DNA of 43,379 bases from a virus (taxonomy: Duplodnaviria > Caudoviricetes). Every line of letters begins with the position of its first letter. Position 1 is the first letter of the stretch. Below the pieces are notes generated by a model. The model was given only the letters and a program-made list of their open reading frames with translations. It searched no databases and was not told the DNA's origin. This document shows, piece by piece, positions 1-43,379 of the stretch. Both the position numbers and the translations under genes were made by a program. The DNA lies in IMG/VR virus record IMGVR_UViG_3300026512_000025, positions 1-43,379 of that record; one strand, written 5' to 3'.

Positions 1-120
<120 letters not shown>

Positions 121-158
121 TTACATTTATTTTTACATTTATAGAGATTTTTACATAA

Positions 159-209
159 AACGGTTGAAATACTGCATTAATTATAGGGAACGGTTGAAAT
201 CCTGCATTA
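159..209 (+). repeat. Direct repeat AACGGTTGAAAT(A/C)CTGCATTA x2, 30-bp period
   Basis: Seen directly. The same core GTTGAAATCCTGCAT forms an inverted pair at 4232-4282. Confidence 0.8.
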
Positions 210-319
210 TTTTGAAATTCTCTAAATAAAAAAAATAAAATTAATTAAGTAGCAAATATTTTAGTTTAATTAAGCCTCCATTTATGGCGGTTTATAAAAT
301 TAAAATAGGAGATGAAATT

Positions 320-454
320 ATGCTTATAATCTCATATCAACAACGAAGCGGTGCTATTAATACAATTAGCACAAAAAATAAAAATAAAAAAGGTGAGATA
401 CTTAATTTATTAAGTAGATTAAACTACAAAATTATAGAAATAGAGGAGAAATAA
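320..454 (+). CDS. Small hypothetical early protein (44 aa, not in ORF track)
   Basis: AGGAG upstream, open frame MLIISYQQRSG...EEK*, abuts the next gene. Confidence 0.55.
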   Translation: MLIISYQQRSGAINTISTKNKNKKGEILNLLSRLNYKIIEIEEK

Positions 455-455
455 C

Positions 456-647
456 ATGTTTGAAGAAATAAGAGAATTAATGGAAAGCGGGAACTGGAGT
501 ATTGCAATAGCAAAATTTAAAGAAATTAATCCGACGCCACGGGAATTTCAAGATTATCTAGATAGTTTAGATTATCTAGAAACTGAGACTCTAAAAGATT
601 TTGCACTGCTTGGTTTTTATGCAAGAGAATACACAGGAGGGAATTAA
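456..647 (+). CDS. Hypothetical early protein (63 aa)
   Basis: GAGGAG RBS, tight operon packing. Confidence 0.75.
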   Translation: MFEEIRELMESGNWSIAIAKFKEINPTPREFQDYLDSLDYLETETLKDFALLGFYAREYTGGN

Positions 648-648
648 A

Positions 649-750
649 ATGATATTAGATTATACAGATTATGAAATAACAATATGGGACGCAATGGATG
701 AATTTGAAATAATTCATAACTTTATATTTGAATCAGGAGAAACATTATGA
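649..750 (+). CDS. Small acidic hypothetical protein (33 aa, not in ORF track)
   Basis: GGAGG RBS, ATGA overlap with the next gene. Confidence 0.55.
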   Translation: MILDYTDYEITIWDAMDEFEIIHNFIFESGETL

Positions 751-1007
751 AAATCAGACAAATAGCGAATAATCAATTTACAGTTAATACAGAGAAAGGT
801 GTATATTTTCAAAGTTACGACAGTATAGTATGTTTTAAACCTTATGATGGAGGTAAAATACTTTTAAGTACACACTGGAGCTACAGCCGAACTACTATGA
901 AATATTTAGGGCAATTTTTAAATGATGCCAAGAAACCTGATATTTTAAAATTGATTAAAAGCGGTAAAGCTGAGGTTATAGAAACTGACAGCTTGCCAAT
1001 AAAATAA
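747..1007 (+). CDS. Hypothetical phage early protein (FQSY...YSRTT motif)
   Basis: AGGAG RBS, motif resembles a recurrent family of small phage early proteins. Confidence 0.75.
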   Translation: MKIRQIANNQFTVNTEKGVYFQSYDSIVCFKPYDGGKILLSTHWSYSRTTMKYLGQFLNDAKKPDILKLIKSGKAEVIETDSLPIK

Positions 1008-1048
1008 ACACTTAAAGGGCTTTTAGGAGTCCTTTATAGTGCTTATTT
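1002..1048 (+). other. Long imperfect RNA hairpin (terminator or RNase III-type processing site)
   Basis: aaataaacacttaaagggct pairs with agtcctttatagtgcttattt. Confidence 0.45.
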
Positions 1049-1078
1049 ATAAGTACAAAAAATTATAAGGAGTCATTA

Positions 1079-2086
1079 ATGGCTGGATTAACATTAGATT
1101 TAAGCGGAGTGGTAAATTCTGCAATAGATGAGAAGATGAAAAGCTTTGATATTGAGGGTCAAATTAAAGAATTATTAGGTGATGTTGCGAAATCTGCATC
1201 TAAAATTCTTGAAGTTAAATTAAAAGGCGATGAAAAAGGCACTAAACTGCCTTTGGTTCATAAACAATTTGAACAATTACTCAAAGTCGCTCAACTAAAA
1301 GGTGTAAATATACTTTTAACGGGTGGAGCTGGACTTAGTAAAAGTACAGCGGTTGAGCAAGTTGCGGCTGCTTTTAAACTTGAACTGGCGTCAATATCCT
1401 TTAGTAATCAGACGACAAAAACTGACTTATTAGGTTTTATAGATGCTAACGGTGTTTATAGAATGAGCAGCTTTGTAGATGCTTTCAAAAATGGCAAAAT
1501 ATTTTTAGCCGATGAAATGGACGCGTGTTCCTCAAATGTACTGGTACTATTAAACAGTGCAATAGCAAATGGGCGATTAGAATTACCAAATAATGAAGTA
1601 GTATTTGCCCACGATAACTTTAGATTTATTGCAACAGCAAATACAAACTTAAGAGGTGGTAAAAATGGTTTTACTGCAAGAAATAAACTAGATGCGGCAA
1701 CTATTGATAGATTTGTAGTTATAGACTGGAAATTAGATGAAGATTTGGAACAAAAGCTCACTAATAATGATGCTTGGCTAAAAATAGTAAGAAAGTGTAG
1801 AGTAGTTGCGGAAGATAGTTTAGATGGTGTTGTTATAACGCCCAGAAGTAGCTATGACGGTGCAAAACTACTTAAGATGGGTATTGATATAGACTTTGTA
1901 ATTAAGAGTACTATAATTAAAGCTATAGGTATTGATGAAGAAAAAATACTCTTAAAAGCAATTACAGCTAATATGAAAAAAGAAGCTACTAAAAATACTA
2001 AAGTGGATGAAGTAACACCTAAAATTTCAGAAGATGATGAAATAGATGAAATTTCAGAAGATGATGTAGATGATTTTAGCTGGTAA
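1079..2086 (+). CDS. MoxR-type (CbbQ/NirQ/NorQ/CobS-like) AAA+ ATPase
   Basis: Walker A-like GGAGLSKS, Walker B FLADEMD, sensor-1 FIATANT, Arg finger LDAATIDRF, sensor-2 TPR, acidic C-terminal tail. Confidence 0.85.
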   Translation: MAGLTLDLSGVVNSAIDEKMKSFDIEGQIKELLGDVAKSASKILEVKLKGDEKGTKLPLVHKQFEQLLKVAQLKGVNILLTGGAGLSKSTAVEQVAAAFKLELASISFSNQTTKTDLLGFIDANGVYRMSSFVDAFKNGKIFLADEMDACSSNVLVLLNSAIANGRLELPNNEVVFAHDNFRFIATANTNLRGGKNGFTARNKLDAATIDRFVVIDWKLDEDLEQKLTNNDAWLKIVRKCRVVAEDSLDGVVITPRSSYDGAKLLKMGIDIDFVIKSTIIKAIGIDEEKILLKAITANMKKEATKNTKVDEVTPKISEDDEIDEISEDDVDDFSW

Positions 2087-2095
2087 GGAGATATT

Positions 2096-2941
2096 ATGGA
2101 GATGATAGATAAACCTGAATTACATGAAGATTTTAAAATCTTAATGAAAAAACCTGAGTGGTTTAAAGATAAAAACCCTAAACAAATGCTTTATTTGCGT
2201 TCGAGGTCTTTAGACTCTTGGAGCAATTATATGCTTACAAACAAAAATACCAAGAAATCTAGTATGAGTAACGATTATGAAAAATGGTCTGGGTGTACTA
2301 CTTGGAAAGATTATCTTAAAATACTTGAAAATGGTGATGAAGATATAGTAAAAAAAGTTAAAGTAGCTACTCAAAAGGCTACTAAAGAACTTGAAAAAGA
2401 ACATGAGAAGATAATTGTGGGTTATAAATTTGATGTGACAGGTGAACAATTTGATATCGGTCTTGTTTTGAGTGGTGTTCCTGAAGTATGGTTAGAACCT
2501 GAGGAAATAGATAAAGAGATACCTAAAGTTACTATTAGACTTAATTTAACATACTCAGCAGCTACAAAAACAGATTCTGTGGTTGAAAACGCTAGTAAAA
2601 TATTAGCGATAACTAAAGTGCTTGATGAAATGGGTATATTAGTTAGATTAGAGGGCTATAACATGGCGTATTACTATGATGCCATACACCGTAGGAGAGT
2701 TATTATTATAGAGAACACTATAAAGAATTTTGACGAGCCTTTAAACTTTGCAAAAATAAGTGCTTTCATAAGCCCAGCTCAATTTAGACGAGGTTGTTTT
2801 TATTTACTTGAAACTTGTGCGGAAAAATTAGAAGGAGGTTACGGTAAAGCTTTTGAACATAAAGGCATATTAAATATTTCAAATAAATTAGAAATTAAAG
2901 ACTTTGAAAAAAGTCTCTTTAAAGGATTTGAAAATGGATAG
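2096..2941 (+). CDS. Putative vWA-like partner of the AAA+ ATPase
   Basis: Directly follows the MoxR ATPase. Degenerate MIDAS-like strand IRLNLTYS and FDIGLVLSGVPE motif. Confidence 0.55.
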   Translation: MEMIDKPELHEDFKILMKKPEWFKDKNPKQMLYLRSRSLDSWSNYMLTNKNTKKSSMSNDYEKWSGCTTWKDYLKILENGDEDIVKKVKVATQKATKELEKEHEKIIVGYKFDVTGEQFDIGLVLSGVPEVWLEPEEIDKEIPKVTIRLNLTYSAATKTDSVVENASKILAITKVLDEMGILVRLEGYNMAYYYDAIHRRRVIIIENTIKNFDEPLNFAKISAFISPAQFRRGCFYLLETCAEKLEGGYGKAFEHKGILNISNKLEIKDFEKSLFKGFENG

Positions 2942-3203
2942 ATTTGAAAAAGGTAAAGTTTACTTTGTAAAAACAGATAACGGTTTTTACTTAGTACAAC
3001 AAAAAAGTTATAGAGGATGGGTCGCAATCAACTTTACTCATCCTAACATAGATTTTAATAAGTTAGTGATAGAGAAGAATGGTAAAGATTTATTCAAATA
3101 TTTTCAAACATTTGATAATGTTGAATATAAATCTTATAGTATAAATAACATTCCAGAGTATAGACGTGAAATGTTTACAATACTTAAAATAGGAGAATTT
3201 TGA
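2934..3203 (+). CDS. Hypothetical protein (likely start MDRFEK)
   Basis: AAGGA RBS before ATG 2934, overlaps the previous stop. Confidence 0.7.
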   Translation: MDRFEKGKVYFVKTDNGFYLVQQKSYRGWVAINFTHPNIDFNKLVIEKNGKDLFKYFQTFDNVEYKSYSINNIPEYRREMFTILKIGEF

Positions 3204-3439
3204 TGATACAAATATGGAAAGATAAAAAAGGTACTTTGGTACTAACATACACAAAAGGTTTCCACCATACCCTTTATATGCACGATTTAGGGTATATAAA
3301 GGCTGGTGAGCTGCAATGCTCATGGGATAAAGTTAATATAAAAGCTGAATGTATTAAAAATACAGCTCAGCTTGAAAAATGGTTATTAAAAAATGAGAGT
3401 AAAATAAGAAAGGGTTTGAGATGGTTAAAGCTTATTTAG
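3200..3439 (+). CDS. Hypothetical protein
   Basis: AGGAG RBS, overlapping operon packing. Confidence 0.65.
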   Translation: MMIQIWKDKKGTLVLTYTKGFHHTLYMHDLGYIKAGELQCSWDKVNIKAECIKNTAQLEKWLLKNESKIRKGLRWLKLI

Positions 3440-3759
3440 TTAGTAATACTTGTGATGTGTTTACAACTATTGATAAAGTAACAATACATAATTGGAGAGA
3501 TTATTCAAAATTACTTGATTGTGATTTATTTGATGTTGTAAGAGTTGAGTGGGGTGGTAAAGACATCTCACTCTATATAGATGATGAGGGTATGTTAAAA
3601 GAAAATTATGGGAGACGTGTTGAGGGTTATCCAGAGCCTTTATTTGGCAATATCATTGTAACAGGTGGTGTAGATAGTGAAGGGAACACATTAAGTATTC
3701 CTGATGATATTATAGTGTCTGAACATATTGGACAAATTGAATATAAAATAAAAGGTTAA
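3421..3759 (+). CDS. DUF3846-like phage protein
   Basis: LYIDDEG..K and L.GNIIVTG...EG...S motifs typical of DUF3846. Confidence 0.7.
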   Translation: MVKAYLVSNTCDVFTTIDKVTIHNWRDYSKLLDCDLFDVVRVEWGGKDISLYIDDEGMLKENYGRRVEGYPEPLFGNIIVTGGVDSEGNTLSIPDDIIVSEHIGQIEYKIKG

Positions 3760-3762
3760 AAG

Positions 3763-4005
3763 ATGAAATTAAAAGAGATAAAAGAAGCAGTAGGGAATGC
3801 AAAATGCAGTACACGAAAACCTGATAAAGTTCTAGTCAAACTTGATGATTTAGATTTAATGATTGATTACATAGAGTCATTAGAATACTTCACAACAAAG
3901 ATAAATAAAGAAAAAGATGACCTTACATCAAAGGTTATCCAGCTAGAAAAAGATTTAAACTTAGCACTAACCAACCATTGTGTTGAGTTAGATACCTACA
4001 TTTAA
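3763..4005 (+). CDS. Hypothetical coiled-coil protein
   Basis: ORF in operon, heptad pattern. Confidence 0.7.
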   Translation: MKLKEIKEAVGNAKCSTRKPDKVLVKLDDLDLMIDYIESLEYFTTKINKEKDDLTSKVIQLEKDLNLALTNHCVELDTYI

Positions 4006-4015
4006 AGGCTGTAAA

Positions 4016-4255
4016 ATGACTAAAACATATCAAGGTAATGAAGAATATAGTGTGTATTTCTTCTCAACAGGTAGAGCAATTACATTAAAAGAGAGTGAAA
4101 TTGAAGCAATTAATGAAGAGCAAATAGATGAGATAAGGAGATTAGAAGACGAAATTGATAAGTTTCAAAATGAAATTTCAGATTTAAAAAACGAAATTTT
4201 AGATTTAACTAAACAAATTATTGAAAAAGAAAATGTTGAAATCCTGCATTCTTAA
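4016..4255 (+). CDS. Hypothetical coiled-coil protein
   Basis: ORF in operon, E/K/I/L-rich heptads. Confidence 0.7.
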   Translation: MTKTYQGNEEYSVYFFSTGRAITLKESEIEAINEEQIDEIRRLEDEIDKFQNEISDLKNEILDLTKQIIEKENVEILHS

Positions 4256-4597
4256 AATAAACTTATGCAGGATTTCAACATTCTTAACTGAACCTTAAAT
4301 AAAGCGTGGTCAAAATTGGTGAAGTCAATTTTTTGGCGTCACTTTTGACCACGCCTTAAACCTCGTGTGGCAGGGGGTTGCAGCGATTGAGAAGTCAATG
4401 TAGTCAGAAAATTTACACTGAGACCCTATATACATATTTTATTTTTTTTAATAATAAAAAAAATAAAATATATATCACATATAGGGTATATATTAGTGAC
4501 TACATTGACTACAAGTGCTGTTTACCCCTATTTTAGGGAGTTTTAGCGTATGCAAAAGTGTAGTCAAATGCGTAGTCACTAATTTAATCGTGACTAC
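4232..4597. repeat. Cluster of nested inverted repeats and GTAGTCA/TGACTAC iterons, putative replication origin
   Basis: IRs at 4232-4249/4265-4282, 4304-4315/4343-4354, 4393-4406/4497-4510, 4423-4431/4479-4487 and 4434-4449/4456-4471. AT-only core. Lies immediately upstream of the primase-helicase. Confidence 0.6.
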
Positions 4598-4608
4598 ACA
4601 GCTAAAAC

Positions 4609-4637
4609 TTGACATAACAAGAACCCTTTGCTACAAT
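4609..4637 (+). promoter_or_regulatory. Sigma70 promoter for primase operon
   Basis: TTGACA-17 bp-TACAAT with extended -10 TG. Confidence 0.75.
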
Positions 4638-4651
4638 ACCGCATACAAAAT

Positions 4652-4732
4652 TCAACAAGCCGTCCAAACAGCTACAAGACAACTTCGGTTGGCTTGTTGA
4701 GTCTTGTAATTACAAGAAGCTGTTTGGACGGC
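4652..4732 (+). ncRNA. Candidate structured 5' leader RNA with alternative pairings
   Basis: Complementary pairs 4659-4673/4718-4732, 4673-4680/4701-4708 and 4652-4661/4691-4700, plus AAC-UUCG-GUU tetraloop. Confidence 0.5.
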
Positions 4733-4776
4733 AACTTCTTGAAGACTTTTATATTTTAGTCCCAAAGGAGTTATAC

Positions 4777-7155
4777 ATGAACGAAAAGTTAAAAGACGCT
4801 TATGAACAATATCGTTCATTAGGGTTTATACTTCAGCAATCTGCTAAGAACCAAAAACACGCACACCGAAAAGGTTCGTATCAAGACAGAGACAATGAAC
4901 CTTACACACCATCTGCTACAGGTTACGTAGCAATTATTCCTAAGAACATCATTATCGTCGATAATGACAGTTACAAAGATGATAGTGCCTCATTCTCAAA
5001 ACTTTGCAACGATTTAGGTTATATTCCTGAAGCTTTTGCAATTACACCGAGTGGTGGCGAGCATTACGCTTTTGAAAATAAAAAACCTGATTTTGTAATC
5101 GGTAAAACAATCGACAAGTACCCTGCTCTTGATATCTATGCAGGTTATCAATCAGTTATTCCGATAGTTGGAACAACAGTTCTCAATAAGCAAGGGAAAT
5201 TAGCTTCTTACGAATGGGCTAGTTTTGATGACACACTTGTCGTGAACGAGTGGGATGATAACTTCACAGAGTTATTTAACATGCGAGAAAGAAGTGAGCG
5301 CAATCAAACCGCTGAGTATGATGACCTTGACATAGCTCTCAAAGCTGAGGATATGCCACTTGAAGAAGTTGAGCAGTTAATCTCCGAATTACCTGAGAAT
5401 TTAGACTATGACACTTGGCTTGAAATCGGTATGGCAATTTATGACCGTTTTGGAGGCAGTGAGGAGGGGTACAAATACTTCAACAAATTCAGTGCAAAAT
5501 CATCTACAAAATATGATGAAAATCTCACCTTCATAAAATGGCATGAGGGGCATTTAATACCCAACTCGATAACTTATAAGCGGTTACGCCTTTTCGTGGC
5601 TTCTACCCACCTTAAAATGATTGAGAACAGCATATCTGATATGAAATCAGATGACAATCTGCAAGAAATCATTGAAAAAGTCAAAAATACACCTAAATTC
5701 AACACAGTTGAACTACCAGATAATAAGGTCAGAGAAAAGCTTGCTAACCAACTAAATTCAAAGTTAAAAAAGCTTAAAAAAGATAACCCAGAAATTAAGA
5801 TTATTCAAGCAAGAACTTTGGTTAAAGAGTTGAGTCCTGAAAAAGATGTTGCAGATATCACAGACAATTCTAGTTTTGACTTGTATCGCTTAGATAACAA
5901 ATATTTACTGAGAGTGGGTAATACTGTAATTGAAAATATAACTGCTGGTATGTTAAGTGAAACTATGAATAGTCAAGGTATCAAAATCAGTAAAGATGAG
6001 CTAAGCACTCTAAAATATTCAACACCGACCATAGGTAATTATACACAAGTAGCAGACTATTTACTGCCGCAAGAGTCAAAATTTACATTAGAGCAAACAA
6101 CGCAATATACACCTCCCAAACTTGTTTTAAGGACAAACCCTATTTATGGTCTTGATTTAGGTGAGATAGATGAAGAAGTGTATTATGATTTTAACCATAA
6201 TGTATGGGGTGGTAAATTAGAGGATATGATACGATTAATAGCTCTCACAATTAAATTTAAAGAGAGTAAATTAAATCGTTTGATGGTCATTGCTCCATCA
6301 AATTCAGGTAAATCTGAAATATTTACAATGCTCGATTTTCAAAAAGTTACAATGCCTAGATTATTAGCGGGTATGAGAGGTGATAAAGGTGTCGGAGAGC
6401 CTGTAATACGGGGTATTCGTAAAACAGGGTTATTGCTTATAGACGAAGCAAATAAAGCACTCCCTGCTGAAATTAAAGATATGGATAAAGAGTTACATAT
6501 TGACCAGTTTGGTAGTAATGGTACACAAATATTACCTTTACACTTTACAGCATTAACTTCTACCCATAAGGAAGCTACCCGTAATAATTCAGATGAGATT
6601 TACAATCGCTTTTTGCAAGTAGAATTACTTGCAAGTGAGATGAAGTATCAAATTATACAGAGTCCTTTGTTTTTAAAGAATGGAGAACATTACAGCTCGA
6701 ACATCAAAAAAGCTATATTCCGATTATTCAAAGAAACAATAGACAGTGATGCAGATATTAATGAGTTAAGAGCCTTACAAGCTGAGTATAGAGTGCCACT
6801 TAACACAGACCTTAATGATTTATTACTAGAAATATCTTATGATTATATAAATCACATTAAGATTAATTCTAAACCTTTTGGTGACATTGTAGAAAGAGCA
6901 GGTGAATATTTCATTAAGCGTAAAAAAGACGCTAAGGATTATTTTGATGATAGATTAAGTGAGATAAAAGAACTTGATGTACCGAAGTATAGCGAACTCT
7001 TACTTAACCACTTTATACCTAGTGAAAACAGGAACTCTATTCGCATTGATGGTAAACCAATAAGGTATTACAAACTAGAGTTGTTACCTTATACAGATGA
7101 TGAGGAAGAAAAACTAATATCTGAATTTGATAATTTAGAGTTAGATGAATTTTAG
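4777..7155 (+). CDS. Primase-polymerase (AEP) / PriCT-2 / P-loop helicase fusion
   Basis: AEP motifs IVDND, TPSGGEHY, LDIY. PriCT-2-like YDTWLEIGMAI. Walker A APSNSGKS and Walker B LLIDE. Confidence 0.85.
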   Translation: MNEKLKDAYEQYRSLGFILQQSAKNQKHAHRKGSYQDRDNEPYTPSATGYVAIIPKNIIIVDNDSYKDDSASFSKLCNDLGYIPEAFAITPSGGEHYAFENKKPDFVIGKTIDKYPALDIYAGYQSVIPIVGTTVLNKQGKLASYEWASFDDTLVVNEWDDNFTELFNMRERSERNQTAEYDDLDIALKAEDMPLEEVEQLISELPENLDYDTWLEIGMAIYDRFGGSEEGYKYFNKFSAKSSTKYDENLTFIKWHEGHLIPNSITYKRLRLFVASTHLKMIENSISDMKSDDNLQEIIEKVKNTPKFNTVELPDNKVREKLANQLNSKLKKLKKDNPEIKIIQARTLVKELSPEKDVADITDNSSFDLYRLDNKYLLRVGNTVIENITAGMLSETMNSQGIKISKDELSTLKYSTPTIGNYTQVADYLLPQESKFTLEQTTQYTPPKLVLRTNPIYGLDLGEIDEEVYYDFNHNVWGGKLEDMIRLIALTIKFKESKLNRLMVIAPSNSGKSEIFTMLDFQKVTMPRLLAGMRGDKGVGEPVIRGIRKTGLLLIDEANKALPAEIKDMDKELHIDQFGSNGTQILPLHFTALTSTHKEATRNNSDEIYNRFLQVELLASEMKYQIIQSPLFLKNGEHYSSNIKKAIFRLFKETIDSDADINELRALQAEYRVPLNTDLNDLLLEISYDYINHIKINSKPFGDIVERAGEYFIKRKKDAKDYFDDRLSEIKELDVPKYSELLLNHFIPSENRNSIRIDGKPIRYYKLELLPYTDDEEEKLISEFDNLELDEF

Positions 7156-7160
7156 TATAA

Positions 7161-7183
7161 CTTAAGAAGACTTAAGTTATACT
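7161..7183 (+). promoter_or_regulatory. Putative promoter CTTAAG-N4-CTTAAGT-TATACT
   Basis: Same layout recurs at 8895-8917 and 9841-9863, each just before an RBS and gene start. Confidence 0.55.
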
Positions 7184-7207
7184 ACACAAAAACAAAAGGA
7201 AAATAAA

Positions 7208-7549
7208 ATGAAAATTACAATCGACACAACAGAGACATTAAGTCAAAAAGACAGAGAGATTTTAAACTTACTGTTAAATGAAACACCAAAAGTAGAGAAA
7301 AAAGCAGCTGAGATTAAAGCTAAAGCACCTGCACGACCTAAAACAGAGAAAAAGGTAGAAACACCAACTCCAGCACCTGAAAAAGCTTCAGCGGTAACTA
7401 TAGACGATTTAAAAAATGAAGCTAAAGAAGCAACTAAACGTACTGATAGATTGACAGTTAAAAAAGCTATTGGTAAATATGCAGATAAACTTGTTGATGT
7501 GAAAGTTGATGACTATGAAGCATTGCTTGTAGATTTGAAAGGATTATAA
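7208..7549 (+). CDS. Hypothetical protein typical of DUF2800/DUF2815/PolA modules (Pro/Ala/Lys linker + helical C-terminal domain)
   Basis: AAGGA RBS, conserved position before the DUF2800 nuclease. Confidence 0.75.
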   Translation: MKITIDTTETLSQKDREILNLLLNETPKVEKKAAEIKAKAPARPKTEKKVETPTPAPEKASAVTIDDLKNEAKEATKRTDRLTVKKAIGKYADKLVDVKVDDYEALLVDLKGL

Positions 7550-7550
7550 G

Positions 7551-7736
7551 ATGAGAGATTTAAACAAAGAGTTTAAAACAGTTAGTAAAAAAGTGTATAA
7601 ATTAAAAGTAGAGTTGTTTGATAAACTGGATGATAATGAGAAAATTAAAAACATTAAAAAAGTTCAGAATGAGTTTCAATTACTTAGCGGTTTATCTGAT
7701 TTGTTAGATGTAATTGAAACTGGAGGAGTTGAATAA
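7551..7736 (+). CDS. Hypothetical protein
   Basis: AAGGA RBS, operon packing. Confidence 0.7.
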   Translation: MRDLNKEFKTVSKKVYKLKVELFDKLDDNEKIKNIKKVQNEFQLLSGLSDLLDVIETGGVE

Positions 7737-8864
7737 ATGCAGCATGCTAGATTGAGCCCTAGCGGCTCGGTTAGATGGTTACAGTGTACTAAGTCAGTTG
7801 AAATGGAGAGTGCTTACGGTAATGACACAAACTCCGCAGCTGAATGGGGTACAAACGTTCACCACATAGGAGAGTTGCTACTTAAAGGTGAGAATATAGT
7901 CATCGGAGATACGCTGCAAGAACGAGGTGGTGAGTCATTTATCGTAGATGATGAGATGTTAACTTGCGCATTAGATTATGCCAACTATGTTAGAGGTTTT
8001 ATAGATGATAAAAGTACAGTTTTAATAGAGGAAACTTTTGATTTATCTTTTATAGCTCCTGATACATTTGGGACATCTGATGCAACTGTAGTGAATGATA
8101 CAACACTACATGTAATGGATTTAAAGACAGGTAGAAATCTCGTATATGCTGAAAACAATACACAGCTAATGCTGTATGCTCTAGGTGCGTTACATAAAGT
8201 TGAGAGTGAGCATTATATTGATGAAGTAGTTTTACATATCGTTCAAAGTAGAGTTGGTCATGTTGATACATGGGTTACTGATGTGGATGCCTTATTAGAG
8301 TTTGAAAAGTTTGCTAAAGAACAAGCTAATAGTATCATTAGTGGTAATACAAGTTACAAACCTACTGCTAAAGGGTGTATGTGGTGTAAACATAAGGCAC
8401 ACTGTGATACACTTAGAACTTATACTGAGAATATCATCAAAGGTGATATTGATAACTTGGAAGATTTAGATGCTAATGTTGCAAATAACACGCATATTAA
8501 ACAAATACTTGATAATAAAGATTTAATAATTGGATTTATCAACGCTGTTGAGGAAGTCGCTCTAGAGAAGTTGCAACAAGGCGAAGATATTGATGGTTAT
8601 AAAGTTGTTGAAAGTAGAACTAATCGCAGATGGGATAAGGAGAACGAAGATAAAATTGAAAAATATCTCGTTAGAAAACTTAAAACTTCTGGAGCATATA
8701 AGCAAACGCTAATCAGTCCAACACAAGCGATTAAAAAACTTGATGAGACAGGTAAAAAATATGTTGAGAAACTTATTGTTAAACCAAAAGGTAAACCGAC
8801 TATTGTTCCGATTACTGATAAAAGACAATCAGTTTCAATAGCTGATGGTTTTGATAAGTGTTAA
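7737..8864 (+). CDS. DUF2800 family Cas4-like PD-(D/E)xK exonuclease
   Basis: HARLSPS...RWLQC, GTNVH, FGTSD, VMDLKTG, QLMLYALG, C-x2-C-x5-C. Confidence 0.85.
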   Translation: MQHARLSPSGSVRWLQCTKSVEMESAYGNDTNSAAEWGTNVHHIGELLLKGENIVIGDTLQERGGESFIVDDEMLTCALDYANYVRGFIDDKSTVLIEETFDLSFIAPDTFGTSDATVVNDTTLHVMDLKTGRNLVYAENNTQLMLYALGALHKVESEHYIDEVVLHIVQSRVGHVDTWVTDVDALLEFEKFAKEQANSIISGNTSYKPTAKGCMWCKHKAHCDTLRTYTENIIKGDIDNLEDLDANVANNTHIKQILDNKDLIIGFINAVEEVALEKLQQGEDIDGYKVVESRTNRRWDKENEDKIEKYLVRKLKTSGAYKQTLISPTQAIKKLDETGKKYVEKLIVKPKGKPTIVPITDKRQSVSIADGFDKC

Positions 8865-8872
8865 AGTACATA

Positions 8873-8917
8873 TAACCAACACAATAAAGTGTTGGTTAAG
8901 ACTTTATTAGATATACT
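8873..8917 (+). promoter_or_regulatory. Inverted-repeat operator TAACCAACAC-N6-GTGTTGGTTA overlapping promoter (TATACT 8912-8917)
   Basis: Perfect 10-bp IR upstream of a small RHH-like gene. Confidence 0.55.
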
Positions 8918-8947
8918 TAACAAGTTTAAAACAATCAGGAGAACAAT

Positions 8948-9070
8948 ATGACAGTAAATATTACAAAAGAGACATTTAAGAAGCTAGCTAGAGTAGCAGA
9001 TAGAATGGATTTACCTAAAGCACAGGTAGTTAATCAACTACTAAATAAATGGCTAGAGGAGAATAAATAA
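8948..9070 (+). CDS. Ribbon-helix-helix (CopG/Arc-like) DNA-binding protein, 40 aa (not in ORF track)
   Basis: AGGAG RBS, MTVNITKETFKKLARVADRMDLPKAQVVNQLLNKWLEENK, TAATG coupling to rha. Confidence 0.7.
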   Translation: MTVNITKETFKKLARVADRMDLPKAQVVNQLLNKWLEENK

Positions 9071-9855
9071 TGGAAAAATTAATAGTGAACGGGGTTCTTT
9101 GTATTTCAAGTCTTGAAATAGCAAAACTCACTGGAAAACGACACGACCATGTAATGAGAGACATAAACACAATGCTAGAGGAGTTAGGAATAGATGCCCC
9201 CAAATTTGGGGGCATCTATTTAGATACATATAAAAGAGAAAAGCCAATGTTTTCATTACCTGAAAGAGAAGCTATGGTTCTAGCTAGTGGTTATGATGTC
9301 AAGCTCCGTGCAAAACTTGTTGATTATTTCTTAGAAGGTCATCAACAACCACTCAATACTCGTAACACAATTTTAAATGCTGTTGTTGCAAATCAGATAG
9401 CACTTGACAAGTTAGAAGATGAGACAAAAGCTAAACTTGCATTAATAGAAGATAAACAAGAGACTTTTCAAGAAGCAACAGTTGTTGCTTTTGAGCAAGT
9501 TGTCGGTACAGTTGCTTTGATAGAAGATAAAGTGGATGAAACAATTTCAACTCTTACTGATGAGTTGAAAGAAATGATTGGTAATGGTCAAGGAACTATG
9601 GTTGTAAAACAATTCATTAGTATTATGAATTTAGATTTAACATCAAAAGAGTTTAATGAATTGCTACATAATAATGGGGTTTTTGATAACACACTGCTTT
9701 TAAAAGATAAACATATCCCCAATAAACCATATAAACATTTGTTCAAGCACATTACTCAGTATAATGGTAAAACACCATATAAGCTGACTGTTGTCGTAAC
9801 TGGACATGCGTTAGAATTATACAGACTGGTTAAAGTGTTACTTAAGGAAACTTAG
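9070..9855 (+). CDS. Rha family regulatory / antirepressor-like protein
   Basis: SSLEIAKLTGKRHDHVMRDI and LASGYDVKLRAKLVD Rha signature, with coiled coil and a C-terminal antirepressor-like domain. Confidence 0.85.
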   Translation: MEKLIVNGVLCISSLEIAKLTGKRHDHVMRDINTMLEELGIDAPKFGGIYLDTYKREKPMFSLPEREAMVLASGYDVKLRAKLVDYFLEGHQQPLNTRNTILNAVVANQIALDKLEDETKAKLALIEDKQETFQEATVVAFEQVVGTVALIEDKVDETISTLTDELKEMIGNGQGTMVVKQFISIMNLDLTSKEFNELLHNNGVFDNTLLLKDKHIPNKPYKHLFKHITQYNGKTPYKLTVVVTGHALELYRLVKVLLKET

Positions 9856-9863
9856 GTTATACT
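9841..9863 (+). promoter_or_regulatory. Putative promoter for SSB gene
   Basis: CTTAAGGAAACTTAGGTTATACT, near-copy of 7161-7183. Confidence 0.55.
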
Positions 9864-9928
9864 TTGACTTACGAATAATTACTCCCTGATAGTGTTCAAA
9901 GTAAAAGATAAAATTAAAAGGATAAAAA

Positions 9929-10444
9929 ATGAGTAATAAAATTAAAATTAGAAATGCAAGATTAAGTTTTCCAAGTGTGTTTAAAAAAGCTGTTTTTGAT
10001 GGTAAAGAAGGTAAATATGAAGCAACGCTTTTAATCTCAAAATCAGATACAAAAACATATGACGCTATCATGGCTGCAATTGAAGCAGAGAAAAAAGCAA
10101 ATAAAGCTAAAGTAAGTGCAGATAAATTGTTCATTAAAGATGGTGATGATTTTGATTATGAAGGTTATGCTGGTCACTGGGCTATTAAAGCAGGTAACAA
10201 CAAACGACCTACAGTTATAAATCGTGACAAAACACCGCTTGTTGAAGAAGATGATGTAATTTATGCAGGGTGTTATGTTAATGCAATTATTGATACTTGG
10301 TTTCAAAACAATCAGTTTGGTAAAAGAGTAAATGCTAACTTGCTTGGCATACAGTTTGTTAAAGATGGTGAGTCATTCTCAGATGGCGGTAAAGTGGCAA
10401 GTGAAGATGATTTTGATGATATTGAAGACGACGAAGAGTATTAA
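9929..10444 (+). CDS. DUF2815 family single-stranded DNA-binding protein (T7 gp2.5-like)
   Basis: RLSFPSVF, KDGD, YAGCYVNA, GIQFVKDGE, acidic tail ending in an aromatic residue. Confidence 0.9.
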   Translation: MSNKIKIRNARLSFPSVFKKAVFDGKEGKYEATLLISKSDTKTYDAIMAAIEAEKKANKAKVSADKLFIKDGDDFDYEGYAGHWAIKAGNNKRPTVINRDKTPLVEEDDVIYAGCYVNAIIDTWFQNNQFGKRVNANLLGIQFVKDGESFSDGGKVASEDDFDDIEDDEEY

Positions 10445-10600
10445 TATCATTCTTTCCTCGAATAGATAACGAGGTTGGTTTACCATACCCAACATGATAA
10501 GTAAATCCCGTAAAACAACACGGTTGGGTACCTCCTTAGAAATGATACGTGTGTTCTTACTGCTCTCTTAAGCGAGGGCAGTATAGAGTATATGACTCTA
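10445..10600 (+). ncRNA. Candidate multi-stem structured RNA between SSB and PolA
   Basis: Stems 10445-51/10541-47, 10456-60/10470-74, 10486-93/10523-30 and 10558-67/10574-83. Confidence 0.4.
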
Positions 10601-10642
10601 AAACTATCATAAGTGATATAAACACTTTAAAAAAGGAAAAAT

Positions 10643-12259
10643 ATGAAAACACTGTTTTTCGATACTGAAACTGAAGGTCTTTATGGTACTAATCGTTTAG
10701 TGCAATTAAAATGGGAACATTCAGGTGAAGTTATGATATTCGATAGAGATGTAGAAGCTGCTAAATTAGCGCTTAAAGAGGCTGACATTATAGTAGTTCA
10801 TAACGCTTTTTATGATTTTAACTGCCCTGAATTTGAGCAATTTGAGTTTAAAGCCACTATTTTTGATACTTTATTAGCTTGTAAGTATGATAAACCTTGT
10901 GCTAAGAAGTTTGATTTAAAATCTTGTTTACAAAGGTATAATATAGGTACAAAAGGCGAGGAGGGCGCTTCAGATTGGAGTGGAGAACTTACCGCTGAGC
11001 AGATAAACTATGCTGAACAAGACGTTATTCTATTAGAAAAACTTTATCGTAAAGTTATTCACATAGCTAAGAACCCTGCGTTTAAGTTAGATATGCATAA
11101 CTATAAGTTCGCAGTGAACTATTCCCATAACGGGTTTCCTGTATTACATGATAGGAGGTTTATGTTCATATCTAAATATAAAAAAGAATATAAAGAAACT
11201 GCAATTAAACTTCCTAAAGGTCTAAATATAAATTCCCCTAAACAAGTCACTGAATTTTTAGGTGTATCTAAATCAGATAAAGAAACATTAACAGAGTTAG
11301 ATACAGAAGATGCAAGAGTAATATTGAAATTAAGAGGGTTAAGCAAAAAGATATCTACCCTAGAGAAGAAGTTTAATTTCGATAGGGTTAAGTCCTTATT
11401 TAAACCTGCAAATGCAAAAAGTGGTAGATGGACAGCATCTAAAAGAGGAAATAAGACAGGGCAATATCAGAATTTACAACAAATTGATAGAGATTTAAAG
11501 ACTGTGTTCGGGTTTGAAAGTTCAAATGATAGTTATATAGTTGATGCTGATTACTCCTCTTTAGAGATGTTCACAGCTAGTGCTGTGTTTAATTCATCCA
11601 CTATGATGCAACTACTGCTAGAGGGTAGAGATTTACACACTTATACAGCTAGTCAAACATTGAATAAACCTGAAAACTCTATAACCAAATCAGAGAGGCA
11701 GATGGCTAAAGGGCTTAATTTCGGTACTATATATGGTGCAGGGGTAGATGTTGTATCTATCTTTATTCAAACTTACACAGGCAAGAAAATGCCTAGAGAG
11801 CAAGTAGAGAAAGCCAGAAAAGCTTGGTTAGATACGTATTATGATATTAAAGAGTATCATAATAAAATAGGGCGAAAATTTTCAGGTAAGCGTACTTTAC
11901 TTGTTTATACGCCTTTAGGTCGTCCAGTGTGCGCAGAAAGTTATACTGAGGCAATAAACACTCCTGCCCAAGGGTTCGGTGCTGAAGTAACAAAAGTAGC
12001 TATGTTTTTGTTACATAAAAGACTGCCTGATGTTAAAGTTATAAATACTGTTCATGATAGTATAACTTTAGAGGTAGAAGGGTTTGAAACGGCTAAAGAG
12101 GCAGCGTGCATACTTAAACAGTGTATGGATGAGAGTTGGATTAAGTGTAAAAAGTTTATTAGATATACTAATCCAATATTAGAAAAGTTAGAAATGGATA
12201 ACGTAGCGACAGTACATAAAATATATGAGGGTAAAGAGTTATGGAGTACAGAATTTTAA
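10643..12259 (+). CDS. polA: Family A DNA polymerase with 3'-5' exonuclease, no 5'-3' exonuclease
   Basis: ExoI FDTET, ExoII HNAFYD, ExoIII YAEQD. Motif A DADYSSLE, motif B RQMAKGLNFGTIYG, motif C VHDS. Confidence 0.92.
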   Translation: MKTLFFDTETEGLYGTNRLVQLKWEHSGEVMIFDRDVEAAKLALKEADIIVVHNAFYDFNCPEFEQFEFKATIFDTLLACKYDKPCAKKFDLKSCLQRYNIGTKGEEGASDWSGELTAEQINYAEQDVILLEKLYRKVIHIAKNPAFKLDMHNYKFAVNYSHNGFPVLHDRRFMFISKYKKEYKETAIKLPKGLNINSPKQVTEFLGVSKSDKETLTELDTEDARVILKLRGLSKKISTLEKKFNFDRVKSLFKPANAKSGRWTASKRGNKTGQYQNLQQIDRDLKTVFGFESSNDSYIVDADYSSLEMFTASAVFNSSTMMQLLLEGRDLHTYTASQTLNKPENSITKSERQMAKGLNFGTIYGAGVDVVSIFIQTYTGKKMPREQVEKARKAWLDTYYDIKEYHNKIGRKFSGKRTLLVYTPLGRPVCAESYTEAINTPAQGFGAEVTKVAMFLLHKRLPDVKVINTVHDSITLEVEGFETAKEAACILKQCMDESWIKCKKFIRYTNPILEKLEMDNVATVHKIYEGKELWSTEF

Positions 12260-12287
12260 TCTATATAGAACTCGAAAAGGAAAAATA

Positions 12288-12596
12288 ATGGATTTTACAA
12301 GGGAGGATTTAATAAAATATTGTGGCAAGCAACGGGGTTCATCTACATTTATAGCTTTACGTAGAGCTAATCTAGGCTACTGGAAAATGGTTACAAGAGG
12401 TAAGTATGATAAACGATTTGGAAAACATACAAATACCTCATCTACAGTGCATTTTGTACCTGATGAGGTTATATCATTCTTTACATCTCGTATAAAGAAA
12501 GCTAAGAAAAATGCTTATATGTCTCCTAATCCTATGTGGATTACGAACTGGGAAGCAATGATTAAATTAGCAAAACATTTTAAGGATATAAAATGA
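12288..12596 (+). CDS. Basic hypothetical protein (likely start MDFTRE)
   Basis: AAGGA RBS before ATG 12288. Confidence 0.7.
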   Translation: MDFTREDLIKYCGKQRGSSTFIALRRANLGYWKMVTRGKYDKRFGKHTNTSSTVHFVPDEVISFFTSRIKKAKKNAYMSPNPMWITNWEAMIKLAKHFKDIK

Positions 12597-12862
12597 GATT
12601 CACTATGTCAGACATTAAAGAGGTTGCTAACAAAGAGGTAGCATGTAAGTTAACAGCTACATTAGCTAATAAAGTTAATTATATTGTTAAACCAAGGAAA
12701 GGGGATTTTAACCAAACTCGTTGGTATGATTTAGATGAAGCGATAGCTTATTTTAGTAGAACTTTAGAAGGGAATAACAGCAGATATAATCGAATTAGAC
12801 AACAGTATTTGCAAATACTTTTTAAAGTAAGAGAAAATTTAGATTATGTAAAAGGAGAATAA
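12593..12862 (+). CDS. Basic hypothetical protein
   Basis: AAGGA RBS, ATGA overlap. Confidence 0.7.
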   Translation: MRFTMSDIKEVANKEVACKLTATLANKVNYIVKPRKGDFNQTRWYDLDEAIAYFSRTLEGNNSRYNRIRQQYLQILFKVRENLDYVKGE

Positions 12863-12967
12863 ATGACAACTACTGATTTAATAAGCAGAGAATGTCCTAA
12901 CTGCGAAACATTAGTTAGCGAAGAATGGTCATATTGTCCTTATTGTGGCTATATGTTATTTTGGTAA
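12863..12967 (+). CDS. Small zinc-ribbon protein, 34 aa (not in ORF track)
   Basis: AAGGAG RBS, CPNC-x10-CPYCG. Confidence 0.7.
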   Translation: MTTTDLISRECPNCETLVSEEWSYCPYCGYMLFW

Positions 12968-12978
12968 AAGGAGAAACA

Positions 12979-13598
12979 ATGACATTTGAACAAATAAAAA
13001 ACATAAAGAAGTAATTAAATGGTTTTGTGATAATCCAGACAAAGGTGTATGGAGAAAAGATTTTCATACCGGTACTTGGCTTTTTTGCAGACAACCAGAA
13101 TTTAACTATAAAGATACATATGTACAAAATGATGAATATAATGAATATCGAAGAGCATTAGCAGATGGTAAAATAATTCAATTTTATTATAAAATACATA
13201 ATGTAGAACCTAAAATAGAAGGTGAATGGAGAGATTGGAATTCTTATGGGCAATGTTTTGAAGATGCTATTAAATACAGAATAAAACCAGAAGGACCAGA
13301 GTTTAAAGTTGGTGATTGGGTTAAAATTAATACATCTAGTCAAATAATTAAATTAAATGAAAATTCATTTTGTGGTTCTAATATTATATATGACAAAATT
13401 TTAAATGATTATTTTTCATATGAAGATATTGAGTTATGGGAACCTAAAAAAGATGAATGGTGTGTATTTTGGAATAATGATGATAATGAGTATGTAATAA
13501 GAAAAGCAAGAAATTCTCATTCAAACCAAGACGAATATTGTGTTGAATGGGATAATGTTGCACCATTAGAATTTATACAAACATTAAAGGATAAATAG
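12979..13598 (+). CDS. ~206-aa phage protein requiring a -1 shift at A_AAA_AAC (programmed frameshift, phase-variable tract, pseudogene or sequencing error)
   Basis: AAGGAG RBS + ATG 12979 stops after 11 codons. The -1 frame is open for 198 codons (HKEVIKWFCDNPDKGVW...YRIKPEGPEFKVGDWV...) and has no start codon of its own. Confidence 0.75.
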
Positions 13599-13615
13599 CA
13601 TTAAAGGATAAATAG
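13582..13615 (+). repeat. 17-bp tandem duplication CATTAAAGGATAAATAG x2 covering stop codon and RBS
   Basis: Seen directly. Confidence 0.85.
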
Positions 13616-13616
13616 A

Positions 13617-14069
13617 ATGAAAAAATATACAGTAGAATTAACAAAAAAACAATTACAGCAATTAGGAATTGAAGTAGAGCCTGAGTTTACATATCCATTA
13701 GTTAAGCGATGGAAAGATTCAGGAGAAATTGTAAAATTTACTTCTATATCAGAAGGTATTACACTATGGAAAGGTAATAATGGATATAAAGAAGTAGGAG
13801 ATATTTCTAATCTTATTATAAATCATACCAGCGATAAATGGGAAGATGTAGCTTATGATTCTGAAAGAGATTTGTGGGATGGGCAGCCTGTAGAATGCTG
13901 GAGTAATGGAGATACTCACAGAAGATATATCGGATTTTATAATGCTAAAAATAAATCTGTTTATGATTATAAAGGTAAAAGAACAAAGTGGACTTTTGAT
14001 AACTATGAAGCACTCTCGCCAGATAGATACGATGAGTGGATATTAGAAGCGTATAAAACATTGGAGTAA
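13617..14069 (+). CDS. Hypothetical protein (150 aa)
   Basis: AAGGA RBS, operon packing. Confidence 0.8.
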   Translation: MKKYTVELTKKQLQQLGIEVEPEFTYPLVKRWKDSGEIVKFTSISEGITLWKGNNGYKEVGDISNLIINHTSDKWEDVAYDSERDLWDGQPVECWSNGDTHRRYIGFYNAKNKSVYDYKGKRTKWTFDNYEALSPDRYDEWILEAYKTLE

Positions 14070-14074
14070 TAAAG

Positions 14075-14245
14075 ATGGCTATGAAGATATCAGATAAAAT
14101 TGCTATGTACTTTGAACTAGGTTTTGTTATAAGTGATGTAGAACAAAGAAAGCATAACAGTATTTTAAAACGAGTGCTCACAAGACGTAAAAAGTATATA
14201 AAATATCATGCAAAAAGAATCTCAAAACGATTAAAGGAGGAGTAA
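14075..14245 (+). CDS. Small basic hypothetical protein (56 aa, not in ORF track)
   Basis: GGAG RBS, fills the gap exactly. Confidence 0.6.
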   Translation: MAMKISDKIAMYFELGFVISDVEQRKHNSILKRVLTRRKKYIKYHAKRISKRLKEE

Positions 14246-14410
14246 ATGATTAATTTAGAGTTAGTAGGACAAATACTTGCAAACATTGAAGCAGAGGTAA
14301 TATCAGCACTTCAAGATGCAGCGAACACACAAAGCCCTCAGGAACTAATATTGAAACCTGAGTTGCTTGATTTAATTAGTAAATATAAAATTGAAAAGGA
14401 GACAATGTAA
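14246..14410 (+). CDS. Small hypothetical protein (54 aa, not in ORF track)
   Basis: AAGGAGG RBS, TAATG coupling to dut. Confidence 0.65.
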   Translation: MINLELVGQILANIEAEVISALQDAANTQSPQELILKPELLDLISKYKIEKETM

Positions 14411-14970
14411 TGTTTAAAAAAGTAACAGAAGATGCGATACTACCAACAAAAGGTACCAAATACTCTGCGTGTGTGGATGTTTATGCAAATGAGGATGTAA
14501 CTATCGGAGCAGGAGAAACTAAACTTGTAGGGCTTGGTATTGCGATTAATTTTAATAAAACACTAAAATTAATAATTGTTGGTGATATTTGTAAAAAGTA
14601 TAATGATAGATATTTAAACTTTGAACAAGCATTTGATATTTTTTTATCATCTCACTACCTTCAACTAATGTTAAGAAGTTCATTAGCGGTTAAAGGACTG
14701 ATGCTTGGTAATGGTGTCGGAGTGATTGACCTTGATTACAAAGATGAAATTAAGATGATTATTCATAATCCTGTCGGCAAGAAAGTTATTTATGTATCCA
14801 TGGATGGGTGGGGAAATGAGTATGAAAGAGAAGGAAATGAAAGACAGCCATATAAAATCAAAAAAGGTAATAAAATAGGTCAATTAATTCTACTAGAACA
14901 CAAGTCAAGCCTCTTTGGAATTGAAAGTGAGGAAGAGCGTAATGGTGGTTTTGGGAGTACGGGTAAATGA
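14410..14970 (+). CDS. dut: Trimeric dUTPase
   Basis: Motifs ACVDVYA, RSSLA, GVIDLDYKDEI, IGQLI, RNGGFGSTG. Confidence 0.92.
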   Translation: MFKKVTEDAILPTKGTKYSACVDVYANEDVTIGAGETKLVGLGIAINFNKTLKLIIVGDICKKYNDRYLNFEQAFDIFLSSHYLQLMLRSSLAVKGLMLGNGVGVIDLDYKDEIKMIIHNPVGKKVIYVSMDGWGNEYEREGNERQPYKIKKGNKIGQLILLEHKSSLFGIESEEERNGGFGSTGK

Positions 14971-15053
14971 TTGAACCATTGATTTTAGTAGGGGTTTGGA
15001 GTAATTTTATATTGCAACTTATCTGGTATTTAGAAAGTAAAGATAAACATTAA
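14967..15053 (+). CDS. Small hydrophobic peptide (28 aa, not in ORF track)
   Basis: ATGA overlap with dut stop, one hydrophobic segment. Confidence 0.4.
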   Translation: MIEPLILVGVWSNFILQLIWYLESKDKH

Positions 15054-15063
15054 AGGAAATAAA

Positions 15064-16395
15064 ATGCTTGTAAAATCGATGCTCCATCAATATCAAAAAC
15101 GTGCAATAGATTTTATTATAAATAAAAGAAATGTAGCTCTATTTCTAGATATGGGTTTAGGTAAAACCATATCTACATTAACCGCTATAGAAGATTTGAA
15201 ATATAATCGTTTTGCAGTCTCAAAGGTGTTAGTTATTGCACCTTTGAGAGTTTGCAACAGTGTATGGGAGCAAGAAGCACAGAAGTGGGAGCATACTAAG
15301 ATTTTAGATTTTGTTAATCTCTCAGGTGGTAAAACTAATATGATTAAAGGTCTTGCAAGAGATGCAGATGTTTATCTTATAAATAGAGAAAATGTTACAG
15401 CGCTTGTTGAGCATTTAGGTAAAAACTGGTGCTTTGATATGATGGTTATAGATGAGAGTTCATCATTTAAATCACCATCATCAAAAAGATTTAAAGCTTT
15501 AAAAAAGGTTATAACTAAAATCAATTATACTGTATTATTAACTGGTACACCTTCTCCGAACGGTTATATGGATTTATGGTCGCAAATATACCTACTTGAT
15601 ATGGGTGCTAGATTAGGTATGAATATTACAGCATATCGTAATAGATACTTTAATCGTGATTTTATGGGTTATTCTTATGAATTACGATACGGTGCAGTTG
15701 AAAATATTCAAAGTAAAATCAAAGATGTTGTTCTTAGTATGAGTGCTGAGGATTATTTAGATTTACCTGAAGTGATTACTACAGTACAGTATCAAGATAT
15801 GCCTAAAAAGCTTTTAGATGACTATAAAAAGTTTAAAAACAGTATGGTCTTAAGTCTTAAAAATGAAGATAAAATAACAGCTATGAGTGCAGGTGTTTTA
15901 ACAAATAAGTTGCTACAGTTTTGCAGTGGAAACATGTATGATGAAAATAATAAAGTTCATAAGATACACACTTTGAAAATTGATATGTTAAAAGAAATTC
16001 TAGAAGATAACCCATCTGAAACTTTCTTAGTTGCTTATAATTACAAACATGAATTAGAAGATTTACAAGAGCATTTTAAAGAGGCAGTTGTACTTGATAA
16101 GAAAGCTGCTACAGTAGCTAAATGGAACAGAGGTGAAATAAGAATACTGCTAGTTCATCCGGCTTCTGCTGGATACGGGTTAAATTTGCAGCAAGGCGGT
16201 AATAATATAGTTTGGTATGGTTTTACATGGTCGTTAGAGCTGTATCAACAGCTTAATGCTAGATTGAATAGACAAGGTCAAACTAAACCTGTAACGATTA
16301 CACACTTAGCTGTAGGTGATGTTGAGAAAACACTTATGCAAACTTTAGCTAAAAAGGATGTAAGTCAATCTGATTTATTAAGGTCGTTAAAGTAA
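15064..16395 (+). CDS. SNF2-like SF2 helicase
   Basis: LDMGLGKT, VIDESS, LTGTP, GYGLNLQ, QLNARLNRQGQ. Confidence 0.92.
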   Translation: MLVKSMLHQYQKRAIDFIINKRNVALFLDMGLGKTISTLTAIEDLKYNRFAVSKVLVIAPLRVCNSVWEQEAQKWEHTKILDFVNLSGGKTNMIKGLARDADVYLINRENVTALVEHLGKNWCFDMMVIDESSSFKSPSSKRFKALKKVITKINYTVLLTGTPSPNGYMDLWSQIYLLDMGARLGMNITAYRNRYFNRDFMGYSYELRYGAVENIQSKIKDVVLSMSAEDYLDLPEVITTVQYQDMPKKLLDDYKKFKNSMVLSLKNEDKITAMSAGVLTNKLLQFCSGNMYDENNKVHKIHTLKIDMLKEILEDNPSETFLVAYNYKHELEDLQEHFKEAVVLDKKAATVAKWNRGEIRILLVHPASAGYGLNLQQGGNNIVWYGFTWSLELYQQLNARLNRQGQTKPVTITHLAVGDVEKTLMQTLAKKDVSQSDLLRSLK

Positions 16396-16421
16396 AGCTT
16401 AACAATAAAGGAGGTATAATT

Positions 16422-16688
16422 ATGAGTGAAAGTAAAATACAAAAGGAAATAATCGATTATTTAGAAGATAGCGGTTATTATGTTGTCAAAGTTATTAAGG
16501 CTAATAAAAGTGGGGTACCAGATATCCTGTTTTGTAAAGACGGTAAATTTTGTGCTATAGAAGTAAAAGCTAAAGGCAAGAAATCAAATGTAAGTGAGTT
16601 GCAAAAGATACATTTACATTTGATAGCTGCAAGTGGTGGAAAAGCTATAGTTGCAGATAATCTATTTGATGTTATAGAGGAGTTTTAA
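16422..16688 (+). CDS. VRR-NUC domain nuclease
   Basis: ESKIQKEI, GVPDI, IEVK, SELQK. Confidence 0.88.
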   Translation: MSESKIQKEIIDYLEDSGYYVVKVIKANKSGVPDILFCKDGKFCAIEVKAKGKKSNVSELQKIHLHLIAASGGKAIVADNLFDVIEEF

Positions 16689-17119
16689 TGACTAAGACAG
16701 AAGAAGCAAAGAGCGTTATAATACTATCGTTTATAGTATTTTTTATTGATAATTATGTTGATGAAAAAACAAAAGGTAGTGTTATACGAGTTAAACAAGC
16801 TATACTAAGTAAAATTAAAAACAAAAAGTATAATACCTATATTATGTTATCTAATGATGTTTTTAGCAACTTAGTTAAAGAGTACGAGGGTAGAGATATA
16901 GAGGTTTATGCTTGGGATTTAATTGATATGATATATTCAAGTGAACATAAAGTAATCAATAAATTTCTAGGTTATGACCTTTATAGTATTCTAGGTACTA
17001 TGATATATAAAATAACACCTGATGTTTACGATACTGAGGTGCTTAAAACTTCTAGAGCTGTAACAAAGAGCTTAATAGATACAACCAGAAAAATTATATT
17101 TGATAAAGGACAAAGATGA
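16688..17119 (+). CDS. Hypothetical protein
   Basis: GAGGAG RBS, TAATG coupling. Confidence 0.75.
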   Translation: MTKTEEAKSVIILSFIVFFIDNYVDEKTKGSVIRVKQAILSKIKNKKYNTYIMLSNDVFSNLVKEYEGRDIEVYAWDLIDMIYSSEHKVINKFLGYDLYSILGTMIYKITPDVYDTEVLKTSRAVTKSLIDTTRKIIFDKGQR

Positions 17120-17274
17120 GTAAGAGAAATAGAGATAATGAAACGCATATAATGTGTGATGTTGCAACTAAAGAGATGTTAAAAGAGATAGCTAAACATG
17201 AAGAACGTAATCTCAAAACTACATTAGGTAGATTAGTTAGATTAGCTCATGAAAAAATGAAGAATGAAAAATAA
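17116..17274 (+). CDS. Small RHH-like DNA-binding protein (52 aa, not in ORF track)
   Basis: AAGGA RBS, ATGA overlap, strand-helix-helix pattern THIMCD-ATKEMLKEIAKHE-RNLKTTLGRLV. Confidence 0.55.
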   Translation: MSKRNRDNETHIMCDVATKEMLKEIAKHEERNLKTTLGRLVRLAHEKMKNEK

Positions 17275-17458
17275 CTATTATCTGTATGGAGATGCTACAG
17301 TACCTGAAATTCCTAAAGAGGTGGTTAAGGTACGAATTGAGTTATTGAAAAGCAACCTTGCTACTGTACTAGCTGTTAGTTATGCGATTAGGGATAGTAA
17401 TAGGGTTAACGATATAGTTAAGGCTATTAAGTTTTGGGAGAATATTAATGAAAGTTAA
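17264..17458 (+). CDS. Hypothetical protein
   Basis: Operon packing. Confidence 0.7.
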   Translation: MKNNYYLYGDATVPEIPKEVVKVRIELLKSNLATVLAVSYAIRDSNRVNDIVKAIKFWENINES

Positions 17459-18002
17459 GTTGTTGCACACAAATGGATTAGAGTTTGCAGATAGTGCTAT
17501 AGGTTTGTGTTATGATAAAGGTTGTTACACAGATACTGAAAAGCGGGATAAGCGTATAAGTAAGGTAGCACTTAAAAATAAGCACAGTTCTACTATGGAA
17601 TTTGTCACTTTTATTTTTGAGATTGAAGCATCTACTAAAGTATTGTTGGAAATGAGTCGTCACAGAGTAGCGTCTTACGCTTGCAAGTCAAGTAGATATA
17701 CACTTAACAAGGGTGAGATTATATTTGAATCTACTGGAGATGCTGAAGTAGATAACGCTTTAGTCTATTGGAAAGATGCTGTAGAGAGTATGATATCTAA
17801 AGGTAAATCAAATGAGATAACGTCTCTGATGTTGCCACAAGCATACCAGTATCGTTGGCAGGTGCAATTTAATGCTAGAAGCTTACTTAACTTCTTAACT
17901 CTCCGTAGAGCTAAATCAGCACATTTTCAAATAAGAGAAGTTGCAGACGCTATGTATGAGTGTGTTCCTGATGATATGAAATATTTATTTGAGGAAGCCT
18001 AA
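17448..18002 (+). CDS. thyX: Flavin-dependent thymidylate synthase
   Basis: RHRVASYACKSSRY signature, HSSTME, NARSLLNFLTLR, AHFQIR. Confidence 0.9.
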   Translation: MKVKLLHTNGLEFADSAIGLCYDKGCYTDTEKRDKRISKVALKNKHSSTMEFVTFIFEIEASTKVLLEMSRHRVASYACKSSRYTLNKGEIIFESTGDAEVDNALVYWKDAVESMISKGKSNEITSLMLPQAYQYRWQVQFNARSLLNFLTLRRAKSAHFQIREVADAMYECVPDDMKYLFEEA

Positions 18003-18139
18003 TGGAAATACATATTAAACGCAATATCACTGGTAAGTATGAGTTGTGGATTGACGGAGTGCTGATAAGCGATAAATACACCACTTGCGAAAAAGCCGCA
18101 TCTAAAGCTAAACAATACGCAAAAGGACAAAACAAATGA
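18002..18139 (+). CDS. Small hypothetical protein (45 aa, not in ORF track)
   Basis: GAGGA RBS, TAATG and ATGA overlaps on both sides. Confidence 0.6.
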   Translation: MEIHIKRNITGKYELWIDGVLISDKYTTCEKAASKAKQYAKGQNK

Positions 18140-18396
18140 GTAGTGCAATAGAGCCTAAACATTATACAGAAATGAAAATATCACCGCTTGAATATATAGA
18201 AGCGAATGGTGATGAGTTTACATGGAGTATTGCTAATGTAATAAAATATGTTAGCAGATATAAACGCAAAAACGGTTTAGAAGATTTAAAAAAGGCTAGA
18301 TGGTATTTGAACCACGAAATTGAAAATCTAGAAAAAAGTATTGCAGAAAACTCAATATCAGAATTTGCAAGGAGAATACATGAAAAAAATATATAA
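18136..18396 (+). CDS. DUF3310 family protein
   Basis: PKHY...NVIKYVSRYKRKNGLEDLKKARWYL. Confidence 0.88.
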   Translation: MSSAIEPKHYTEMKISPLEYIEANGDEFTWSIANVIKYVSRYKRKNGLEDLKKARWYLNHEIENLEKSIAENSISEFARRIHEKNI

Positions 18397-19378
18397 CCCT
18401 AAATCTGATGAGGTTACTAATACAATAGTTAATGGTAACCCTACAGGTATTGCTAACTTTGTTACCCCATCAAGACCAATATATAAAACAATATTTGAAA
18501 CAATGTTAGCAAACTTCTGGAACCCTGCTACAGTAAATATTACAGAAGATAAAAAAGCTGTTAAATTGTTAAGTGAAGATGAGTACAGAGCTTATGAATT
18601 GACTTTTGGTAAGCTTATTTTTAATGATAGTATTGTTACTAATAGGCTTATGGATAATGTTAATCCTATTATTACAGACCCTATTGCTAATGCGTGTATA
18701 GCTTTACAATCAGGTCAAGAGGCAACTCACAGTTACTCTTATGCGTTTATCGGTGATGATATATTAGGTAGTACTAATATTTATAATCTATTTAAAACAG
18801 ATGAGAAGCTACTGCATCTTACTCAACGTATTAATTCAAGATATTCAGTGTTTGATACAAATGAGGAGATACCTGATAGTTCAAAATCATTAGTTGCTAT
18901 AGCCAATTTAATTTTAGAAGGTGTAAGTTTTCCGGCAGGTTTTGTTGTCGTATGGTCACTTGGTAATAAGATGCAAGGTAGTGCTAATATGATAACTGAG
19001 ATTAGTCGTGACGAATTAAACACTCACTTACCTTTATATGTGAATATTTACAAACATATAAAAGAAGATACAGGTGTTAATTTTGATGATGTTGCAAAGA
19101 AATGGGTTGAGCAAGCAGTTGAAGATGAGATAGAGTTTTTAGAATACTCTACTACGGGTGTTATGGGATTTAATACTACAAGTATTAAGGACTTTATGTA
19201 TTGGATTGGTGATAATCGTTTGAGAGAATTAGGTATTAAATCTGATTATCTCTATAATAAAAATGACGGTTTGATTAAATTGTTTAAATCCTACAGTGAG
19301 CATAACTCAACTAAAGGTAATTTCTTTGAAACTAATGTTTCCGCATATTCTAAACAAGCTTTAGATATGGATTTTTAG
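18380..19378 (+). CDS. nrdB: Ribonucleotide reductase class I beta (R2) subunit
   Basis: AAGGAG RBS before ATG 18380. Ligand motifs NDS, EATHSYSY, LEG..F, RDELNTH, and NFFE..V..Y tail. Confidence 0.9.
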   Translation: MKKIYNPKSDEVTNTIVNGNPTGIANFVTPSRPIYKTIFETMLANFWNPATVNITEDKKAVKLLSEDEYRAYELTFGKLIFNDSIVTNRLMDNVNPIITDPIANACIALQSGQEATHSYSYAFIGDDILGSTNIYNLFKTDEKLLHLTQRINSRYSVFDTNEEIPDSSKSLVAIANLILEGVSFPAGFVVVWSLGNKMQGSANMITEISRDELNTHLPLYVNIYKHIKEDTGVNFDDVAKKWVEQAVEDEIEFLEYSTTGVMGFNTTSIKDFMYWIGDNRLRELGIKSDYLYNKNDGLIKLFKSYSEHNSTKGNFFETNVSAYSKQALDMDF

Positions 19379-19402
19379 AGAGTTAAACACTCTCTAAAAA
19401 TC
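19370..19402. terminator. Bidirectional terminator at the convergence of the two genome arms
   Basis: 14-bp perfect stem gatttttagagagt / actctctaaaaatc with 5-nt loop. Confidence 0.7.
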
Positions 19403-19444
19403 TTACAGTCACCATTTACTATCTTTAATCAACATATTAATCTT

Positions 19445-19852
19445 TTATTTATTAAACAAAACCAATTCATCCTCATTTCTTACATCAATATGCAACCAAC
19501 TAACGCCTAGCTCAATACCTTTAATATGAGGAAACAAATCTTTATTGTCAATAATGTAGTTTCTAACTTCTTCTTCGCTGTAGTGACTAAACACCGCATC
19601 AATGGCATTGGCGTAAGAGTGTTGACTGCCAAAAGAATAGTAATGGCTTTCAGGCGTTCTTATTCCACTCCATTCTCTGTTACCTCCCCAAAAATAATTA
19701 TTAATTGTCATTGTTCCTAGATTGAAATGTTCTTTTAGTTTGTCAATACTTTCTATTAATCTTGGATCCACATATCTCCAAGCAGCTTCACCATATTTCT
19801 CAAACATCTTTTTTGGTACTAACTCATGAATTTTAAAATATTTTGAATGCAT
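19445..19852 (-). CDS. Endolysin, peptidase M15-like Zn endopeptidase
   Basis: SQH...AID and WLHID Zn-ligand motifs, next to holin, likely start MHSKYF after AAGGA. Confidence 0.8.
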   Translation of the reverse strand: MHSKYFKIHELVPKKMFEKYGEAAWRYVDPRLIESIDKLKEHFNLGTMTINNYFWGGNREWSGIRTPESHYYSFGSQHSYANAIDAVFSHYSEEEVRNYIIDNKDLFPHIKGIELGVSWLHIDVRNEDELVLFNK

Positions 19853-19853
19853 G

Positions 19854-20291
19854 TTATTTTCCTTTATATACTTTAATTGATTTCTCAACACTTCTACCTA
19901 CAACATAACCACCTAATCCAAGTTTTAGTAGACCCCACATATCAGGCGGAATATCTAAAGTAATGGCTTTGCCGCCAAATAATGTAATGTAAGGATATAA
20001 GATATAGTTGTTAGCAATAATAAAAACAAAAGTGAGCATTGTGACTGGTCTCCAGTTTCTTTGCAACCATCCCTCACCGTTAGCTTCTGACTGAATAATT
20101 TTACTTTGTTCTTTAATAATTGTTTTAGAGTATTCATTCAATTCTCTGTTCATTTCAAGTTGATAAGCTTGAATCCCGGCTTCTAATTTAGCTTTCTGTT
20201 CAGGTGTCAAGTCTGGTGGAAAATAGCTTTTAAATAAACCTGTCCCTGCATCTACTACTTTTCCTATCAAATCTCCAATAATCGGTATCAT
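19854..20291 (-). CDS. Holin (3TM / GTA-type family)
   Basis: WLQRNWRP motif, hydrophobic segments, GGYVVGRSVEK. Confidence 0.85.
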   Translation of the reverse strand: MIPIIGDLIGKVVDAGTGLFKSYFPPDLTPEQKAKLEAGIQAYQLEMNRELNEYSKTIIKEQSKIIQSEANGEGWLQRNWRPVTMLTFVFIIANNYILYPYITLFGGKAITLDIPPDMWGLLKLGLGGYVVGRSVEKSIKVYKGK

Positions 20292-20902
20292 TATTTATCC
20301 TTTCTATGCATAAGATCTGTAGTATCTTTTATATTTCTTTCTAAAAGTACAGTTATTCTTGAGTTTATTGCATCTACTTTACTGAATGCCTGAACAACAT
20401 AGGTTCCAAATGATATAGAATATAATACAGTTAATCCAACTGCCCATCTAATAGTAGTTGGTGAGATTTTATTGCTATCATTTTTGTCTAATTGCTCTAT
20501 GCTCATTCTATGCTCTTCTGTAACACCTATTAATCTAGTCATGTCTCTAGTAAGCGATTCTACATCTTTATGCAGAAGACGAACACTATTGCATCCATTC
20601 TCTGATTTTTGCAACACATCTATCTCATCCACTCTTTGATGAAACCTTTTAATTTTCTCTGCTAAATCTTTATCACGTCTTTCAAATGACTCTTTAATTT
20701 CTCTATCCATAGTTTCAAGCTTGTTACTAAATATTGCCTGTTTAGCTAAGTATTTACTGATATCTTTTAGTTGTTCATTAGTCTCTGTCTGAGCACTTAC
20801 TAGATGTTCAACACTTACAACTAGTGCTTTAATAGTTGTATCTTGTTTAATTATTGCATCATCATGTCGTGTCAATAATTCTTTCATTGTTTCATCTGTC
20901 AT
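20291..20902 (-). CDS. Coiled-coil membrane protein (lysis region)
   Basis: Long coiled coil plus one C-proximal TM segment. Confidence 0.7.
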   Translation of the reverse strand: MTDETMKELLTRHDDAIIKQDTTIKALVVSVEHLVSAQTETNEQLKDISKYLAKQAIFSNKLETMDREIKESFERRDKDLAEKIKRFHQRVDEIDVLQKSENGCNSVRLLHKDVESLTRDMTRLIGVTEEHRMSIEQLDKNDSNKISPTTIRWAVGLTVLYSISFGTYVVQAFSKVDAINSRITVLLERNIKDTTDLMHRKDK

Positions 20903-21387
20903 GGTATATCTTTGAGTATATTTGAAATGTATTCTTCTAATCTTTTAGGATTTAGATTATTTATTTTGTTTAATCCTCCACCTACCCAGCACAATAATAA
21001 TATTCTAGCTACACTTTCATCACAGGTTAATTTGCTTTTTGCACCTATATCTAATTTTAGTCCATCAGAAAATATTATATTAGCCCAGTCATACTGCATA
21101 CCTAAGAAACTTCTAGCTTTTGCTATCATTGCATCAGATTCTTCTTTTGACACCTCAAAACTATATAATCTCCATTTATCTTGATTAAGTTGCATAATCT
21201 TTTTTCTAAATACACCGTTACGTGTAGAAGCTGACCACCAGCTAACTTTGTCAAAACTAATTTCTACATGACTTGGAACTAATTTCCATTTACCATTAAA
21301 CTTATCTTTAAAGTCAGCAGTCCACCAACTGATAAATTTATCAATCATGGATCCACCTCCTATATAAAACGCTACTGTTGCAGTCAT
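20899..21387 (-). CDS. Permuted papain-like (NlpC/P60, YiiX-type) enzyme
   Basis: His (SHVEI) precedes YDW and Cys (LTCDESVA). Confidence 0.6.
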   Translation of the reverse strand: MTATVAFYIGGGSMIDKFISWWTADFKDKFNGKWKLVPSHVEISFDKVSWWSASTRNGVFRKKIMQLNQDKWRLYSFEVSKEESDAMIAKARSFLGMQYDWANIIFSDGLKLDIGAKSKLTCDESVARILLLCWVGGGLNKINNLNPKRLEEYISNILKDIP

Positions 21388-21389
21388 AA

Positions 21390-22169
21390 TTATACTCCTA
21401 CAACTTTTGCAACTTCTTGCATGCCCAATTCAAGTGCTTCACATATACTTTCAATTTCTACTTGATGAGGCAAATTATCATAACCTTTCCAACCTATTGT
21501 AGTATCTTTATAGATAGATTTGTAAGCATCTTTTGCACTTGTATCATCAGCTAATGCTTTATTAAACTTATAGTTAGCAAGACTGACAACTGCACCCATA
21601 TTAGAGATAGCTTTGCCATTTGCATCATAGGCTACTGTATTTGCAGTTACAGATAATGTATCTAATACTTTCTGTTTTTCTACCTTAGCTTTTTCTTTGA
21701 GATAAGTAGCAAGTGGTTCATAACTATTAATTCTATCTTCTGTAATTTCCGCTGCTGCATAAGATCTTATAAGTTCTGTTTCTTCTGGTTCAACTAATAT
21801 TCCGTCATCGTCATATACAGCCTCTTTAACGACTTTAGTTTCATTTAGCCACTCAGTATATGTTAGATAATCTTCTGGCGTTCTAACCTCATTACCGTCC
21901 TCATCTATAGTAATGTATTTTATCTCTACTTGTGGGTACTCAAACTCATCAGGTTTAGGATTATCTTTACTAAAATTAGCTTCATCATATTTAGCTTTTT
22001 CATCATCCGTCATGTCTCTCATTGACGGGAACAATGCCTCATACTCTTCATGTCTAGCTTTATCCCAAGCAGCTTTGTCTTCTGCTTGATAATATTCTTT
22101 AAGTAATTGTTTAGCACCTTGAACTTTACCTTTCGATAAAGCCAAGTCTATTTTTTCTAATTTAGTCAT
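21390..22169 (-). CDS. Putative tail-fibre assembly protein (DUF4376-like C-terminus)
   Basis: Follows the tail fibre gene, EAVYDDDG motif, C-terminal YDA...W...DN...AL pattern. Confidence 0.55.
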   Translation of the reverse strand: MTKLEKIDLALSKGKVQGAKQLLKEYYQAEDKAAWDKARHEEYEALFPSMRDMTDDEKAKYDEANFSKDNPKPDEFEYPQVEIKYITIDEDGNEVRTPEDYLTYTEWLNETKVVKEAVYDDDGILVEPEETELIRSYAAAEITEDRINSYEPLATYLKEKAKVEKQKVLDTLSVTANTVAYDANGKAISNMGAVVSLANYKFNKALADDTSAKDAYKSIYKDTTIGWKGYDNLPHQVEIESICEALELGMQEVAKVVGV

Positions 22170-25100
22170 CTATACATCCTTAAGTAAATTTAGTGGAGTT
22201 GAAGCACAAACAGTTCGGATAGTGTTTCCATTAACGTCTGTTAGCGTAGAATTAGTAAGCTGTTCAAACTCTCCATTGTCTCCATCAAATGGATTAGACC
22301 ATGTTGCAGTATCTGATACAGTTATCTTATCTGCTAATGCTCTATATAATAGTTTTGATGCTTGCTCTTGATACACTTTATCTATAGTTAATCCAGTTGT
22401 GGTGTCATCTTCGAATGTACTAGTACCATCCCAACCACTAGCTAGTTCTTCAATCATCCATTGGGCATATAACTCATTGTTATCATCTGATGCTATTGTT
22501 AGGAATGCTTTAGATGCTTTATCTCCTGAATTGTCTAATGAGATTATTTTATGACTTGGTTCTGTAACTATTAATCCATCTGCATCAACTATTACATTAC
22601 CTATTGTATTCGTTTCTGATGCGCCTGTACCAGTACCGACACCAATTAAAGATGTGATATTGTTACCTAATGCTATTTCATTGCTATTTGTGGCAACATA
22701 CTTCTCTAATACATAGTCAACTATTTTAGGATCTTGTATTGTGGCTACTGGGATTGAAGCTGTACTACTTACTAATGCAAAATCACCTGTGTTTAATGTT
22801 TGAGTTATTTTGTTTTCTACATAATCAGCAACTACTGTTTCTGAGCTATATGTAGGTTTATCTTCTTCTGGATTTGTACTTACTATTACATTATGAACTT
22901 CTTTAGCCTTAGTGTTACATAGACTAAATTCTGTTTGCCCTGCTGGTATTATATTATTACCATTCTGGTCAATCAACGTAGGTGCTATTCCAACTATTAC
23001 TTGCCCATTTACAAGTTTATCTTTTAGTATTTGTGGGTATAAACTAGGGTCACAATATGCTTTAGCTGTTAGCTGTTCTCCTACTTGTGTTATTGGTAAG
23101 TAAACTAATGTTCCATCTTCTATATATTCATGCTGTTGCTTATATGGCTCAGTTGGTAATCTAGTCATCCCAACAGTATCACAAACTCCACCTTTACCAC
23201 TAATTCCATCACTAAATACTTTACTAGCTGTATCGTGTAAGTTTGTTTCAGTAGAGGAGTAACACATGTCTAACCATTGTGAAGGGTAAATAATGTCGTA
23301 AAATTTACCTCCAAGGTAATCAACACTATCTGGGCCACCAGTAACTCCACTAGACACCATTCCTCTGTCACCTCTTACAAAAGGTGATACTTCTCCCTCG
23401 GTATTTGTATTTACAGAAGCATCAAAACATTTAGACACTATATCTAGCTCTTTTGCAGTTTCCTTGTTCCAATACACTCCAGAGACTTGTCCATTTTTTC
23501 GCCAAGGGATTGTAGTGCCTGCAAAATTCAATATAGGATGATAAGCACCTTTATTTAATGTTTGCCAATAACCAATAGGAGTAATTACATTACTACCTTT
23601 ACTAAACAATCCTCTACCTAAACTAGCATAACCATTATTAGTAAGTGTTTCAGTTGTACTCTCTTTTGCATAAGCATCATTCATTAATACATCATAAGTA
23701 TATGTACCGTCATCTTTCATACCTACAAATACTTGATTAGATATATAATCAGCGGGTTTGAATTTACTTGAACCTAAGCTTTCTCCATCATCTGTATCTT
23801 CTATTGCTTTGAATATGTCGTCAGCTAATTGTACTGAGATGTTGTCAAAATATGCTATAGACTCATCATCTATTCCGCACCCAAAATAAAAAGTATAATT
23901 ATCAGTTTTTTGCACAACAATTAGTTTATTTTCTTCATATAAATCATCTGGACTAATATATACATTGGCTCCGTCTGAATCTTTTAATACCCATCTAACA
24001 TTTGATGACAGGTCTCCAGATGCACTGTATTGTATTATATATGATACCCCAGCTACTAAATTTATACTTTGTGTTGCATGGGGGTAGGAATCACCAGATA
24101 CTTTTAATATATTATTCTCAATAGTTAAAGTTGCATCATTTGTAGCCGTCCACCCATTAGTATCGACATCAAATGTACCATTAGTAACCAACTCTTCCTT
24201 ATCAACTACTACATAATCCCCTCGTTTAACTTTACCATCAACAACTAATCCTGTACTAACTTCAGCAGTAACATCTATTCTCTCGTCAGTATCATCACTA
24301 TCTACACCATCATTAGTAATTTTAGTAGCTTTAACTTTATACCCATCATTATTAACTGGTAATGTAAATGTAAGTGTCTCAACATCTGTACCATCTACTG
24401 TCTGAGTTCTAACCACTGCATCACTATCTGATTTATCTAGTATCTCTACTTTGATACCGTCTGTTGTGGGTTTAACTCTACATTTGATTCTAGTATTAGC
24501 TGTTTGAGCAGGGATGTTGTCTAGTATAGTTCCTATCTGTGCATCTGTAGCAACTCTGTTTCCTGTAATTGTACCTGTACTAATTGGGTCAAATCCTACT
24601 ACATGCACATGAGGTACAAAGGAGTTATCGCCTTCTCCATTAAAGCCTGTTCTGTCATTAGTTGTGTTTAGGTCTATTGTAGATACTTCACGAACCGAGA
24701 TATTGTCAAAGTATGCTGTACCACTAGAATCTAAGTAAAGTCTAAAAGGTAGTGTCGTACTATCTGCACTCATCGTCACATAAAAATTAAAATAACCTTC
24801 TGTCGTTTGTATGTTAGTCTGAGAAATTCCATCAAAACTTCTAACCGATATATGCTCTCCTTGAGCATATCCGCTTACTTTATATGTAGTCCCTCGCGTG
24901 ACTACACCTGACTGAAATACACCTTTGTCTAAATTTGTTGTAACTACTCTTAGCCTCCCCCCTACAATACTTACAGTTGCTGCCGATGTAGTAGTCCATT
25001 CACTGCCTAAAACAGAACTAAAATCACCATTAACAACCAACTCTTCACCCAATGTACCAACTACTTTGCCATCAACTATATACTGCTCTTGCATATTAGC

Positions 25101-25541
25101 AACTTTAAGTATATTGTTAGTAGATGTTTCAAATCTCATATCTTTCTTGCTACCTATATAACCATTAAACGGGTGAGTAGCATCTATTTGAGTAGTTAAT
25201 TTGTTGTCAATATCTGTAGAGGTATATGTTGCATCTGTAGGAACAACATACCCCTCAATTGCATTTTTTGCATTTACAGCTTCATTTTTAGCTGCTTCTG
25301 CCGCATTTTTATAGGTGTTAGCTTCTGATTTATAAGATAAAGCACTGTTTTTAGCATTTATAGCCGCATTTGCATTGTTCTGTATATCATCACTTGTCAC
25401 ATTTATTTGTAAAATGGTATTATTCATACTATTTATTACTAAAGGTATTGCACTCCACACATAAGAGGCATTTGCTCTAAATGTAGAACTACCCTCGACT
25501 GGTATTCTGTTTGTATCAAAATTTTGTACTATTGGTATCAT
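22170..25541 (-). CDS. Tail fibre / receptor-binding protein with two carbohydrate-binding-module-like repeats
   Basis: N-terminal Ala/Asn coiled segment, EELV.NG.F...W...YFDNISV module twice. Confidence 0.75.
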   Translation of the reverse strand: MIPIVQNFDTNRIPVEGSSTFRANASYVWSAIPLVINSMNNTILQINVTSDDIQNNANAAINAKNSALSYKSEANTYKNAAEAAKNEAVNAKNAIEGYVVPTDATYTSTDIDNKLTTQIDATHPFNGYIGSKKDMRFETSTNNILKVANMQEQYIVDGKVVGTLGEELVVNGDFSSVLGSEWTTTSAATVSIVGGRLRVVTTNLDKGVFQSGVVTRGTTYKVSGYAQGEHISVRSFDGISQTNIQTTEGYFNFYVTMSADSTTLPFRLYLDSSGTAYFDNISVREVSTIDLNTTNDRTGFNGEGDNSFVPHVHVVGFDPISTGTITGNRVATDAQIGTILDNIPAQTANTRIKCRVKPTTDGIKVEILDKSDSDAVVRTQTVDGTDVETLTFTLPVNNDGYKVKATKITNDGVDSDDTDERIDVTAEVSTGLVVDGKVKRGDYVVVDKEELVTNGTFDVDTNGWTATNDATLTIENNILKVSGDSYPHATQSINLVAGVSYIIQYSASGDLSSNVRWVLKDSDGANVYISPDDLYEENKLIVVQKTDNYTFYFGCGIDDESIAYFDNISVQLADDIFKAIEDTDDGESLGSSKFKPADYISNQVFVGMKDDGTYTYDVLMNDAYAKESTTETLTNNGYASLGRGLFSKGSNVITPIGYWQTLNKGAYHPILNFAGTTIPWRKNGQVSGVYWNKETAKELDIVSKCFDASVNTNTEGEVSPFVRGDRGMVSSGVTGGPDSVDYLGGKFYDIIYPSQWLDMCYSSTETNLHDTASKVFSDGISGKGGVCDTVGMTRLPTEPYKQQHEYIEDGTLVYLPITQVGEQLTAKAYCDPSLYPQILKDKLVNGQVIVGIAPTLIDQNGNNIIPAGQTEFSLCNTKAKEVHNVIVSTNPEEDKPTYSSETVVADYVENKITQTLNTGDFALVSSTASIPVATIQDPKIVDYVLEKYVATNSNEIALGNNITSLIGVGTGTGASETNTIGNVIVDADGLIVTEPSHKIISLDNSGDKASKAFLTIASDDNNELYAQWMIEELASGWDGTSTFEDDTTTGLTIDKVYQEQASKLLYRALADKITVSDTATWSNPFDGDNGEFEQLTNSTLTDVNGNTIRTVCASTPLNLLKDV

Positions 25542-26470
25542 AAATATCCTTCCACTTGTAATTGATATTGTGTTTTACTTACTGATATAGGCATTTCATG
25601 GTCTTTTAACTCACCATAAAGTAACAATGCTCTATATCCACCGTCTCTTGCATCTCCCACAAAAATAGCAGGTTTATCTGCTAAGTTGTTTAATCTTTCT
25701 TCGATAATATCTATTGCAATGCTGTCAATAATACAAGTAATTTTCATTCTCTTATATCGTGCTTTTCTTCTTGTAATGATATTGCCGAACTTGTCACGTC
25801 TTTTACTTGTAATACCCCTCATACTTGATGTTGGTGCAGGGTTTATTAAGGTTAATCCATAATTTAAACTTCTACCATATGCGATATGCCCTACCTCTAC
25901 AGTTAGTCCTGTATTATCAAGATAAATTTCTAAAGTAGCATCATAAATAATCGGCAGTAGTTTAAAGTAGGATTTTTTAAACTCTAAGGGTGCATAAGTC
26001 CAATCCGCCCAGTCATATACATCCCTTAATGTTAAGTCTTCTGTAACATCAAGCATAACTTCATCTGTAGAGTTATTTGTTACAACAACCCTAACGGTTG
26101 CGACATTCTCTACACCAGCTATCATCAATGTATCAATATCTGATATCTGAAACTTATAATAAATACTATCAGCATTACTACACTTAGAACTTCCTAGTTC
26201 ATCAAAGGCTCTTTTGTAGTTTGTAGCACCTCTATCAAACCAGTAGGTACCTATTCCTGTTGTAGGGTTTACATCAACAACTGGATCCGCATTTGCATCA
26301 TTAGCAGGTACATCTTGAATAGCTTCATAGAGTCTGTTTGTGTCTCCGTTCACTTGTACTGTGTCTTTAGTGTTATAAGCAGTATCATTATCATAAACAG
26401 CTATTCCGTTTTCAACTTGGTCGATATTTGTATCAAGTATATTTGCCTCAGTTCTCGGTGCAATTATCAT
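25538..26470 (-). CDS. Tail tip / distal tail protein
   Basis: Position between tape measure and fibre genes, beta-rich. Confidence 0.6.
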   Translation of the reverse strand: MIIAPRTEANILDTNIDQVENGIAVYDNDTAYNTKDTVQVNGDTNRLYEAIQDVPANDANADPVVDVNPTTGIGTYWFDRGATNYKRAFDELGSSKCSNADSIYYKFQISDIDTLMIAGVENVATVRVVVTNNSTDEVMLDVTEDLTLRDVYDWADWTYAPLEFKKSYFKLLPIIYDATLEIYLDNTGLTVEVGHIAYGRSLNYGLTLINPAPTSSMRGITSKRRDKFGNIITRRKARYKRMKITCIIDSIAIDIIEERLNNLADKPAIFVGDARDGGYRALLLYGELKDHEMPISVSKTQYQLQVEGYL

Positions 26471-29400
26471 GCTATTTTCTCCTCTATATCAAGTAGAGTT
26501 AGCAGCTGGTCTTCACTTAATTTTCTACTCTCTCTACCATCTTCTGCTTGTTGCAATACAATAGCTGTTAAGTCTTTTATCGCACTAACTAACTCTTTAG
26601 TCTGAAGCGGGTCGCTAGAGTCTTTGAGCGGTATCACTGCTTCGTTATACCCTGCTTCACCGATTAAACTGAGTGTTGGTGAAGTAACGATTCCACCTTC
26701 TGCAAATGCAGCAATTACATTAGTTCCTAAATATTCGTTAGCACCTTGATGAATAGCATTGTCTAACTGATTTATACGAACTCTTCCTGATTGTATTTGA
26801 CTTACCCAATAGTTATATCCGCTATCGTCTGTTTGATACTGCTCTAAACCGTATCTTTGATAAATACCATGTATCAATGCCAATAAATCATCTGTATCTT
26901 GCGTTGATGAGTGAAGTGTTAAATAGTCAATTGCATAATGCTTACTTTCATTTATACTATTTTGACTAACTGTAGAATTTGAACTGTCATAATAAATAGC
27001 ACCTTTAGCGACACTATCGTATAAATCACTCGATGATATTGCATTGTTTTCTAACTGACTTACCCAATAATCTAACCCACTTGCATCAGGACCTCTACCT
27101 AAAACATCGAAATACGCATTACTTACATCACTTTGGAGTGCTAATCTATGGTCTCGTGTAGGTGTAGGTGTAGGTGTAGGTGTAGGTGTAGGTGTAGGTG
27201 TTGGCTCAGAGACTGGTGTTGGCTCAGAGACTGGTGTTGCAACTGGTGTTGATGTATCTTTAATGTTATGTTTAGCAATATAATCATCTGCTGCACTATG
27301 TATAGCTACTTCTGCTTTAGCTAAAGAAGTCCTGCCACTTTGAATTTCATTAGCCCAATAAGTATATCCACTATCATCTGTTTGATATTGGTCTAATCCA
27401 TATTTTTCATAAATACCTTTAATTAAAGCAGCAACATCACTATCATCTTTGCTATTTCCATTATTAGCAAGATAATTAATCGCATTATTTTTACTTTCTC
27501 TTATTTCATCCTGAGTCAAGTCACTATCTTTACCGTCACCGCTATATGCAATAGCACTCTTTGCTATTGCATCTGGTAAATCATCTTGTGTTATGTTTCC
27601 ATTATCTAACTGTTCGCTCCAATACGCAGCGCCACTATTATCAGGTAGTCTCCCTAATACATTTTGATATGCTAATGTAACTTCATCAGAAGTTGTTAAA
27701 TACGTACTTTCATTTAACTTCATCATTAATTCAGTTAAAATATTATTAGTTCCCTCAATCTGCTCTTTAGTATTAGCTTCAATTTCTCGTAAATAATCTA
27801 TTTGAGTATTTGTATCAATATCTAGAGCTTCAAATTTACGCAATGTCACTGATTGAGCAAAAAGTTGGTCTCGTTTTGTTTCAAAGTTATTAGTATCATA
27901 TAACGCAGCAGAAGCTTTAATCGCAGAGTTAATAGTGTCTTTATACGCATCAGCATCATCAGTGTCTGTAATTGCTTCCATGTAGCGATAAAACTGCTCT
28001 AAACTATACCCTGCTCCTGATGTAGCACCGTTTAATTTATCAATAGCTGTTTCTAACAATTTTGCAACATCAACAAATGATTTAATATTTTTTGTAATAC
28101 TGTTTAAATATTCAGTTAAACCACTTTCTATAAGTGCTTTATTCGCATCTAAAAGTTTTAACTCAGCATCTGTTAATCCGTCTGTATCATTGACTAATTG
28201 AGCAAACAAGTTTATCAACTCTTGCATATTATCAGCTAATTTAACGCCTTGTTGTGCAGCAAGTGCTTGTGCTTTTCCCTGTTCAGTTCTAAACTCATCT
28301 AAAAAGGATTGTACGTTATTATATGATGCTTTAATAAGTTCTTTGTTTGCATTTAAAAAGTCAAGCTCACTATCTGTTAACCCGTCTATTCCACATTTTA
28401 AAGTTTCAAAGAGGCTTATTAAACCCTCGTTACTTGTAGCAATAGTTACACCAAGTTTTTGAGCCATGTCTTGTGTGAGTTGTTCATCTGTTTTAAAGAT
28501 ATCTTCAAATGATTTAATGTTTTCTCTTGACGCGACCATTACTTCTGAAACTGCCTTGATGCTGTCTATGTAATCAAGCGCATCTCTAGCACCGTTTTCA
28601 AAAACATTCCCAGTAACTTCTCCAAACTCTGCTAATAATGCAGTTTGTGCTTCAATATCAGCAGGGTCTTTACTAAGCAGCAGGTTAAATCTATCATCAG
28701 TTAAAAAATCATTAGTAGATTGTATTGAATCTACTAAGCCACTTAAGTAATCTGGTAATGTGTTATCTCCTCGCAACTCATTAACTTTATCAAAAGATTT
28801 TCTTAACTCTATATCTGCATAATGTGTGCTATCTGTAAGTTCATCATACGAGTCTTTAAAATCATCCGCAGCGTCAGATAGATTATTCATAGTGTCTATT
28901 GAAGACAACGCCCAATCATTAATTTTACCTTGCAACTCACTTACCATTTTGTCAAGCCATGCTAATTGGTCTGACTGGTCGCCCTCATTTCCTACTGCAT
29001 TTTGTCCAAGAGTACCTGCATAGGCTTTGCTATTAATAAGATTAGTCAGAACATCAAGTAATCTATCATCTTCTGTAAGAGAGTTTGTATCAAGTTGTAT
29101 TTCGTTCCCGTAATGGAGAGTCGGCTCTCTTGAATCATCATATCCACCATAACCATCCCATACATTGCTAGTATAATAATCACCAACTCTATCAAAAACA
29201 TTAAAACCTAATGAATTTTCCCACGCATCAATATTATCCCAGTCTTCTCTGTCTAAATAAGATCTCTGCGGAGATAAAAGTGAGCCTGAGAATATATCCT
29301 GTTTCCATAGTGCATAATCTCTTTCAAAACTTAATGAGGCAGAGTTTGTTTGTAATGCAGCCGAACTACCTTGACGATTAATCGCATCAAGTAATGATAT

Positions 29401-32400
29401 CTGCTGATCTAGTCTGTTTGTAATCGGTGCGTAAGACAACTCAATATCAGCTTTGTTTTGTTTGATTTGTGACTGATATCCTGCTTCTCCGCCACCTGAA
29501 CCACCGCCACCTGAACCACCGAGTGAAGCTAAAGTTCCAATGATAGGCGCAACTTCCCCTGCAACTAATGCACCTAAAGCTATCCCGACTGGTGCTGGTG
29601 GTGTTGCCATTGCATTTGTAATTGCTGTATAGGCATTTATAATACCTAGTGTGGCTTGAATAACAGCAAAGGCTTTTGCACCTTTACTACCTTCTTCAAA
29701 CATATTCCCCATAGCACCTGCTAAACTTGAATATCCTGCTATTTCGGCACTAAGGGTAGCTTGTTTATTAGCAGCTATTTCTTGTGCTTGTTTATTACCT
29801 AAATTAGTAACTTCATTTTGTTCTTCTATGGTAAGTATTTTTTTCTTACCATATTTCTCAAACTCTTTAGTATATTTCTTATCTATTTTTGCTTCGTTTT
29901 TCTTACCTTTAAGAGAAGCAACATATACTTGGTTAATAGTTTTAGATACGTTAGCTATTTTACCTGCTACACCCTCTAAATTATTACCCCAATCCATAGC
30001 ACTTTCTGCTAATTCAATTTGGTAATCAATCATAGATGTATAGCTATCAGACATTAAGTCCTTATATTCTTTCTCTTCAGCAAGGCGATTAGCTCTAATC
30101 GCTTGTTTAGCTTCTTCAAGCCTAACAAGGTCAGCTTGTTTATCTTTTTCACTCTCCTCAATAGCTAAGATTTCTTCCATCTTTTCTTTTTCTAATTCTA
30201 AACTATCAGACTTAGCTAAATCAGGAGTATCTAATTTAGTGTATTTAAGTTCTATTTCTCGTTTTTTAGCTTCAGCAGCAAGTTGTAGTTTTTTATCTTC
30301 TCTCTTTTCAAAATCTGCTATTTCTTTATCATTTAAATTACTAAGCTCTTGTTGATACCATTTATCTATGAGTAATAAATTCTCTTTATTACCCTTAGCT
30401 AATTTACTAAAGTTTTCATATTTTGCAACAAGTGCGTCATACTCAGGTGATTTAGTTTCACTTTTAGTTATTAAAGTCTCTAGTTTTTTATGTAGATTTA
30501 TCTGCTCATGTTTTAGTCTATTTAATTCTGATTGGATTTTAATCTGAAGTTGTAATTTCTTAATTACATCATCTGTTTTTAGATTCTCTTTACTTGTGAT
30601 ATTTTCAAGTTCTTTTCTGAGCGTTGCTAATTTATTCTCAGGGATATCATCTTTAAGTAATTTTAATTGTAGTCGCAGTTTCTTGATTCGTTCGATTGTT
30701 TTAGCACTAATTATTTCGTTACCATCTGTACCAAAAAACTTCTTATCATTAAGTTTTTTGTAGGCTTTTGTTAATTCCTCAATATGTCTTCTTGATTTTT
30801 TTAACTTGTTATTATACGCATCTATATGCTTATTGTATTCTTCAAGTTTTTCTTTAGCTTTATCTGCTTGTGCAGTACCAGAAACAAAAGAGCTTTCTAA
30901 ATATGTTTTATTGGCTTTTTCAAAAGTATCTTTAAGTTTAATATATTGTTCTAATCTCTCTTTAGATAATTTTTTTATTTTATTCTCTACATCAATCTGC
31001 TTCTTCAAACCTTCTATTGTATCTGCTGGTTTAAATGTACTTTCTATGTCTCTTTTCTCACCTAATAACTTATTTAAATCGGCAAGTGCTATGTTATAAG
31101 CTTCTGTACCTTGTTTAAGGTTTTTTAGTACTTCAACTTGTCGTTGAATTTCATCTCTGTTTGTAAAAAAGTTTGCCATTTTAGTAGCAAAAGTAGACGC
31201 AGCTTTATCAATAGATGCAATAGTAGAGTTCCACATACCTTCTATAGATAATGCTTGAATGCGTGATTGTGCCTCTAACATATCACCTGATTTTTTAAGG
31301 TTCTCTAAATGTTCTTTTAAAGAGTCTGATGTAAGTCTTAAACTGTCTAGTAACTGCTTAGTTAAAATAGGCAAACCAGAAACAGCTGATTCGTATGCTT
31401 CATCTGACATTTTAGAAACATTCTCAGCCAATCTAATAAGCTCTTTATTACTTGTTTCTTCACCTTTTCTAAGCATACGAGCAACATGCTCTTGTGTTTG
31501 AATAACTTTGTCACCTGATTTTTTACGTACTTCATCTAAAACAGAAAAAAACTGTTTAGATGCTTTAGTTTCTTCACGTAAAAGTTTTCCAAACTTACGT
31601 ATCTGTGTACCAATGGTACTAGCATTAACACCTATATTAGAGAACGCAGCAGAGAAAGCAAGTACAGCTTCTTTAGTAAGACCTAATGCTTTTGCACCTG
31701 ATAAGGCGTAGTTTGCCATTGTGCCTAAGTCTTCAATAGATAACTTAGACGCATTTGCAGTGTAAGCAAGCTCTGAACCTAGAGTATGTACTTCTTTTGA
31801 AGCTAAGCCGAACGCTACAGTAAATGTAGATACTACTTTAGCTGAGTCATCAAGTGTATCACCTGTTATTCTAGCTAACTGGGTAGTTACTTTAGTTGCT
31901 TCTGCTAAGTTGCTATAACTAACACCTGCACGACCTAAAGTTAATGATGCTTTTTGTATCTCTTCAACCACAGCACCATAGGATATCGCAATATCATAGT
32001 TAGCAGAAGCGAGTTTAGCTGCTTCCTCATTATTTAAATCTAGAACAGCCATACTTTGATAAAGTGCGTTGTCATACTTAACAGACATAGCAATTAAGTC
32101 CGCGACACCTTGTGTAAGCAATTGTTGTGCTTTATATGCAGCAAAGTATTCAGCTGTAGTTACAAACTTATGTCCGAATGTTGTACCGTGTTCACGAGAT
32201 AGCGCACCTGATGCACTTCTAGCGAACTCTCGTTCTTTTATTTTAGCTTCTTCTTTGATTTTCTTAACATGATAAGCATATTCACGTTCAGATTGTTTAT
32301 GTCGTAACGCAGCGAGACGTTTAGCCTCGTGTTCACTTATCTTAGATTCTTCTTTTATGTTACGAGTATTATACTCATATTCACGTTTAGCTTCTTCTTT

Positions 32401-32994
32401 AATTTTCTTAACATGATAACTATACTCACGTTCAGCTTGTTTTTGTCGTAATGAGCTAAGACGTTTAGACTCTTGTTCTTCAATTTTTGAACGTTCAAGA
32501 ATAGCCTGTTTTAGTTCACTGAGTTCTTTAGCACGCTTTTTAGTAGAGAGTTTAGTAGCAGATATGGCAGTACGCTCTTTAGCGGCAAGGAGCTCTTTCT
32601 CAATACGTTTATTTTCTTGTTCTTCAATTTTTGAACGTTCAAGAATAGCCTGTTTTATTTTATGGAGTTCTTTATCACGCTCTTTAGCAGCAAACCTATT
32701 AGCAGATATAGCAGTACGCTCTTTAGCGGCAAGGATTTCTTTTTCAATACGCTTATTAGCGGCAAGTGCGTCTTTAAAGGATTGTTGTTTTAGTTTACGT
32801 TGGTACTTATCAGCATCATCTATTGATTTAAGTACTTGCTTAGCATAAGTCTTAAGCTCAGGTATAGAAAACCCTGCATCGAGTTTTCCATTTACCATGT
32901 CTAATTGCTCAACTAGACGAGCGAATTTTTTTAAATCAGTTTTTGCATTTTCTAAGTCCACTCCGACGGAGAGAATTATATCGTCATTTTCCAT
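26467..32994 (-). CDS. Tail tape measure protein (2175 aa)
   Basis: Length, TP901-type TMP core (LGRAG...ELAYTANAS...NIGVNASTIGT), FAEGGIV...LIGEAG..EAVIPL C-terminal motif, follows tail chaperones. Confidence 0.92.
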   Translation of the reverse strand: MENDDIILSVGVDLENAKTDLKKFARLVEQLDMVNGKLDAGFSIPELKTYAKQVLKSIDDADKYQRKLKQQSFKDALAANKRIEKEILAAKERTAISANRFAAKERDKELHKIKQAILERSKIEEQENKRIEKELLAAKERTAISATKLSTKKRAKELSELKQAILERSKIEEQESKRLSSLRQKQAEREYSYHVKKIKEEAKREYEYNTRNIKEESKISEHEAKRLAALRHKQSEREYAYHVKKIKEEAKIKEREFARSASGALSREHGTTFGHKFVTTAEYFAAYKAQQLLTQGVADLIAMSVKYDNALYQSMAVLDLNNEEAAKLASANYDIAISYGAVVEEIQKASLTLGRAGVSYSNLAEATKVTTQLARITGDTLDDSAKVVSTFTVAFGLASKEVHTLGSELAYTANASKLSIEDLGTMANYALSGAKALGLTKEAVLAFSAAFSNIGVNASTIGTQIRKFGKLLREETKASKQFFSVLDEVRKKSGDKVIQTQEHVARMLRKGEETSNKELIRLAENVSKMSDEAYESAVSGLPILTKQLLDSLRLTSDSLKEHLENLKKSGDMLEAQSRIQALSIEGMWNSTIASIDKAASTFATKMANFFTNRDEIQRQVEVLKNLKQGTEAYNIALADLNKLLGEKRDIESTFKPADTIEGLKKQIDVENKIKKLSKERLEQYIKLKDTFEKANKTYLESSFVSGTAQADKAKEKLEEYNKHIDAYNNKLKKSRRHIEELTKAYKKLNDKKFFGTDGNEIISAKTIERIKKLRLQLKLLKDDIPENKLATLRKELENITSKENLKTDDVIKKLQLQIKIQSELNRLKHEQINLHKKLETLITKSETKSPEYDALVAKYENFSKLAKGNKENLLLIDKWYQQELSNLNDKEIADFEKREDKKLQLAAEAKKREIELKYTKLDTPDLAKSDSLELEKEKMEEILAIEESEKDKQADLVRLEEAKQAIRANRLAEEKEYKDLMSDSYTSMIDYQIELAESAMDWGNNLEGVAGKIANVSKTINQVYVASLKGKKNEAKIDKKYTKEFEKYGKKKILTIEEQNEVTNLGNKQAQEIAANKQATLSAEIAGYSSLAGAMGNMFEEGSKGAKAFAVIQATLGIINAYTAITNAMATPPAPVGIALGALVAGEVAPIIGTLASLGGSGGGGSGGGEAGYQSQIKQNKADIELSYAPITNRLDQQISLLDAINRQGSSAALQTNSASLSFERDYALWKQDIFSGSLLSPQRSYLDREDWDNIDAWENSLGFNVFDRVGDYYTSNVWDGYGGYDDSREPTLHYGNEIQLDTNSLTEDDRLLDVLTNLINSKAYAGTLGQNAVGNEGDQSDQLAWLDKMVSELQGKINDWALSSIDTMNNLSDAADDFKDSYDELTDSTHYADIELRKSFDKVNELRGDNTLPDYLSGLVDSIQSTNDFLTDDRFNLLLSKDPADIEAQTALLAEFGEVTGNVFENGARDALDYIDSIKAVSEVMVASRENIKSFEDIFKTDEQLTQDMAQKLGVTIATSNEGLISLFETLKCGIDGLTDSELDFLNANKELIKASYNNVQSFLDEFRTEQGKAQALAAQQGVKLADNMQELINLFAQLVNDTDGLTDAELKLLDANKALIESGLTEYLNSITKNIKSFVDVAKLLETAIDKLNGATSGAGYSLEQFYRYMEAITDTDDADAYKDTINSAIKASAALYDTNNFETKRDQLFAQSVTLRKFEALDIDTNTQIDYLREIEANTKEQIEGTNNILTELMMKLNESTYLTTSDEVTLAYQNVLGRLPDNSGAAYWSEQLDNGNITQDDLPDAIAKSAIAYSGDGKDSDLTQDEIRESKNNAINYLANNGNSKDDSDVAALIKGIYEKYGLDQYQTDDSGYTYWANEIQSGRTSLAKAEVAIHSAADDYIAKHNIKDTSTPVATPVSEPTPVSEPTPTPTPTPTPTPTPTRDHRLALQSDVSNAYFDVLGRGPDASGLDYWVSQLENNAISSSDLYDSVAKGAIYYDSSNSTVSQNSINESKHYAIDYLTLHSSTQDTDDLLALIHGIYQRYGLEQYQTDDSGYNYWVSQIQSGRVRINQLDNAIHQGANEYLGTNVIAAFAEGGIVTSPTLSLIGEAGYNEAVIPLKDSSDPLQTKELVSAIKDLTAIVLQQAEDGRESRKLSEDQLLTLLDIEEKIA
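27156..27239 (-). repeat. (GTGTAG)~7.7 plus 18-bp x2 tandem repeats encoding a Pro-Thr linker
   Basis: Seen directly, encodes TPVSEPTPVSEPTPTPTPTPTPTPTPT. Confidence 0.9.
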
Positions 32995-33046
32995 CTTTGT
33001 GGTCTCCTAATACAATATTTAAGAAACATTATATCAGAAAATTGAC

Positions 33047-33696
33047 TTACTTTGCAATAGCTAAAGTTGAGAATATAGACTTAACTGAGTTTTCATTTAA
33101 AAACTCTTCGGTTTCTTGTTTTTCAGGTTTATAGGCTGTTAATAAGTAATCATTTATAGTACTATTTTTAGTACCCATAGAGATAGCTTTTAATTGTGCC
33201 ATTAAAGCCAGTTGAACTTCTATCGAATTGTGAGGTTCTATTTGAAAATAGGCACCCCACTCATTTATTTCAGCAGTACTGAAAGTAAACTCAATTTCTC
33301 TAACACTTTTATTTAAAGTCCTTGCAACCCTAAATAAAAGCAGTCTATCGGTGTTAAACTCACCGTTTTCGGTTAGTTTCCCTCGTTACTTAACTCATCA
33401 ATTGCATCAGATATCTCACTAATAGCGTTTCCAGCTTTAACAGACAACCCTTGTAACTCTTCTACAGTCATTTTAGGTTCAATCATAGCCTCTGCAACTT
33501 TTTCAAGTTTAACTTTAACGATTTCCCCTGTGTTTAATACAGGTTTACCTTCAGCATCTAAGTTAGAGAATAATCTACCGTAGTAATCATTAGACTTACC
33601 AACACTTAGCTCTTGAATTGTAACTTTAGCATCGTTTAATGCTTTAACTTTAATCTCTTTTGTTTTAAGAGTATATTTTAAGAATGGATTTGCCAT
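33047..33696 (-). CDS. Tail assembly chaperone G-T fusion via -1 frameshift at G_GGA_AAC (33376-33382)
   Basis: Slippery heptamer immediately before the G stop. The -1 frame is open to TAA at 33047 (LLLFRVARTLNKSVREI...EWGAYF). Confidence 0.85.
33373..33696 (-). CDS. Tail assembly chaperone (gpG-like)
   Basis: Between tail tube and TMP, ends in EGN*. Confidence 0.85.
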   Translation of the reverse strand: MANPFLKYTLKTKEIKVKALNDAKVTIQELSVGKSNDYYGRLFSNLDAEGKPVLNTGEIVKVKLEKVAEAMIEPKMTVEELQGLSVKAGNAISEISDAIDELSNEGN

Positions 33697-33700
33697 TATG

Positions 33701-33825
33701 TTTTCCTTTTAATTACGAATTTTATTTGAGTTGTTACACTCTAGAAAGTGTTAGTCAAAAAGGAAAAATTCGTAAAATCAATCGACTAACACTTTCTAAA
33801 GTGTAACACCCCTAAGGGATGTTAC
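33701..33825 (-). ncRNA. Candidate cis-regulatory RNA: 25-bp stem whose loop is complementary to the downstream SD region
   Basis: Stem 33732-56/33784-808. Loop 33758-75 complements 33701-10 and 33713-23. Confidence 0.6.
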
Positions 33826-34313
33826 TACGCTTTTGCTATTTCGCTAATAGCTGAAGCAATTTCAACAGTAGATGTAATCATCACTGCATTATCTTTTTGA
33901 ATCGCAATATCCTGATTAGATACACCAGCTTCAAAAGTGAATGATGTTGGATTTGTATTATCATCGTCATTATAAACACCATCGTTTAATACAACAATTG
34001 CAATACGATTTGTGTTTTCAGCAAACATTTTCTTTAGTTCAGCTTGCCCCGCTGCATCTGCACTGTCAAATAGCATACCAACAGTAAAGTTACCATAATT
34101 TACAGAACCGAACGCTTTAGATACATCATCCGTATCTAAACAAGAATAATTTTGAACATTACGACTTACACCGAGTGAACCTAAATCTTGAATACATCCA
34201 ACTTCTCTGGCATCAGCACTACCAATTGCAGTATTTACATCATCAGCAGTTGCAACAGCTGTTCCTAGTGGTACGAAGAATAACTTTGTACCTTGTGAAT
34301 TTGTTAAAGCCAT
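33825..34313 (-). CDS. Major tail tube protein
   Basis: SQGTKLF N-terminus, size and position typical of siphovirus tube proteins. Confidence 0.85.
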   Translation of the reverse strand: MALTNSQGTKLFFVPLGTAVATADDVNTAIGSADAREVGCIQDLGSLGVSRNVQNYSCLDTDDVSKAFGSVNYGNFTVGMLFDSADAAGQAELKKMFAENTNRIAIVVLNDGVYNDDDNTNPTSFTFEAGVSNQDIAIQKDNAVMITSTVEIASAISEIAKA

Positions 34314-34375
34314 ATTAGACTCCTATGTTTTATTAATCTTTAGCTAAAGATTTACTGTAAGTATAACATAATTAC

Positions 34376-34753
34376 CTAATGTTTAAAAACTAAGTTTAAA
34401 TCAAGATAATTAAAGTCGCCAACTGTTGTTTTAAGTATTGATGAGTTATCTACGTCAATAGATGTTAATATTAAATCACTTATCTGATTCTCTCCTAGCA
34501 TTTCTCTAAGTTTATCATACATATCTGCTAACAATAACTCATTATTAGCATATAAAATACAGTCAACTACAACTTCTTCATTGTAGATACCGTTATTTGA
34601 TATTGACTTAGGAGTTGCAGTTGATTGGTTGAATTTAAAGAATATCCAACTATCTAATCCATTAATATCTAAGTCATGACCACTCCAGTGAATAGGTGTT
34701 GTAGTCCACATATCATTAAAAAATGTACTAAACTCTATTTTGTACTGCTTCAT
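34376..34753 (-). CDS. Putative tail terminator
   Basis: Position directly upstream of tail tube, size. Confidence 0.55.
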   Translation of the reverse strand: MKQYKIEFSTFFNDMWTTTPIHWSGHDLDINGLDSWIFFKFNQSTATPKSISNNGIYNEEVVVDCILYANNELLLADMYDKLREMLGENQISDLILTSIDVDNSSILKTTVGDFNYLDLNLVFKH

Positions 34754-35133
34754 AATTCGCCTTTTATTATAGTTTTAAGTTTTCTACGCTGTGTTTTAAC
34801 AAAATCAGTCCATTGTTTCTTAGTGAGTTGAGGTGAATGATAAGGCTCACCTTTTAAATATTTAACATAGTGTTGTTTTGAGTTATTAAGAGCATCATTA
34901 CGATAGACATACCTCAATTTACCTTTACTCGGTTTATATTTACGCCACTGTGACACTGAGTGTTCATAATTCTGGTCTGGTCTTCTATTGTAATCGTAAG
35001 CCCAGATACCACCCTTTTTAGCAGGGTGTGATAGTTGTTTCATCAATTGTCTATTAAACTTGTCCAATCTAGATGATAAGCGTTTAGTCAATTTATCAAC
35101 TATCTTACCTGAGTTTACGGTTACCTGTCCCAT
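34750..35133 (-). CDS. Putative tail completion / neck protein (basic)
   Basis: Position in head-tail joining cluster. Confidence 0.5.
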   Translation of the reverse strand: MGQVTVNSGKIVDKLTKRLSSRLDKFNRQLMKQLSHPAKKGGIWAYDYNRRPDQNYEHSVSQWRKYKPSKGKLRYVYRNDALNNSKQHYVKYLKGEPYHSPQLTKKQWTDFVKTQRRKLKTIIKGEL

Positions 35134-35450
35134 TAGATATAAATATCCATCACAACAACTTTATTTTGCAACTTAATAGGTTCTATAGCTATAATTGCAT
35201 TCCCGTCTAACTTAAAATCAGTTGTTATCCTTGCATCGTAGGGTATTTTTACAATCTTACTAACAGACTTGTCATCGTTAAATGACGGTTTACGATATAC
35301 ACCTTTTGTGGCAATGTATACTGTATTTGTATCATAACTATCTGTTACAGGGTCATATGTACCACTCTCTTCATCTAAACTAAAAACAACATCATTACCA
35401 TATTTTGTAATTAAAGTTAAGGCTGTGGCACTAAGTTTATCTGCTAACAT
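35133..35450 (-). CDS. Putative head closure protein
   Basis: A..LI.KYG..V and YDP.T motifs, position. Confidence 0.6.
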   Translation of the reverse strand: MLADKLSATALTLITKYGNDVVFSLDEESGTYDPVTDSYDTNTVYIATKGVYRKPSFNDDKSVSKIVKIPYDARITTDFKLDGNAIIAIEPIKLQNKVVVMDIYI

Positions 35451-35890
35451 TATGATTTACCTAAAGTTGTTTGACATGATGAGAATTTAGCACCGTATTT
35501 ACTTAAACAGTTTTTAATCTCTAAGTTATAAATTGACGGTTTATTTAGATTAGAGCGATATTGCTTATAGTTAATCTCAACATCACCGACTTTTTCTTTA
35601 GTTACAAGTCCGTTATTTCTATCTAAAGTAATTGAAATTTCATTAATAACATCATTGAATGCCATAATCGCATTACTTTCTGCTAAACATTCAGATGTTG
35701 CAGGGAGTAATGACTGGTCAATAGTATTTAGAATAGTGTTGCAGTGGAGTCGTAAGTAAACCTCTTTTTCCTCATCTGTTAATACAGCCCACTTAGAGGC
35801 AAGAGGGTAGCGAGATGTAATGAGCGTATTAGCGTCATCTAATCCAATAAAGGTGTCATAGTCTGTTGTAGGGTACACTGTTAATGCCAT
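35450..35890 (-). CDS. Head-tail adaptor / connector
   Basis: MALTV...DA...W......K..L and KEKVGDVEINY motifs. Confidence 0.65.
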   Translation of the reverse strand: MALTVYPTTDYDTFIGLDDANTLITSRYPLASKWAVLTDEEKEVYLRLHCNTILNTIDQSLLPATSECLAESNAIMAFNDVINEISITLDRNNGLVTKEKVGDVEINYKQYRSNLNKPSIYNLEIKNCLSKYGAKFSSCQTTLGKS

Positions 35891-35932
35891 AGTTAAGTCC
35901 TTAATATAAACATAAAATCAAAAGCACTAGGA

Positions 35933-36127
35933 TTACTCCTTAGTGCTTTTTGTTCTACGTTTCTTAGGTGCTGTTAGAGGTCTAACCTCAACACCCACAG
36001 CTTCATAATTAGCTTTAATCTCTGCATCATCAGTGTAAACTAATGTAGCACCTCTTATCGCATTTTTAAAGACAGAGTTACATCTAACCCCGTCTTTTAC
36101 ATCCTTATCACCATAAACATAAATCAT
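35933..36127 (-). CDS. Small hypothetical protein after capsid gene
   Basis: ORF in late operon, basic C-terminal tail. Confidence 0.65.
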   Translation of the reverse strand: MIYVYGDKDVKDGVRCNSVFKNAIRGATLVYTDDAEIKANYEAVGVEVRPLTAPKKRRTKSTKE

Positions 36128-36136
36128 AGCAAGCTA

Positions 36137-37099
36137 CTATTTAACGTTAATTAGAACACCAGCAGTTGATTTAACATCAGTCGCAATCTGCGTCCAGTTA
36201 GCACCATCAGCAAGTACAGCATCGTCAGGGTTAGCTGTTGATGTGTATTTATATCCATCAACACCGAGTAGCATTGAACTCTCTGCTTGAATACGATATT
36301 TCAAGTTTTCTTTACCTGTAATAATTTCAGAATAGAACTCACGAGCTTCAGACTCAACAATTTTTAATGCGCCACGAGTAAGACCTAGTACAGCATTTGA
36401 ATCTTTAACATTATCTGCATCATCAGTAGATTTAATGTTAAGACCTGTAGCATCTGTTACATAAACAGGACGACCGAGCGTACCAACAGACTCTGTATAA
36501 AGAACACCATTTGCAGTTACATCACCTGCTACAGCAATATCTAATTGATTACCAACAAGGTCATTAAATACAACACCATTCATAATCCATGCAACGATAT
36601 TATCACGAGCATCACCAAACGGTTTAAGTGAAGTATTAAGAAGTTGTGCTGTAATAGTAGCAGTACCATCACCTGTAACAACAGTTGAGTTACCATTAAT
36701 TGCACCTACACCAGCAGAAATAATCTTGTTAAGCATATAATTAGTGATACCAATACCGATTTGCTCACCGATAGCTTGTGAGAACGCAACTGAGTTGCTA
36801 CCATAACGTTTAGCGTCAACAAGTTTGAACTCAATCGCACCAGTAGAGAAGTAAACTTTAACATCATTACCATCAATAGATGACAATGTCTTAACCGCTG
36901 CATCAGCATCACTAGAGATATCTCTACGTCCGATAATATTAGCAATCTCACCAAGCATTGAGAATTCTTCAAAATCCCCTTGAATCATCTCAGAACCTAG
37001 TGTAATCGCACCAGACGTACCTTGTTCAAACCCATATACATTTTGCATCAAAACTTCTGTTGCAGAAGAATGGACTACTTTGTTATCTATTTTAAGCAT
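36137..37099 (-). CDS. Major capsid protein
   Basis: Follows the scaffold. AWIMNG.VF.DL, TLGRPVYVTD, G.ENL..RIQAE, NW......VKSTAGV motifs. Confidence 0.85.
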   Translation of the reverse strand: MLKIDNKVVHSSATEVLMQNVYGFEQGTSGAITLGSEMIQGDFEEFSMLGEIANIIGRRDISSDADAAVKTLSSIDGNDVKVYFSTGAIEFKLVDAKRYGSNSVAFSQAIGEQIGIGITNYMLNKIISAGVGAINGNSTVVTGDGTATITAQLLNTSLKPFGDARDNIVAWIMNGVVFNDLVGNQLDIAVAGDVTANGVLYTESVGTLGRPVYVTDATGLNIKSTDDADNVKDSNAVLGLTRGALKIVESEAREFYSEIITGKENLKYRIQAESSMLLGVDGYKYTSTANPDDAVLADGANWTQIATDVKSTAGVLINVK

Positions 37100-37832
37100 T
37101 TTTTAAGCCTTTTAAACTTTTTCTAACCAGTTCCTGATACTCACTAGGTGATAATTCAGACATCAGCTTAGCTTTCTCAGCACGAGTCAGTTTAGATAGG
37201 TCTTTTACACCATATCCGTTAGGAGTATCTCCACCTTGTTTACCACCACCCTTTTTAGTAGGGAAAAACACTTGATAATCTGGATTATCATAAAGTGATT
37301 TAACCTTATCTGTAACAGAGAGTGGTTTACCATCATCACCGTAAACGGTAGTTCCATTTGAATCTTGATAAACGATATTACCATTTTCATCGAGTGTTGC
37401 ACCATTTCTTAACTCATCAAGTAAGGCTTTTTTGCCAATATTAGATTTAACACCGTCTAGCACACCAGTTTCTAACAAGTGGAGGTTTAATTCCTTATCA
37501 GAAAGTTTTTGTTCGTAAGTTTTGATTTGTTCTTCATAAGCACTCTTTGTAGAGTGCAACATATCTTGCAACTTACTAACATCAGGGTTATCGATAACTG
37601 CTTTTAATGACTCCTCATTAATCTCCTCAACACCAAGTGTTGATTTTACAGTGTTTTTAAGTGCATCACGCTTTTCAATAGCTTTTCGTAAATCACTCTC
37701 ATACACACTTGCCTTCTGTTTTAGTCCGTTAATACTCTGCTCTGTAGAAGTTGCAACTTCTTTAAGCTTAGTAACAAACTCCTCATTAGCAAATGTAGAG
37801 GCTGACTCAATTAGTTCTTCAAACATATCCAT
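37092..37832 (-). CDS. Capsid scaffolding protein
   Basis: Acidic coiled coil, Gly-rich linker and short C-terminal helices, located between portal and capsid. Confidence 0.75.
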   Translation of the reverse strand: MDMFEELIESASTFANEEFVTKLKEVATSTEQSINGLKQKASVYESDLRKAIEKRDALKNTVKSTLGVEEINEESLKAVIDNPDVSKLQDMLHSTKSAYEEQIKTYEQKLSDKELNLHLLETGVLDGVKSNIGKKALLDELRNGATLDENGNIVYQDSNGTTVYGDDGKPLSVTDKVKSLYDNPDYQVFFPTKKGGGKQGGDTPNGYGVKDLSKLTRAEKAKLMSELSPSEYQELVRKSLKGLKNA

Positions 37833-37880
37833 GTCCTTTTTCCGTTGGTTTTATGACAGCATCCACTATCATTTAATGTA

Positions 37881-37889
37881 ATTGTACCA
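37881..37889 (-). promoter_or_regulatory. Extended -10 element (TGGTACAAT) before scaffold/capsid genes
   Basis: TGnTAnAAT/TGnTATACT also occurs at 33028-36, 34360-68, 41221-29 and 41859-67, each in an intergenic gap before a late gene. Confidence 0.5.
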
Positions 37890-37894
37890 TAAGT

Positions 37895-39274
37895 TTACTC
37901 CTTAGGTACAACTGTGTTATCTGTATTCTTATGTAAATCAGCTGGTGGTACCTTAGAAACAGGTTTAAAAGAGTCTTTCTCAATACGCTTAACCTCATCA
38001 CTAGGGTTGCCTACATTAATCATCTCATACTGTTCTAGTGAGCTGTATAACGTCTCTATAGATAACGCACCACCTAAGTACATCTCCCACAGTAAACGAA
38101 CTTGACCTGAATCTGAAGCGAGAGCATTGTAGTCCTTGTTGATTGTAACCATACCAATAGTTGGTTTAGGCTCGTTGAGGTAATCAATTAACATATCAAC
38201 ACCCTTGTTAAGACTATACTCAATGATGTTAGCAATGACTGTAACTCTGTTAGACGCCTCAGCTGATTCATAGTACGCTTGTGTAGCAGTCTTTATCGTC
38301 TGTGAGTCCGACTGTGATGCTCTAATGACACCACTAGTGATATCCTTCTCAATAACAAGTAAATCTTTTTGCAACTCATTAATCGATGTCCCTTGCAACT
38401 CCCTCCACTGAAAGTCGCACTCATCTTTAGTACCGTTGAATATGAACGCCTCATCAACACCGATAACCAGTGCAGGCTTAGCAGTAGATGGTGAACCATC
38501 ATCCTCATCAATATCTGCACCCCATATAACAGGTACTGGACACGCTGACATATCAAGATATCTATCTTTAGATGATGTACGATTAGCATGCTTCAAATTG
38601 AGTAAAGCGATATCATAGAGTGGTGGTATCTTAGATAAACTCAACTCTACTATTGGTACATAATCCAAGTCCGTGTAGATAACATCATAAATATAAAAAT
38701 CACCATCTGCTAAACGATAGAGTGTTACAGTACCATCATCCCGCAGTACACGATACTGCTCAATCTGTTCTGTGGCAAACTCATCAACTGGCTCATCAAC
38801 TTCCTCTTTGATTACTATAAGTGTGAAGTTCCCTGTTTCGTTCTTACGCCAGTTAATAACAGCCGACCGCTTGATATTAACAAGATAAGGGTCTCCTCCC
38901 TCTACAGGTGACTCAGCCATAAGGTATGTTACACCATCAAGTGTGAGGTTAGTGGCAAGGGTTCTTGCGAACTGGTTTAGCGACACCTCAGTATCAATCT
39001 TCTTAAACAGCTCATTAACACGATTAGAATAACCAGATGTTGATATAGGTTTTCTAAAAATCATACCTACAAATGCTTCAGTAGCCCGTTTAACAAAGTT
39101 CTTAAGTGCTACATTGGATTTTCTTTCTTCAAAAGAACTATCAATCTCTTGTGGAAACTGCTTAATATACCCTTTAATAAAATCTGTACCGCTAAACACA
39201 TTATTAACAACCTTTACTTGTTGCAAGTGAGTCTTATACTCACTATGTTCAAAACCTACATTAACACTACTCAT
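37895..39274 (-). CDS. Portal protein (DUF4055-like)
   Basis: F.GMIFRKP, VINWR, EQYRVL, PPLYDIA.LNL.H motifs, follows terminase. Confidence 0.88.
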   Translation of the reverse strand: MSSVNVGFEHSEYKTHLQQVKVVNNVFSGTDFIKGYIKQFPQEIDSSFEERKSNVALKNFVKRATEAFVGMIFRKPISTSGYSNRVNELFKKIDTEVSLNQFARTLATNLTLDGVTYLMAESPVEGGDPYLVNIKRSAVINWRKNETGNFTLIVIKEEVDEPVDEFATEQIEQYRVLRDDGTVTLYRLADGDFYIYDVIYTDLDYVPIVELSLSKIPPLYDIALLNLKHANRTSSKDRYLDMSACPVPVIWGADIDEDDGSPSTAKPALVIGVDEAFIFNGTKDECDFQWRELQGTSINELQKDLLVIEKDITSGVIRASQSDSQTIKTATQAYYESAEASNRVTVIANIIEYSLNKGVDMLIDYLNEPKPTIGMVTINKDYNALASDSGQVRLLWEMYLGGALSIETLYSSLEQYEMINVGNPSDEVKRIEKDSFKPVSKVPPADLHKNTDNTVVPKE

Positions 39275-39294
39275 ATCATACCTCCGTTGTGAAA

Positions 39295-40577
39295 TTATAA
39301 CCTAAATCTTGACACTTTCGCACTCGAACGAGATATGCCGAGTAAATTGTGCGTTACATAACCAAAGGCATCATTCATGTGGTCAGTCCCGTGACTCTTA
39401 TCTGGTGAACCGTCTTTAAGGTACGACTGTTCAATTAAGTTAGATGTTAGTGTTGGACACTTATCCGTGTTGATGAGCACTCTACGATAACCTAGCGAGT
39501 TACATAGAGCTGAGTTCACTGAAACTATTCTATCTCTGACTGGTGGATTCTTCTTTGGTGCTCTAATACCGAACCCTGCTTCTCGTAGCAACCCTATATC
39601 TGACTTAGACGCATCAACTGATTTAGATGAGCGACCACTAGCATCTGGATATATCATTATCTTACGACCTGTGTCGTACCTATCCTTGATAATGTCAATC
39701 ATAGCAGGTGTATCTCTTACATCACTAATCTCATCCAAGACAAGTAACTTATCATACTCCTTGTACGCAACTACTCCACTCATATGGTTAACATTAAAAT
39801 CCATACCTATATGCAAGCTCTTTAAGTCCATCTTAATAGTCTCAAAGCTCCTGTTCTTATCAGGGTCAAAGTTAGGATATACAGTACCTGAGTTAAGATT
39901 AACAAATTTTCCGTTAAGATAAGCATCAATAAGCTGCTCAGGATAAGACTCTTTAAGGTTAATAATATACTCTTTTGGCAAAAACGGGTTATCATATGTA
40001 GATGCTTGAATAAGTTCATAACCATTACGACTCTCTTTCTTCCATCGGTTATAGACAAACCGATAACCCTCAGGTGTAGTATAGACACTAGCTGAGTTTT
40101 TAACCATAGCCATGGCGGTCTTAGGTATAATCTTCTTTCGATTACGACCTAAGAGTTTCTGCCACACCATCTCAGCCTTATCAACTTCCAAGGTATCTAA
40201 TTCATCCACATGAGAGTGATGCACCTCATAACCAATGATACGGTCTGGATTTTCTAATGACCTGAATAACACAGTACCCACATTAGGTATATCAATAATT
40301 CCATCAGTCTTATTTAATGTATAAACTAACCCTGCATTTGATAATATCTCTTCAAAACGAGGGTACATAATCTTTTTAATAAGGTCTACAGTTGGTTCGT
40401 AAATAGCAATTTGTGCGTTCTCTATCTCGAACATCTGTTTTAAGGCTTTCATAACCATAGTTTCTGACTTACCACCACCAACTAGCCGAAGCCAGACACT
40501 AGAGCAGGGAAAGATGCTTGCGAATTAATCATTTTCATTTGGTGTGGTAACATTTTTCTTCTTAGTATTCCAGCCAC
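39295..40577 (-). CDS. terL: Terminase large subunit, split into a 31-codon frame (40577-40482) and main frame (40476-39295), about 424 aa if an 8-nt gap is bypassed
   Basis: AGGAGG RBS + GTG 40577, LPHQ adenine-binding motif, interrupted Walker A SGFG*..GGKS, Walker B HVDE, TTPEG, IGMDFNV, DHMNDA nuclease motifs. Confidence 0.88.
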
Positions 40578-40612
40578 GATAAAACCTCCTTACGTATTGA
40601 ATTTTTCAACTT

Positions 40613-41203
40613 TTACTCCTTAATTATATTTAGCGGTATTTCAGGTAAATTAGCAGAAACATAGTTATTATATGCTTTAGCAGCTTCTTTGGCTGTATCA
40701 TATTTACCTAAGTTTATTTCTTTACCCATATATTTTACTCTAGCTCTATACATAACTCTACCATCTTTAAAGTTATAGCTATATTTAGACACACCCCTAT
40801 AACCTGTCTTGTTAGTTTTATGTAATAAAATAGTGTTTTGACTTTGAATAAGTTTGGTAGTCCATCTGCAATTACTAGGCTCATAGTGTCCATTTGTATC
40901 TATTCTATCCAGTGTTAATTTATCACTATAGCCATTATTTAATGCCCACTCTCTGAAAATAGTAAAATCTTCTCGCCATTGTTTGCACATTAATATACCA
41001 CGTTCAGTATATCGTCTTGAAACGCTGTTTAATGAACCAGAAGTCCTTTTCTTAGCACTATTCCATATAGTATATAATCTTGTTTTATACATACCGTGTT
41101 TACTAGGTCTGTTTTTACCACTGCAACTTCTACATAAATTTGTTTTTGGCTTTCGCTGTAACTCCCTTACTATACCACAATCTTCACATTTTATCTTATA
41201 CAT
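40613..41203 (-). mobile_element. Free-standing HNH-type homing endonuclease gene (Zn ribbon + HNH-like + AP2 domain)
   Basis: CEDC...CRSC, LTLDRIDTNGHYEPSNCRW, AP2-like TGYRGV...YRARV...NLGKYDTAKEAAKAYN. AAGGA RBS before ATG 41203. Confidence 0.88.
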
Positions 41204-41249
41204 TTGATATCCTTTAGTGTAGTATAGCATAGTTACCACCTGTTGAACC

Positions 41250-41336
41250 TTAAACCACTAGGGCTGGGAAAGATGCTTGTGAATTAATCATCTTCATCTG
41301 ATGTGGCAACATTTTTCGTCTTAGTACACCACCCAT
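41250..41336 (-). pseudogene. Truncated duplicate of the terL 5' end (28 codons)
   Basis: MGGVLRRKMLPHQMKMINSQASFPALVV*, 23 consecutive residues identical to terL N-terminus, TAATG-coupled to the upstream gene. Confidence 0.88.
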
Positions 41337-41539
41337 TAATTATCCTTAGTGGTAGCAGCAAGGGCAACGAACTGAACTAAACTTCTAATCGTTTCATCAA
41401 TACTCTTAAGCCCGTTAGCTTCTTTAATATCTCTAAGTATATAATAGGTGTCTCTATTAAGTCTAGTGCCTATATACTTTTTTGAACCTGCTTTATCTCT
41501 TGTTAGGTCTTTATCTGTAGGTATCTTAGTCGCTTTCAA
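41336..41539 (-). CDS. Small RHH-like DNA-binding protein (likely TTG start at 41539)
   Basis: GGAGGAG RBS, KYIGTRL-RDTYYILRDIKE-SIDETIRSLV strand-helix-helix pattern. Confidence 0.55.
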   Translation of the reverse strand: MKATKIPTDKDLTRDKAGSKKYIGTRLNRDTYYILRDIKEANGLKSIDETIRSLVQFVALAATTKDN

Positions 41540-41843
41540 TAAACTCCTCCGTTGCAGTAATTTGCTTAATATCATCTGCAGTCATCTCAATAAACTCAAA
41601 ACCATTGATAGCGTTAATCTGTATGTTAGTCTGAGACTCTTTAGGAGATAATCCAACTATCTTAGCCGCAGATTCAATAACATTAATAGACTCTTTAAGT
41701 GATTTTGAATCACTAGCTGTGTTAATAAACTCAGATGCTTTCTCAACAGCTGCGTAGGTAGCGTCTTTGATAATATCAGCAAGTTGCACATTACCAGAGC
41801 GAAGATTATCTATAGCTTTTTGTTGTTCATCTGTCATATTCAT
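41526..41843 (-). CDS. Putative terminase small subunit
   Basis: First gene of late arm, helical core, AKIVGL motif then beta-strand-like tail. Assignment is positional. Confidence 0.5.
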   Translation of the reverse strand: MNMTDEQQKAIDNLRSGNVQLADIIKDATYAAVEKASEFINTASDSKSLKESINVIESAAKIVGLSPKESQTNIQINAINGFEFIEMTADDIKQITATEEFIESD

Positions 41844-41896
41844 CCTTATTTATATGTTATTGTAGCAAAATGTATGTAAAGTAGCAAGGTTTAGCT

Positions 41897-41998
41897 CAGT
41901 TTGTTAACTTAAGGTTTATTAACTAACACTCTAAAAATTGTTTCCAGTTTGTTAGCTTAACCAAACTTAACTAACACTCTGAAAATTGTTCCCAGTTT
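41897..41998. repeat. Imperfect 48-bp tandem repeat x2
   Basis: cagtttgtta(a/g)cttaa...ttaactaacactct(a/g)aaaattgtt(t/c)c at 41897-41944 and 41945-41992. Confidence 0.8.
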
Positions 41999-42398
41999 AT
42001 TGGTGGTCACCATCACCTTATCCCCCTATACTTTACTCCCCCTACCCCTTACACGCATATATTTGCAAGATGTTATATAGTAGTATAGTAAAAATTTAAA
42101 ATAGTGAAAATTTAAAATGTTAGGCTTAGAGTGTGAAAGTGCTATACATAACAGCTATTTAGTACATAATAGCTATTTAGTAACCATATTATAATCAAAT
42201 AACCCTACCAAATAACCCTATTAATATAACTAATAGTTAATCCTACTATATAAGAAGATACAGTATTTGTACATTGTATGCAAGAAATAAACTTAATGAT
42301 ACAATTAGCAAAAAGAATTTATAAATTTGCAAATGCCTATAAATAGGGCTTTAAAGCGTGTTTTACCTCTTAATCATACAATTAACTTAAGTTTACTA

Positions 42399-42427
42399 TT
42401 GACACGCTTAATAGAATATGTCATAAT
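42399..42427 (+). promoter_or_regulatory. Strong early sigma70 promoter
   Basis: TTGACA-17 bp-CATAAT with extended TG, upstream CTTAAGTT. Confidence 0.75.
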
Positions 42428-42480
42428 ACGACTATCAAAACAAAATGAGTGACACAAAACACTCTCAAAAAGGATATAAA

Positions 42481-42966
42481 ATGGAAACATTACATAACAT
42501 CAACACTAACATAGCAAATAGTAGTCATACGATTAAAACAGAACGTGACAATAGGAACGTTTTAGTTGCAACATTAATTGATACTATGGTGAGTAAATCA
42601 AAAGAGTATAAAGAGGTTTACAATCTATCTAATAAGAAAGCGTATGAGATCGCTTTTGAACTTGAAGACACTAAGCAACTTGATACATATACTAAAAGAG
42701 CTTTTAAAGTAGCAAAGGCAATCATTAAAGACGGTTACAAAATTAATTATAAGTTATTATCACTTAGTCAGTGTGAACATCTCACTAAGTTCAATAAAAA
42801 CTTAGTTAATAAACTTATCGTTGAAATTAGAGACCTTGGTGAAGACGCAACTCAAGACGCAAAAAACGAGTTGTATATTGAACTTGTAAAAGAGTTGATA
42901 AATACAGCTAAAATAACTAAAACAACCAAAGTATTCAGTGCTAAGGTTGCAAGTGAGGCGGAATAA
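42481..42966 (+). CDS. Hypothetical helical protein, probably first early gene (likely start METLHN)
   Basis: AAGGA RBS before ATG 42481, downstream of strong promoter. Confidence 0.8.
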   Translation: METLHNINTNIANSSHTIKTERDNRNVLVATLIDTMVSKSKEYKEVYNLSNKKAYEIAFELEDTKQLDTYTKRAFKVAKAIIKDGYKINYKLLSLSQCEHLTKFNKNLVNKLIVEIRDLGEDATQDAKNELYIELVKELINTAKITKTTKVFSAKVASEAE

Positions 42967-42976
42967 AACCGCCTCA
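42954..42976. terminator. GC-rich hairpin at gene end
   Basis: tgaggcgg / ccgcctca stem. U-tract is weak on the + strand. Confidence 0.4.
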
Positions 42977-43379
42977 AAATACTTTTATAAAGCCTTATGA
43001 CGTTACAAAATAGTAACCTCTCATAAAGCTTTTAGAATTATTTTTAAACGACGTTACATATTCAGTAACCTCTTGTTTAATCGGCTTAATTAATTGTAGC
43101 AACAACCAACGTTTGGAATAGTTGCAGAGAGTTAAATACAAATTGAAATAAGGGAACAAATTCCCGCCTACTGTTGAAAAACCTCGTTTACGACTCACAG
43201 AAAAAACTATGCCTTGATAAAATAGTTACTTTAAAGTTGCAAGGATGTAGTAAAAGAGGTCGGTGCGCTGAATAAAGCGCTTAATACCCGTAAAGTGAGA
43301 ATAGTAGCTCACTATGTAACTATATTTTTACAGCTATAAAAATAATCGTAATTATTTTTTTTACTTTTTCAAACCTATA

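Follow-up and report, generated by a model that had tools for sequence, protein, structure and literature searches.

The DNA that we analysed (the window) is a stretch of 43,379 nt, a tailed-phage genome of 33% GC that carries polymerase, helicase, capsid, portal, tape measure and lysis genes; the run that matches it best is from a hydrothermal-vent metagenome. The virus record nearest to it is a contig with an intact terminase gene, and among the genes that it has in common with the intact-allele contig G002 none is broken besides the large terminase gene (terL). The window opens with a run of 38 A (1-38), and the segment 8864-14410 (anti-repressor, ssDNA-binding, DNA polymerase A) finds little match in the near-identical G002, which suggests a swapped module.

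The features of the terL locus, all on the - strand, are collected in Table 1. The gene starts as a 31-codon frame at GTG 40577 that ends TCT GGC TTC GGC TAG (SGFG-stop); directly 3' of the stop follows TT GGT GGT GGT AAG TCA GAA ACT ATG in a different frame. The remainder of the gene is 99.2% identical to residues 31-424 of the TerL of an intact relative, L001. A homologue search of the window found no second terL, so that 39295-40577 is the sole copy. The original prediction had described this break as a candidate ribosomal bypass inside the Walker A motif; on inspection of the - strand the break and its coordinates were all correct. It had further held that the protein called from 40458 lacks Walker A, and the Terminase_6N match of this 387-aa ORF indeed begins only at profile position 52, as compared with position 4 in an intact 424-aa relative.

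Table 1. Features of the broken terL locus, with positions in the window.
Feature	Position	Strand	Remarks
Direct repeat ATAATTAA (8 nt), copy 1	41336..41343	-	Borders the 716 nt (stub + HNH) that allele C lacks
Dead stub of original terL start	41250..41336	-	27 native codons (to ...FPALV), then V and TAA
Inserted cassette	40482..41256	-	781 nt in place of 14 nt (vs L001/X2)
HNH-type endonuclease gene	40613..41203	-	196 aa from ATG 41203; AAAGGA 6 nt upstream; phrog_374, E 1.8e-39
Direct repeat ATAATTAA (8 nt), copy 2	40620..40627	-	Other repeat at allele C joint
Upstream ORF, 15 codons	40562..40609	-	TTG start, GGAG upstream; overlaps terL ribosome-binding site and start
Shine-Dalgarno (SD) AAGGAGG of replacement terL start	40585..40591	-	7-nt spacer to GTG at 40577; not present in cassette-free L001
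Replacement terL 5' ORF	40482..40577	-	31 codons, SGFG end, then UAG (stop 40484-82)
Possible hairpin CUGGC-UUCG-GCUAG	40482..40495	-	-4.9 kcal/mol; take-off codon and stop on 3' arm
Predicted take-off codon GGC (Gly31)	40485..40487	-	Final sense codon ahead of stop
Coding gap UAG UU GGU (8 nt)	40477..40484	-	Cassette-derived UAG + native remnant of Phe30-Gly31; predicted landing GGU 40479-77
Remainder of terL	39295..40476	-	393 codons from resume codon: GGKS, Walker B, nuclease domain; Terminase_6N and 6C

The TAG-TT break does not stem from an assembly slip. The window is of metagenomic origin. In a separate assembly, of run X1, a single contig at depth 25 reproduces 39300-41900 with neither a difference nor a gap; X1 may be the source of the window, so the identical assembly excludes an assembler slip only. 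Contigs from two further runs, X2 and X5, which belong to two studies other than that of X1, also cross the TAG/TT junction with no gap (40478-40638 at depth 4.3 with a short side of 4 bases, and 40400-40490 at depth 2.6 with a short side of 9 bases). Both fall below the 31-base bridging rule of the mapping tool and are weak by that rule, yet they agree. Moreover, the gap falls exactly at a cassette boundary, and a sequencing or assembly error as the cause of the break is hardly credible.

The cassette is missing from L001 and from the main X2 contig (depth 114), in which 40481 and 41263 are joined with 14 letters between them. Against the X6-type allele, the listed differences would make it ~775 nt in place of 8 nt. 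From upstream, the order is the old terL start, dead after codon 28; the HNH gene; the 15-codon ORF; the SD sequence; a second terL start; the UAG; and the native TT GGT GGT GGT AAG. Alignment to the intact allele shows that the gap is composed of the cassette's UAG and the host's own leftover of Phe30-Gly31. The proposal of an independent bypass element is partly supported, in its alleles and predicted codons; the element is not free-standing, since the gap ends an HNH cassette that also replaces the 5' end of terL. Codons 2-27 of the stub show 0 amino-acid and 6 silent differences from L001, and the stub forms an 80-nt repeat at 86% with the second terL copy. Codons 2-31 of that second copy differ from L001 at 15 synonymous and 2 non-synonymous sites (pS 0.72, pN 0.03), against a pS of 0.10 in the downstream gene, which argues that the second 5' copy is foreign and protein-constrained.

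The HNH gene has an alternative longer start, GTG at 41239. Its product joins an N-terminal Zn-ribbon-like part to a C-terminal AP2-like part (the AP2 likeness is weak; PDB E 0.026; Atlas) and matches no Pfam family above cut-off. Where it has a DRID motif, a catalytic His is usual in HNH enzymes. None of the 22 relatives listed adjoins a terL of the window's terminase family; they occur in other settings, several of them embedded in long frames for DNA polymerase or helicase (scan of 40 of 110 neighbouring frames, from 16 of the 22 loci). The relatives at L135, L139, L142-L144, L146 and L150 lie inside long DNA polymerase A or helicase frames; L135 has a Hint domain, and they are probably inteins. 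An extended -10-like sequence, TGCTATACT, lies just upstream of the SD of the HNH gene at 41221-41229 (-); it is absent from the list of a promoter scan of the window, whose yield was at chance level (12 vs 10.0). At 41229-41240 (-), 3' of the stub, GGTGGTAACTATG resembles the native GGTGGTAAGTCAGAAACTATG minus 8 nt and is perhaps a decayed remnant of a longer stub. In L157:740-800, an intact Walker A follows a 5' leader that is like the tail of the window's cassette, a possible scar or donor. The 15-codon ORF over the terL start has a similar counterpart in L167, a relative with a one-base (+1) insert in the same loop, and the same frame is closed by a stop in intact L157; the ORF is present in both broken alleles seen as DNA and could have a role in ribosome spacing or coupling.

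It had been predicted that alleles with and without the gap would be found, and both exist: L001, the depth-114 X2 contig and an X6 contig are intact (allele A), while the window (allele B), X1 and low-depth contigs of X2 and X5 are gapped. The alignment of the X6 contig to the window reads '8 left out at 40478'. In a third allele (C), 716 nt of stub and nuclease are gone between the ATAATTAA repeats, with the joint 40619-41336 and 8 shared letters in X3 and X5. A 172-nt X2 contig runs into the second terL copy and across TAG/TTGG; its 2 listed differences in that copy are both silent (His12 and Pro11, by inspection). Its loose end looks to us like the end of the upstream gene, so that the contig appears to represent allele C with the gap retained. 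The gap thus appears to outlive the nuclease, as HNH-less contigs at low depth keep it, and descent of C from B is the simpler reading of the sequences. In X2 the intact allele has a depth of 114 vs 4.3 for the gapped one. In X1, 1 of the 4 aligned contigs covers terL and carries the gapped allele; no intact copy was found among the X1 contigs at a threshold of at least 85%, although contigs drop rare variants.

The geometry of Walker A constrains any rescue. One residue separates the two halves of G[FYLM]G-x-GK[STA] in 109/109 of the listed homologues with the motif and in 80/80 viral loci (the best 80 of 596, from 11/64 parts, by a ranking that favours unbroken genes), so that any rescue must remove exactly 8 nt. 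A hop from 40487-85 to 40479-77 with resumption at 40476 would give 31 + 393 = 424 residues and so match the 99%-identical intact L001 in length and motif, and the invariant spacing upholds the claim that this hop restores the exact length of the motif. Gly31 to GGU at +8 is the only matched-codon hop that keeps the invariant length; by inspection no other nearby codon is matched at +8, and the GGU codons at +11 and +14 would yield shorter loops that are probably dead. Read-through of the TAG alone (TAG is the stop of 8/28 window ORFs) does not rescue the gene, because the frame closes at a TGA 11 codons further. A split TerL with its own start before GKS was also rejected, as there is no in-frame ATG, GTG or TTG ahead of Met38.

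Some other ribosomal event could be considered, either a -1 shift at U UUC CCU (codons 22-24) or a later GGU landing that gives a variant P-loop. Codons 22-24 of the second copy read TCT TTC CCT, which fits the X XXY YYZ pattern with a stem 3', the -1 frame is open from 40524, and in relatives a +1 shift seems to operate at this loop. We nonetheless give this explanation little chance: the -1 product, ...CSSVWLRLVGGGKS, would be three residues longer and would lack Gly29 and Phe30, whereas Gly29 is present in 80/80 viral loci and no length variant occurs in 109/109 proteins.

Removal of the 8 nt or of the cassette at the RNA level, by group I splicing from the stub, a micro-intron or polymerase realignment, is very unlikely. 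Group I introns often hold HNH genes, and the cassette does end in G and hold one. Against this, an Rfam scan of 40300-41500 gave nothing up to E 5; every join of the stub to TT GGT that we inspected either runs into a stop or drops a residue from ALVSGFGGGK, and a group I intron was accordingly rejected. Furthermore, allele C has neither stub nor HNH gene, and there is no homopolymer run at the gap.

Breaks at the same loop occur in relatives. Viral loci were intact in 9/9, 5/5 and 80/80 in separate searches, and 10 of 12 metagenome loci other than the window's were intact. The two broken ones, L167 and L168 (75% identical), have one extra base in the Walker A loop (GGT TTC GGT GGA A GGC AAA), an SD and an upstream ORF similar to the window's and no HNH gene, and their 8/8 differences across terL are silent. 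The insert makes GGA AGG C (L167:740-765, L168:1407-1432), likely a +1 shift at the rare AGG codon; the RQI/RQN tail of this frame recurs in P0123 and P0153 from other phages, and a GTG just upstream of the insert could start a GKS-bearing protein (P0133). The window, L167 and L168 are the only broken loci seen as DNA, the other breaks being known from peptides. The short near-clade N-terminal peptides found leave the frame at residues 30-33 in 8/8, ending in GFG (P0122, P0143, P0184), GFGGG (P0121), GFGGRQI/RQN (P0123, P0142, P0153) or SGLC (P0144); eight distant short fragments (P0145-P0152) that read through an intact motif were left out of this count. Peptides below ~30 residues are probably uncalled, and earlier breaks would then be invisible. 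Equal sizes (4185, 5818, 1602, 3524, 15694) suggest that 5/8 of the short peptides lie on the same contig as a truncated TerL call. The other stop-after-GFG peptides could be intron or intein insertions. P0121 (ending SGFGGG), taken with P0019 and the intact P0126, fits a one-base insert with a GGG-stop +1 site (peptide only). P0143 and P0184 differ from their intact cluster mate P0030 in 8 residues before the break, as if the segment had been replaced.

Among 120 listed homologues, the window's own included, 11 start after Walker A, all of them within the top 60. One 90% cluster contains 6 full-length and 5 387-aa members among 15 of its 18 members listed. A quick tree requires 10 changes, of which at least 6 are forced, to place the 12 rows whose calls begin after Walker A; this is no fewer than in shuffles (92/500 as low), and 7/12 of these rows have no DNA or partner peptide that confirms a break. 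Scans for broken P-loops, with patterns that fit GFG-type loops only, met a terL in 0/3 viral and 0/46 genome hits for the 8-nt geometry and in 0/5 viral hits for the 5-nt geometry; the +1 geometry gave 0 hits. Genome contigs searched for relatives of the window's terL yielded none, and all 925 cultured-phage matches are <60% identical.

The main rival is a defective gapped allele, in which the cassette duplicated five bases on insertion and no TerL is made, the allele being spread by homing or the phage borrowing TerL from co-infecting intact phages. Intact relatives do share the habitat (depth 114 vs 4.3 in X2), an imprecise junction would leave just such a gap, and the silent-rich 5' end could be donor inheritance. 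We consider a defective allele unlikely: within the limits of contigs, which drop rare variants, X1 showed no intact allele; the gap persists after nuclease loss; the broken L167 and L168 differ only silently (8/8); the breaks in the peptides cluster at residues 30-33 (8/8); and there is no decay elsewhere in the genome. With the sole DNA-packaging motor gene interrupted at its ATP-binding loop, and that loop interrupted in relatives too, it is likely that ribosomes pass over the inserted bases to make the enzyme, a mode of decoding with very few natural examples.

Bypass with the take-off and landing codons of the original prediction is, on the sequences compared here, the best explanation. 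We counted in its favour that terL is the sole copy, that its silent-rich 5' end has its own SD, that the gap lasts beyond nuclease loss, that the truncated rows are scattered on the tree and that the terL of X1 is the gapped allele. The RNA signal is the weak part of the case. The UUCG hairpin claimed for the site can form, and its likeness to T4 is weaker than was stated, as the take-off codon sits on the 3' arm. A longer stem, whose loop lies near the gap, competes with it and lowers its pair probability to 0.19 in a 241-nt context. The four hairpin-forming codons are jointly rare in the window genome (0.0003, computed after the fact), and the intact L003 also has the GGC TTC GG loop core. 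The exact hairpin 15-mer occurs in 119 viral stretches (44/64 parts scanned), none of which encodes the window's TerL. An 81-nt region folds better than 2991/3000 synonymous draws (z -2.8), with a fold energy of -26.2 kcal/mol in the window vs -13.4 kcal/mol in L001, and structure confined to the 5' side is unremarkable (364/3000 synonymous draws fold as well). Take-off codon and stop, being on the 3' arm, would be inside the ribosome at take-off, the wrong side for the A-site role in T4. If the hairpin acts, its part is more probably to fold up behind the ribosome or, once the hop is over, to mask the take-off codon; unstimulated stop-hopping at a low level may be sufficient.

We compared the locus with known systems as far as these are described in the parts of the papers cited. 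In T4 gene 60/MobA (Manning and Atkins, 10.1101/2022.08.31.505936), as in the window, an HNH cassette lies in a conserved motif, host bases are deleted and a diverged homologous copy is supplied; the insert ends near the landing codon (2 nt before it in the window); a Gly take-off codon, a UAG and a wobble-matched landing codon are combined (predicted as GGC, UAG, GGU here); and the insert is absent from close relatives, and the nuclease can disappear without the gap. MobA cassettes include some with GGU/GGC as take-off and landing pair, and the MobA gap protects against the element's own nick (10.1101/2022.08.31.505936). Unlike MobA, which targets Topo2L and has gaps of 20-50 nt, the window has a gap of 8 nt in the terL Walker A (Terminase_6). 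The MobA product is a split enzyme with CTE/NTE tails, whereas the window cassette replaces the whole N-terminus and leaves a dead stub that ends one codon after the break; its second copy is a plain terL N-terminus without CTE/NTE tails. Here the UUCG stem has the take-off codon in its 3' arm, whereas in T4 this codon is on the 5' side, and by inspection no mini-SD was seen 5-7 nt ahead of the landing codon, where the sequence is CGGCUAGUU.

The terminase cassette of Hau3 is closer in place and size. MS showed its bypassing in E. coli, with a Gly take-off and UAA in the A site, and in the same source Hau3 and two prophage cases have short gaps (7-10 nt) in the large terminase (PMC10732093). 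A candidate gap of 7 nt, in the terminase of a Streptomyces prophage, has thus been published (PMC10732093), and the word 'minimal' is not borne out for the window's element. Like Hau3, the window has a short frame-breaking gap at a length-invariant terminase motif and a slow A-site codon after Gly; the conserved junction length argues against frameshifting (PMC10732093), and in our reading of the printed sequences the first Hau3 junction, GWG/KDP, looks like a Walker A G-K. Unlike the window, in which the gap begins with UAG and TTA is the commonest Leu codon at 33% GC, Hau3 uses the rare sense codon UUA, proposed to be regulatory; the terminase family is also different, and a nuclease link is absent from the main text of that paper ('HNH' 0 times; PMC10732093). 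TerL inteins at the Walker A P-loop mark this motif as a homing hotspot, and their nucleases cut intein-less terL; they repair the gene by protein splicing, whereas the window has no intein and its nuclease gene is free-standing (PMC5050341). As in non-programmed stop-hops, matched codons flank a stop; those hops are in-frame (9 nt for one residue), synthetic and low-level, whereas that of the window would change frame in an essential natural gene (PMC5009743). Judged by sequence, the window is T4 MobA/gene 60-like in architecture and Hau3-like in place and size, and a member of neither. A literature search, with most subscription journals outside it, turned up no description of a terminase Walker A with a nuclease-linked gap.

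The three alleles, the cassette ends, the frame break and the invariant motif length were seen directly, and we think it probable that a stop-triggered 8-nt bypass allows the homing cassette to abolish its own target site without loss of TerL. In this mechanism the HNH cassette would insert, split the terL P-loop codons and bring a new gene start that ends GGC-UAG. Ribosomes would stall with GGC (Gly31) in the P site and UAG in the A site, and the peptidyl-tRNA would re-pair at the host GGU 8 nt on, one tRNA-Gly(GCC) presumably reading both GGC and GGU. Resumption at 40476 would produce a 424-residue TerL with the native loop and the predicted junction peptide ...FPALVSGFGGGK. The RNA structure around the gap may aid the hop, and a low yield of TerL would be enough for packaging. 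By analogy with MobA and the P-loop intein hotspot, the nuclease may target the intact Walker A codons, and the new codons together with the gap would make the allele immune to it.

Natural bypassing has been described for T4-like topoisomerase genes and yeast mitochondria, with a candidate in one Streptomyces terminase. Because empty, nuclease-bearing and nuclease-lost alleles coexist in near-identical phages, the birth of a bypass site from a homing cassette would be readable base by base. The 14-nt hairpin and the 8-nt gap are small enough for a complete mutational test, and the +1 alleles at the same Walker A loop allow hopping and frameshifting to be compared in nature. Terminase calls that begin just past Walker A, like 11 among the top 60 homologues, may in fact be recoded genes with a wrong annotation. 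More tentatively, and at somewhat less than even chances, the terminase P-loop may be a homing hotspot where free-standing nucleases leave tiny recoding scars, the loop being rescued by at least two tricks (the 8-nt stop-hop, +1 at GGA-AGG-C and perhaps GGG-UAA) that each arose several times and outlive the nuclease. If this is true, bypassing would be a common and easily evolved third route to harmless homing, besides introns and inteins.

Follow-up and report, generated by a model that had tools for sequence, protein, structure and literature searches.

The window, by which we mean the whole 43,379-nt stretch of the viral record IMGVR_UViG_3300026512_000025 analysed here (33% G+C), has a layout that reads as that of a tailed phage, with replication genes on the + strand and structural genes on the - strand. 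The phage uses GGC rarely (7.7% of Gly codons) and TTA as its commonest Leu codon (46%), and a terL relative at 61% identity sits in a Campylobacteraceae MAG. The sequencing run that covers the window best is labelled as a hydrothermal vent metagenome and may be its source. The body of the large terminase gene, terL, matches Pfam Terminase_6N/6C, and no second terL was found among the other ORFs scanned in the window. Between the presumed terS and terL lies a small ORF (41336-41575, - strand) that has no Pfam or PHROGs match and whose stop overlaps the native terL start, an overlap present in most close relatives. Upstream of the small ORFs that precede terL, a region at 41897-41992 and 42021-42180 may serve in packaging or as an origin: a 48-nt unit occurs there twice in tandem (81%), along with a G-rich tract and several other short pairs of tandem repeats. 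Elsewhere in the window, a G-GGA-AAC heptamer (33373-33385, - strand) stands just 5' of the stop of the ORF that precedes the tape measure gene and is likely an ordinary tail-chaperone -1 frameshift site.

At the 5' end of terL, the first-pass annotation had described a truncated start, a promoter-like site, a nuclease ORF, a ribosome-binding site (RBS), a second terL start and an 8-nt interruption, and all of these parts lie on the - strand in that order (Table 1). The break falls at Walker A, as had been proposed, since intact kin read ALVSGFGGGKS there.

Table 1. Features of the interrupted terL locus in the window
Feature	Positions	Strand	Basis
28-codon stub of the native terL start (27 TerL codons, then one Val and TAA)	41250..41336	-	Sequence
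Cassette of 781 nt that stands where the intact allele has 14 nt (5' edge placed to within a few bases)	40482..41262	-	Joint in run X2 and alignment to L001
Extended -10-like site TGCTATACT	41221..41229	-	Sequence; position only
Putative homing endonuclease, Zn-ribbon/HNH-like/AP2, 196 aa	40613..41203	-	PHROGs, homologs, fold matches
New RBS, AAGGAGG, for the second start	40585..40591	-	Sequence; L229 has this 7-mer ahead of its second start
Recoded terL start, 31 codons, GTG at 40577, ending in the candidate take-off codon GGC (40487-85)	40485..40577	-	
8-nt coding gap: TAG (40484-82), TT, candidate landing codon GGT (40479-40477, the recipient's own Gly31 codon)	40477..40484	-	
terL body from the resume codon (G-G-K-S...) to the stop	39295..40476	-	Pfam; 99% to L001
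RNA structure predicted to surround the gap (a long stem or, alternatively, a UUCG-capped hairpin at 40495-40482)	40458..40501	-	
Deletion of 716 nt in the derived allele, which lacks stub and nuclease but retains the second start	40620..41335	.	Joint 40619/41336

The two terL starts form an 80-nt repeat of 86% identity. The second encodes a 31-residue peptide ending ...ALVSGFG, followed by TAG, and 5 nt after this peptide the codons GGT GGT GGT AAG, from 40479, begin the terL body in a frame that is open to 39295. The promoter-like site between the stub and the nuclease gene is present where it had been reported and is followed by 6 nt, an AAGGA RBS, another 6 nt and the nuclease ATG, a spacing that recurs at the second interrupted locus, L229, described below. 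However, across the genome the same motif occurs no more often than chance predicts (14 seen, 15.3 expected), and a -35/-10 scan did not list the site. The bases that follow the stub stop (41249-41225) resemble a decayed copy of the stretch from Walker A to Met38, whose ATG the extended -10 appears to use, and the promoter may have arisen from the dead terL copy.

A comparison that bears on mobility is with locus L001, whose TerL is 99% identical and uninterrupted (ALVSGFGGGKS) and whose record holds no nuclease homolog. The stub is contiguous with the upstream gene exactly as in L001, and it is this first copy that the L001 start matches (6 of 81 nt differ, all synonymously) and not the second, which differs at 18 of 93 nt (15 synonymous changes, the start codon and two amino-acid changes). 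Because the L001 start corresponds to the first copy while the terL body differs from L001 at only 28 of 1185 nt, the second start is foreign, came with the nuclease gene and has diverged under constraint on the TerL peptide. Run X2, from another study, carries the intact allele at a depth of 113.7, with the joint 40481/41263 and 14 letters between. These comparisons support the earlier proposal of a putative mobile cassette, in that nuclease gene, new start and gap form a single insertion, which the 99%-identical relative does not have, and we regard it as very probable that the 781-nt insert is a mobile cassette. The interruption itself is a net insertion of 8 nt in the alignment with L001, as first reported, and run X4 contains an intact piece that lacks exactly 8 letters at 40478. 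It is unlikely that the gap is an artefact, as gap-bearing contig pieces were found in two further studies; assembly error was considered as its source and rejected because the same letters occur in other studies.

Moreover, a third allele is present in these data. In runs X5 and X6 the joint 40619/41336 marks the loss of the stub and the nuclease gene, and X2 adds a loose end; imperfect direct repeats at 40615-40638 and 41331-41354 flank the deletion. A 172-nt contig of X2 (depth 4.3) runs ungapped over 40478-40638 and then enters the upstream gene; it carries five other letters, of which the two listed (40542 and 40545) are both synonymous, and the remaining three probably fall at the repeat junction, where three mismatches lie. 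A contig of X6 covers 40380-40490 ungapped with two other letters. The gap-bearing pieces of X2 and X6 have depths of 2.6-4.3 and neither bridges the gap by the 31-letter rule, but an intact allele would differ at no fewer than 7 letters there. Parts of the nuclease gene and of the stub (41005-41303) are present in run X3. The nuclease-free allele retains the last bases of the nuclease ORF and is thus derived; it is best read as a deletion between the imperfect repeats, that is, as invasion followed by loss of the nuclease with the gap retained. The first-pass annotation had expected nuclease, duplication and gap to occur together, and had set independent distribution of gap and nuclease as the result that would count against it. 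What we find is that the layout recurs with another nuclease, and that the gap does exist without any nuclease but as a derived deletion, which is not the independent distribution that had been named.

As to the nuclease, the reading of the ORF as an HNH-AP2 gene stands on some lines of evidence and not on others. Its PHROGs matches are to HNH families only (E 2e-39), homologs at 54-64% identity give AP2 matches below the curated cut-off, and its fold matches AP2 domains weakly (best E 0.013), but Pfam returned no HNH or AP2 match for the protein itself. Together these items, each AP2 item being weak singly, point to a predicted N-terminal HNH-like part and a C-terminal AP2 part, as in IPA-HNH proteins. 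Residues D99 R100, N111-W114, Q120 and N123 are invariant in 8 rows. In classic HNH enzymes a His serves as general base; here the motif reads D-R-I-D, without His at the usual place, and the model at 99-130 is poor (pLDDT 40-50). By sequence there was no match to a solved structure. Three queries, namely the window nuclease, P0007 and the nuclease of L229, retrieved only distant relatives, none adjoining a terL of the same family, and a search of the other terL loci for this one nuclease family gave no significant match. One match to the nuclease profile, L215 (G002:C58:35435-35791), contains nine TGA stops.

If terL is expressed from the second start, the two reading frames have to be joined across the gap. 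In the 105 loci examined, some of which are one contig counted twice, four were cut before the motif, one (L112) carried an insert and 100 were intact, and all 100 of these keep G-[FY] in Walker A. Because G-[FY] is so conserved and the downstream frame offers no start codon ahead of Met38, the two frames have to be joined exactly. The candidate take-off and landing codons, GGC and GGT, can be read by one tRNA, and the TAG adjoins the take-off codon. The first GGY codon after the take-off GGC comes 5 nt on, landing there gives the exact native P-loop, and the two GGT codons after it share its frame. No reading other than hopping was found to yield the native Walker A, and it is likely that full-length TerL is expressed by a hop from GGC to GGT over the 8 nt. 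Stop readthrough at the TAG was also considered and was rejected, since the frames differ.

The RNA around the gap is predicted to be structured (z -2.4, against 0.17 for the intact allele), and only 4 of 2000 synonymous resamplings fold as well, so that the recoded codons create a structure that the intact allele does not have. The long predicted stem holds GGC on its 5' side and is without a UUCG cap, while in the alternative UUCG hairpin the take-off codon and the stop lie on the 3' arm, unlike in T4, whose UUCG-capped stem-loop has the take-off codon on its 5' side. No mini-SD (GAG, GGA, AGG or GGG) is found 5-7 nt before the landing codon. It is speculation, by analogy with Wills et al. 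(10.1101/2024.12.09.627546), that the structure might push the ribosome forward.

Other ways of joining or bypassing the two frames were weighed. It is improbable that a -1 frameshift at T-TTC-CCT, just 5' of the predicted stem, joins them without a hop: this heptamer has the X-XXY-YYZ form and precedes a stem, and from 40524 onwards the -1 frame is open, but the product would carry nine other residues in place of ALVSGF and would lose the G-[FY] that every intact locus keeps, and a frameshift leaves unexplained the gap of L229, which is in frame with two stops. Splicing, either as a micro-intron that removes the extra bases from the RNA or as a group I intron that joins the stub to the body, has a similarly small probability. 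Terminase genes with introns near the 5' end do exist (ICP1), and the gap is bracketed by a stem. Nevertheless, no group I or II ribozyme core was recognized, there being no Rfam intron match in 39000-43379 even at E values up to 5; the ORFs fill the insert and leave no room for such a core; and the nuclease-free allele has no stub, while a second start with its own RBS would be needless. That TerL is made in two pieces, as a 31-aa peptide and a chain re-started at Met38 (40458), is very improbable even though homing nucleases are known to accompany split genes (T4 genes 39/60 and Aeh1 nrdA), for the Walker A lysine and the rest of residues 32-37 would be missing from both pieces.

A different objection to the hop is that the cassette allele might be a terL that is dead or depends on a helper and that persists only because it hitch-hikes in mixed infections. 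Gap alleles are indeed minor in X2 (depth about 4 against 113.7 for the intact allele), and most interrupted lineages have close intact sisters. However, 15 of the 18 changes in the second start are synonymous, which shows amino-acid constraint; the two differences between gap alleles inside it (40542 and 40545) are synonymous as well, and it has its own strong RBS. In addition, the truncated proteins P0179 and P0182 lie 0.37 changes per site apart and yet have open frames and an intact Walker B. We consider a dead allele quite unlikely.

With the hop taken as real, there is still the question of whether the nuclease has anything to do with it. It could be a passenger or a terminase helper resembling HK97 gp74, against which the gap would not be protective; the gap does occur without the nuclease, and HNH genes preceding terL can act as packaging cofactors (Barth et al., PMC10055350). 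Against this, a nuclease of the HK97 gp74 type would be conserved beside terL across the phage group, and the window nuclease is absent from the record of the 99%-identical L001 and from the other terL loci searched, which indicates that it is not fixed in the packaging module. The nuclease-free allele is derived, keeping the end of the nuclease ORF, and the same layout holds two unrelated nucleases. A passenger or helper is thus unlikely, and a putative nuclease that targets the Walker A site of terL is the more probable reading.

The layout is not confined to the window. Sixteen new loci were read, of which 14 were intact, one was cut and one, L229 (29-950), was interrupted. In order, this last locus shows an 8-codon native stub, TTGACA-17-TATAAT, AAGGA, ATG, a nuclease gene, AAGGAGG and a second start, and its nuclease is a 222-aa HNH_3 protein unrelated to that of the window. 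Its gap follows TTT-TAG, is 51 nt long and in frame, holds an 18-bp hairpin (z -5.6) with T4-like placement and is followed by G-S-G-K-S; the codon before the resume codon is ATC, no match to the take-off TTT. The evidence on L229 comes from one contig. Intact kin of it are L224-L227 and P0177 (92%), and both in the window lineage and in L229 the recipient sequence appears to resume inside the Phe codon.

How frequent such interruptions may be is suggested by the gene calls. Among terL clusters with at least 54% identity, 10 of 60 are called from just behind Walker A, against none of 59 more distant ones, although interrupted DNA has been read for two lineages only and other truncated calls could be introns, edge effects (P0169, on a contig of 1203 nt, is a candidate) or start miscalls. 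One truncated-call member starts V-E-G-K-S, so its upstream in-frame text is not the motif. On a quick tree, 18 truncated rows need 11 changes, at least 8 of them forced. Of the five nuclease homologs closest to that of the window, three match a truncated terL in source and longest contig (4185, 2703 and 14132 nt), while chance matches of that size-and-source kind number 2 among 114 weaker homologs.

Wider scans added no further case. A DNA pattern scan of viral contigs for the junction gave 12 matches, none at a terminase Walker A; the 15 of 64 parts of the metagenome scan held no interrupted close relative; and a genome scan gave one intact prophage-like terL locus, for whose class 7 of 401 genomes matched, all with open frames. 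No duplicated terL start was found in 92 loci by a test that would miss an 8-codon stub, and a search for short called stubs gave one edge-cut protein only. Among cultured phages (60 rows spread over 805), the one that starts at residue 33 proved intact.

The insert in L112 (1505-2500), a distant relative, is of another kind: about 290 aa long, in frame and intein-like (Cys ... His-Asn), it separates G-Y-G from S-G-K-S in terL. It lies at the same codon boundary as the window gap, precedes Ser and has a weak Pfam match (E 0.012). An intein is inserted in frame and is followed by Cys, Ser or Thr. The window insert, by comparison, brings a stop and a frame change, and the next residue is Gly.

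To our knowledge, programmed bypassing in phages has been established only for T4-type topoisomerase elements. MobA elements are reported to have wobble-matched GGU/GGC pairs with UAG after the take-off codon, to end at the landing codon and to contain a recoded homologous region, and the nuclease can be lost while the gap is retained; MobA nicking is cited there as blocked by the gap and not by polymorphisms alone (Manning & Atkins, 10.1101/2022.08.31.505936). The window cassette resembles the T4 mobA/gene 60 element in its free-standing nuclease, new start, recoded target copy and intact close kin, in its Gly take-off, UAG and wobble-matched landing codon at the element's end, and in a gap that stays when the nuclease is replaced or lost. 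It differs in that the target is the Walker A of terL and not the topoisomerase large subunit; in that the whole N-terminus is re-supplied and the protein is unsplit, with no tails in place of the CTE and NTE tails and only a 28-codon stub; in a gap of 8 nt against 20-50; and in the lack of a mini-SD, a nuclease of the putative HNH-AP2 type and, as far as the alternative UUCG hairpin is concerned, a different hairpin placement. L229, with TTT and ATC, falls outside the matched-codon pattern. The window cassette would work like mobA/gene 60 but is not a member of that group, having another target gene, no split architecture and no mini-SD.

Closer in gene and gap size is Streptomyces phage Hau3, in whose terL short (7-10 nt) frame-breaking inserts with structure around them have been described and a hop proposed (Antonov et al. 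2023, PMC10732093). As we read it, the first insert, at ...KGWG|KD, lies in Walker A; the word "homing" does not occur in the text. In Hau3 the trigger is UUA, a rare codon for which regulation has been proposed as its role, whereas the window has a stop codon, a duplicated start and a nuclease, its gap opening with TAG and TTA being its commonest Leu codon. With respect to the nuclease, Barth et al. 2023 (PMC10055350) place 14% of IPA-HNH (HNH + AP2) genes near terminase genes and describe collaborative homing at the ICP1 terminase, where, as in the window, a free-standing nuclease stands beside a short 5' piece of terL. The ICP1 interruption, however, is a spliced intron, whereas the window is without a ribozyme and its 5' piece is duplicated. 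Synthetic stop-hops and Magnusiomyces byps are likewise similar in that matched codons flank a slow codon or stop and few bases are skipped, but the former are in frame and synthetic and the latter 27-55 nt long and mitochondrial (Atkins et al. 2016, PMC5009743).

Taken together, we put at roughly 65% the probability that the locus is a homing cassette that cuts intact terL near Walker A, supplies a recoded start and ends in an 8-nt hop to full-length terminase. In such a cycle the HNH-AP2 protein would cut intact terL DNA near the Walker A codons, and repair from the donor would copy the cassette into the cut gene. The cassette would provide its own recoded terL start and leave the old one stranded as a stub; ribosomes would pause at GGC-UAG and pair again with GGU, 8 nt further on, yielding full-length terminase, perhaps helped by the RNA structure made by rare codons. 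The gap, the recoding or both would block re-cutting. That the gap itself is needed for immunity has a little less than an even chance in our estimate. The recoding of the second start could protect by itself, since 8 of the 9 codons immediately 5' of the gap are not those of the intact allele.

A search of open-licence literature found no paper on a nuclease-borne terminase bypass or whole-start replacement in phages. With somewhat better than even odds, the window and L229 would represent a recurrent class of homing element that invades the terminase P-loop, re-supplies the entire gene start and ends in a hop gap, with nuclease and gap as modules that can be exchanged (HNH-AP2 and 8 nt in one case, HNH_3 and 51 nt in the other). 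Hopping would then be a third general way, beside introns and inteins, to occupy a conserved site, used where a following Gly or Ala forbids an intein. On this reading, gene callers drop Walker A in about one-sixth of the terL clusters of this clade. If the reading is true, the natural 8-nt hop in an essential gene would be a minimal and easily tested model of what bypassing needs, and the intact, cassette and nuclease-free alleles of one phage population would make up a full natural series of invasion and loss.
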